NCBI RefSeq assembly: GCF_964204865.1
Contig: NC_135259.1
Coordinates: forward strand, 16,244,001 to 16,308,000
Direction: 5' to 3'
Length of the DNA: 64,000 nt
Origin: Styela clava
Taxonomy: Eukaryota
The notes beneath the pieces were generated by a model. That model saw nothing but the letters and a program-made list of their open reading frames with translations, was not told the DNA's origin and ran no database searches. How positions within the stretch are numbered: the first letter of the stretch is position 1; each line of letters begins with the position of its first letter. The position numbers and the translations under genes were made by a program. Positions 1 to 64,000 of the stretch are shown piece after piece.

Positions 1-297
1 AGTGGGTCGAAAATAGGAAGGTTGATGTAATTAGGGCAGTGGGTCGAGGATAAGAAGGCCGGAGGGCGATCTTTTCGAACTAATATATATATATATAATT
101 CGAACTAATATATAAGTAAGATAAATTACCGCAACACGATTATATATTTGAATATAATGTACATCAACTTATCACAAATGTAGATTACGTTGTAACGCGG
201 CTAAATGAAGACTTTACAACACTATTTTTACAAGAAAGTTCATACCGTAGATGAAGTACGTAAATAAAGTGCACCCTCAGAATCCGTTGCTTAAGTC

Positions 298-1431
298 CAG
301 GGGCGTGCCAAATTTTCTGCTGCCCGGTGCGAGTTTCTGATAGTGCTGCCCTTTATCCCTAAAATATTTCGGGGGTTAAGCAGAATATAGATGTCGTTAT
401 GCATGAAAATAAATAAATTAAAAGTCAAGTAAGAGTGAAATGTTTGTATTAATCATTAAACTAAACAACACGTTTACAATTGAACTCATGTATTAACAAA
501 AAGCAAGTCACTTATTTCTATGTCAAATCGCAACTTAGGTGTTAACAATTGTGTGAACGACAGCCTCTTTTACCTCGTTCGTCAGGTATTTCTTTTCGGT
601 GATAATCGAAGATAAATGGACAGGCGCTAATTTGACATCGAATACCTCAAATATGTTTTTATCTGTTTCCACTTGGAGAAAGATCGTTCGCAACTAGCAA
701 TTGAGTATTCGATTGTAAATGATAAACAATATGTAATGCAAAAAGTTGAAAAACTTCCCAGCTAAGCTCAATCAAATAAGCAAATAAAATCTTTAGCATT
801 TTTTTAGAAAATCTCTGTTTCCACTTCGGAAAAGCAACTTAACAGTATACGATTTTCCAGCCAAACTGACAGATTGTCTGGCATGGTTGTAAACATGACC
901 TCGTTTTTCCGTGCAATTTGTTAGTTTTTGTTTGTGTTTCGGAAATTTCAGTACGAATGAAATATAACTTAAATATTCTGTCTTGTTATATTTAATTACA
1001 GTAATCAAAAGTTAACTAACAGTTGAGGTTGCGTGAAACTTAACTACCTTTTCTTGCTCTATATGCCTTTGCGCAGGTGGATCCGTAACAGGGTTGCCTA
1101 GTTGGAAGTGAAATGATTTTTTGAGACATATATATATAACAGTTCAAGGCGTAAACTAGCGAAACCACCCTTTAAATGAGCACCAAAAATGTTGCAATTA
1201 AAAAATCTAGGTAGAGACGGCCGGGGAAACATCCATTGTTGACTCATTATTACCACAGTCAGTCGCACAATACTAAACACATAATATCAGTTTTCGATTA
1301 ATAAAACCACAAAAAAATATGCATATGTGTAATAACGCAGACTCAACATCTTGGTTCTGCTGCCCCCTACAACGTGCTGCCCGGGGCGACCGCCCCTCTC
1401 CCCCCCCCCCCCCCCTCTAGGCACGCCACTG
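298..1431. mobile_element. Non-autonomous hAT DNA transposon with a decayed transposase C-terminal (dimerisation domain) remnant
   Basis: Terminal inverted repeats CAGGGGCGTGCC (298) / GGCACGCCACTG (ends 1431). The minus strand at about 620-720 reads SIASCERSFSKWKQIKN, like the hAT dimerisation motif (ASCERSFSKLKLIK). No intact TSD seen. Confidence 0.7.
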
Positions 1432-1899
1432 TCTATTATATCTTTGATGAATCAAAATTCAACTAGAATTTGTTGACTTGTGAAATAAACTTCCCTTAAA
1501 TTCATTGAGACTCCCAAATGATTCTTATGATGTTGTATAAATTAATAAATATTGACATATCTGGATTCAGTTTCAGAAATTCATATGGACTCTCCAATAT
1601 TTCCGTGTATAGAAAAACACTGGGAAAATAATTAAATATACATTCGCACCCTTGGTCTTCGGCCATGTCATTATAAGAGCTGCAAAACAACTAAAAATAA
1701 ATCAATTACGATAAAGTGATTAAATGTGAATCATTTCTTCAATGGAATAACAAATTATATACAAAATTGTTATACAAAAATTAACGAAGTAAATCCTAGT
1801 ATATTTGTTGAAATTACCCAACCCTGAATCTTACACCAAGCGAGACATGAAACATATTCGTTCACTTGTGTTGGATATTTGGCACCGTTTTGTAGCGGT

Positions 1900-2150
1900 G
1901 AGAGACTCGATGTTTGGCCTTATTTTGCGTTGGTTTGCTTTCAACATACACTCTTTAATAAAGCTTCCCTCAACGAAAGAACGCGACGATTTCGCAATCA
2001 TCTCACTTATGGCAAAGCTTGCTTTCATCGAATCTTCACAGGTTTTGTTTATGTTCGAGAAAAATTTCTCTGTTTCATCAGTGAAAATTTTATTTGCGAT
2101 ACCTTTTCGTGACGAATTGTTTCAGTATAAACTTGGTATTTTCCCTGTGA
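1900..2150 (-). pseudogene. Fragment of a Buster/Charlie/SPIN-type (GTF2IRD2-like) hAT transposase, frameshifted
   Basis: YHREKYQVYTETIRHEKVSQIKFSLMKQRNFF, then a frameshift, then MKASFAISEMIAKSSRSFVEGSFIKECML. This resembles the ASYxVSxLIAKxxKPFTxGEFIKECM block of this family. Confidence 0.65.
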
Positions 2151-2789
2151 TATGATCCACAAGTTTATAACGAGAATATCGGTCGGAGACCGAAGACTTA
2201 TCGATCGAAACTGCGGTTTCGATTCATGACTCTATAGTGACACCGCGTGTCCCATCACTAATTAATTAATAACTCGCTAATTATAATAATTCATCCAAAA
2301 TCAATAGGCTTCTGGTCCGAGATATGATAAACGCACATGCAAAATTTGGAGCAGATTCAACCTCGCCTTCTTGAGATATCGCGTTCATCTAACGGACAAA
2401 CAAACAGACATACAGACAAATACCTATCAACATACATACGACGACATATACATATGACCCCTGCGTTAATGTTTTCAAAGGAGATTCAAATCTGCTACCA
2501 CTGCCAGGATCATCAGTATCCTAGGAAGTAGCATATTTTTGAGCTACTAGTTATGGCGATTGACTACCGTTTGTGATTTCAATCTACATTTAAATGTCAA
2601 TCATATAGGCATGTTTCGTTGACATACGCTCTAATCATCTCATTGGCATACTCGAGCCGTATAAAGCATGTGAGTATTCGTAATCGCAAGAAAACTTGTT
2701 TGCTGTGACAATTCGGGCGTGGGTAAAGCACGATTACTTTTGGAATTCTGTAGTTACGGGCTGGTTACAGTGGGGGAAAATGAGGGGAT

Positions 2790-3140
2790 GAAGCGGTGGG
2801 TCGAGCGAGGGCTTTGGTTTGAGCGACTGGTTGGGAAATTGATGGGTCGAGGTTAGACAGGTTGAGGGTGATAGGACAGTGTGGTCGAGGATAGGAAGGC
2901 TGAGTATGATAGGACAGTGGGTTGAGAATAATAGCTGAGTGGGACGGGAGGATGGAGCGTGCCGAGGATAGGAAACTTGGGAGACAGGGCTGTGGGCAAA
3001 GAATGGGAAGGTTGGGAAGATAGGGCAGTGGATCATGGATAGGAAAGTTTGGGGATAGAGCATTGGGTCGGGTCGAAGATAGAAAGGTTGAGGGACATAT
3101 GGTAGTGGGTCGAGGACAGGAAGGTTTAGGGAGATGGGGC
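2790..3140 (+). repeat. Purine-rich degenerate minisatellite (unit like GGACAGTGGGTCGAGGATAGGAAGG); related copies at 1-65
   Basis: About 10 imperfect GGGTCGAGGATAGGAAGG-like units. The Pro/Ser-rich minus-strand ORFs 2734-3160 are by-products. Confidence 0.75.
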
Positions 3141-3668
3141 AGTGTGTTGTGTATTTGCATTATACCTTATTGTTTCCGCACTTGTTGGACACGTTTAGTG
3201 GACATAACGATCGTTTCAAAATTTTGTTGTTATTGTTATTTGTCTCCATCATTTAAAAAAAATCGCTTCTCTCTTCGAATACTGGACCAATTGCTTGGAA
3301 ATTTTCAGTGGTTGAAGATAAAAATTTTCTCCAGAAGGCTATTACTTTTTTTTCGCTATGACGTCATCAAAATTATTGCCATTGGGTGGCGCTACGTGTT
3401 CATATATTTGAGCATAGCTCTCTTGTTAGATTTGTGATTATGATGCCATAATTCCTTTGGAGCGTCTAGCTGTGTTTTACTTACGTCTTTCTTCATTGTA
3501 CAATAAACTGTAATATTTCTGTTTACTGATGATTTATTTAGTAATACCCAAGAAATCACATGTTTGGTCAATAACGGTAAAAAAAAAACAATGATGAGCT
3601 GCAGCTTACGGGGAATGAGAATGGTGGGCAATAATACATGATAGGAATTTCATGATAATGCTCTATGC

Positions 3669-4062
3669 CAGGGCTACTCAACTATTTTCACCAAAGGTCC
3701 GTCATTCCAAAAAAATTATCTTAACTATGCAAACAAAATTTCAAATGCATCACTTGAGTGAGAGTAGCTATACCATTCCGTAAATCGAGTTAATGATCTT
3801 CTAATTTCAAATTTTGAAAATACAACTAAAACCTGGCAAATACCATGCAAAGCCACAGAAACACACTAATGTTCAAGAGAGTCGATGATCTGAGAAACTT
3901 ATACTTCCATGAAAATTTTTACTCCAAAGGTTTAGCGAAAAATGCATTGCGATTATTAAATAAAAAGAAACGATGCATTCGAAGTCAAGAAGCAGCCGCG
4001 GAGTTTAAATAATACTCGAAAGGTCCGGACTCGGACCGCGGTCCGCCAGTTGAGTATCCCTG
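3669..4062. mobile_element. hAT-type MITE
   Basis: Ends CAGGGCTACTCAACT / AGTTGAGTATCCCTG with a perfect 8-bp TSD CTCTATGC (3661-3668, 4063-4070). Confidence 0.9.
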
Positions 4063-4352
4063 CTCTATGCAAACCATTTTCAGGCAGTAATTTCCATGAA
4101 TTCGTGAAATGCAAGCCTTCCTATTTGAGATCGAAGCTTTTTATTCAATGCATATATATCTTGGATATATAGCGATGGCTTCGAACCATATCCGCGCAGT
4201 TATTTTATTCTCTTTGTCGCAATAATTGAATACTATTGTCCATATACTTCATAAAACGAGTAAAATATCAATTCTGATTAAAACAAATTTGTCATTTCAA
4301 CAAAATTTCATTTAATTTGGCGATACAAGTGCTTTTTTGAAATTGTGTTATA

Positions 4353-4556
4353 TATACGGTGTCCATGGAGTCCAAAAAAAAATTAAAATTGCAAAGTGAA
4401 TTTATCGATATCATATATTGTTTTGGTTCTGTCAGATGTATTAAATGAAGTAAAAATACTTATACAATTACTGATTAAAAATCAACAAACCTGGTTAGGA
4501 TATGCTGAGAACTGACTTCATAACAAAATTGAAAAGAAATTTATGGACACCCTGTA
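4353..4556. mobile_element. Tc1/mariner-type MITE
   Basis: Left TATACGGTGTCCAT and right ATGGACACCCTGTA (CAGGGTGTCC-type TIR, TA flank). Confidence 0.55.
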
Positions 4557-5689
4557 CAATCGTTTTTAAAAGAATAATTTGAATAGTTTTATTTCATTTG
4601 CTGATGTCGCCATGCTTACATGTTTTCGTGTTTATATTTTTAAATACTTCTAATATTTATTAAAATCGATGTCGAATTTGAGCACTAATGGGGGGAGCTG
4701 ACTCTGATGAGTTTGACCGCATGATCGTATCGCTCTCCCCAGTCTATACCGAATAACTTAAATAACTGCGTATATTGTTGTATATTTTTTCTGGTTGACG
4801 AATAATAAATCTCTTTCTATCGAGGTCTACCGCATTTTAATGCCTTTGCTAAATGCCAGTCACGAGCAAGCGCAAACAACATAATCATGACACTGCAGCC
4901 ATTATGTCGAAATATATTTGCCCATTTTGATTACAAACATTAGTACTTTGAAATGTTTTCACATTCAGTTTCCTTCAAATAGGATTCTGAAATTCCAGTA
5001 ATAAATATTAATAGGTTAGTTAGGCGAATACATTAAAGTTTGAAAAGTTGAACTGATTTATACACCAAATGTAATTTATTACACAAAGATGAAATTGAGG
5101 GGTTTTGACAAGATTTTGCGTGTTTAGTACTTCTTATATCTTCATCTTGAGAGAAACTTCATTGAAACAAAATGATGTCTTCGTCAACTTTCAGAAAATA
5201 ATAAAAGTTAGAAAAGGAACAAACACAATTTCTTTGTGTCAAATTTTCTTCAAGTGTCATTTAATTGCTCAAAACTTAGTAGATGATACTACAAAAACTA
5301 TTGAAAGATGCATCATCGATTAAATATATTCCGGGACTTCCTCGTCCGTGTTTTTCGACGGAACAATAAGTTTTTCCGTAAGTGATACACGAACTTTATT
5401 TTAGTAAAGGTTGGTTAGACTAGATTCGATAGCATTGGAAAAAATGTGAAAAATATAAATTTGTCTGAGGTTACCTTGTTCGAATGTTTCTTCTTTTTCC
5501 AGGCTTCTCTTGCTTATCTTTAATCTCCACAAAACGACCCCTTCGTTCTGCCTGTATAATAAAAGATTGCAAACAGTTTGTACTGGAGTTTGACTTACTA
5601 GGAGACTTTAAATTGAACTCAAAAGAACGTCAATGAAAATAACAAGGTTTCGATTCTCAGATTCATAGACATGAAGTCGAAAGGCAAAA

Positions 5690-5990
5690 GAAGTAGTACG
5701 GATATGAAATATCTCACAGGAGTCTACCGGCACCGCAGCCTTCTCCACTTCGCCTGACCACCAGATAGAAGCGAACGCGGAACTGCCGCAATGTGCGCGA
5801 TTTTTGATGACGTCATCGCACACAAAAAACTAATCCCATGGAGCGCACAGAAATTTAAAAAAAATCTTTTAGCGAAAAATACAATCTTAACCACTGGAGG
5901 TTTCACTGCAATTAGTGTGATAGCTAATGAGAAAGCGATTTTTTTCATAACAAGAAGAAAAGAAAGAAAGTAATAACAGGATGATCAATA
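5690..5990. repeat. Dispersed repeat, second copy at about 18290-18540
   Basis: Shared blocks CTTCGCCTGACCACC, TTTTTGATGA(C/T)(G/A)TCATCGCACACAAAA and AGCGAAAAATACAAT at both loci. Confidence 0.7.
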
Positions 5991-6060
5991 ACAACTTAAT
6001 ATATAACAAAACCCTTGGGCTGTACTGGAGGAACCCGGGTTGCAAATCAATAGTCTAGAT

Positions 6061-6364
6061 CAGACATGGGTAAACTACGGCCCGCGGGCCAAATTCGGCC
6101 CGTTGGGTAATTCAATCTGGCCGGCCTGATGCTGCCACAACCAAACTAAAACCAAATTTTGCTGTTTTAGCAAAAATTAGCCAAAATTTGTTGGGATTGC
6201 GATCAAATTGTTTTCGCATGAGGCTTATCGTTTTCCGCTTTTGTTTTTGTAACACTGTGTATACTGTCCATAAAATGTAACTTTCCCTTCATACTTACAT
6301 GGCCTCGTCAGTGTAGATGGGCAAAAGTTTTGGCCCCCGGTCTAAAAACCTTGCCCACCCCCTT
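6061..6364. mobile_element. hAT-type MITE (same family as 38531-38810 and fragment 29946-30012)
   Basis: Starts CAGACATGGGTAAACTACGGCCCGCGGGCC, ends TTGCCCACCCCCTT. 8-bp TSD GTCTAGAT at 6053-6060 and 6365-6372. Confidence 0.85.
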
Positions 6365-7718
6365 GTCTAGATTCTAGAATTTATTTAGCTTTAAAATTTG
6401 GTGTTTATAGCTTTGTTTCACCAAGAATTATATATACTAACATAACTCACCTAGTTTTACTAACTATAGGTGGGAGGTTGTCCGGTAACTTTTTGTCTGG
6501 TGGTTTATTCGAAAAACATTTTCCATTGGAAGATATCACTATAAGCGTGATATAAATAATACAAATAGAATGAACCTCCCTACTAGCCATCATAAACTGT
6601 GCAGATACTTTGTATAAAAAAGGAATATTCAAAAAGGAAACTGAGTTTATTTTGGAAATAACTTTGTGTACAATCTTTGTGGAACAATCAAAGTGTGATG
6701 GATTCATATAAAAATGCTAAAATATGCGTACACGGACGGCGTATAACTACGTCAATATTTCAAAAGCTGTCAAAGCAGCGACTATTTGTAATGGACTATG
6801 AGTTTCATTCTATTGCACACACACCAAAAATGAATTTTTGTATTGCATTTTATTCTATAAACGCTTATAGATATGTATAAAATTAGCAAAAAAAGAGCAG
6901 TATACAAAACATATTGGTTTTGAGAAAACAAGTTTCGTTTCTAGATATAGGAAGTAACAAAAAGCACAGTCCTGATTGATAATAGCAACACGTAGAATCT
7001 CTCTCTCTCTTTCTGCCGCATTCGCTAGCAATTTCGTTACGCTACTATCTACGGTTATCGAAAACTGTGTAATTTAAACTCAAATATAATTTTATACTTA
7101 TTATTATATACTCAATTTTGAAACCCGAAACACTAAATTCAAGTAGGCCTATAGCTTCATCGTGCTCAAACTTTCGATATCATTCGAAGTTTTCGAAATT
7201 AATGCTACGCACATGTAATAGAAAATTATGAATGGTACGGAAGTAAACAGGAAATAAACTATCTGAATGGATGTATAAAGTGCATTGATACAAGCAGTAG
7301 AAACTTTCTTCGGTGACATACTTGGGATGGTTTCATTCATATTTAATAAGTGTTATATCATTAAAGTGATGATCGTCATTATCGATATTTTGAATACCAC
7401 GTCTTCTCAAATTAATGTCCAACCCAAATGAAATCACCACCCTCTATCCAGTCATACCAAGTTGAAGAATAAATATATCATTGAAAATATTGTTTTCCAT
7501 AGCTCGAAAGCCTTCATACATTATGAAATGGAATAGAATATTGCTTTTAAATTCCATCTTGCATGGACAGCGGCATAGACAGGGGGGTGTATGATTTCCT
7601 AACGCCTTGTCGGATATTATCACGCACGAGATAGTTATTGAATCTTATTCAAATGAAGGCCAATAAAAAAATTCAACTTTCATTTTTAATTTGCTTCCGG
7701 CGCTGCAGTGGGACGCAC

Positions 7719-7968
7719 GGGCGCGGCGGTGTGACTCATCGTGTGTTAAGCGTTGGGAATACGCTCGCCATTTATGATTACTCTGCGTGGGTTCGCAGGT
7801 TCGAATCCCATGCCAGGATGGTTATGTGCGAGAAGATTGCTGATTGCTCCTCGCCGACATGGAATGGTAACCGGGTGAGAGGCCGTGGTTCGCCACATGA
7901 TTAAGCCGTCTTATCGACTTTCCTTTCCCGTGGGATGAATATGTAAATCATATACTATCCCTATCCTA
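7719..7968 (+). mobile_element. tRNA-derived SINE
   Basis: A-box-like GGTGTGACTCATCGTG, B-box GGTTCGAATCC (7798-7808) and 3' tail GTAAATC...CTATCCCTATCC. Homologous copies at 57079-57340 (-), about 53270-53495, about 50990-51110 and split at 46567-47055. Confidence 0.8.
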
Positions 7969-8057
7969 AAATGAACCAGCAGTCACGTATTTTTTGTGTT
8001 TATTTCAGTCTCAAGCCTCATTCAACAAGGTTTGTGTTTCTTGTGAGTGTGTGCTGG

Positions 8058-8193
8058 TAATCAGTAGTTTATTTCTCACCATACTCAAAACAGGCACAAA
8101 CATACAAATTGCAATAAATTAAATTATAAATAGGCCATATTTCAGGTGGAGGAGACGCGAGAAACCAGTACCGGTTATCGAGCAGCGGCACCT
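8058..8193 (-). repeat. 3' end of a dispersed retroposon-like repeat (copies at 18970-19113 and about 32101-32160)
   Basis: Shared AGGTG(T/C)CGCTGCTCGATAACC...TCGCG(A/T)CTCC. The 18970 copy ends in AATAAACT(ACTGATT)n, typical of L2/CR1-clade 3' tails. Confidence 0.6.
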
Positions 8194-8689
8194 ATAAAAT
8201 AAGTCTAACACTATATTATACAGAAGAAAAAGTCGAACTAAGTTTAAATAAATTGAGAAAAAAATACATCGAGTCAATCGACTGATTATTACAGGTTGGC
8301 TCTAAGTTTTTAACGTTTTATTTGTCAATGGCGCCTTCCGCCCACTTGCATCCAGAACGCGATATGGTACGTCTCATGAACCCTGAAACGAATAAACATT
8401 TTTTTTTCTATAATTGTGGTTTTTCCGTGTGGGCTGTGTTTATAATGACCAAGAGTATATTTATTTATTTATTTAGCAAAATCGTGCTGCTAAAAAACAA
8501 GAAGTCTTAAAACGTGTTTCATTATAAAATTTAAGCTCAAAAAAGAATTTAATCGTACTTAGCAAATTGCGTCTAACATTTTTGTGTATAAATACAGTAA
8601 CGTATCCAGTCGCATGTGTATAAAATAAGAATATATACTTTGATATGATAACATCATGTAAGTATTGCAATAAAATATTGTATACATGT

Positions 8690-9200
8690 CAAAAACATGT
8701 ATGCGTAAATACCAAATGATAACAAAATACTTTTCATACAACGCAATAAAATAAATTTCCTAAATATCCGAAAAATCGTCAAATTGACCCAAAATTTGAA
8801 CAAGACCAACCTTTGAGGCTTGAAAAATATTTGGGATATGGATTGACATCTTTAACATGTTTTCAAACAAACAAAGAAATTGAAAAAAAAACTCGATCAG
8901 TTTTCTAACAAAATACTTTTATACAACGAAATAACGTAAATTTCTTAAAAATCCGAAGATCGTGAAATTGACCCAAAATATAAACAAGATCTGATTTTGT
9001 TTTATTTCTTTATTTGTTCAAAAACATGTTGAAGGTATCATTAATTCATACACAAAATATTTTTTGAGCCCCAAAAGCGGATCTTGTCCAAATTCTGGGT
9101 CAATTTAACAAAGTCGGATCTTGATCAAATTTGGTGTCAATTTAATAAATTTTCAATTTCTTTTGTAAATATTACGTTATTTTGTTGTAATAGATATATT
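8690..9200. repeat. Foldback-like element with internal direct and inverted repeats
   Basis: AAATACTTT..ATACAACG.AATAA...AAATTGACCCAAAAT occurs twice (about 8725 and 8911), with inverted counterparts at about 9020-9200. Confidence 0.6.
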
Positions 9201-10338
9201 TTGTTGAACCTCTCATTCGATCATAAATGCTGTGTGTTATCAGATGATAGATACATAATAATGTTCAATTTACAATTCTACATTTCCGTGACTATTAATT
9301 AGAATTTTAGAAATATGTTTTTATGACAGCGTATTATTTGCTGAAGGATTTTGCTGATATGACAGTGGCAATTAGAATTGCAGTGATCGGCGTGCCTTCG
9401 CAGTACAAGCAGTCCCATTGAAATTGTCAATTTTCCAAAATGGACTACTGAAGCCAAAGGTTTATCTTGCTTTACACTTGAGCAATTATTTGGCCAAACT
9501 TGTTCTTTCTTCGTCAGCGAGCAAAACAGCGTTTACCAGTTTACCAGAGAGTTTATACCATTAATATATCAGTATATTGATGGCAATGTCGCTTTTGCGA
9601 ACGACTGATTGCAGGATTGCCGTGATTTTCACATTTTACTGTTTTAGTATGAATTAATATCAATTTATTTTTTTGATTTTTATGGGTGTTTGTGTGAGAC
9701 TGTGAGGGATTGTGTGAGTCGAGGGCTTAGTACAGTAAAGCCATACGGTAACTGTGCAAATAACGCTAAACAAAAATGTGAATTGAAATTTTAATGTAGC
9801 CTAATTAAAAAATATCGTAGTCTATAATGCTGTATGTCGAAGAAAAAAATTCTTGAAGCACACGTTTAATTCAAATTAAACCTGCTCAATTTTCAACTAA
9901 GCTGGTACTGTATGTATGTCCTATGCCGTTTAGGGTATTGCAGTATTGTGTACGAGCATGAAGGACTTTTATTTTAAAAATAGAATGAAAATTTGGGTAG
10001 TTCTGTAGTTTCACATCACATTTTTGTTTAGTGGTATTTCAGTATTTAAGCAAGGATGTATAGGCTAGATTATTCTATATTCCTGTATTCCGACTTCCAG
10101 ATATTGCGTTTTTTATAGTTTATTTGTATTAATCTGAGCGAAGCATCTTGAATTTCCAACTGTCAGACTGTAGTGGCACTTGTTTCTTGACTGGTATTTA
10201 TGCTTTATTTTTGTTCTTTATTATTAGCTGTATTACTGCTGTACTGTTTCACAATACGGCACAGTTTTCCAATTGCAAGAATAGCCCTACATTGAAAAAC
10301 ATCAATCATAATAGTGGGTGTGAACCAATCCTTTACGA

Positions 10339-10706
10339 CAGGGGTGTGCAACCTTTTTTATTGGCGGGCCAAATACAAGTAACTGGGTGAAGCCGCGGGC
10401 GCACCTTTATTTAATTTAGGCTTTCTGGTAGTTGCAAGCACAAAAATTGCCTATATTTGCTATTGATCTTACGGCATTATTAGGGGTTCTTGCAGAAATA
10501 GTAGATTTAAAACGCATAAACTTCTGAAGAAACTGCTATTTAAATTTTTTGTCGCACCGACTTCAAACGAATGCAGTGAGAAACACGTTTTTGTAATATA
10601 AATCGTGTATTTTGAAACAGAATTTTGCTAGCTTGTTTTGCTAATATGACTGGTATGGGCTTTGGCCCGCGCATTCGGCCCGCGGGCCGCAGTTTGCACA
10701 CCCCTG
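10339..10706. mobile_element. hAT-type MITE
   Basis: TIR CAGGGGTGTGCAA / TTGCACACCCCTG with a perfect 8-bp TSD CTTTACGA. Confidence 0.9.
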
Positions 10707-11186
10707 CTTTACGAGACAGTCTGGGCGTCGATATCTGTTCCAGAAGGAAGTGCAATCTAAAGACATCACCATTGGATTCTTTAATCAGAACATAATATTG
10801 ATTTACTAAAAAAATTAGATTTCGATAGTTTTTAGCCAAAAATCGCAATTTTGGTCATGTGATGGACTGATGGCGGAGACATATCACGCTTGATTTAAAC
10901 CATCATTGAGACTAGTATGATGCTCTCTGATGCATATGCCATTTCAGGCGATCATAGCTATACTTTTGCAAGCTCTATGACAGGATTGCGACGTCGTAGT
11001 GACCTAATTTTTTGCATGGCGTAGTCAGGTGGGGGTTAGGATTGGCATGTGCAAAAATTGTTATGCTATGCCCACTGGAAGTACTTGAGGTACGAAACTA
11101 CTCGAGACCTGAATATTCTATAAAGTAAATTTAATATTTTTTTTATACACAGCTGAGACAAGTATTGTGTAACTATTGTGCTAAAA

Positions 11187-11897
11187 ATGGGTAAAATTCG
11201 AAGAAATAGAACGAAATTCCACTTGTCTACAAAAAATTCACAAATTGAAGAAAGCACAAATCAAGAAATCGGAGTACCCAAAGACTTGGATACTATCCAG
11301 CTTCCTCCTTTGTCACTAAATCCTTTCAGTGGTGGTCAGATTTCAACTAGTTCCTTTGATCAAAAGGAACATGAGGAAAAGAAAATTGATTTCACTTCAG
11401 ATGTAGCTTCTGTAAATGTTCAGGAAAAATCTGCTGCATCTAACATTCATCTGAATAAGAAAAAAAGAAGAAAATTAAAACGTCAAAAGTTTTTGGAAAA
11501 ATTAGAAGTGACGAGAGTCACAAAAGAAAGCAAAAAAGCAGCAAAGAAAAGATCAGATGTTCCTGTTGTTGGTGACTTGAAGCCAATGTCTCTCGCTTTG
11601 AGTGATATAACTAAAATTATCAGCTCTGTTGACGATAGTCAAACTGATGCAAAAATTGTTTCAACTAAGAAAAAAAGAAAACGAAAACCAAAATGGCTGA
11701 AAGAGAAATTGAAAGACACAGATCCATTAGAAGGATTTAAGACAATTAATGAAAAGGGAATAACGAAAATACAAAGTAAAAGAACTCAAAAACACATGGT
11801 TTATGAAATTCAAAGACTGCAAAAAGTTGTATCGGATAAAAAATTTAATGGTGTCAATTTGATTTTGACAGATGCGAACACAAAAAACGTGGTGTAA
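11187..11897 (+). CDS. SLX9: Ribosome biogenesis factor SLX9 homolog (FAM207A), single exon as read
   Basis: ATG at 11187 gives MGKIRRNRTKFH. The block KKKRRKLKRQKFLEKLE...VPVVGDLKPMSLAL and the C-terminal EIQRLQKVV match the SLX9/FAM207A pattern (VVVGDLHPLRDAL). The extreme C-terminus is uncertain. Confidence 0.8.
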   Translation: MGKIRRNRTKFHLSTKNSQIEESTNQEIGVPKDLDTIQLPPLSLNPFSGGQISTSSFDQKEHEEKKIDFTSDVASVNVQEKSAASNIHLNKKKRRKLKRQKFLEKLEVTRVTKESKKAAKKRSDVPVVGDLKPMSLALSDITKIISSVDDSQTDAKIVSTKKKRKRKPKWLKEKLKDTDPLEGFKTINEKGITKIQSKRTQKHMVYEIQRLQKVVSDKKFNGVNLILTDANTKNVV

Positions 11898-12639
11898 CGT
11901 TTCAGAATTTTTTTGACCCTTTTGCAACTATCCATCATTTCATCATGTAGTGTCACTGGAGAAGCCAGTGCTTGGGGTTGAACTGCCCTTATTAAATTTC
12001 AGGAAGACAGAAAAAGTGGCTAATGAGCATGCTGTGTGATGTAAATTGTAAAGATTTGATTCAGTAATAGAATCAATTAGGATGTTTCCGAAATGTAATT
12101 GGCCTTGACTGCTTAGGCAAGAAATAATTTACTAGTTAGTATTGAATTCAAATATTTAGATTGTTAAGTTCTTGTTGGTAAATCTGAATTTATAATCCAA
12201 TATTTTTTTTGAGAATTCTAGTTACATATATATGGTTATGAAAATAGAGCATTTCAGCAGAACTGGAAAGATATTGGATTATCTATTACGAACATAGAAC
12301 TTGTAAAATATGCAACAATGTAACCTGATATGCTAATACCTATAAAGGATACTCAACATGATTTCGGCAATCACTGGCCAGTTGCAGCTTATTCCATTAT
12401 TTCTGATTGTCTGGCAGAAATATCATTATCTAAAAATAATTCAATACTTGGGTTTATCTTAACTGAATGAGAGTTTATGCTGTTCTAGTGATTGAGACTT
12501 CATGCCAGCTTTTTTTCATATAAAATGATTTTTAAAATTTCATTCTTTCCCAATTTGGATTAATTGTATCGTGTCCATATTAATCAAATGGTAACTCTGC
12601 TTTCAGGTTTTATGCAATTATATTACACAGTACTTTATA

Positions 12640-13332
12640 ATGAATATGCTGATGAGCCTTCGAAATGCTGGAGGGAAGCTTGTGGGTGGACTTCAATCAA
12701 GATTATTAGTAAGTTCTATTACATGTGTGCGGAGCAAGCACACCTTACCTGATCTGCCTTATGATTACAAATCTTTGGAACCGACAATATCTGAAGAAAT
12801 AATGCGATTACATCATTGCAAACACCATGCTACCTATGTAACCAATCTAAACGCAGCAGAGGAGAAACTTGCTGAAGCTCAAGTAAAGAGCGATGCAACG
12901 GCAATAATCAATCTCGCTCCTGCTCTCAAATTCAATGGTGGCGGCCATATCAATCACTCCATCTTTTGGACAAATTTATCTCCGGATGGTGGCGGAGTTC
13001 CTCAGGGAGAGTTAGCTGAAGCTATTAATCGTGATTTTGGCTCCTTTGATAAAATGAAAGAAAAGCTTACTGCATCTACTGTCGCTGTTCAGGGTTCTGG
13101 CTGGGGTTGGCTCGGATACAATAGAGAGTGTGGAAGATTAGAAATAACGACTTGTGCTAACCAAGATCCATTGCTTGCAACTACTGGATTGATACCACTT
13201 CTCGGAATCGATGTCTGGGAACATGCTTATTATCTTCAATACAAAAATGTTCGTCCTGACTATGTTAAAGCTATATTTGATATTATTAACTGGTCAAATG
13301 TTTCAGACAGATTTGAAACAGCGTCAAAATAA
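12640..13332 (+). CDS. SOD2: Mitochondrial manganese superoxide dismutase, intronless
   Basis: Arg-rich targeting peptide, then [47 protein letters not shown] and the DVWEHAYY signature. Confidence 0.97.
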
Positions 13333-13700
13333 ATGTTATTTACAACAATAATTTTGGTTGCCACTTTGGTATGCGAACTCTGCATTTGTGTGATCTTAGT
13401 GATTTTAGAGGGTTAATTCATGTCTTTATGAGATCGCATACCAAAATGGCACCCAATTTCGTTTTCTATTCACAACTAAACTAATGTGATATTCTGTTGC
13501 AAAATATTCATATTTTTTTTTTAAATATATCGAAAGCTTCAGGTGTTTGAATTTGTTTGAATTACTATTCAATAATGTAATTGGTAATTGTTCATAAACA
13601 GTTATTCCATCGTTGAGGTAAAATCTGTTTAATATTGTATAATTTATCACAGAGATTCACAACTAGTTACATTGCAAAGTTATAGTTATTTCTTGCGATT

Positions 13701-16700
13701 ATGCCTACCGATTCAAGAAGAATACCTGCTCCGGAAAATAGCTTCAGTCCAGATATATTTATTTCTGATAATAAGAAAACAACGCAGTTATTGGGTAATT
13801 ATGATTTTTGAATTTATCTTGTTGTTTTTGCTCATCATGTTTCTGTTGTTTCAAGGGCTGTGAAATTTGGTATGTGTTTGCCGAATTCATATTCTTAAAC
13901 TTTTCAAAGCCAATGTAGAAATTACGTTAACTTTAATTGTCTCATAATTTGGATGAGGTGTAAATTTCTCCTGATTCTTCAGCTAATTGTAATCATGTAT
14001 GATTTAAAATTATGGGACGCAATTTTACTCATGTATTCATCACAGCTATTGAGAAATTTACCAATGATCTATTTTTTTGTATTTTTTACTGCCCATCTTT
14101 TTAATATATCGGTCCATGAGTTAGTTGGTTAACAGAATCCTCAAATACAAAATTAAAGCAACTTTTCTTTCATAGAAAATGGCCGTCGTTTTGATGGAAG
14201 AAGTTCAGATGAAGTGAGACCATTATTTTTGAAAACTGGTGTCATATCACAAGCTCGAGGTTCATCATATATAGAAATGAAAAATACCAAAGTTATTTGT
14301 GCTGTATATGGACCTAGAGATATTGGAAGAAGAGATGATTTTCAAATGGAAGGTAAACTTGATTTTGCATTGATTTTTCATGTTTACAAGTTAGTTGTAG
14401 CCAGAATAAATCTTATCGTAATGTTGTTGAGTGTGATATATTCAAGACGATTACGAGTCAGCATGACTTTATTAGTATGTCAGGCAATGTCTTTTTTAGA
14501 CTGGGCATTTCCAAAAGTATAATATTCGAATCAGTATAGAGCAAAATTCCAAATCACCATCTTGTTTTTTTTTCTTCCCGCCAATGGTCAAGCAAGTTTT
14601 TTTTATTAAAGCCATATTTTTTCGACGCAAATCCTACATATGACCATTTTTCGTAGTGGGTTATTGATAAAGCGTGTTTCTTATTTTGTGTGAATGATGT
14701 ATTCTATGTTTTCAATAATTCATTTGTTGACAGGACCAATAAAAATATACTATAAAAATGTGCATACAATTATATATCTCCCAGGTATTCAAGATTCAAT
14801 TCCCAAATAAATATTCAATAGGATTCTGAAATCACCAGGTATTCGAAAATGCCCAGCCCTAGTCTCATTTAGATAGGAATTTATTCATCATCCAGTTACT
14901 GTATTAGCCAACAAATCAAATAAAAACACAAATATTAACAACATTCAATAAGTAAAAGAAGGATAATCGACTAACAACGGAATTGATAGGAGGTTGGAAG
15001 GACCATACGGTCACTAAATCAAAACAACTCTCCTGGCACGAAAAAGGTTGACAGATTACATTTTATATTTTACCAATTATAAAACATTTTAACTCGTAAC
15101 TAACAATCAAGCAACAATAGTAATGTGACACATATGAGATGAACTTTGAAACAGAAGTGGCGAGAAAAAGCGTTTAATTTTATATCACACAAAATAAAAA
15201 GGTACAACTTGAAAAGGTATGAATCACTACTTATTCAGAAAAGACTGGAAATACTTCTTGGAAAAAACATTAAAACTGGAAATTTCTATTAGGTTTTCGT
15301 AAATACATTTGAACGTCAGTTTTTTTATCTTCTAACAGGTGTGTTGAAATGTGAATTCAAATTTGCTCCATTTTCATGTAAACAAAGAAGAGGTCATATA
15401 CGTGACAATCAAGAAATGGAATATTCACAAGTATAATAAGTTTTTTGTTGCTAGATCTTCAAAGCATATGTTGTGTTACTTGTACACAGTTTATTTTACT
15501 AGCGATCTTGAAAAAATTAGTTTGAATGGAATTTGCAATTAATTATATTTGTAAAGTATGTAGTAATATTCTATATTACTGGTTTGAACTACATTTACTT
15601 GCTTTGATGAGCATTCTCTAATTTGGTGAAAAAACAATATGTGGCTTAATAAGAATCTTGGCTCAACTATTTGTTTTTATGTGAGTGTACAATTGCACCA
15701 ATCAAACATTCATATTTGAATTCTAAATAGGTTATTATCAGTAGTGTGGTTTTGTTGTTATCTGTTTCGTTTTCTCACTCTATCAGAGAAAGAAATCTAG
15801 AAATATAGCATCGAACTTTTTTCAGATTTTAGCACAAGCTCTTGAGCCTGCAGTATTGATGCACAAATTTCCAAAAGCACAAGTTGATGTTTATGTCACT
15901 GTATTAGAAAATGATGGAGGTTCTCTAGCTGCTGGTATCATGGCGGCATCGCTTGCATTAACAGACGCATCTATTGAAATGTATGATATGGTTACATCCT
16001 ACAATGTACGACTATCAGGAAAGGTATTTTATATTTATTACTGGACAAGTGTCTATTTATGTTATGATAACAAATACTTTAATTAAGCTGCTTGACTTAG
16101 TAACAGCCTAGGAAATGTTGTGCCCAACGCCTCTATTTAGCACATTTACCCTTGTTAAACAGCCTGCAAGTTTTAGGAACACCCTCACATTGCTAAGCAC
16201 GAGGGTCGGCTTAAGCTTTGAGCTCTGGTTTATATAGTCTTGTGAGATACCGAGGGGAGCCCTCTCCCATAGTCTGGTAATGGCATTGGTGAAGCATGGA
16301 AATGTAATGAAAGATAGGATAAATATTAAGTCTCAACTTCCAATCTATGTTTATGTGGAACACGGTACTCCCGTCACTGTTGGTTTGGACTTTAGTTTGC
16401 GAATCCAGGAGATGTATATTGTTCAACTAGGGAGAATTGTGTCTGGAATGTTTCATTGGAGTTCCATTCCAACAAAAAGGTTGAAAACTACTACTCTATT
16501 CCTATCTTTGTGTCTTCCAGAATATGTTAATTCATGATCCAACAGCGTTAGAAGAGTTTGATTCCAATACAAGTGATGGTGCGTTATGCATAAATCAAGG
16601 AAATGTTACAGTTGCCCTTCTCCCACTTTTAAACCAGGTGAACTAAAGATAATATTGAATAATAATGAAAGGGATATACGAAGAAATTTTATTGTTTTTG

Positions 16701-17783
16701 AAAATTCTTCGCCACTGATATGGGAAGCTAGCTGGCAGTGGATACCTGAGCTATTTAGTTTAGTATTGTTCCTCTAGTTTACTTATCCCTTTTACAGAAG
16801 ATGGCGGATAGTGTGACTGTGATGGCTGATGACTCAACTGCGTTGGCATCGCAGAATGTAATAAATGGGGGAGGTGATACCGATTCAGAAAGATTCTGGT
16901 TCTTTCAAATAATAGTAGTAATGTAGCTTTAGATATCAGTGGCTACTTGTACAGGGCCTTGTTCTGAGCGAAAGGCATGACAATAAAAGGCCACCACCAA
17001 ACTCCTTAGAACAGCGGGTCACCAAACTACAGCCCGCGGGCCGGATCCGGCTTGCGGCGTTCTTTCATCTGGCCTGCAATACCACAAAAAAATGGCACAC
17101 ATGGCGCGTGCTTTGGTGAAACTGTTGCTGTGTTCGTATCTTGTGCTAAAATGAACGTTGAACGTGCATTTTGCGCTAATAGTACTGTAATCTCTCGCGT
17201 ACTGCTCCATTTTCACAAGTCAAATTAACCTTTGTGCTGCTTAAATGCAGATATTTTTGACAGCAATATTTTGCTAACAGCTAACATCAGGATAGTTGTA
17301 TAGATTTAGAAATCTTGTATTTTGCTATGATGTTCTCGTTCTATATTCTGCGATATGGAAAGAAATTTCAATATTCTTCTAAAGTCTTCAGAAATGTAGA
17401 CTTTGCGGTATATTTTTGAATAATGGTCCTGCCTGTTTCAACACAGTTTAAGCCATACCTGGCCTGCGGTCAAAAAAGTTTGGTGACTCCTGCTCTAGAG
17501 AATACCGAGTTAAAAAGCTGGATAGAAGAAAGCCTCCTTCGTGAACATGATAAAAGCTTGTCTTAAATCACTATATTTGTTATCTGATATGTTTTTTGTT
17601 ACAAAATTGTCATCTTTGCCTCAGGTTTCTGGCATGGTATCAACTGGCATCATTGACTGTGACATGCTCTCAGATGCCATACAAAAGTGTACTGATGGAG
17701 CACAAAGTATTTATTCTGTTATGCAAAAAGCTGTCATAGAATCCTACAATGAAAATGATGTTACAGATGGTGAAGAGACCTGA
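13701..17783 (+). CDS. EXOSC6: Exosome complex component MTR3 (RNase PH-like), 6 exons
   Basis: Exons 13701-13794, 14176-14352, 15339-15430, 15826-16023, 16521-16637, 17625-17783, all GT-AG and phase-compatible. MPTDSRRIPAPE...RPLFLKTGVISQARGSSYIE...CAVYGPR...CEFKFAPFSC...LEPAVLMHKFPKAQVDVYVTVLENDG...HDPTALEE. Confidence 0.9.
14497..14861. mobile_element. MITE in EXOSC6 intron 2
   Basis: Inverted ends TAGACTGGGCATTT / AAATGCCCAGCCCTA. Confidence 0.6.
17012..17492. mobile_element. hAT-type MITE in EXOSC6 intron 5
   Basis: CAGCGGGTCACCAAACT / AGTTTGGTGACTCCTG ends, degenerate 8-bp flanks CCTTAGAA / CTCTAGAG. Confidence 0.75.
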
Positions 17784-17877
17784 TATTTACAGCAATGTGA
17801 TAGGAGTGCACCTCCAAGATGCGTATCGAATATGGAGTATGCTTGATGGTTGGGTCAGGCTTGGCGAAACTGTTATG

Positions 17878-18111
17878 TGTGGGGTGGTTCCTAGAAAAAC
17901 AGAAAGTTTGTCAAATGGCTACTAGTATTTATTTTTACATATGATGATTTTAAAACGAGATTGGAACAATAGACGCTGATTGGAAGTGCGCAGACGACAT
18001 TTTGAACATCTATGAGTGTAACATATGCCTTTAGAAAACTGTAAAAGTTATTCTTTGTAAAAATGAATAGCTGTTTGACAAATTTTCTGTTTTTCTAGCG
18101 ACCACCCTGTA
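17878..18111. mobile_element. Tc1/mariner-type MITE just 3' of EXOSC6
   Basis: GGGTGGTTCCTAGAAAAACAGAAAGTTTGTCAAA is inverted as TTTGACAAATTTTCTGTTTTTCTAGCGACCACCCTGTA. Confidence 0.65.
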
Positions 18112-19244
18112 CAAACCAATATAGCAGATATCTGTTGCATGCGTGTTTTAACAATCATGTTAATAAACTATTCTGGAGTGAGAGGAATATAATAATGTAT
18201 TCTGGAGTTTTAATGTGTAATAGAAGAGTAATACTCAGATATATGAACACTTAAGGCCAAAGCGCAGTTTTAGGGGTGTCTAATCGCTCACAGTGCCGCA
18301 GCTTTTACGACTTCGCCTGACCACCGAATGCAGAACCGTCACATGGAGCGCAATTTTTAATTTTGATGATATCATCGCACACAAAACACGAATTTCATGG
18401 ATCCGACAGACATTTTTGAAATAAGAGTAGTAGCCACATAGCGAAAAATACAATGTTGGTGGTCCAGTAGTAAATATGAGAGAATCGATTCTTCACCAGA
18501 TGAAGAAAAGAATGACTAGTTATGAGATAACAATCCATATGCCCATTCCGTGTCCAACAATAGGTAAGTTTTAAGCTATTGAAAATATATATATATTTAC
18601 ACACAGCCCATCCTCTACCTCCGTGAAAATCTTATCACTTTTACGTCATGATACATTTATAACTATGATTACGCCGTGTTATCGGCATAATATCCCTACC
18701 GGGATATATTTAAAATCTGTTTAAATATCTATCAATTCCATAATGCTGCGATATAGGTTCGGTATCCTGTCATCGCACTGTACTGCATTCCTGCTGCCGT
18801 TCCCATAGTTACTCGCACATATGTGCTTGGAGTCGTTTTTGGTTTTGCTTTTCTGTGTTTCGAGCGTCTCTTGGATTCAGGTCGTCTCGATTTTTCACTT
18901 CTTTATATTCTTTTATTCATTGTTTGACTTTTTTCATTGTTTTATGATTCATTTATTAGACTTTAGCTCAGGTGTCGCTGCTCGATAACCAATTTTGGTT
19001 TTCGCGACTCCTTTCACCTCCAATTATCCGTTTTTGCTCCCTTTTACATTCCGTATGCATTTAGTGTATTTCATGTGTGGTGAAAAAATAAACTACTGAT
19101 TACTGATTACTGATATGCAAAGATATTTTTTCGGATGGGAACATGCTCATTTTGCGCGTGGGATATGTAAAAACATTCAGCTGACCTAGCGTCGTTTTCG
19201 AAGGAACCATAAGCCAGTTAGCTCTCTTTCAAGTCGCGTTGATA

Positions 19245-22200
19245 ATGGGATTTCTTTTATCTAAGCTTGTGAAGCTTTTCAGCAATGAAGGTAACCGTTT
19301 TAAAATATAAATATTATGATCTGGTTATGTGTTCATGTTCACTTGAATGCAAAATTATAGTGTTTTTAAAATTAAAAATGACTTATTTTGTAATATCAAA
19401 ATTCTGGAATTTGTGAGCTAGATTAGCTAGAACGTTTTAGATATCGACTGATACCGATACGCTGTACAAAATCAAACAATATTGGCTATAGCATTTTCAG
19501 ATACGCTGAACGTTTTGATGTTATAGTCACGATTTAAGTCCTACGGGTACTTGTATAAAAAAAAAGGTTTATGTTGTGATGTTGGGTTGTTACACTTCCA
19601 GACTTCAATGTTTGGACATGGTCTTTTCGTTTTGCTCATGACCCATTTAATATAATTCTAAAATTAATTAAATCGAAGTTGAGGAGAATTCTATAATTAC
19701 TCTTCTGAATTGGAAGTTACGGTAGTACAGTAGTAGTCAGCTGTTTTGCTTTTGCCAGTCTTGGAATCAGTCCGTGGGTATTTGAAATTTTCCTTGCAAA
19801 TCTGAATTTGGTATTCCTTTAAGCTATGATTCACTATAGGGGTCTAGTGCAGTTTCGTACCTAAAGTACGGTACTTCTAGTGGGCGTACGGTAGCACATG
19901 TCAATCAAACTTATTCGACGCATGAAATCCAAATTGGGCTAAGTCCATTTTTTTAGTTTTGAGAAAAACGCAGAAAACGTTTTTTTTTTTGTTTCTTTTT
20001 TTTATTTCTCTAATACCTTACATCGAGGATGTCTAGTTTTTATGGTCCACCAAAGTTACAATGAAGGCCATATATTGATGGTATAAAAAAATTTGTGCTT
20101 CGCCCCAATTTTTTTTGGTGGGGTTTTTTTTGGACTTAACCCTTTTTGGTTCTCAATTTTGGACCAGAAACAATTTTATTGGACTTAGGGCCCCTTTATT
20201 GTGTTATTATAGAGGCTGGTATGGACTTAGCGCTTTGTATTAAATTTTTTGAGAGGAGCTATGTCCAAAAAACGGATTTAGCCCCAACTTACAATGCAGT
20301 TATCCAGAGCTAAGTCCACTATAGTAGACACAGCTCTGTTTAGTTCTCAAATGCCCTAAAAAAAGCAGGGTTATGTCCATAGCTGTCTTGAGATCTAGAG
20401 CACCTAGAGATAAGGCAAATAGACCAAAATGTAGAGCTAAGTCCAGGAAAATCAGCAATTGAAAAATGTCATTTTTTGGAAAAGTGGACTTAGCACTGTT
20501 TGGTTTTGAGGTGTCGATATATCCCTAACTTCAAGCTTTTTTTCTTATCAGAACACAAAGTAATCATTGTGGGACTGGATAACGCTGGAAAGACAACGAT
20601 ACTTTACCAATTGTAAGCATTATTCTGTTATAATCTGTATATTTTACTACATTATTGATGAATTTTCAAATTATATCTTTGTTGGAATATGTCAGTATAC
20701 AGAAAGAGAGGATTGAAATTGCATTAAGACTTATTACATGTAATATTGATTTCTGTTTATACTACTGTACATACCTATACTTCATTCAGTAATTCTAGAC
20801 ACTTTGTTAAACTTAAAAGAAATTGATATTTTTGGTCTCATTTATTCGAATACAATTTGACTTCACTTGACCCAAGAATTTATTAAGAAGGAAAAAAGCA
20901 TTAGAAGATAATGTCTTAAAATTTTCATCCTATTTATGTTTAGTTTAATGAATGAAGTTGTTCAGACATCACCTACTATTGGAAGTAATGTAGAAGAAAT
21001 TGTTTGTAAGAAAACAAAATTTGTAATGTGGGATATTGGAGGTCAAGAATCATTGAGATCATCATGGAGTACTTATTATGCCAACTCTGATGTAAGTTTG
21101 AGAAAATGGCTTTTTTACTAATTTCATATGTCAGAGTTGTCAGAAATTTAGAGAATCAAAACCTGCTTTTGTTCTGTTCTGTTTTCATTTGGGTGTTGTA
21201 CCTCAATGTTGTACCTATTAGTTTTTCAATTTAGGCCACAGCCTCAAGTAATATTTTTCTTTATTTTTAGTTTATTGCCTTTTATCACTCATCTGTGTTA
21301 AGTCATAAAATAATGACCTATTTCCTACTTTGGTGTCATATAGTTTTGGATTTATAAACACCCTTGGATTAACAGAATATGTCTAGGTTTTTACTTTAAT
21401 TCACTCATATTGTACTCTCGAAGTATGTAATGTTAGGCCATAACTTTATTCCGATTTCCCCTTTTTTTAGTTCTATTACAAGTTCGGGGACTGTCTGTGT
21501 TAGCCAAGTGAATATCCCCCTGCCCATAGGCTTCAGTCCCTTTACACAATTTGATGTAAAAAAGGCCAACAAAATTAGTTACCTCTTTATTGGTACAAAT
21601 ACTGGAGCGTCGTGCAATGGCTAAGTGAATGGTGCAAAGCACGAATAATATTTATACTGCAAATCGTTGGTCTTTTATGCATATGCATTTTTTTTATGCA
21701 TTGTCGAATTGAAAGTATTTCAGTTCTTCCAAACAAATGGTATTCTGCAATGACTCTATGTGAGGATGTGAAATATGAAATGTCTCTCTGAATAATTTTA
21801 AATTTGAGTAATTTACTTTTTACTTGTTTCAACTTCAAATATCCCCAATTGGCCATTATTTCCTGAAATTTGATATTGAATATGATATATTACACAAAAT
21901 AAAATTTTAATTTCATTACGCTCCTTGAAGACACCATTACAGTAATATTCTATTCAATTTTCAATGGGATCAAGTTCTTTAATTAAACACGCCAAGTCCC
22001 AATACTAATATGGCTCGATATTTTCAGTCTCTGTGGCATTGAAAAATCCATTTTATGGCAGTGACAATATTTTATGAGAAATATATTGATGCCAGTTAGA
22101 ATATTCTGATTTCAATTACTGACAGTCTGTCAGTTTCTAGTCTCTATTCTATTAAGAAAATGACTTCGCAATTCTTACCCCTTTTATTTGTTCACTGAAG

Positions 22201-25200
22201 TCATCATTATTTACATAATGATGCAATGTTATTCATATGTGCATTGAATACAAAGATAGGGAGAATGTCCCACACCATCTATGGAATAAAATACTACAAT
22301 ATCAACTATTATTAAATGTGGCAGAGTGTTAATTAGGTTAGGTGATATTGAAATCTATAATTTGTGTAATTAAAAGTCGCCGACTGAACAAATATCTCAA
22401 TTGAATGTCAGAATGTATAATAAATATAAATAACTTAATTTCTTTCCATGGAATAACAAGTGAGATTTCGTTAGATCAAGCATCCTTTTGTAGCAAAGGA
22501 CTCATATGGGTTTAAAGTATGAAGTAGACAAAATGGAAGGAACTGCAGATTAATACATAATATCCCAGTGTCCTCTTGAATTTATAATATTATATTCATC
22601 CTTTTCATTCTTTATATTTAACAACAGGGTCATTTGTATAACTTGAAATTACTACCCACTTTTAATAATCCTACTCAAGAAAGCATCAAAGTTTTTTCAA
22701 ACCTTGAAATCTGTTTCGTGAATATATGCATTATAGAATGATCATTTAATGCATGTTCAGGGATGCTACACCATTAAATGGGAGGCCAATGTTTGTTAGC
22801 CGATTATAGCATCTATCATTGAAACCATTGCTTCTTTCAAATACAGTATAATAGATTTTACTTATTTGTAAGTTCTTGGAAGTTTAATCATACGCTCCAC
22901 TGTTTTACAAGGTAACTGACTTGTAATCAATATCATTGTGATTAATATCTGGATATCAATACTTGTTAACTTATTGATCTTATTCTGCATAATTTATGTA
23001 TTTTTGTTGTAGTTCGTCATCCTAGTTGTGGATAGTACAGATAGAGAAAGACTTCATATATCTAAGAAGGAATTACATGAAATGCTACAAAATGAGGTGG
23101 GTTTGATCAGTTCGATGGCTACTTAATTATAAGTGTTCCCTTCAAAATTGCATTTGCTGATATATAAGTGGCTAGCTAAGGCTGATTAGTCATTACCCAG
23201 GCACTGGCTTGGAAATGGACTTCTCACACATTTTATTTTAGAAGAAGCGAAAGCTTGAAATTTTTATGTGTTACGACTTAACCTTTGTTAGAGTTGTAAA
23301 TGGAATTAGGAACTTTAGTTGCAGACCAAACCTCAAGTCTTTGAATGGAATACATTTATATCAGAAAACACGTTCCAATGTCATTTAGCATGCATGACGT
23401 GACAATGGACTTTTCACACATGCTGTGTTGTTAAGCCTATTATTAGAGGTTATCTTATTAGAACACTGATATTCTGTATTCTTTCAATGGAGTTTATTTT
23501 TACATATTGTGTACTAATTTATTGTATAGAAGGAGCATGATATATTCCTATATCCTACAAATTAGCTCAGTGAACAGTTCGGAAAGCCAAAAAAAAAAGA
23601 TAGTGAATTTTCTTTTTTTCTCTCCCTCTCTCAAATGCCTTCTTTCAACCTTTATGCTATTTCTATTTCGGATCATGATGCATTTGTTAATTGATTTGCT
23701 AGGGAATCTTATAATCAATTCTACTAACAGACACTTTTGGATTTTTAAATGTCTGGGGCTGGGCTATGATAACTTATTTCTATTATTAACGGCCTCATTA
23801 TTTTATCTGTATTTGCCATGTTAACTTTTAATCAATAAAAATAATTTTCAGTCATTCCATTCATATGTTTGTTTGCTGAATTGTTTACCAAACAGCAATA
23901 TATGAATGAGATGTGACATTCTATTATGATGTTGAATGTTTAAAAATATCTTTTTTATTATATCAGTTAACTAAAGAGGTTTTTTTCATTAATGTAAATG
24001 ATCCGTGAATATTTCAAGTTGTTTATATTCTCAAGTCACATACTTTTATGTTGCTCAAATTTCCAAGAATGCTGTTGTGAATTCTATTCCAAGCAAATAT
24101 AATATTTAGTTCAAAAAAGCCACATCGAAGTTTTTTTATTGTATGTAACCTTCGAATTTAATATTTTCATATTTTGGCTATGATAAGTCCTAGCTAATGG
24201 AGTTACATGTCAATATTTGTAATGTAAATCATAATAGCCTTTGTTCAACAGAGCAGGGAAGCCATAAACCCATATTTGAATCAATTCAAAAATTGTTTAT
24301 ATTTTCTAAAATGAATTCTTGATCTTATGAATATCATTAATTATTTTCATGCAAAAATTCGACGAATTAGACCCTGTTTCGTTTGTGACACTTCATTCGA
24401 CTTGTGACACTGTAAAAATGTAAATCAATATCATGTTTATTCCAACCATTGTATGCATGTACAAAAATGAAGAAGCATGACATATAAATTTTTACATCAC
24501 TGATTTAAATATTTGTGAATTAGGTAACACTGCCAATATTTTTGGTAAACATGATTCAATATTTTATTTTGGATTCATTCGATTCTGTATATGTCAGGCG
24601 AGGGCAAACAATTTAGGAATTTAACTTGATAATAGCTTTATAAGGAAATCTTGGTAACTGACCAACATTTACTGTGGAATTTTAAATTTCTTTATTATTC
24701 AAGTATAGGAGTGTAGTTTTTTTTTAATTAAGTAGAGTAAAATTCGGCAATTACAGCATACAACAAGCATTACAATTTGTAATATTTTCTTAACCCATTA
24801 CAGGACCTCAAAAAAGCTAAATTACTTGTATACGCCAACAAACAAGATATCAAAGGTTGTATGACAGCCGCAGAAATATCTCAACAATTGAAATTAACAT
24901 CTGTAAAAGATCACACATGGCAAATACAAGCTTGTTGTGCACTCACTGGATCAGGGTGAGTGAAAATATATGAACTAGCTGACATTTGCTATAGGTCAGA
25001 TTTAAGTATCTCTGCCTTCTAGGGGCACAAACTGATTCTAATGAATATAATACAGTATTAAAGGTGTGTGTGTTAGTATCATGTTTCTTCTATCGTGTAC
25101 AATTCGAACGCAGACCTTATACAAACATTTGTTTTCGTCTAATCATTGTTTTCAATCTATATCAGTCGCTAAATGGCCTCAGGTACTTATTTGGATTTCG

Positions 25201-26668
25201 GATTGGTTTGTGATTTTTTAATTTTCTATTTACTTTCATCCTGTTTTTGTTGGCTGTTCTTATTTCGGTACTCCAGTACTGTGTGTACCAGGTTAGGGTT
25301 AGGCCAAAATTTTATTCCGATTTTCCTTATTTTGATTCTATTCCGAGTGCTGGGACTGTCTGACGTCAGTGTTAGCCAAGTGAATACACCCCCTGAGTCC
25401 TGACCATAGTAATCAGTCCCTGTACACAACTTGATGTAAAGTAGGCGAACAAAATTAGTTACCTCCATATTGGTACACACTACACACACTTCTGGAGCTC
25501 CCTTATTTCTTTGGTATATGTGTTTATATGCTGAAGTAATGACATTCAAATTAAATATCTTATTCTCAACAAAAGTCAATAGTATTCATTATTGACTATT
25601 CATTAAATATTTCAAGCATTAAAAGATATATTTGTGTTATGCGTGCTATTCATAATAATATTAAAACGCCATTTTGTAATTTAAGTAATTTCCTTTCAAT
25701 TGTATTTCTGCTAATAAGTAGGTTCTATTTTATTGTGGAGAAATTATGTCTCAATTAATTGGACCATTCAATCCTAAGAAGAATCCACACTGAAGCGATG
25801 AATAAGTTTGTGTGAAAATATTAGGAGGAAAATTGCCATAAAACTTGATTTGAATAAATATGCGTTGGTTAATAATGAGGAAATTAAAATCAACGCATTG
25901 TCGAATATTTGTATTATCTTATTTATTAAATTCATATTATAGCTTTAAAGAAAATATTTATTTCCTTCAATAATTAGTGACATACTGGAAAACATGGCTA
26001 CATTATCAATATTTATCATTCTATTTGTTGACATAGTGAATATGAATTAATTTAGGGTTGAGGTATAAATTGATTTTCCAGTTTCTGACGTGAATTCATA
26101 ACCTCCCTGCTGTATGTTATATGAAAAAATATTATTAAAATAAAAGCATGCTGACATATTTGATAAGAAATTATTCACCGGCCATGTAATCTTTGCAATA
26201 ATTTTCTTTTGAGGTTATGAGGTTAGAATTTTGTGGGTCTCGGGGCTATTGCTGTCTAAAAGCCAGGAGAGAAGTATAATAAATTCTGAGTTGTAAATCT
26301 CAGTTCAGTCAACCATAAGAATATTCTCGGTTTTATGTATATTTTGAAATAGCAATGCACAGTCAATTACTTAAAGCGTTAATTGCAAATTATCAACTTC
26401 AAAAAATAAGGAATATTATGTACAATATTGTGTACGTTATAACAGCTCACAATAGGATTTACACATTTATCCTTGGAAAGAAAACCTGAATTATATGTTT
26501 AGCCTGACTTTATGATGACTTGTGTCCTATAAGAAAATAGTTCGGCTATTTGTTTCTCATGTGTGGGCTGTCATACACCCCTTCCTTTATTGTTTTTTCA
26601 CTTTATTATTACTGCCATTTTTTAGGTTATCAAATGGTTTGGAATGGATGCTTGAGAGCAAAAGATGA
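19245..26668 (+). CDS. ARL5: ADP-ribosylation factor-like GTPase 5, 6 exons
   Basis: Exons 19245-19290, 20552-20612, 20944-21091, 23013-23096, 24804-24955, 26626-26668. MGFLLSKL (myristoylation Gly), [47 protein letters not shown]. Confidence 0.93.
19915..20517. mobile_element. Long-TIR non-autonomous element in ARL5 intron 1 with multiple GGACTTAG/CTAAGTCC motifs
   Basis: TCGACGCATGAAATCCAAATTGGGCTAAGTCCATTTT versus AAAAGTGGACTTAGCACTGTTTGGTTTTGAGGTGTCGA. The motif recurs about 8 times in both orientations. Confidence 0.65.
21411..21611. mobile_element. GG...CC MITE family copy (degenerate ends)
   Basis: Interior shared with 25267-25501 and 40974-41189 (GTTAGCCAAGTGAATA, AAAATTAGTTACCTC). 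Confidence 0.75.
25267..25501. mobile_element. Merlin-like MITE (GG...CC termini, 8-bp TSD)
   Basis: GGTACTCC...GGAGCTCC with a perfect TSD CTTATTTC. Contains GGTTAGGGTTAGG. Confidence 0.85.
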
Positions 26669-29600
26669 TAGCAACATGTGTGAATAGTCTAACAGCTGCT
26701 GTGTGGCCGTACTACCGATGTGTAGTGATGTCACTGTCCCTGTGTTAGCTAGTTGAAGCTGGGATAAATAGAAGATGATGGTTGGTGCATGCTTCAGTTC
26801 TCCAGATTTTGCATCCCCATTCGTTCTGAAGAGGCTGTTGCATAAAATCATTATTTTAGTGATGGGTAGTTTTGACTATTAGTAAGCAGCAAGCGTATGA
26901 TATTAATATCCTCCCTTCAAACATTTTCCTATTTCTTGACTTAATTTTTCCTATAATTTTGAACTATCAACTATTGTGCGGTGTGTACTGTTTTTAAATA
27001 TGCCAAACTTGCCAATACTGCAGATATTTTTCATTTGAAAAATCTTATTCAAACTACTGGCTGCATGATAGAATTATGACTGGTCATATTCAATGAAGTT
27101 TAAAACAAGTCAAATGTGTCAAATTTATCAAATATTATTACTTATAATTGCATTTTTACAGAGTTATTTCTTGGAATATATCGTTTCTGTCTGAATTGAC
27201 TACCTGTTTAAAATTGTGCTATGTTAATGTCATTATGAATTAATAACATCCTTTACATTTTGGTCTGCCTAGAAAACATAATATAAAAAAATTGCAACTC
27301 TAGTAAATTTCAGTGTTTATGTGATCGAAGTTGTCACCCATACATTGCAATTATTTATTGTAAAAAACGTTCATATGTGTTGTCAACATATAATTTTAAT
27401 ATTATTGTTTGAGATATTTTCATTAATTATACAAAATCAAAAATGTTTATTAGAAATATTAGACTTAAAACATTATATTTTAGATTGTTATCTAGGTTTT
27501 ATGAATCTGTAACACCATATTGATATTTCTTCAAACTTTTTGGAAATATAAAACATCTCATTGTTCTTAACTCACAGTCTATGTTCAACAGTTGAAATAT
27601 GGAATTGCAATAACTTATTTTGTGAGTGCCATATCATGAAGCATTTAGGCAGTGTTCTCCTTTGCATGCATCAATGTGTTCCACAAATTATGATGTTGTA
27701 TGTGCTTCCCACATGTATTTAGGTTATTTAGGTTTATCTTACAAACACTTGTATTCTTTCAGAAATGTGTGTACTTATTAATTTGTTTCTGTCTAGCATG
27801 AATATTCGTAATCCAGAGGGATGATAATGAATATGGTTTCATATAATTCCTAAATTCAAGCGTTTCATCTATATTTTTTCTCAAGTCATCACAGTTTTGA
27901 CTTCGCTATGAAAAACTTCCAAATCACTTGCTGACTGTAGGTTATCATATATTTTGCATACAACAATGCTGCCGAGGGATAGTTAATCAATAGCCAGTAG
28001 TCTTTCGTGTTTCAATTAATATTCTACCATTCCCGATAAAAATGAAAAAAAAAAACATCTTTTGTTTTACATGAAATAAAATCAAATACTCAGAATATCC
28101 CTTTCGAAAATTTTTATGTACATGAAATGTTTAATTTAGTCAATCGGCCCGTTTTTGTGATGTGCTGAGTTGCCATTTCCATATTATACCTTGTCTGGGC
28201 AGCTTTCTCAGATAACGTCATAGAAAAGTACAAATTTCCATCAATTTTGTTGTGGATATATGTGGTTTTCTTTTATTTAACACCAACGTATGGGGTTGTC
28301 TGTATAGTGCAGACGATTTCACTGATTTTATTTAGTGTGGTTTTGTTCTCTATTAATAAATACACTTGTTTGCTTAAGCACTTCAAGCCTAACGCATAAA
28401 TGGTTCATTACCTGCATAATGGATTGATCGTTTATCTGCCTTATAATCTGTTTTATGTTTACACAATATTTTGGTGTATTTTTATGTGAAACTCTGTTAA
28501 ATATAGTATATTTATTGTGATGCCATTTATCATGGATCATTGCCCTGATATATATATATATATATGGTAAAATCGGCGATAATTTCAGGAATTGTTTCAA
28601 GTTCACGAATGTGTTCAATATTATTTCAACAAATTTGTGTGGCAGTGCCGATTCTAAAAATATGCCATGGAATCGATTCATTGAGGCTACAGTTAAATGA
28701 CTGAATGAAAGTCGTGCCTGTATTGCCATCCTGCCTCACTCCCAAATCTTTTAAAGCCGTACCGACCAGCCGTTGGGAACCAGTGTGGTGCCGGTCCGCA
28801 AGGAATTTCGTTGTTTTTCTGCCATCGCAACAGCGTGGCAAACTTGCATTATTTCATTAGAATTTTTTCCGCAGCTATATTGGATGTCTGATAAGTGCCT
28901 CGACCGTCGAGTAAATCACGCTTTCCGGTCCGCCGCGGAAGCGTTTTGTAAAACGAAATGAATGTAAGCTGTATGCTTGTATCCTGTACAGAGTGAGGAA
29001 ATCCTGCAAATCGTTAGCCACATCAAATTTCGAAGCAGAAAAGACTTCGAGAGGACGAGGACAAAACACAGGTGCGAGTGTTGGATCGTACTGTAAATGA
29101 TTTCAGTCAGAATATACAGAAACAAATCGCGATCGGAATGGAAAAAGCTTTTTCTAGGTCGGAATTGCAGGACATAACAGCTCTGAAGCCCAGGTAACAC
29201 GCATACTAAGTGGAGAAATGATAGCGTTGGACTGTCCGCGAGGGATTCAAGCGTTTTGTGAGCCATATAACCCAGGTACAGCATCCATAGCTGGTAGGCT
29301 ACTATTTTATATTTTTTTTTACAAAGATGTGCGTGACAAAGTACAAATGATCATGCAGAAAATGTCAGTTCTACGACATATGGAGCGTTGCCAATACCAA
29401 AAAATCGATATTGTACCATGTACAATACATTTTCGGCTTCCCGCACTCCTGCAAATATGATCTACGTGAATTCCACATTCCCAGCAATAAAATTCACGTC
29501 TTGGCGAGCGACCACGAATCAAATGTTTTCTTTCGTCTTCTGCATACACTCCAGCTAGTCCTTCGACTTTAAAGAATATAAGTGTGACGTAAATAGTTAC

Positions 29601-31405
29601 ATTTTATGAACAGAATGGCAGAAATGCGTAAGCTATGAACAAAACAAAAAACTTGGGAGAGCGTAATGGGGACGTTACAAAAACTTTGTCGGCCCCAAAT
29701 AGAAACTCGAAGCTGCCCGTGACCGAACGCGACAAGCGCACGACGCGAAAGAGAGAAATGTGAAAGACACGCCGTCAAATCGAATTAGGGAGAAACGTAA
29801 AGTTACGGCAATGGCCCCATATCATGAAAGTCTATGACAACCTAAAATACAACTTACACAGACTACGATCATAATCTAACAAGCCTATTGCTCCATTAGG
29901 ATTTCAATAACAGTAGAAATGGTTAAAAGCAGAAATTTATGACATCAGGCGGGCCAGACTAAATCACTAACGGGCCGGATTTGCCCCGCGGGCCGTAGTT
30001 TGCCCATGTCAGTCCTAGGCCCTTTCATTTTCTAAACCCGTTCCTGCATATACGCATTTACATGATTTAGGTCCGACCATCGTCAAAGAATTTGGTTCTG
30101 GATATAAAACCGCCGATTCTGGCTCGAAGTTTAAAATGTGACTCCCATCCAAAGTTCTGATGGACTTTCTTTCTCAAAACATATTGAGTGAGATTATAAC
30201 TAGCTTCCAACAATTTTTCAAAAAACAAAACCCGAATGGCAGATTGCCAACAGGCAAAACAATACAAATGCTACAAACCCCATCGCCCCGGGACGATGTG
30301 TGAGAGGTTTTGACGGGAGATTCGGAGTTGCGGAAAAGGTATCTAGATAGATAGGATAGAGGCAGCTGCAAACAGAGAAAGCAAGTAGACCGTCAAGAAG
30401 GGACTTGCAGGTAGATCCGGGGAGAAGAAGTATCTCCGAATATAAAAACAGCGGAGGCAAGCGAGAGATGGAAGTTACATAGAGAGCAAGTAGACCGACG
30501 AGAGGGGATGGTCCGAAGAGGGAAAAGACACAGCGAGCGAAAAACAATCCGGCGAGGACAGAAAGAGAAAAACATCAGAGGCAAGCTGAAGAGTGAAAAA
30601 AGAAGTCGATCGAAAGGAGACTGAGAAATAGCACAAGAAAAGTCGCGGAGAGCGCGACGTGCAAGATGAAGGCGGCAGCCCTCTGACTACCGCAGAAATG
30701 AGGTTAGAAAGAGCGCTGAGGAGGAATATGGCGGAAATAGAGCGTGATAGTGACTGGCATGGGACGGAAATTTTACCGCAAATTTTTTTTTGTCTTTTGA
30801 ACGCCACATCTTTTTCTCCGAACAAAGCCAGATAGATCAAAGTAGCCACTGATATCTAACAATACCTCGAAAAGAATCGCTCTTAAATTGGGAAATACAG
30901 CTCCCTAGAGGGCGAAAGAGATACATACAATACGAGAAAAAAGGGGCGAGGGGCGATATTTTAAAGGTCAGAAATCTCGCGGCACTTTTTTTTATAATCC
31001 AAGTATAAAAACCTGATTTACTTGCGATGTAATAATAACAAATGTATTACATGGGGCGACGATAAATGAAAGTTTGAGAAATTACCTGGGTTCTGTACTT
31101 TTGAATCACTGTCGTTGTGTTTTCAAAATACCCATCGACAACTTCACTTACGAAAATAGATATTGTCACAAACATACGTTCTTCAAAACATTGATAACAT
31201 TTTAGTATGATTGACTGAAATATCGTTTATTTTAGCAAGCTTGTACTGGTAACCATCGACTAACAGTATGCTGCCCAGATTTAGAGCGAACAGTACGGCG
31301 CGAGTTGTGAGCGGAGTCGCAATTTCATACTTTCAAAGATGTTATTAAAATGCAAATTATTTTAAAGCATTACGTCACAAAACGTCCGTGACGCATGCAT
31401 ACGCC

Positions 31406-31586
31406 CAGTGGAGGGATTCAATTTTTTTTTGTCAGCCGGTTCTATCACAAAAGTCATATTTTTTACCAGGTTTTGTTACAAAAAGTCATTGAGATTAACC
31501 AGTAATCCTAACCGGTTCGCTGATCTCATAAAATTCTATGCGACGGCTCTATAGAACCGGTGCGAACCGGCTGAATCCCACCACTG
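31406..31586. mobile_element. hAT-type MITE (second copy 56335-56504)
   Basis: CAGTGG(A/T)GGGATT / AATCCCAC(C/T)ACTG ends with internal AACCGG repeats, near-identical between the copies. Confidence 0.85.
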
Positions 31587-32170
31587 CACACGCTAATGTT
31601 TTGTTATTAAAATTTGATTTTTCCTGAGCTTTGACCAAGTCAAAACAATATTGTTCGATTGCAAATCCCACCAACCACCCCCATTTTTTTTTCATAAGTT
31701 TTGTCAAAACAAGAATTTATTACAAACCATCAGTTCTCACTCAGTCACTAGTGTATTGTTGGTGCAAAATCGAATTCATGGAGTTTCCGTGATCCGAATC
31801 TTAATACTGGTATTTGAAACTATTCCCGGATACCGAAACCTAAGTATTATGATCGCTATAAATTTCGCAATTGCACGTATAACTTTACTGACAGCTTGTG
31901 TTTGAGGTTTGTTTGAGATTTATACACAAAGTTTCTAAAATTGATGGTTTGGTTTCCACGCATGTGGTGCCTGGAGTCGTTCTCTGCCATGGGAACGAGC
32001 GATACTGAGAATATCAGGTCGCTTAAACGTATTTGAAACACCTGCTCCCGCTCATACGTGCTATTTTACCTTAATATGATTTAATGCTGGATTCCCTTAT
32101 AGGTAACGCTGCTCGATAACCATTATTGATATATCGCGTCTCCCTGCACACTGAAATGCATTTTTTTTTC

Positions 32171-32384
32171 GGCTCTCCAGAAGTATTTGTACCAATATGG
32201 AGGTAACTAATTTTGTTCGCCTATTTTGCATCAAGTTGTGTAAAGTGACTGAAACCTATGGGCAGGGCGTATATTCACTTGGCTAACACAGACAGTCCCC
32301 AAACTTGTAATAGAACTAAAATAAGGAAAATCGGAATAAAATTACGCCCTAACCGTAACCTGGTACACATACTACGGGAGTATC
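32171..32384. mobile_element. Merlin-like MITE copy
   Basis: GGCTCTCC...GGGAGTATC with TSD TTTTTTTC on both sides. Same interior as 40974-41189. Confidence 0.8.
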
Positions 32385-32652
32385 TTTTTTTCTTTATTCG
32401 GCATATTCAATATGCATTTTCGGTATAGGAAAAAATCACTGACTAACGGGTACAGAACTATTTACAGAGATATACAGAAGGGACACCACATGTTGCCACG
32501 GTTCACTTTTGTTTTCGAAACCCTGAGACTTTTTTCCAAATCAAACATAACATATAACTTTCAAGATTTTTTTATATTGTGTGTCAATGGATCATGGATA
32601 ATATATCATTGTTAACTGAATATTTACATTTAACATCAATGCAATGCACATT

Positions 32653-35422
32653 TCATATCTTGCGTTCGCACAAAGCATTAAAGTGAGCGCAGCATTCTCC
32701 GTCATCAATCTGGTAGTTTATATCTCTGGATATCCAACCGCAGTTTTGATTTCCTCCGTAATTGTCAGGTTGGCCAGATCCCCAGTTCCCTGTGTGCACG
32801 AACGGTTTTCCGTCCAACCAACGCCAATTACCCTCGCTCTTGATATCTGTCAACCCGATCCAGTAACCTTTCATGTTATTATTTCGTAGTCTGGCAGTTA
32901 AATACCTAATAATGAAAACAAGCGATTAGCAGCTACACTTTAAAGTCTAAATTAAAATTGGAATGTGCGAAATTGAAGGATAATTAATGTACATAAACAA
33001 ATTTTTATTGGCGTGTGTTATTGAGAGTGAAGAGTTAATATTAAATCGGTAATCCCGAAGTATGTGAACCAAGATGGCGGACACCGGAACGTAGTATGTG
33101 TACCAGGTCCTGGTTTGGCCATAATTTTAGGTGCTAATACTACGGGAGTCACTTGGCTAGTCCCTGAACTCGTAATAGAACTAACATTGGAATAAAATTA
33201 TTGCCTAACCTTAACCTGGTACACATACCACGTTCCAGTGTCCGCCATCTTGGTTCACATACTTCGAGAGTACCATCAAATTAACATAATATCATAACAT
33301 TAATATTAGACCTATTGACTGTTTTGGATATACATTTGCGAGTGGGAGTCTTCGTATCCTAGTCTCAACAATTTAGGAATGCGATGGATGAGCTATGCTG
33401 CGTTACAGCGTAAAGAAAACTTTGCGAAACTAAAAGAATACTTACTTTAAATTTTCTTCATTTTGAACGGCAGCGTAAGGAATATCGGCCCCATTTTCCA
33501 TGCAAATTTTGCGAGCAGTATTGAAGTCCACCGCTGCCCCGAATATTTTGTATTGATATCCACCTCTGCCTGTTAGCCATCCAGGTTCGCTGCAATCTGA
33601 AATATGGGTAAACAAAAATAGATATAGAAAAATGGAGATTTTTTGTACAAAGCCCCACCAAAAAAAACGCCTCAAAATAAGAAAATTAGTAAATATCCAG
33701 TTAGAGTTAGGAAAGCAGATTGCGCTGCAAATTCAATTTTCAAATCATTCCTAACTCTAGCTGGGTGATTACTGATTTTTTATTTCAAAACATTGCGGGG
33801 TTGTTTTTCTCAAAGTTCACATTTTTGCGTCATAGTAGTGGGGGCTTTGTAAAAAGGATCTAAAAATGGCTGTCATGAAAATAGATTTGAGAGATACAAA
33901 CGGAGTTTTACAGAATATTGACCAGATCAATAACCCCATAATATATTCTCAGATTGTAACCTAAAATTGTCAAAAAAACTCAAATTACTCATTTTTATTA
34001 ACTAAACCTAAATTTATAAACTTATTAATACACCGAAAAAAAAAACGATTGTAGAGGCTTTCGCTTAATTTAACGGGTGTGTACAATACCATATTTCTTG
34101 GCTTTCTTGAATTTGCTGAATTGCATTATTTGAGCTTACATTATCAAAAATGACATTGGCATATACTTACTTTACCGTAAATTTGAGCAATTAAATAACT
34201 TAAATCTTGGTTTAGATCATTTTTTCTAATCTGAAAATACTTGGAAATGTGAACTTACGCCCTGACGATGATCCTCGTCCACCTGTAAAGTAGGGCAGAA
34301 TAAATATAGTTTTAACTTACTGTCATTTTTTTATATAGATGATTTTAAATGTGCAAATTTAGATTGAACCCCACATTATATCTAATGAGTTATTACTGAC
34401 AACAACGCAGTAATCGTTAAAACAATGTTTTCAAACTGGCCCTCAGGAGAAGATCAATACTACTTTACATATGTCGATTTTCAGAACAAAGGATTGGTTC
34501 AAAATATAAATTGAATAGCCTGTGAAATATCTATTCTTTATGCTGAATAAATCAGTTGCATAATAGGTTGGTATATCAAGCCCGACGCGGAGAACAAGAT
34601 AACTGAAGATAATTTTAAAACAAAAACAGAATGATGAATTCTATTCTTATTACCCGAAGATCCTTTACGGGCAGCTCGTTTTCCTGCTGCTCTCCACGCC
34701 TGTAAATAAAACAAAAAAAAAACAAGTTCGATCGTCTATTGCTCAAATAAACTTATTTATTTTCATTATGGTCTGAAAAGTGAAATGCTAATATCTTGAC
34801 CATACAATACTAAACACCACACGGTTACTACCTTATTTATTCGACCAAATTGTCCATGTTGGGCTATTGGTCTTTTGCGACTTTCCTTTTGGTGGTATCC
34901 CGCATTTTGGTGATTTTACGCCTGAGTAGGTTATTGTGACGTTGTTTTGCGGAAATTTTTATTAACAAATCAAACAATTTTCTTTGGCGTACTGCATTTT
35001 ATCCAATTATCCTTAGAGAACAATTCTTGATAAAAATGCATATACTAGAGAAAAACACTATTTTATTGTTTTTATCATTATATTAAATAAAAAAATGTAA
35101 TTTTCATGGCATATTAAAATTTACTTAAAAGTAATTTTTGGGCGAATATTTTCAGAAATAGCAATAAATATAATTCAGTACCAATTACCAATACAATATC
35201 TGTAATGACGGAAAAACATCTACAGAAAATTTCAACACAATAATTAGGTGTTAAAGTAAAGATTCTTACATTTATATCTTTTGTTGTTGGAAGATCACGG
35301 AACTCCGAAATTATTCTTCCATCATCACTCTCACATACAACTGGGACTTTGCAATCTTGACTGTTGACGATATCAGACCAAGCCAAAAGCAAAACAAGCA
35401 AAATAAATGCGCAGTATTTCAT
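32653..35422 (-). CDS. Secreted C-type lectin (QPD, galactose-type), paralog 1, 5 exons
   Basis: Exons 35422-35270, 34699-34654, 34282-34259, 33596-33446, 32905-32653 (GT-AG, phases 0/1/1/2). Signal peptide MKYCAFILLVLLLAW, CKVPVVC, linker AWRAAGKRAARKGSSGGRGSSSG, CTLD CSEPGW...YWIGLTD...NWGSGQPDN...C...IDDGEC...LCE. Confidence 0.88.
33048..33274. mobile_element. Merlin-like long-TIR MITE in lectin-1 intron 4
   Basis: About 60-bp TIR GGTAATCCCGAAGTATGTGAACCAAGATGGCGGACAC... with degenerate TSD ATTAAATC / ATCAAATT. Confidence 0.85.
33640..33857. repeat. Palindromic (foldback) element in lectin-1 intron 3
   Basis: TACAAAGCCCCAC / GTGGGGGCTTTGTA and CCAGTTAGAGTTAGGAA / TTCCTAACTCTAGCTGG nested inverted repeats. 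Confidence 0.6.
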
Positions 35423-38400
35423 TGTATTGGAATTCTAGAACCAGCGTTTAAAAAACAAAATCAGAATAAAAATAAATCAAATTTAAATATTGTTTCGAAT
35501 TTACATTCTTCTGGCCATGCCCGTAAATAAACTCAGAACCAACTGCTATACTGATTCATAACATACTTCGTTTCATATAAACTAGTGATATGCTACTTTT
35601 TGCTGTAATTAGTGATAAATACGGTTACCGACGTTTGATTTACAATGTTCCCCGCAGATTTTGTATTTCAAAATAAATTATAAAATTTTAGTACTCGTCG
35701 AATAATATGAAAAATAATTACAGTCCAATTTTACAACAATAAAATTAATTGTTTTGTTTATTAATAAAGCTTCATTCCTGCAAACTAAACGAAATTCTTT
35801 AATTGAATTTGTTGAATATTGTATTCTTCAAATTCAATCTACCTATATGTTCTAGCTAAGCTAATGCACGCGATCTGCGCTGCAAATTCAAATTTCATCT
35901 TTGCTGCTTTTATTTTTTCGCAATAATTCGACGTTCGCTATCGCTTTTCTCTTCTATACCAAAATTGACATCGGACATCAACGGGTTAAAATAACCACTA
36001 ACAACTTCTAAAACGAGCAAAGTAAGGTCATCTCTTTCAAAATTTATTAAAATCTCTGATTCTTCAGATCGAACTGGTTTTTAATAAAATTACTTAGCAG
36101 GTATGACTAAAACTACACGACAACCAATCAAAATCTTAATCCTGTTTAACTGAAATATTGACGTAAAACGAAATCACATGGTTTACCACATGATATATCT
36201 AGACGTCACGAATAACATATAAAAATGTCAATTTAATTACGATTTGTTTCTCTTCACTGTTTATAGATGCCACAGTTTAATCGGTTTAACCTAAGCTCTT
36301 AAAAACAGCAACACTCCAAGGCATACCATTTTAAATTAGTGACCACAAACTAGCAAATTCAGCAAATAATAAACACGAAGCTCGTTTTATTCTTATTCAA
36401 TAAAAGCAGATTAAATTTCAAAACAACATAGCCTCGTTGATAAACAAGTTGACGATAACTGGTAATGCGACATTAGGGTGGTTTTTGTGAAACGATTTTA
36501 CCAAATATGGATTTAATAAAACCCACGCCCAATATCTTATAATTTTCCAAATTTAAAGTTATAATATTCATTGATTAGTTGATAAAGCTTATAGATAGAT
36601 ATGCAATCATTGCTCGCGCTACTGCGTTTTATATTATTGACTTTTCCAAAATATCTGAAGTTCTAACTCATGAATTCTCCAGACTTTAAATGGTTGTTCA
36701 CATAGATGAACTAACATGCTATGCCTAGCTACTTAGGAGTTCAAAACGTACGCTTTTGTTGTTGCTTTTTATCACTCTACACCTCGCTACTGGGTTTCAA
36801 ACCTTTGTCGCAAGTGGAAGTTTAGGCACCTCCATTTCGAATATCATACACATTACTTTTCTCTAATCATATAAACTCTATTTGATTAACATTTTAATTC
36901 TAAAAACCTTCTGAAATAAATCACTCATTGTATAGTACGATCATATTCGATAGCTTTCAACCTTTTATCTAATGATATATCTTTAAAAAATTGTTAGCAT
37001 CCAAAAACAAATGATACTCCGACCCAATAAGCAATATTTGTGAACTCTGAAATAGTGTTCACGTTTTCTTCTCATTCATATTTTATCAGGTATTAGTCCT
37101 TGCAAGTCGCTTAGAAAAATTGGGCTATGTATGTTATTGTGCTTGACCAGAAGACTTGATTTTAAGCTCTATGCCCTTTTCTCTATATCATGGGTATAAA
37201 ATATATTTATATAAACTATAAGAAACGGGAAGATTCAGTCCCTTGCATGAACAGCGTAGCTCTCGGCGTGTTAGGGGTAGTTTTGTCAGAACTTTGTGTG
37301 GAACGAGGACATAAAACTCCTCATAAATATCATTGGAAAACCTTGCAGTACCAGATAATTTTTCTTGATTGATTTTTGATATTTGATGATGTAAAATTAA
37401 ATTAGTTTTTTAGTTCTAGTACGCTCATCGCTGTAAGTCACCACGCCCATTTGGCTATATGTGCATCACACTAATATTATTGCCAATAATAGCGAATGTA
37501 AAAGTCATATCAGTTCGGAAAGTTTTTAATAAATGAGGAATATTTCGAAATGACATTTTAATCTTATTCTCAGACTTAATGTTCGGTTAAAAAGATACCA
37601 CCAGCAATAAAAAGTATTTGGATTCGTTTTATTTACCAGTGACCGACTGACACTAAACGATTGCTGAATAATTACAAAAAAATTAAATTAAAAATTGACA
37701 AACAAAAAAAGAAGTTCTTGCCATACCTATCTTTTAAAGGTTGCTCACTTTGTACCTCACCAGGATATACGTATATGACTCGGTATGACGTTTAAAAACT
37801 CTGATTTGAAGCAAGTGTTATCCGAAATCATTGTCTATATTCAAGGGAAATTCAGCTTAGTTATGAATGAAGATCATCCATTTGCTTTTCAATTTGTTCG
37901 ACGAACAGGTACTTCAGTCTACTGTCACACATCAGATTCCCCTTTTTATTTCTATGTCTGCTATTGATTTCATCTCATTTTGGGAATGTAGACACAATGC
38001 GACCATATATATATATATTTGTATATTTAATTTAGTAGCCTTCTTTTTCACCCAGGTAATTTTGGTGCCATCTGGTATGCGATCTCAATTGCATCCCATA
38101 AATCCCATAAACAAATTCTCACAGAATTCAGTTCCTCACCCTAACCAAAATCACTGAGATCACACAACCAAAGATCTTTTACCAAAGTAGCACAATAATA
38201 TGTATCCATCGGTCCATAGGATACACTTCAGTTGAAAGTATTTAATCTTCCTATTTTCTCAAATTCCAAATTTACTCCATTAAAATTTGAATCAAAACCG
38301 GCGATTTATTATCACAATACTATTTTTTCTCGCAACTACTTTCAAAATGATATCGGGACCATTTGGTTGTCCTAACTATTTAGAGCTAGTAAAGATGTAT

Positions 38401-38530
38401 GCACTCCTCCAATTACCAAATATAAAAAATTGTCTTGAATATGAATGAGACTTGGAAGGCGAATTGGGTAGGAAACTACTACACCTTGAAGGCGTATATT
38501 TCTGTCCTTAATTATTTCAACCCTTTTGAT

Positions 38531-38810
38531 CTGACATGGGCAAACTACGGCCGACTGGGTATTTTAACCTGGCCCGACTTATGCTGTTACAACCAAACTA
38601 AAACCTAATTTGATGTTTTAGCTAAAAAAAATAACTCAAGGAATTTGTTGATATTGTGATTAAGTTTAGTTTTGTTGTTTCCCACTTTTACTTTTGTAAC
38701 ACTGTAAATAGTTATCATAAAATGTAACTTCTTACGTCACACTTATATGACCCGCCAGTCCAGGTGGGCAAAATTTTTGACCCGCGGTGCAAAAACCTTG
38801 CTCATCCCTG
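38531..38810. mobile_element. hAT-type MITE (family of 6061-6364)
   Basis: CTGACATGGGCAAACTACGGCC...CATCCCTG with TSD CTTTTGAT / CTTTTGAC. Confidence 0.85.
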
Positions 38811-39265
38811 CTTTTGACAGTTACATGGATCCGAATATGCTTCGTATCACCCTCAAAACGACATGTTTACAATTGAAAATATTGTCCGAAACCCTGTACA
38901 TGCGTGAATTGATGGAACGTATAAGAAACCTTAAAAAATAAAAAATAATTTCCATTTTCCTTTTCCCATACGTCATAAACGAAACTGTAATCTTAAAACA
39001 ACCTAAATCTTCAAATCTACGCACTGAGAAAAAACTGATATATTTTTTATGTTTATTTGTATATATTTCTGTACAACAAACATTATCTTATTTACTTCAT
39101 TTTATCCGATATGATCAAGAACATACAGAACACCAGATAATTACTAAAACTTCATTGAATATCACAAACGTGAATTAATTGTTGATTTTAAATATAAAAA
39201 TACAACACTATTTGAGTCCGTATGGAAAAAATCTGGTATCTTCAAAAATATTTGTCAAATTAGCC

Positions 39266-40711
39266 TCATTTTTGGCATACCACCCCAAACTGGCTGGTAG
39301 CGCATACTCCGTCGTCCCAGTTATAGCCCCAGTCTCGGTTGATATAAGCACAGTCACCAGATCCGTCCGGTTGCCCCCCGTTCCATCTTGTTGTGGTAAC
39401 TCGCATTCCGTTGAGCCATCTCCATTGTCCCTCTTGCGCTGTGTCAGTCATAGGAAGCCAAAAGCCGTAAATGTGCCCATTTTGTCTTAAAAAGGACTCG
39501 AATCCCCTGTTAAATAGGCATAAATATAAACAAACGTTTCGTCTGCGATAAATATTTGGGCAAAGAATATTGAATATGATTTTTCAAAAATGCCGGAGGA
39601 AACATCAATGTGAATTTTGTATACTTTTTATGACAATTTCATATATTTTAGCTCTTCGAGAGATGCACGTCGACTACAGCTTGGCAAAGATAAAAAAAAT
39701 ATAAACTCAAGCAACGTATATATAAATAAACAGGCGATGACGCGTTCAGTGAGAATAAAATATTTTGACAATTAAATCTGACAGTGCATGCATTTCAAAA
39801 CAAAAATTAATTTCAGTAATTCAAACCAACCCATAAGCGCTACTTGAAAACGATTCTTTTGTTGGTAAGGTACCCCCTTCGTATTCGCACAACTTTTGAG
39901 CCATTTCCCAGTTAGCTAATTCACTAACTATTTTATATTGATATCCATTGTTGCCAGAAGTCCATCCGCTTCCTTTATTGCAATCTGTAACAATTTACAA
40001 ACGTTTATTGTGATTAATATGATAGGATTTCTTAATTTATTTTCAAAGCAATATACTTGATACAACAATGGCAATTAACAACCCCAATAGTTAAATTGGA
40101 GATTTCAAAATTCATGAGAGATCAGGCACAAAACGATTGTACTTACATCTGGAACCTCCGGTTGGCTTTCCCCCACCAGATGATGTCTAAACAAAGAAAA
40201 AGCTTTAATTAATTATTATAATATTAGTCATATATACTTTTTAGTTTTATTCATTATAAATTCCAGAGTCATTTACCCAGACACATAGTTCTCTTCAAAT
40301 GTGCATGGGCAATATGTACAAATGTTAGTCCCCTACCAATATTTCTTTTATCTTGTCTGTTTTATGTTAATTTGTTCATCATAGTTTAGCTAAGGATGAG
40401 TTAGAAAGTATAGAGAATTACCAACATAACGTAAAAAACATAAACAAAGAAGACAGACTAGAAAATTAGTAGTGATCCAAATAACAGAATAGCGCAGTAG
40501 ATAACCATTCATAAGAATTATTTTGCACAGCTTCTATCATTTAATAAAATGTACTCACCGACGGATCCCAGTCCTTAAAGTTAGGTATTAGTTTACAAGT
40601 TGACGTGTCTTTGCCCCTAGCCATACACATTGCAGTCACTTTACATTTTTCTTTGCTGTATGCCAACTCAGCTATTGCACAAATTAGCAAAAACCCTAAA
40701 ACATATTTCAT
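39266..40711 (-). CDS. Secreted C-type lectin (QPD), paralog 2, 4 exons
   Basis: Exons 40711-40559, 40186-40147, 39984-39831, 39506-39266. MKYVLGFLLICAIAELAYS, CKVTAMC, linker TSSGGGKPTGGSR, CTLD CNKGSGW...FWLPMTD...WNGGQPDGSGDC...WDDGVC...VCQK. Confidence 0.88.
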
Positions 40712-40973
40712 TTTTAATATCTGTTGTTTAGCAGCAGCGATATCAACCAAGTGGGACTTCAAAAATGATACAGGTGGAACGCGATCGTTGGCGACGATTT
40801 GAGTCTCTCTCGTTATGGAACGGTTTTTCTCTTTTATCATGGACGAGAGTTTCTACCTGAACCTTGCATTTCGTTATTAAATATCAGAGGCAAGTTTAAA
40901 CAGAAATACGAATCTACAAATTTAATGTTTTAATAGATTTGATTTCAATAATCATAACGAAATTACATTCGGG

Positions 40974-41189
40974 GGCGCTCCAGAAGTGTGTTTACCAATA
41001 TGGAGGAAACTAATTTTCTTCGCCTATTTTATACATCAAGTTGTGTGAAGGGACTGAAACCTCTGGGCAGGGGGGATATTCACTTGGCTAACACAGACAG
41101 TCCCCGATCTCGTAATAGAACTAAAATAAGGGAAATTGGAATAAAATTATGGCCTATCCCTAACCTGGTACACACACTACGGGAGCACC
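40974..41189. mobile_element. Merlin-like MITE copy
   Basis: GGCGCTCC...GGAGCACC with TSD CATTCGGG / CATTCGGA. Confidence 0.85.
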
Positions 41190-42175
41190 CATTCGGAAGG
41201 TTCGTTTCGCTTTGTATTTACAAACAGCTTTAAACTCTAGCGTTTATAGTCAGTGCACCTAGGCCTGACTGTGTTGTAGTCGTAGAAAGAAGCCTAGGCC
41301 ACGGTAACACATTAGACAGAAAATGCCAAACCGAAGTATACCGATACCTCCATATAGTATTTACATGTTGCTTGTGTTAATTCTTGTTCAGAGTGAATTT
41401 GTGGAACATTTTAAATTGATTGTATAACTGAAATTTTTATTTTGACCTGCCTTCTGATGTTATTTTAAAACCAGCTACCAAATTTAAATTTTTTTGCAAA
41501 TCTTTCAATAAATTTTATTGTTTTGTTGGTTGCAAAAACATGTTTAGCTTGAATCTTGAATGAAGGTTCGTCACATGACAGAGGTGTACAAAGACGCAAT
41601 AATTATAAGCAGCATATGACCGATTATGATCGTCGTCATGTCACATGAAAGCTGTTAAAGGCATACGTACAAATACCGGAACTACGTTAACCCTTTGACA
41701 ATGAGAATTCTTCAGGACTTTCTTTTCACGCGCATATCGGATTTCGCTGAATAGGCTCAAATGTCGTCCTTCCAGTTTGTGGAAAAAAAAAACAAGAATA
41801 GTCTGAGCCATAAATATTTACTTGTTTTTAATTTAATGGGTTTTGCGTTTTTGCTTCTCCCCGGGGCGCTTGCTATTTCTGTGAAGTGTTGTTGCGGTCC
41901 TGTGACCATAAAATGTCACCAAATTTAATTTTCACAAAATCATTTATTTTTATACCATGACATTTCATATGTAATAGAGTTAAATGAGTACATTATCAAG
42001 TTTAACATTGCATTTAAAGGTTACTTACAAAGTTTAGCAGAATTGAAAAAAAAAACACCAGCCCATTTCAGTAAACTTTGAAAAATGCAAAATAAAAGTT
42101 TTCAACTAATAGTATTATAATATATCGAACAAATTGTACATTAAATCACATAAAGCAAACACGGGTGAACGTTTA

Positions 42176-43683
42176 TTAGATTTTTCTTTCACAAACGACA
42201 GACATCTTTCCATGGCATTCTCCATCGTCCCATTTTTCAGTGTCCCTGTTCATGTATGCACAGTCTTGTTCTCCCCAATTGTCTGGTTGTCCTTCTTGCC
42301 AATATTTTTGATCACTGTGACTCAGCTTTCCACCATTTGTCCACATCCACGTGCCTTCAACGCCTCTGTCGGAGAGAGGAAGCCAAAAAGCCCATTCTTT
42401 CTGATTCTTCAGATAGGAACGGAAAAAGCTGTAAATACATAAAATATTTCATGTTATACTGGCTGAATATGTAGCACTACTATTAAAATGTTGCCTTATA
42501 ATTCATTCAAGATAAAAGGCAATATGTCAATGAGGTATTTTAGCGGGAAAATACTATGGAAATGACAGAAGACTTACTTGAACATTTCTTCGTTTTTGAA
42601 AGCTTGTCTGGGAAGAGTGGCGCTTTCACCTCTGCAAAGTTTTGCTGCAGTTTCCCAATCGGTCAGAGCATCGATTGCCATATACTGGTAGCCACCCGGT
42701 GCCGTTACCCATCCTGGTTCTTTACACCCTGAATATATAAAAAAAATCTGATTTTAAACTTGTGTTACCCATGTAGTAAACACGAAGAAATATTCAATAT
42801 TTTAGACGTTTTGGTACCAATTAATTTAATATAATCTGATCATGTTTGACGAATCTCATAGTAAACCATGCTTTCCAAAAACAAAGAATTAGGTTAATTT
42901 AAAATTTGTCCGGTAAAATTGTGACAAATTACTAAGCTATTCGAGAAACTATTATTAATAAACTTTGTCTTACTTGCCGAAGCTGTTCTGTCGCCTGAAA
43001 AATAAATATTTAAAAAAATATTATTTAAGAATGATTAATGATAGCCATGAAAGAATCTCACATTTAATTGAGTTAATTAACAAAATTATAGAAAACGAAT
43101 AGAATGCTACAAACATCCAAAATAAAAATACGTTCACGAATATTGTGTTAATATGCAGTACCGGTAGTGGCATTCAGCCATTATATGGCTGTATTCTAAA
43201 TACAGTCGAATGCAAAAGTTTCTCAAAATTTCGGAAATTTGAAGTCTATTTTAATTTTATTTAATGACACAAATACATAGGGGTTTACCTGTAGATTTAA
43301 ATGGCCCATCTATCGTTGGAATGACCTAAATATGCAAAAATAAAAGATCAGGAAAAATAATACGAATCTAATGTCAACGAGAACAGTTATTCTATCTGTC
43401 AAAGATCCCAAATATATATATATATATGGGAAACTATTAAATTTTAGAAATCACTGATGTATATGGATATTAATTTATCTCGCCAAGAAATATTTTAAAA
43501 TCGCTTTTTAAAGAAGTCATATAGTCATCTTACCTCGACGATATAATCGCTTGCTTGTGGAATCTGTTTAAAAACTACTCTTGTTTTCCCGCCATCTGTG
43601 CATGCTGCGCCAACTCTGCAAACTTCTGATCTCACGAAAGCAATTGTCGCAAAAACACAAATGGACACAAGTAAAAACTTCAT
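42176..43683 (-). CDS. Secreted C-type lectin (QPD), paralog 3, 5 exons; not in the ORF track
   Basis: Exons 43683-43534, 43325-43289, 42994-42974, 42728-42578, 42428-42176. MKFLLVSICVFATIAFVRS, CRVGAAC, CTLD CKEPGW...FWLPLSD...WQEGQPDNWGEQDCAY...WDDGEC...VCERKI. Confidence 0.88.
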
Positions 43684-44944
43684 CCTGATTAACAATTACG
43701 CAAAGCGAATGTATCAATATGAACAATACGAACGAATTCTGTAGACTGCGGGCATTTTTTCTAACTCAAGTCTCGCGTGTTGCTTTTAACAAAAGAAAAA
43801 AGGCATCATATTAGTTGTTATGATATGATTACAATACTTCGTAGATCGCGTATACACCAAGCGGACGAAGACGCGCGAACGAAATTAACAAGTTTACATT
43901 AATACCCAGCACGATTGGCACTGAATAGTTTATTCAATAGTTTTCATTTTACTCACTTTATTGCGGAAGCCAATTTACCTTTTAAAATTTACTATAGCGG
44001 GGTTCGATTGTTACCAAGTAGTGTGTGGAGACTGTGCGGGAGATAGTGGGTGAAATTTAGACATTGGATTCCCCAACAACGAGTATTTGAAGTTGCTCAG
44101 ATATAATCATTTGTTTTTGTTTTCTGAGTGAATACGCAAATTCGCGCAATCTTGCCTCAAACCAGGGGCGCACAGCCTGTCGAAGATGAAATGAGCAGAC
44201 GTGCTGGAGTGTGTCGGATATCACCAAAAGTATATATATATTGAGTTTATAAGGGATGTTATGTTCGAAGCGTCGAAAGTTGTGTCGGCGCTTGGTTGTT
44301 ACGGGTAACCGAAGCTGTAGTTATATTTTTTAATTACGAATGGAAAATTGATTACTGGTATCATAAACCATAATGTTGTGTAAACATTTCTCCATTTTTC
44401 TAAAAAGGAAAAGAATATCGCCAGAAGAGAAAAGGTTCTTTATGACGGGAAATGGACTTGTTTATACTACACTTACGTACGCTTTTCGCTCCGAGAACAC
44501 CACTGATTTTTAACGATATGTAAAGAAGCTACTATTATTTGGAAGACCCGGAATCTTGCAAGTTCGGCATTGCATATCAAATTTATTGCATTCTTATTTT
44601 TCGAAGGAAATATCGTTTTGAATATACCGAAATGCCCAGTAGGCTATTGTCGATTTGTTTAGTAATTTACCGGAGAAATGTAACATTGAGGTATCAAAGA
44701 CAAGCTGACTTGCCATACCGATACCGATGTACGCAATGACGACTCTGCGGAATTTTTATTCAACGCGAAAACATCATAGAGTCGTATATGCAGTAGAACA
44801 AGGGTGGTCAACCCGCGGCTCTTGCTCCGGCTTTATGACGCTATTTTTGCACGTGGAAGAACCGCTTCGATTAGCTACAACGACATACAAGCCAAATTTA
44901 AAGGGGGTTTTTCAATCCAAGGAATGATAGAATCTCACTAAGTA

Positions 44945-45602
44945 TAGGCATACCATACGTCCCGCTTTAGACGGGACAATCCCCCTTTTTAGCGTCTTGT
45001 CCCGCCGTCCCGACAAGTCAGCCAAAAGTCCCGCTTTTGCGTTCAGCCATCCAGCATGATACACGAACATGTTCTCGTTACTGTGTAGCGCAACGCTAGC
45101 GTACTTACTGAAGGTGAATGTGTTATTTTGTTTGTTTCGTTGTTTCCCGCTAACATTGTTAGCGAACGTATTACATGTAAAATTAAGTTTAATTAGTCCT
45201 GTTCGGACGTTCACGTGAATGTAACATTGAACAACGTTTTTTTAAAGATGTCATCTACAGAAAAGCATGCTTGGGTGAATAAGTAAACTCTTTATCCTCG
45301 AAAACGGCAGTCTATTTTATTATTCTTTATTCCTTCTGCTGTACATAAAAAAATCTAAATTCGGATCATTTGTATCGTTAGCGGGTATTTCTATTTTTCG
45401 ATCGCTAGCGGGTATTTTCTATCTTTCTATTTTTCAAAATGAACCCGATATTTAGACAGAGAATATGCGCATGACCTCTCGATGACGATATAGTCAATGA
45501 AGACAATCGGGATGGCTTAAATGTAGGCCTATGTAGTAAAATCGAAAACCGTAAAGTTACAGGAGGCGTCCCGCTTTGGAGTCAAAAAATATGGTAACCT
45601 TA
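44945..45602. mobile_element. hAT (TAGG-type TIR) non-autonomous element
   Basis: TAGGCATACCATA / TATGGTAACCTTA ends, subterminal GTCCCG repeats, TSD ACTAAGTA / ACTAAGTT. Confidence 0.75.
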
Positions 45603-45793
45603 ACTAAGTTGCATGTATGAAAATAAGTGGCTTGCTAATTTCTCTCGTAATCATTTTGGTTAGTGACATTGACAATTACTAGCACTAACACAGAGCTGAA
45701 AAAAGGTATATCTGATGTAGGGATGTGTGTTCTTGTTTATGATATGGCTCTTCGTGGGAATAAAGTACGAAATGTGGCTCTTGGTCTCTAACC

Positions 45794-46284
45794 CAGGGTT
45801 TCCCAAACTGGGGTCCGCGGATCCGGATCTGGGGTCCGCAACGACATGGAAAAGTCTGATCGAAATTGAATGATTGATTTCAATTAAAGAGAAATTGCAT
45901 ATTTTTGGTTGGGCGTTGCCGACAAATATTCATTGCTCTCAGAAAAGGCAATTAAAATCTTTTTGCAACGACCTACATTCGTGATGCAGCATTTTCACTC
46001 GTATAAATATGATGATAAAATACAGGTCGACTCTTGCTGTCCGATCTATAGGTTTGCTTCAACGACTAACATACCGGTTCGCATGTCACAAATTGCCCCG
46101 AGAATCGAAAAATTGTGTAGTGAAAAGCAACCTAATTCATCACATCAATGCCGTTTGTGTTGTAAATGAAACATTCTCTTTGCTCGTTGGTTAGGCACTG
46201 AAATTGATACGGCAAAGCGTGGGGGTCCGTTAAAATTAGGATTCTCAAATAGGGGTCCGCGGCCAAAAAGTTTGGGAAACTCTG
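45794..46284 (+). mobile_element. Buster/Charlie-type hAT deletion derivative with transposase C-terminal remnant
   Basis: TIR CAGGGTTTCCCAAACT / AGTTTGGGAAACTCTG, TSD CTCTAACC / CTCTAACG. Decayed KYSLLSEKAIKIFL...KYRSTL...RMSQIAPRIEKLCSEKQ...SH. Confidence 0.85.
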
Positions 46285-46448
46285 CTCTAACGGTATGTTA
46301 GTCGTTGGCTCTAACTAACCGATAGACAGAGCTCAATTTTACTCACCAGTCAGCTAGTTCCCGCAGTTTGTTTAACATTTGTGTGCAACATTGTACCAAA
46401 CATGGAACATGCACATTATAGTCTGGTTACATAACGTATATGCAGCAA

Positions 46449-47151
46449 GGTGATCGTACATTTGAACCCACGTACATTTGAACCCATGCGTATATCAACG
46501 GGTTTAAGCTATATGCGGGTGCTAAAACCCATGGGTTAGGGTTAGTATGGGTTTAGGGTTAGTATGGGTTCGCCATATGGATAAGCCGTCTTATCGGCTT
46601 TCCTCTCCCCCGGGATAAATCAATCAATCAATCAATTTTATTCGGTCACTCTGATACAAACAAAACACAAAACAACAACAAAGGGACAAACAAAATACAG
46701 AGGACCTGGAGGACGGGCATAACTTAATAAAAAAGTTAAATACGTACAAGTACGTGCCCGTCCCCCAAAAACAGAATAAAACAAAAACACGATGTAACAT
46801 CGGGCAACAACTTATAAATTCAAATTAAAATGTGAGACGTGTATGTGCTTTTCCTATACAGATATATGGATTAAAACACTCGCTGACGAAAAATGGTGAT
46901 GTTGTGGGCCTACTTCAATTATATTGCAAAAATAACACAGTGACAAATTTTTTTTTACTAAAAAACAAGCTTGGTAAATGGATTGGATGTTCCATAGCAG
47001 TCTATGCACAAATCATGGATTGGGGTGTTGGTAAATCCTATCCAATCCTATCCTAACTATCCGTGAAACAAAAAAAGTTCCATAGGTGCAATAGCATACA
47101 GGTGCAATTGTCATGGGTTCAAATGTACGTGGGTTCAAATGTAATGGAACC
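46449..47151. mobile_element. TIR element with 9-bp TSD, carrying nested SINE and retroposon-tail fragments
   Basis: GGTGATCGTACATTTGAACCCACGTACATTTGAACCCATG / CATGGGTTCAAATGTACGTGGGTTCAAATGTAATGGAACC with a perfect TSD ATGCAGCAA (46440-46448, 47152-47160). Confidence 0.85.
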
Positions 47152-47712
47152 ATGCAGCAACTGTCAAAAGAACTCTGCAATAGTAATGACTTGAACTATA
47201 TGTGGTAATTTGTATTCCACATTTTGGTATTCTCAACTTACCGGTACCGGTATCTGTTTACTGGCAACTGTACCGATACCGTAATTGATATGCTGAGTCA
47301 TTCCGACTTGCTATTATTTGCGTAATGTTTTGTTGGTGCTTTATGATTTCATTGTGTAGGCCTACTGGTACCGGTACCTTACCTGAACAATCAGATACTG
47401 AGATATGAGGGTGTACTGAAACTGAGATACATATTGATTTAAAAAAAATATTTAACCAATTATTGTGTTTGCTACTGATTTATTTAAAAAATAATTCACA
47501 AAAGATGAGATAAGGTTTGGCCTACATAAATTGAATTACAGTCTTATTTTTAACCAAGCTAGGATGCATGCATTTTTATGCACTACAACTTTAATATATT
47601 TTTATCATGCTCAATTATCCACACTCTATTTTTTTAGTATCTCAATAAATAAGCTCACATAAATATAATTAGTCATTTTATAAGAGTGCGTCGTAGCATT
47701 CATACCTGCATA

Positions 47713-48375
47713 ATGACAGCTCCAAGTGTCGAAATAAGTGTTGTTTCGGACATTATGTGACCCTGGTGCTGGGTCGGTAAGAAGAAACTAGAACGTGCCA
47801 TGGATATGACCAAAGATAATTACAACTTCAAGGTTACTTGGCAACCCTTTTTTCTTCGACCCAATATGCCCCTGGAGGGTGTTCCCAAGCCATCAGATTA
47901 TGGCCCAAACACACCCGGATCCCAAAGGTTGATAAATATTGGAAGACAGGTTGGCATTGATTTCAGTTACAAATCAGATCGGTTTCCCAACACTTTGCTG
48001 AGTCATTGTGCTTTAGAATATGCTCTCGAACAGGATCCTTCAGGAAAAATTCAAAATGAATTGCAAGAAAAGTTATTCAAGGCCTACTTTACCGATGGAA
48101 ATTATCTCAATTCTGATCTGGTATCTTCACTTGCTGGGGAATGTGGATTGTCTGTGAGCGATGTTAAATCGTTTATTGCAGACACTAAAAACCAAGAAAA
48201 GACACGACAGAAGGCATTGAAAAACTCAGCAGAAGGTGTTACAGGAGTCCCATTCTTTGTTATAAATGGTCAAGGAATGATTTCTGGAGCACAAGAACCT
48301 GAAACACTTGCCAGAGCTTTTGAAATAGCGAATAACAAATTTCCTATTCAACGAACTTCAGCATCTTCTTCCTGA
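47713..48375 (+). CDS. DsbA/FrnE-family thioredoxin-fold oxidoreductase, predicted selenoprotein (UxxC), 220 aa, intronless
   Basis: ATG 47713 gives MTAPSVEISVVSDIM-[TGA 47758-47760]-PWCWVGKKKLERAM, in frame with ORF 47800-48375. FrnE-type motifs SD..CPWC..GK..L, W.PF.L.P, LF.AYF.DG, GVTGVPFFVIN, ISGAQ. SECIS hairpins lie downstream. Confidence 0.9.
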
Positions 48376-48647
48376 AACCCAAACTCTGCTTGCTGCCAAC
48401 TGCCAAAATGATAGTTTTATTCGAGTTATAGAAACTAGTTACATGTTAAAAGTAAAAAAATGGTATATTTTGTTCTCAGGAATTTGTATTTTACAGTAAT
48501 ACATTCAGTCAAATATTTGCTATGAATATAACCATTATAAATACATACAGTTTGTAACTATTACGGTAATTTCAGAAATATATTTTGCATCACACAACAT
48601 TGTTTTTACACCGTGACTAGAGTTTCTGCATGTTTATATTTATCGTA

Positions 48648-48724
48648 GTTGTTTAAAGCCTTATGACATCTGATGACGATTTTCTCTAAAGTCATCAAAT
48701 TGACTACATTTGTTTTATATCAAC
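48648..48724 (+). promoter_or_regulatory. SECIS-like element 1 (non-canonical apical loop)
   Basis: Helix I GTTG..TAAAGC / GTTTTA..CAAC. Core ATGAC (48663) / TGAC (48701). Helix II ATCTGATGAC / GTCATCAAAT (9 of 10 pairs). Loop GATTTTCTCTAAA. Confidence 0.6.
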
Positions 48725-48836
48725 AGTAAATGATACATGTAGGAAGATTTTTATAAATTTTTTTGGTTAGTTCATTTATGCAAAGCAATAATTTTTTAAG
48801 ATATCAAACAAATATCATTTGTATGTTTATGGAGGG

Positions 48837-48911
48837 TTGTTGAAAACTTTATGATGTTTTGATGAGAAAATTTTCAAACTCATCAAGATTGATTTAGCCG
48901 TTTTCTTACAA
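48837..48911 (+). promoter_or_regulatory. SECIS element 2 (canonical form-1 type)
   Basis: Helix I TTGT.GAAAAC / GTTTTC..ACAA. Core ATGAT (48851) / TGAT (48890). 11-bp helix II GTTTTGATGAG / CTCATCAAGAT. Apical loop starts with unpaired AAAA (48867-48870). Confidence 0.85.
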
Positions 48912-49079
48912 TTCAAAATACTTCATGAAAATGATATTTGAAATCATATATATTCAAAAGTTGTTTCTAATTTAGATATTATAGTAATATGTAGTATGGC
49001 TTTACATATCGAGAACTTTTCTACAAATGGTGTAACATAGTCGATTGTATTGCGCAATCTTTTCCACAACTGTTTCACA

Positions 49080-52000
49080 ATGTCTATGCAAAAATTGAGC
49101 GCAACTAAAAGAAAACAAAAACTTGCCGAAATATATCAAGCATTGAATAGTGATCCTGTTGACATACCAGCTCTCCGAAAACATGCTATTTCACCAGGTG
49201 GATTAATTCAAGATGAGGTAGGTATAAATAATTTTTTCAATTGTTTTATATGTTGTTGTTGCTCATTTCGAACAGTTTTGATATTTTGAGGCTTTTAGGT
49301 ATTTTTCAGTATTACTAATATTGAAGCAATATCTCTAGTCCTGAGTTTTTTACCTGTTTAGGAATGACACAATTGAATTATATTCTGGAAAATATTTTGA
49401 ATGCTATCTTCACATTTTAACGAGTCCATACTTATACTAACATCTTCAATAAGGCAAACAAAGAATATTAATTTCAAAATTTAATCTTATTAACATGCTT
49501 TCCCTACTAGGTTGATTTTAACATTTTCTATTCAAATGCTTCTCTAGGAGATGCTATTTGCAACATTGTATCTCTGTGTTTTTTTTTCATTAGGTTCGGA
49601 GAAAAGCTTGGCCTAAACTTCTGAATGTCAATGTATTTGATGCCGTTATAAAGCCAGGTACTTTATCTTGGGTCTCATGTAGTTTTGTACCTAACGTACT
49701 TCTAGTGGGCGTAGCCTAACAATTTTTTCATGTGTCAATCCTAACCCCCACCTGACTACGCTATCCAAAAATTGCGTCACCACGACGTCACAGTGACGTA
49801 ATAGAGTCCTCCAAACTATACAAACTGTCATACAAAACGCGCAGACGAGAACCCTAAAACGAACAGCTATTTCTCTCGTTTTCTCGTCGCAACGATCCCG
49901 ATAGGAGAAAGATCTCTGACGTTAGTCCGTTCTTTATCGTCGGCGCCAATGCCAGTTCAGGCAATCGTACATGTATTTGGCAAGCTCTATGACGTGATTG
50001 TGACATCGTATTGACATAATTTTTGGATGGCGTAGTCAGGTGGGGGTTAAGATTGACATGCCAAAAAATTGCTATGCTACTCCCACTAGTACGTCAGGTA
50101 CGAAACTCATAAGATCCCTTTATCTTATTTTTGTATTGTAATAATGTATGAGTTTATATACCAAAACAAGAATGCCTTACACTGTACCAAAGTGGAGTTT
50201 CCAGATAATTATCGTAGATTATATAGTAATAAAACTGTGATGTCTATGCTAAAACTAACCAAGGTAGCTTTGAGATCATCTTCATAATTTTAGATTGTTC
50301 AACTCCCCATAGAGTATACCAGTGGTTCACAACCGTTCATAGTCCGTGGCGCCCTCCCGGGATCTTACAGATTAGATCAACATGCTACAACAATGTGAAA
50401 ACAAAACACATCCTGTGAAATACCCTCATCGAGTAATGAAACTAGGAAAAACGTTGCTTTTTTGTAAAGGGAAAAGTAAAATCAGTTTTGCATCTAACGT
50501 GGTGACCCCCCTCCAACTGCTCTGTGGCACACTTGGTGGGCCACGGCCCCCGATTGGGAACCGCTGTAGTAGACCCTAGTTAGTTCACTTGAATTCATTA
50601 GACTTTAGGCAAAGATATCTTTTATTGTGTAGAATCTTGGCACAGTTAGCAGATCAGTTTCAGAACTTTCAACCTGATTTCTTTACTTTCATATGCCATT
50701 AATTTTCTTCTAATTTCAAAGGGGATCTACATTTGCATAAAGATTACCAGCAAGTTTTGTTGGATGTCAATCGGTCAGCTAGAAGATTTCCAAAATGTGA
50801 GTTTACCTCTTCAAACTTTAACCATGTTGCCATTACATGGAAAATTTTTCAGTGTCATTAATTTTAATCATTACGTTGTTCATTGAGTATATTGTCTGCA
50901 TAGATTGTTATGTTCAAGTGCCCTATTTCACAGCATTGAGCCAAAGAAAACAAATAAAATGCCTTGTACGCGCGACGCTAGTTTGTCCCATCGGGCTAAG
51001 CCTCGGGAACCTGCATGTCATCTCAATTCATAAGTTTGAATCCTGTGGGGAAACTGCTAGTTGGACGAGATGCGGCCTTTTGCCATATGATTTTTCACTT
51101 TGGAGATAAATATGAAAAGTTCAAATAATTCAGGGATGGCTAAAACTGAATAATTTAGTATTTTGAATACATTTTAAAATAAATATTTTGTATTTGAAAT
51201 ATCAAATGTGTTCTGAAATGCGTCTGTTCCACAAGATAATTCCTCAAGACAATTGTAAATTTGTAGAAATGAAATTTGTTGAGGATAATTGAGATAAACA
51301 TTGTTTTAATTAGTATACTCTTTTCATTTTTTCAGAAGTTACTAATTTTTTGTTTATCATAAGATGATGAATGCTTGAAAAGACATTTCTTGAGGTTTAG
51401 AGTTATGCTAATCTATGCCAGAATCAGAATGAGAGTTGAAATATTAATACTGTACGAACAAAATTTAGAATGCAATTCTTTTTCAGCAATGCCTGCCGAT
51501 CAGAGAGAAATTTTACAAAACCAAATGTTGGATGTTATTGTGTGGGTTTTGACAGAACATTCTGAATTACATTACTATCAGGTAAGTAATTGTATTTTAT
51601 TTGCCACAAGAAAGTTGCAAGCCTCATTTTTTGGTCTGGTGTTAAATATAAGTTAGACAAGTTTTTCTACAATTCTTTAAAAAACGACAGAATTTTTTTT
51701 ATTTCCTAATGCAACAGGAAATTTGCGACACTTGCTGCTTGTGTTTATATGGAGCAAATGTGTACATCACATAAAAAATTGCTCTGATCGCCTTTTTACT
51801 GTGTAGTAGACCTTTGCTGAATATAATGTTATTGTACTTTGGGGACTCCCGAAGTATGCGAACCAAGATGGCGGACATCGGAATGTTATATGTGTACTAG
51901 GTTAGGGTTAGGCCATAATTTTAGGTATAAATACTACGGGAGGCTCTTGGCTAGTCTTCGAACTGATAATAGGACTAAAATAAGGAAAATTGGAACAAAA

Positions 52001-55000
52001 ATTATCGCCTAACCCTAACCTGTTACCCATGTTACGTTCCGATGTCCGCCATCTTGGTTCGCATACTTCGGGAGCACCGTACTTTGCTACTTCAATAAGA
52101 AACATTTGTTGATAATTTCAGGGATACCATGACATCTGCATCACATTTCTATTAGTTTGCGGACAAAAGTTAACGTATAGGTTGATCAATAAATTGTCAA
52201 CTCATCATTTAAGGTTTGTACTAAAAAAGTGTTAACAATGTCAATTATGCAACTGTCACTTGATTATTTGTTTGGTATCTTTATAATATTGTTGGCAGAT
52301 ATGTTCTAAAGTGTTCAGCATGTTTAACATATATTAGTATTAGCAAACTGTATTTAGTATTGTTATCTAAATTTCAGTTCATCAGTCATACAAGGGCCGA
52401 TTAATTCACCATTCCAAATTCATTTGGCAGAAAAGTATTTTCTAATATTGATTAAAGTCGTAATTGGGCCGTGTTCAACAAAGAGATTTGCACAAATCAT
52501 TGCCTATTGATATGAATATGATATTGAAATGTAGAAAAAATAAGCATTGTCGTATTGTTTTTCCAAATTTTTTTAGGCTTCAAATGAAACCTATTTTTTT
52601 TGACTGTCAGTCGTCAAATTTTCAAAATTGAAGATAATTCAGTATTTTGGAAAACCAGTTTCCAATGTATTCAATTTCTATTGGACATTCCTATTTATGC
52701 ATATATTATATATACATCATAGAAAAGCGCTTTAATTTCTAAACATTGGTAAATATTTGTAAGCACACAACTAGCAAGTGAATTTTTTTATTGCTGTTAC
52801 TACCTTAACATTGAATTGTTGTTAGTTGGATCGAAAAAATTTGAAAAAACTTTCAAATCGATCCGTCTTGAAATCATTATCATATATCTTTGACTGTAAA
52901 TTGTTATGTTATATCTTCACTCCTCAGCATGTATCTGATAAGTTTCAGCTCAAAAAATGTTATAATTTAAGAATATAACATTGCTAACTGTTCAACTATT
53001 TCTTTTAATAATCCCACCAGAGATTTCATGGATCCTACTATGGACAAAACTCGACATATTTTAAATTATTTGATCCCAATTGTACGAAAGTCTAATGGTG
53101 AATTGGCAGACTATTTGGTTAGGTAAGTAGAAAGGTATTATTTATAAATCTACATACCCTGACCCTATATCTGATTCCATTTTTACATTAAAGAACTTGA
53201 CACTTGAATTGTAAACATATTGAATTACTATTTATTAAAAAAAATTTGCTTCTCATTGCACTTCTGATTACCCTGAGTGGGTTTGCTGGTACTAATACTG
53301 TGGAATGATTGTGTGCGAGAGGAGCATTGGACAGTTACGGCTTCCTTCACCATTAAATCTTTGCGTTCGAAGCAAGTATCTGGTAAATCATTCCCATACA
53401 TAACATGGATTGGTAGGATGAGATTTGTTGATTTACCATGATTAAGACTTTATATTGGATTTTCTCTCTACTAAGAAAAATAGGATAATCCTACCCTACA
53501 AATTGGGTGCATAGAGACACTGTCAAGCGAAGTTATATTGTGATTAAGAGCCATGTCATTCACATATTTCAGTATTTGCAACTGAACCTGTTCCATAACC
53601 TGCTAACATAATATTTATTTATTTCCAGAAGCGGAGTTGGAACAATTTTTGCACTAAGTTGGTTAATAACATGGTATGGACATGTACTTAGCAACTCGAA
53701 ACACACATTACGATTGTATGATTTCTTTCTTGCCTCCCATCCACTGATGCCTATATATTTAGCCGCGCAAGTAAGTTATTTACTCTGTGGTTGCTATTCA
53801 TTAGGGATTTCTATTAGCAGTAATGGTATTCAGTGGCTATTTACTATTTAAATTAGCCATGTTACACAAGCTTTGCCTATAAACTTGTAGCTGCTTTTTA
53901 GTGCCAGCTTGATTACTTTTATGATTGGATTATTATGATGTAGAAGTGGATTAATGGAAATATATAATCGGTGTAATAATTGTCTTAAGTTTAATCTGAT
54001 ATTCTGGTTATAGGGCAGACAATATTGATGGTCAAGGAATTCAGTCTCAAAATTCATTGTGTTTCTTAATGTTGTTTTTTAATGTCAGATAAACATGGGT
54101 GCCTAATTTTCTTTCAAATTTGCGGTTTATGGTTTGTGAAAAAGATTAAAGTTGGAACATATCATCATTTTGCGTTAAAAAAGTTTTCTTCAATCGATTC
54201 AATATTAAAAATTAGCAGTGAAGCAGAATTCTAGTGTACCAGTCTATACGAATATGAATTTTCTATTTGTACATCATCTCCAATTGACTTGCTTTTCCAC
54301 ATTGCTTGGTGAGGGAGGACAGTAATCCAGATAGGGAAATGTATTAGGATTTTGAACTTTTTAATAGAAAAGGCTCAATGCAATATCATGTGCACTCCCT
54401 CAAATGTGAAGGCGACTTATTTTTGAGCAAAGTCCTCACTAAAATGCCAAAGCCATAAAGTACACAAATTCAGGATGGTGTATCAAAAGACGATAAAGTG
54501 AGATTTAAAGCAGTTTATTACTTGGAAAGCACTTCTGTTGGTCAAATCAAATTATAAATTCATTTCAGATTGTATTGTATCGAAAGGAAGAGATTTTGAA
54601 ACAAGAATGTGATATGGCTCTCATGCATCATCTTCTATCAAACTTACCTCAGAATTTACCGTTTGAAGATATAATTGTGGCTGCCGTGGATTTATTTGCT
54701 CAATTTCCACCCGAATCTATCGCTAAGGATGCTGCACTGTATTATCATAAAAGGTTATTATCAGTTCATCTATGTTTATTACTTATATAGAACAATTTTG
54801 ATAGAAATAAATTCTGTGTAATTTTTTCAAAACTTGTTTTGTACTGTCTTTGCAACATTATGTCAATTTGCTAAGATATTCGAGATCCGATGAATGATAA
54901 CGGAAACCATGCTTAAATTAATGTGAATTTTTCGCTATTGAAATTTTAAAATTATGTTCTGATTCATTTTCACTTTCTCAAAACTACCTCATCTGTTTAA

Positions 55001-55698
55001 AATACTGTATATTGAACTACATTGGCTTTCTCTTTGTCTACTTCTGATCAGTATGTGGTCATTGCCACAAGTATGCTTAAATGAGATAGTATCAATGTGA
55101 TAAATTAGAATAGCATAATCTCTTTCCATAAAATTGCACATATATATTTGTGAGCGTTCATCAAGTCATAGTCGAACACCCAACTTCTTTGAACAAAATA
55201 AGATATCACTGCAAAGCTAACTTTGCCGTTGTAAAATCAACTCTAGTAAAAGCATTTCAAACTCCGACTCCACAGATCTGATAGCGCATAGTCATGGTGA
55301 TGATGATTTTAACTTTGACATTGATAAGTCTGTACGCAGAACCCTGATTGTACCGGAACTAAGCATGCCTATTAATTTAAGCATTTCAGGAAACTTCCAT
55401 TGTGAATTGAACATATTTTATTTTCTGCAGCTTGGCAATTACAAAATTTCGTGACTTTGAATTAGCTGGTTATCAACAGAGACCAGATTTCATTTTAAAA
55501 GAGAGAAAACTGAGACAACAAAATGAGTTCAGAAAGCTTTTAGCAACTAAAAGCTCTAAAATTACTGAAGGAAATAGAGGCAACCGTGCCAGAAGGTGGA
55601 CAATGTGGGCCATCAGTGGAGCATTGGGAGCAGCTGCAATTGCAATGACGAACGTTTCTTTAGAATGGGCAACTGAAGTTATCGGGTTTTTACCATAA
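49080..55698 (+). CDS. TBC1D20: TBC1 domain family member 20 (Rab1/Rab18 GAP), 9 exons
   Basis: Exons 49080-49217, 49594-49657, 50722-50796, 51487-51581, 52122-52213, 53021-53122, 53629-53770, 54569-54753, 55431-55698. Motifs GGLIQDEVRRKAWPKLL, QVLLDVNRS (Arg finger), LHYYQGYHDI (Gln finger), DFMDPTM, FALSWLITWYGH, plus a C-terminal hydrophobic anchor. Confidence 0.92.
49670..50118. mobile_element. Long-TIR MITE (GG...CC, 8-bp TSD) in TBC1D20 intron 2; partial copies at about 10970-11109 and 19839-19910
   Basis: GGGTCTCATGTAGTTTTGTACCT / AGGTACGAAACTCATAAGATCCC with roughly 120-bp inverted arms and a perfect TSD TTTATCTT. Confidence 0.85.
50320..50566. mobile_element. hAT-type MITE
   Basis: CAGTGGTTCACAA / TTGGGAACCGCTG with degenerate TSD GAGTATAC / TAGTAGAC. 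Confidence 0.75.
51842..52078. mobile_element. Merlin-like long-TIR MITE in TBC1D20 intron 4
   Basis: Near-perfect TIR of about 45 bp containing CAAGATGGCGG, internal GGTTAGGGTTAGG / CCTAACCCTAACC, perfect TSD GTACTTTG. Confidence 0.9.
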
Positions 55699-56334
55699 GA
55701 ATATTATTTTGGAAATGACCCAGCACACACGATTGGCTATCATTGATGCCATAATTTATGGACCCTAAGGCGCTTTTCGAATCCCTTTTTCCTTTAAAAA
55801 TCGATGCACCTAGTCCTAGTGTATGAATCAGGTATTGTTTCATTGCCTACGTTCAAAACCTGTACCGGTATTGCTTTGAAAACCATTGCATTTTATAGCC
55901 TGACGCTCAAAATTGCTACTCTTTAATATTTAATACCAAACTTATTGACATACTGGCCATATTGGGAAGAGCAGGGCTCTTGATTTTGAGATGTGGTATC
56001 TATGCATGTTTGAATGATATCAATTGTGGATTTCTACCATGGCATTACTCAAAATATACTTATTCGATTTTTGTTCTTTCAATTTTAGTTTTTAGTGATG
56101 TTCATTGAAATAATAATCATGACTTTCTTCAGTGTTTGTATAGCTTATATTTATTGGCGCTGCTTAGAAATCAATTATATTAAATTTTATTTATTTGTCC
56201 AATTCAGTGCTGTTAGAAAAACTTTAAATCTTATCTGCACCTGCCCTTCTCAACCCTAGAAAACAGTTTTGATTGATGTATCAGCAATAAAAATTCTCTA
56301 TATTTGTTCGAGAGCATGTACTTGTACATACATG

Positions 56335-56504
56335 CAGTGGTGGGATTTGAATTTTTTGTTAGCCGGTTCCTTCACAAAAGTCATATTTTTCAGCCGGTTC
56401 TGTTACAAACAGAACATTGACAGTAACCAGTAATGCTAAATGGTTCGCTGATCTCATAAAATTCCGTGAGACGGTTCTATAGAACCGGCTGAATCCCACT
56501 ACTG
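56335..56504. mobile_element. hAT-type MITE (family of 31406-31586)
   Basis: CAGTGGTGGGATT / AATCCCACTACTG ends; interior matches the 31406 copy. Confidence 0.85.
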
Positions 56505-57078
56505 CATGTCTATGTTCCATTTAGGCAAATGCACACAGTACTAACTACCGTTACTGTAAATGAATAAACTGTCATTTCTGCTATACAGATAAACTGTTTC
56601 ACTGTGATTTTGTGCAATTTAAAGTATTGTGTTTTGTCTGCTTGCAAATATCTTTTACTTTGAAATTTATCTTGTCCTCGTGATGTAACCACGACTCAGT
56701 CTATTTAGTAGTGAGCAACTGTATCGCTATTTGTTGGGTTGCTAAGCCGAAGGCTTGCCTAGCCCAGATTTGCAAAAAATAGTTCACTGCTCTAGTTACT
56801 TTTTTGTACATATGGCCGATGAAGTTTGGTTACATCTGTGATGGTTTAAAGATCAAATTTCAATGCTATTATTCAGCTGGTGATATATCGTTTTGATGTG
56901 TGATTTTCTTCGACGGATATTATATTGTGTTCTCAAATTGTTTGATGTACTGGCGCTTATTTCAAAAATGGTCAGATCGGTTGTAATCTGTAATCGTGGT
57001 ATCATGCGTAATATTAGTTTGATTTTTAGATACATTGCTGTTCAGGCAACTCGATTTTATCAATATGTTATGATGGCA

Positions 57079-57340
57079 GGATAGGATTTACAAATTTATC
57101 ACGGGGCTGTGAAAGGCCGGTAAGATGGCTTAATCATATCTCGAACGACGGCCTCTTTGTACCAGTTCATGTCGGTATGAGATTAGTTAACATTTTCAGA
57201 TGCATGGACTTCATGGCGAAGGAAGCTGCAACTGGTCAGCAATTGAATCGCTCATAATTATCCCCACGGGATGCGAACCCACGCGCGGTAATCAGAGGTG
57301 CGTAGCGAGCGTATTCCGAACACTTAGCACTATGCGCCAC
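57079..57340 (-). mobile_element. tRNA-derived SINE copy
   Basis: Reverse-complement homolog of 7719-7968 (GTGGCGCATAGTGCTAAGTGTTCGGAATACGCTCGC...GGTTCGCATCCC...GTAAATCCTATCC). Confidence 0.8.
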
Positions 57341-58533
57341 AACTTCGTGCTAATTTTCACGATATTGCAGGCAGATCAGCCTCCTTGGCAAGATTTTATC
57401 AATACAGTATCTTTAAACTCGATTGAAGATAGTCGCAGTTAGTATTGGCTGTATAAGTATTCATACTGTAACTTTGGAAATTTCGCAAGCGCTGCTTTCC
57501 AACATGAGGTGACATCTCAATAGCGCTTAATCGATCGAAAATGACCTCAAGCGCTCCATTAGCGTGTAAGATTTCACAGGCAATGTTGGGTGACAACGTT
57601 CCGTAATAAAATTGGTGAAATGGTGTTGTGGAAGGTTTTTATTAAAGGGAAAATAGATCATGGAGCCATAAACTCAATTCCGCTAGTTGAGGGTTTCGAC
57701 AAATAATTTGAATATATATATATCTTATTTCCAGAAGTTTGCGAGAGCATTTATTTCCTGTGTTAGCATTTCCCGTTCATTGAAGTCGAGGTATACGTTA
57801 GTGTTAAATTATCTCATTTCTGTCTAACTGGCACAATCGATTTCTCCACGAGTTTCGAGTCTTATCAATTATATTCGTCCGCCCATTGCCGAAGTTTTGT
57901 TGCCAGTCATATCAACAATGTCGTCATTCCTGTGTGGGTCACCGAGATAAGGTGGAGAGGAGAGTGGAAGTACGGTTAGAATGTCAGCAGCACAAGGGGA
58001 AAAGCCTTTCTGAGAACCAACCCCAAAAATATTTGAATAACTCAGTGATAATGATGTTGTAAAATATTAATGGTAGGAGATAGTAGCTTAATAATCTACA
58101 TTTTTATATATGCTAGATATGGGATTATAAAATCAAAATTCGATTTATCTACGGGAAAACATTTGTTGACACCCTTTACCTATTTTTGGTATATGTGGCT
58201 TGTTCCTGACATGCCTAGAATAGTCTTCTTCGAGTATCGATAAAATATTCCGGAATCTTACATGTTGACAGAATGTATGTTGTGTAACCGCATGGATTTC
58301 GGTCACTTGTTTTTGTTGCGAGAAACGCGCACTGCACGAGGTTTGTTGCTACGTAACTGATTTCCGATTGGGGAGCATAAGGTAGATTTGCGTATTGCAA
58401 AATTAACAATGGTTAATTCAGGTACGGTACCACATCTTTATGGCTGTATTTTAAATAGAAGATTGCCCGCGGCAATCCTGATGTAGTTTTAATTGTAATG
58501 TAAGATTACTCACAAGATTGATATCGACTAAGG

Positions 58534-58685
58534 CAGCGGTCCCCAAACTTCTTGTTCAGTATCAGGGAAAGCTGCTATTCCTTTAAACTCAATTTTGGTA
58601 ATGTGTACTAAATGCTTTTTGGAGTTTGTAAACATGTAGGCACAGGGAATTCAGGCAAAAGGTCAACTCTTCTTCCGCGCCCCTG
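58534..58685. mobile_element. Degenerate hAT-type MITE
   Basis: CAGCGGTCCCCAAACTT ... TTCCGCGCCCCTG ends; no clear TSD. Confidence 0.4.
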
Positions 58686-59688
58686 CCTGATTTTTCTTTG
58701 AAATGCTATAAATGATAAATATCACTCATGTTGGCTAAACTCGGTTCAGCAGATAAATATACTGCAGCTTGCGAAAATTGCAGCAAGTATTGCCTATCTA
58801 TATTGTCAAACTAAACAACATAAGAAGATGAATTCATTGATTCATATGCATTGTAATGGGTAGCGAGTATCAAAAAGAGTACTTATCCATGCTGAGAAGC
58901 CTATTCTTTCAGTAGAAAATGTTTCCATAAATCTATCGAAAGAAGTCTTGCCTCGGGTGGTTGTTCATCAGTATTAGTGCGTCCGTTTCGGTTGACTTGC
59001 TTGTCGTCGGGATCGAATTTTGACACAATTGATTTTTTTTGGACATTGCGTTCAATAGGAGTCACATTGTGTACTTAGAAAAGAAGGCGAACCTATATGA
59101 TAGGTCAGTTTATTCGGTAAATATCATAGCAATATCGTTTATATGACCTACTTCGTGACGCTGACAGCTGGTCTCACATAAGCAATATATTGCGAAGTTT
59201 GATACAGTATTTTACAGTACAGTGTTTTACTTTTCGATAAAAGCTTGTTGCAGTGTGTGTACATGCTCACCTGCACGGGGCAGCAGGAAGGCTTATTCAT
59301 CGCTATTCTAAAAACGCCATTTCGGCAATTCGGCTTTGTTGTTTTTATTTACGTACGTAAATCTTTCGAGTGTTAACCTATGTTAAGCCATTCATGAAGT
59401 AATCCGCAGATTCAGCATCTCTGCAAATGAATTATATATAATATATATTCGGTCTTGTTGGTCAAAGCGTAGAAATAGAAATTATGCATGTGACTTGAAA
59501 ATATAAAAGTATTCAAGCAGCGTATTGGATTACCGAATAATGTGCTTACTGGTACACTTCAGATCTTTGTTGTTACTGTGTCTACAGTGGAAGAGTCATT
59601 AGTCGAAATAAAGCTTTCTCAGAGAATTGTGTGTCTAATAATGTGAACATACTAGTATATAGTAAGACGTTTGAGTTAATCATTATTA

Positions 59689-59805
59689 GGCGCTCCGAAA
59701 GTATTCGTACCAAGGTAAGATGACGCACATCCTGAACAACCCTTACTAGTAAACATACTGTGTTCAGGTTGTGCGCCATCTTGGTACGGATACTTCAGGA
59801 GCAAC
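59689..59805. mobile_element. Short Merlin-like MITE copy
   Basis: GGCGCTCC...GGAGCAAC with TSD CATTATTA / CATTTTTA. Confidence 0.75.
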
Positions 59806-60310
59806 CATTTTTATACGTTCGTTCCACATCTTTTGGAATTAGTACAGAATGTTTTTATTGCCACAAGTGAAATTCGGTGCCACTTTGGAAGCCCTATAAT
59901 ATATCAGCGTCATAAACTCACTTGCTTAACGGTTTTGAGTGTGGAAGATAAAGCACTGACTGATCCATACGTTAGGCGCACGATCGATTTTTAAGTAAAT
60001 AAGAATTCAAAGTGCGCTCTATGGTCAGTGAAATACAGTAATTAGTTGCTTCACTACTTACGTCATTTACGCCGATTTACTCATCACAATACAGATTTAC
60101 CTAAAAGGTATAGCGCCATTTCGCTTATCGATGATAACATTTGACGACGAGAGAAAGTCGTGAAATGTAGCTAACTAAACGTAATTCTTTTTGTTTTCAT
60201 TGTAAATAGCATTGGCATTACTGTTAATATAGTCCTATAATTAATTACATATCATGTCCTTCGAGTAAGAGCACTTCAACGTTGTTTGTCTGCTCAAGGC
60301 CACAATTACG

Positions 60311-63300
60311 ATGATCGATTTCGGAGTAATTCTCGACCATGTCGGAGACTTTGGACGATATCAGGTGGCATTGTGCTGCATGGTGTTCTATCTTACCGTA
60401 TCTTGTGCAATGCATATACTCTCACCAGTGTTTTACGCTGCACCTATGGATTTCAGGTAAGGCGTCTTATTATTCCTTCCTTATATATATATATATATAG
60501 TTTGCAGTAGCCTACGGACTTGTAGGTTCTTGTTCAAAAAGTGTGCAATAACGTTTTACTTGTTTCAGGTGTCGCGTCCTATCAATTGAAAATCTAATTG
60601 TTAGCAAAAATGTTAGTGATGAATTCATAACAAATGCAACGTCGTATTTTAATCACGAGACTTCGAAGTATGACAGTTGCCAAAGGTAAGACATAAACAT
60701 TATGGAAATTGCAAAAATATTGTGGTTGCAACTTGCATGTATGTGAGTGTTAGAGTGTACGTTCTATATACTACATTGGGCGTATCTTAAACTTATGAAA
60801 CATAGTAGTATTTAGTAACACATTAGTATTTTATGTCTAGACTCTAGAATCAAGACATAATAATATATATAATAATATGTTTCCTAATAGTTGAATGCGT
60901 GATACTTCTAAACTTGCTGCAATTCTCCCGCGTTGCACACAGACTCGTGTCCTACATTGACCATAATAGTTCTTAAACGTATGAACATAGTTTATAATTT
61001 TCTAAATGCATGTTAGTCATTTTATTTCTAGAAACAAATTGCATGACATTTATTTTTTCTCTTCAGATTTGAGTCTGTACTTTTTTAAGTATTTGCAATT
61101 CTTACTCAATTCCTGGTTGTATTCAGGCTGCCGTTGAACCTCACATCATGCAATTTAACTATGGAATGTATTATGACAAATTCAACTCCAATTAGCTGTG
61201 TTGATGGCTACCATTATGATAGAACGGAGTTCACAGAGACTACTGTTTCGGAGGTAAGTTTGGTGGCCGCTTGAAATATATAGGTCATTGGTATTTAGTT
61301 TTGAAATACTTTTCAAGTTAACTGGTAAATTTTATTCGTTTCGCTATATTTTCCGAGTTTCTCACCTATTAGAAAATATTGGGTATTTTGTGATTGAAAT
61401 ATTTTCTGTCAACATCTTACGGTGGTACTATATGCGATCTCTGCTGCTGTGTTATCTCAGTGATTTTAGTTAGGTTTTGAACTGTGTTCTATGAAAATGT
61501 CTTCATTTTGATGCGTTAAATGTCATATAGTATATGAGATTAAACACGCGAAAGTGGCACCATTTTATGGGATTGAGATCATGCTAAGCAAGTGAAATCG
61601 CACACCAAACGGGCACCGATCTATTCTTAACATGCTTAAATAACCGATCGTGAACCTGCATAAGCTACCAATTCATTTGGCGTACTATTAATATCGATGT
61701 AATGGCTTCATTCAAGTACACAATATTTCAAATAAAAATCATATATTTGACAGATGTGACTAAAACCAAGAACTTCTCAATCCAGATATTATTGTATAAT
61801 TTTGCATAGATGTTAAATTGAATCAAGAAGAACCAGGCATTAATAGGAGAGTTTTGAATTTAGACAAAAATATTTATAAACTTTTTATGAGGTTGTTCCT
61901 CACAAATCGTATTTACCTTGTTTAGTGGAATTTAGTTTGCGACAGATACTTCCTCAATACCGTAGAACATTCAATATTCTTCGTTGGTGCAATGGCAGGA
62001 GGATTTGTAGCAGGATATCTAGCAGATAGGTAAGCAGCAGGTATGATTATTTAACCTTTCTGATCTAAATCTCCGCAGTTAGATCCCCACGTAGTGCCAT
62101 ATCACCGATGATTTTGACATATTACGGTCTTTATAAAGCAAGCTCAAAGTAATGAACACGGAGGTACAATAACTAACGCAGTACCGCCGTACCGGGGTGC
62201 TCCCGTAGTATGTGCACCAAGATGGCACACAACCTGAACATAGTATGTGTAATAGGTTAGGGTTCAGGCAGTGCGCCATCTTGGTGCACATACTACGGGT
62301 GTCCCAGTACCGGTAACCCATACGATTCACCCGAAAACGTGTCTAAGCATTGAGTTTGCAAAATCAGAATTAAAAAAGAATTAAAAAAGATCGTAAAATA
62401 TTCTTCCGAACTTGTTAGTTTCACAAATTCAATATATATATGTATATATATACATATATATTGGTGTCAGGAAAAGGTTATTATTTTTATATTATTATTA
62501 GGAGAAATACAAAGCACTTTGCAGAATAGCAACAATAGAAAATATGTGACTCAAATACGGTAAAAAAAACTTCACACTATTCAATTGCAGTAAAATTGCA
62601 CACACTAAACCACGTTATTTTACCAATTCGCTACAGCCATTTTTTGTGGTATGGTGTGAACCGGTTTGTCGACAACTGTATTGCTGTCTTAAAAACTAAA
62701 TATCTATATGTGTCTTGTATGCATATGTGTGTCTGTATTTTCTACTTTAAAAGACATCTTTGTTTCTTATTTGGTCTCGGGCACAGTATGCACAATTGTA
62801 CAACAAACGTTTTCATGATAAAAATCCAATTATTTCTAATTTGTTGACTGGCTAAAGTCGCGTTAATAACTCAAATGATATATATATAATAAAATTTTGA
62901 TTTACATTATTATATTATCCATACCTAATAGAATGTTGATTTGGCAATTCATTTTTAACGGCAATCATTTGTAATCCAGAATTGTATACATTAGTGAAAT
63001 ATATTTTACAGATTTGGAAGAAAACCAGCATTGATGTGTTGTTGCTTGGGAATTATAGTATTTGGTTCAATTGCATCTTTAGTCCCGTGGTTTCCTGCGT
63101 TTGTCGTTGCTCGCTTTTTTGTAGGAATGTGCGCCGTAGGACAGGATTTTTTAACGCAAGTTTATGGTGAGTTTGCGGTTTTTTAGTGTGACTCTAAAAA
63201 AATTGTCATTTACCGATATTTTGACATTTCCTCAACAAAGATTACGATCGTGTTTATCATTTTTGCGATTTTGCGAATGTATAATATGGCATCAAAGCTA

Positions 63301-63496
63301 TGATTAATAAATATAAATTTTTCTAGTTATTGAAATCACGGGAAGAAAACGTACCACTGCGTCAATACTCGGCCAGGTTGCGTTTGGAATCGGACTTTTT
63401 GTCAACTCCTTCATTTCTTACTTTGTTCGAAATTGGAGATATTTTTATTTGATGTTGTCGCTTTTCAACGTACCATACATCGTATTTCACTATCTT
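60311..63496 (+). CDS. SLC22-family (organic cation/anion) MFS transporter, 5' part; continues past the window
   Basis: Exons 60311-60456, 60569-60685, 61127-61253, 61926-62029, 63012-63166, 63327-63496. MIDFGVILDHVGDFGRYQ...CVDGYHYD...TTVSEWNLVCD...GYLADRFGRK...ARFFVG...EITG...YFVRNWR. Confidence 0.88.
62196..62305. mobile_element. Short Merlin-like MITE copy in an SLC22 intron
   Basis: TIR GGTGCTCCCGTAGTATGTGCACCAAGATGGC / GCCATCTTGGTGCACATACTACGGGTGTCCC with TSD CGTACCGG / AGTACCGG. Confidence 0.85.
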
Positions 63497-64000
63497 GTAA
63501 GTAACTTAGTTTAATAGAATTCATTTGATGAATATATTTGATATTATATATCAGTTTCTTACTAACTTCTGGCAATGGATATATGTTTCAAAATTTTAAG
63601 GTATTCAAATTACCGAATATATCATGCTACAAGATCGTACCGTAGTTTCTGCATGTGCAATTATTAGGTGAGATAATTCGAGTCGAACAGTAAATTATTC
63701 GAATCGGTTTAGACGAAAATTCCGAATCGCCGCCAGCTTGTTTTTTTTCGCCAAAGGTCGAGGTAAATTCCCCAATTCCTTTATTGAAGCCTTATTTTTA
63801 CAATGAAATTTTCACATATATATGAATATTTTTTGATAAAAAATGTTTTTTATTTTGTGTGAACTCTCAGCGAACTGTCTTGTTGGTGGATTCCATGAAC
63901 CAAGTAATTCATGTGTTGAAAGAACCTATTACAATAAAAAATGCAATTACACATCTAGGTATTCGAGGTTCGATTCGAAAAACACATTCGATTCTGAAAT

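Follow-up and report, generated by a model that had tools for sequence, protein, structure and literature searches.

Selenocysteine (Sec)-containing DsbA proteins were described in 2010 for the ascidians Ciona intestinalis (chromosome 3q) and C. savignyi and for the amphioxus Branchiostoma floridae (Jiang, Liu, and Ni, BMC Genomics 11:289; PMC2874816). In the Ciona and amphioxus proteins, Sec takes the place of the first Cys in CxxC, and the Sec-bearing part of exon 1 had been misannotated as untranslated region; the SECIS elements of both Ciona DsbA genes were described as form II, with an extra mini-helix (PMC2874816). Sec-DsbA was subsequently reported for Nematostella, Lottia, Capitella, and amphioxus, together with Cys forms in a sponge and Trichoplax and the loss of Sec-DsbA in vertebrates (Jiang et al., 2012; PMC3473315). 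SelenoDB 2.0 holds an entry named "FrnE (DsbA)" (PMC3965025), and DSBA is counted in algae as one of the most widespread Sec proteins (PMC7539508). A full-text literature search for Styela in combination with selenoprotein returned nothing relevant. The family, the position of its Sec residue, and its occurrence in ascidians have been in print since 2010, as the initial annotation of the locus reported here had suspected when it named a Ciona precedent and allowed that the family might not be new; the Styela clava gene is a missed annotation, not a discovery.

Judged from its sequence and that of its relatives, the locus at positions 47713 to 48375 (+ strand) of the window, that is, of the whole 64-kb stretch of Styela clava DNA that was analyzed, is very probably a genuine Sec-DsbA/FrnE gene. 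The coding stretch comprises 663 nt and 220 residues in a single + strand frame that is interrupted only by a TGA at 47758-47760. The start ATG (47713-47715) opens a run of 15 sense codons (MTAPSVEISVVSDIM; 47713-47757, +) that corresponds to the first beta-strand of the thioredoxin fold and ends in ...VVSDIM. The in-frame TGA, predicted to encode Sec as residue 16 of a UPWC motif, follows on the same strand in the context ...VVSDIM-TGA-PWCWVGKKKLE, and the remaining 204 codons with the stop TGA at 48373-48375 (47761-48375, +) encode the DSBA domain, including the predicted resolving Cys19 and the GVP cis-Pro loop. Sec or Cys is found only at positions 16, 19, 99, and 144 of the 220-residue product, whose C terminus reads ...RTSASSS. 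The closest upstream in-frame stop ends at 47652, and no other in-frame ATG lies between that stop and 47713. Because the coding sequence is collinear with its homologues, we regard it as a single coding exon, and an intronless coding sequence of this kind would be expected to escape exon-junction-dependent mRNA decay at the early UGA. The internal stop forms the tetranucleotide UGAC, in which the base after UGA is C because the next codon is that for Pro; termination is weak in a UGAC context. The 377-Mb genome has a single copy of the DsbA-like gene.

The entry for this gene in the list of open reading frames (ORFs) is a 191-aa frame at 47800-48375, which begins at the first Met past the TGA and has no active site. 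That this tracked ORF lacks the catalytic motif while the frame as a whole is otherwise intact over 220 aa had been noted from the sequence at the outset, and both observations hold: the frame is open from 47761 to the stop at 48373-48375. The exact 191-aa product has no identical entry in a collection of 15 billion proteins, from which the full product is missing too, and the gene therefore looks unannotated in that form.

The assignment to the DsbA/FrnE family, likewise proposed initially, was confirmed by profile and structure searches. The 204 residues past the TGA match Pfam PF01323 (DSBA-like thioredoxin domain) with an E value of 5.8e-29 and a score of 101.7 bits against a cutoff of 25.6. 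The match spans profile positions 11 to 190 of 191; positions 1 to 10, which lie outside the searched piece, would map to the TGA and the stretch preceding it. Among solved structures, the nearest is Deinococcus radiodurans FrnE (5CNW/5CP1; E value of 1.1e-21, 187 residues aligned). The P-W-C of the Styela protein aligns to residues 23 to 25 (P23-W24-C25) of FrnE chain 5CNW, which places the TGA opposite the preceding residue, the initial Cys of CxxC. Alignment with homologues leads to the same placement, as the initial annotation had claimed in setting the sole internal stop exactly on the first Cys of CPWC: a C-P-[WFYH]-C motif occurs within the first 60 residues in 102 of the 120 best database matches, with Cys in the TGA column. 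The GVP loop (G162-V163-P164) forms the cis-Pro loop in thioredoxin folds and does not vary among the close-clade sequences of alignment A1.

The Styela protein resembles D. radiodurans FrnE in the aligned PWC, in the retained GVP cis-Pro loop, and in that neither has an evident signal peptide, but FrnE has a Cys where the Styela protein has the predicted Sec. FrnE reportedly also carries a C-terminal CxxxxC tail. Such a tail is absent from the Styela protein, in which no Cys follows residue 144, and we therefore describe the protein as an FrnE-like domain and not as a full FrnE equivalent. Periplasmic DsbA of E. coli, the source of the family name, has a thioredoxin fold whose N-terminal nucleophile belongs to a CxxC-type motif. 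The structure search returned no E. coli DsbA chain at E values up to 0.001, and the sequence similarity of the Styela protein runs to the FrnE subgroup. Outside the active site, Cys99 (the His-Cys of ...SHCALEY...) follows an invariant His and is retained almost without exception in the Sec clade (position C83 in alignment A1), while most bacterial Cys-form homologues have another residue at this position; a redox or structural role specific to this clade is possible for Cys99.

A scan of JGI metagenome and metatranscriptome contigs, many of them of about 1 kb, identified 27 related loci, of which 24 span the N terminus. TGA stands at codon 16 in 21 of these 24 loci, with conserved coding sequence on both sides of it (vSDim upstream and PWCWVGKRxLE downstream). 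The other three have Cys codons: TGC in a close relative (L017) and TGT or TGC in two distant bacterial-like loci. This is the picture that had been anticipated for homologues, with TGA or Cys at codon 16 and conserved flanks. The ...vSDim motif also precedes the Cys in bacterial homologues. The 21 TGA-bearing loci probably include marine bacteria and algae with DsbA-family selenoproteins. L017:336 (contig Ga0099809_10713464) is the sole Cys-codon member of an otherwise TGA-bearing, eukaryote-like clade and likely represents a Sec-to-Cys conversion.

If the TGA were instead a genuine stop, the locus would be a decaying pseudogene or would yield nothing but the 191-residue protein that begins with Met at 47800. 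Gene callers produce exactly such truncated ORFs in Styela and its relatives: like the entry in the ORF list, seven of the closest database relatives (P0001, P0002, and P0004 to P0008; 65 to 82% identity) have their start at the first Met past the TGA or beyond it, which also bears out the expectation that automated annotation would truncate the gene. In 21 loci, however, the 15 codons upstream of the TGA show coding conservation, and in alignments they match the first beta-strand of the Cys homologues; the frame is otherwise intact across 220 codons, and the gene is followed by a specific SECIS. The truncated product, moreover, would be missing the first beta-strand and the redox motif as well as the beginning of helix 1. 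We therefore consider termination at this codon very improbable and favor its decoding as Sec.

Two further close relatives, P0003 and P0009, read through the codon with a "W" at the TGA position inside the conserved SDIM-W-PWCW; the "W" is likely a TGA that was translated with a genetic code in which TGA means Trp. The Styela protein pairs with P0003 in a maximum-likelihood tree (support of 100/99), and P0009 nests among four TGA-bearing loci. The clade that holds the Styela protein (support of 94/93) has 19 rows, 16 with TGA, 2 with "W", and 1 with Cys, and the Cys-form bacterial sequences lie outside it. A reading of the Styela TGA as Trp was considered and rejected: the locus is nuclear, and Trp at the nucleophile position leaves the motif without an attacking residue.

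The same comparisons bear on the quality of the DNA sequence, since the reading of TGA at 47758-47760 is based on one assembly together with comparative evidence. An assembly or sequencing error might have turned the TGT or TGC of an ordinary Cys form into TGA, and a Cys form does exist in one close relative, L017. Yet TGA is the rule in the clade, the closest relatives are likewise truncated or carry "W" at this codon, and nothing would be expected to preserve a high-scoring SECIS 476 nt past the stop of a gene in the Cys form. Such an error is, in our judgment, likewise very improbable, and the predicted Sec codon is the reading that we retain.

A well-formed SECIS about 470 nt past the stop had been part of the initial annotation, and our searches recovered it. 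A form-1 SECIS, here called H2, was identified by descriptor, fold, and covariance model at 48839-48905 (+). Its ATGA lies 476 nt past the stop and 1093 nt past the UGA, and it is preceded by a predicted 3' untranslated stretch (48376-48838, +) with 27% G+C that contains a diverged SECIS-like duplicate. All parts of H2 are on the + strand: helix I is GAAAAC/GTTTTC (48842-48847/48900-48905), the 5' core is ATGA (48851-48854), helix II has 11 bp without mismatches when G-U pairs are allowed (48856-48866/48879-48889), the apical loop has 12 nt and opens with AAAA (48867-48878), and the 3' core is TGAT (48890-48893). The 11-bp helix II was recovered in the minimum-free-energy fold. Our gapless SECIS descriptor called for [AG]TGA-N, a helix II of 9 to 13 nt with at most one mismatch, a loop opening with AA or CC, N-GA-N, and a 5-bp helix I; H2 was its sole match on both strands of the window. 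By chance, 40 dinucleotide-preserving shuffles of the window gave an average of 0.875 matches per 128 kb, and about 0.005 descriptor matches are expected in the 706 nt from the stop to the next gene.

An Rfam scan of 47000-50500 at E values up to 10 found no SECIS, and the SECIS_1 model does not report H2. In a genome-wide search (377 Mb), SECIS_1 gave weak matches of 23.5 to 31.9 bits and thus peaked at 31.9 bits, against a cutoff of 35; since this model reaches its cutoff nowhere in the genome, its silence on H2 says little. The Rfam null was accordingly rejected as evidence against a SECIS. The weak SECIS_1 matches sit 3' of ORFs resembling glutathione peroxidase (GPx) and selenoprotein W (SelW) genes. 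Five of the six weak matches lie just 3' of ORF pieces, namely those of GPx (L034, L035, L037, and L038) and of a SelW-like protein (L036), as identified by eye, and the sixth (L033) has no recognizable ORF nearby. The six loci are distributed over contigs C14, C18, C8, and C2, and two of the GPx loci are tandem paralogues on C18. All six elements share the geometry of H2, with ATGA-N, an 11-nt helix II, a loop of 11 to 14 nt opening with AAA, and TGA-N.

We built a covariance model (R1) from three of these elements (SelW-like L036 and GPx L034 and L038), none of which comes from the window; the model was limited to three in-register elements because MAFFT, given ten elements, did not align them in structural register. 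Applied to both strands of the window, R1 gave one significant match, at 48839-48905, with 31.6 bits and an E value of 3.8e-5; the next-best match scored 13.6 bits (E value of 1.4). R1 is a narrow model and for this reason missed the DsbA SECIS elements in the distant metagenome loci. A fold-based finder located elements in metagenome loci L007, L010, L011, L015, L016, L023, L024, and L027, although it is too insensitive for these to be read as a tally. Rfam-based annotation would miss every SECIS in the Styela genome, whereas a small model made from the genome's own elements works.

The Styela gene is like the Ciona and amphioxus cases in its family, in the predicted Sec at the first Cys of CxxC, in the SECIS in the 3' untranslated region (UTR), and in that the Sec-bearing start was missed. 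The Ciona elements, on the other hand, are form II, whereas that of Styela is form 1 with a 12-nt open loop, a comparison made with the published description of the Ciona elements. The DsbA selenoproteins of marine bacteria and algae (PMC1088965, PMC7539508) have the UxxC form of the same domain, as in Styela, but the bacterial genes carry their SECIS inside the coding region, in contrast to the eukaryotic 3' UTR type of Styela.

Styela, a stolidobranch, also differs from the Ciona cases in having a diverged duplicate of the hairpin 188 nt upstream of the SECIS. This duplicate, H1 (48651-48717, +), forms a direct repeat of about 188 nt with H2 (family D3, alignment A2), and the tandem paralogous segments extend over 48630-48740 (H1) and 48818-48928 (H2). 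H1 has an ATGA at 48663-48666 and a TGAC at 48701-48704, a helix I of TAAAGC/GTTTTA (48654-48659/48712-48717), and a helix II that is one pair shorter than that of H2 and contains one C/A mismatch (48668-48677/48691-48700), all on the + strand. Its loop opens with GA, not AA, and its score with R1 is 3.1 bits. At two positions the pairs differ from those of H2 on both sides: C-G in H1 versus G-C in H2 at the apex of helix II, and T-A versus G-C at the outermost pair of helix I.

It is conceivable that H1 and H2 both function, as two tandem SECIS elements for one UGA. The two hairpins are tandem paralogues, both helices of H1 still pair despite the two positions changed on both sides, and a SelW1 with two SECIS elements has been reported for Ciona (PMC2874816). 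H1, however, scores far below H2 with R1 (3.1 versus 31.6 bits), has a shorter and mismatched helix II, and opens its loop with GA where H2 and the six comparison SECIS elements of the genome have AA. It passes the descriptor only when the AA rule is dropped, and five other sites in the window then pass by chance; furthermore, two sequences cannot separate selection from recent duplication. We consider it unlikely that both elements are functional, and to the same degree doubtful that the 188-nt duplication produced a second working or regulatory SECIS; if it did, this would be a rare single-UGA gene with two SECIS elements of different strength, which could tune Sec insertion versus termination. 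On our reading, H2 would be the working element, and H1 a duplicate that is in decay or, at most, weakly active.

The genome encodes one strong tRNA-Sec (79.6 bits against a cutoff of 47), which ARAGORN calls as tRNA-SeC with the anticodon TCA, and SECIS-bearing GPx and SelW-like genes are present as well. Separately, dozens of tRNA-like sequences in tandem arrays at C3:23.49-23.76 Mb and C9:21.07-21.20 Mb (L003 to L005) give subthreshold tRNA-Sec matches of about 41 to 45 bits; these arrays are probably ordinary tRNAs with a long variable arm (Ser or Leu type) and not Sec genes. A bacterial origin of the locus, or contamination, was rejected: the gene lies 16 Mb into its contig (the window is at 16.24 Mb on contig 13) and is single-copy, the window contains a Styela-identical SOD2, and the SECIS is of the eukaryotic 3' type.

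We propose that the form-1 element H2 (48839-48905) in the 3' UTR would direct the recoding of the UGA at 47758 to Sec, with the tRNA-Sec of the genome and the standard eukaryotic machinery for Sec. In thioredoxin-fold enzymes with CxxC or UxxC motifs, the N-terminal position of the motif is the solvent-exposed nucleophile, and Sec at this position is a fully ionized, more reactive attacking group. By analogy with the CxxC enzymes, the U16 selenolate would attack substrate disulfides or oxidized thiols, and the mixed selenenylsulfide would then be resolved by C19. Sec insertion at U16 is thus a prediction, as are the direction of the redox chemistry and the substrates; the Styela protein may be a reductase, an isomerase, or a peroxidase-like enzyme.

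The N terminus enters the first strand 15 residues before the active site and has no hydrophobic run like that of a signal peptide, with a maximum 12-residue Kyte-Doolittle mean of 1.39, in agreement with the earlier remark that none was obvious. Since its C terminus likewise lacks any motif for retention or targeting, the protein is predicted most likely to be cytosolic. In this respect it differs from E. coli DsbA, which is periplasmic, in that the Styela protein does not have a signal peptide-like N terminus. To our knowledge, no DsbB-type partner is to be expected for the Styela protein in the cytosol.

Over the 706 nt that separate the stop of the selenoprotein gene from the next same-strand ATG (49080), no canonical poly(A) hexamer (AATAAA or ATTAAA) occurs. 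This next gene resembles TBC1D20, although Pfam searches with short exon pieces of it gave no match and did not confirm this identity. The gene layout is compatible with an ascidian operon. Elsewhere in the window, an intronless ORF for a 230-aa mitochondrial Mn-superoxide dismutase at about 12640-13332 (+) is 100% identical to a Styela clava UniRef entry. Just upstream of this SOD2 and on the same strand lies a 239-aa single-exon ORF (11178-11897, +) that matches Pfam SLX9 (ribosome biogenesis; E value of 1.6e-10).

With this locus, the gene set of Styela clava would gain a selenoprotein gene; the locus is also a further instance of ORF-based callers truncating the family at the UGA. The Sec form of the putatively cytosolic FrnE/DsbA protein, which has been lost in vertebrates, would thereby persist in stolidobranch ascidians as well as in Ciona.
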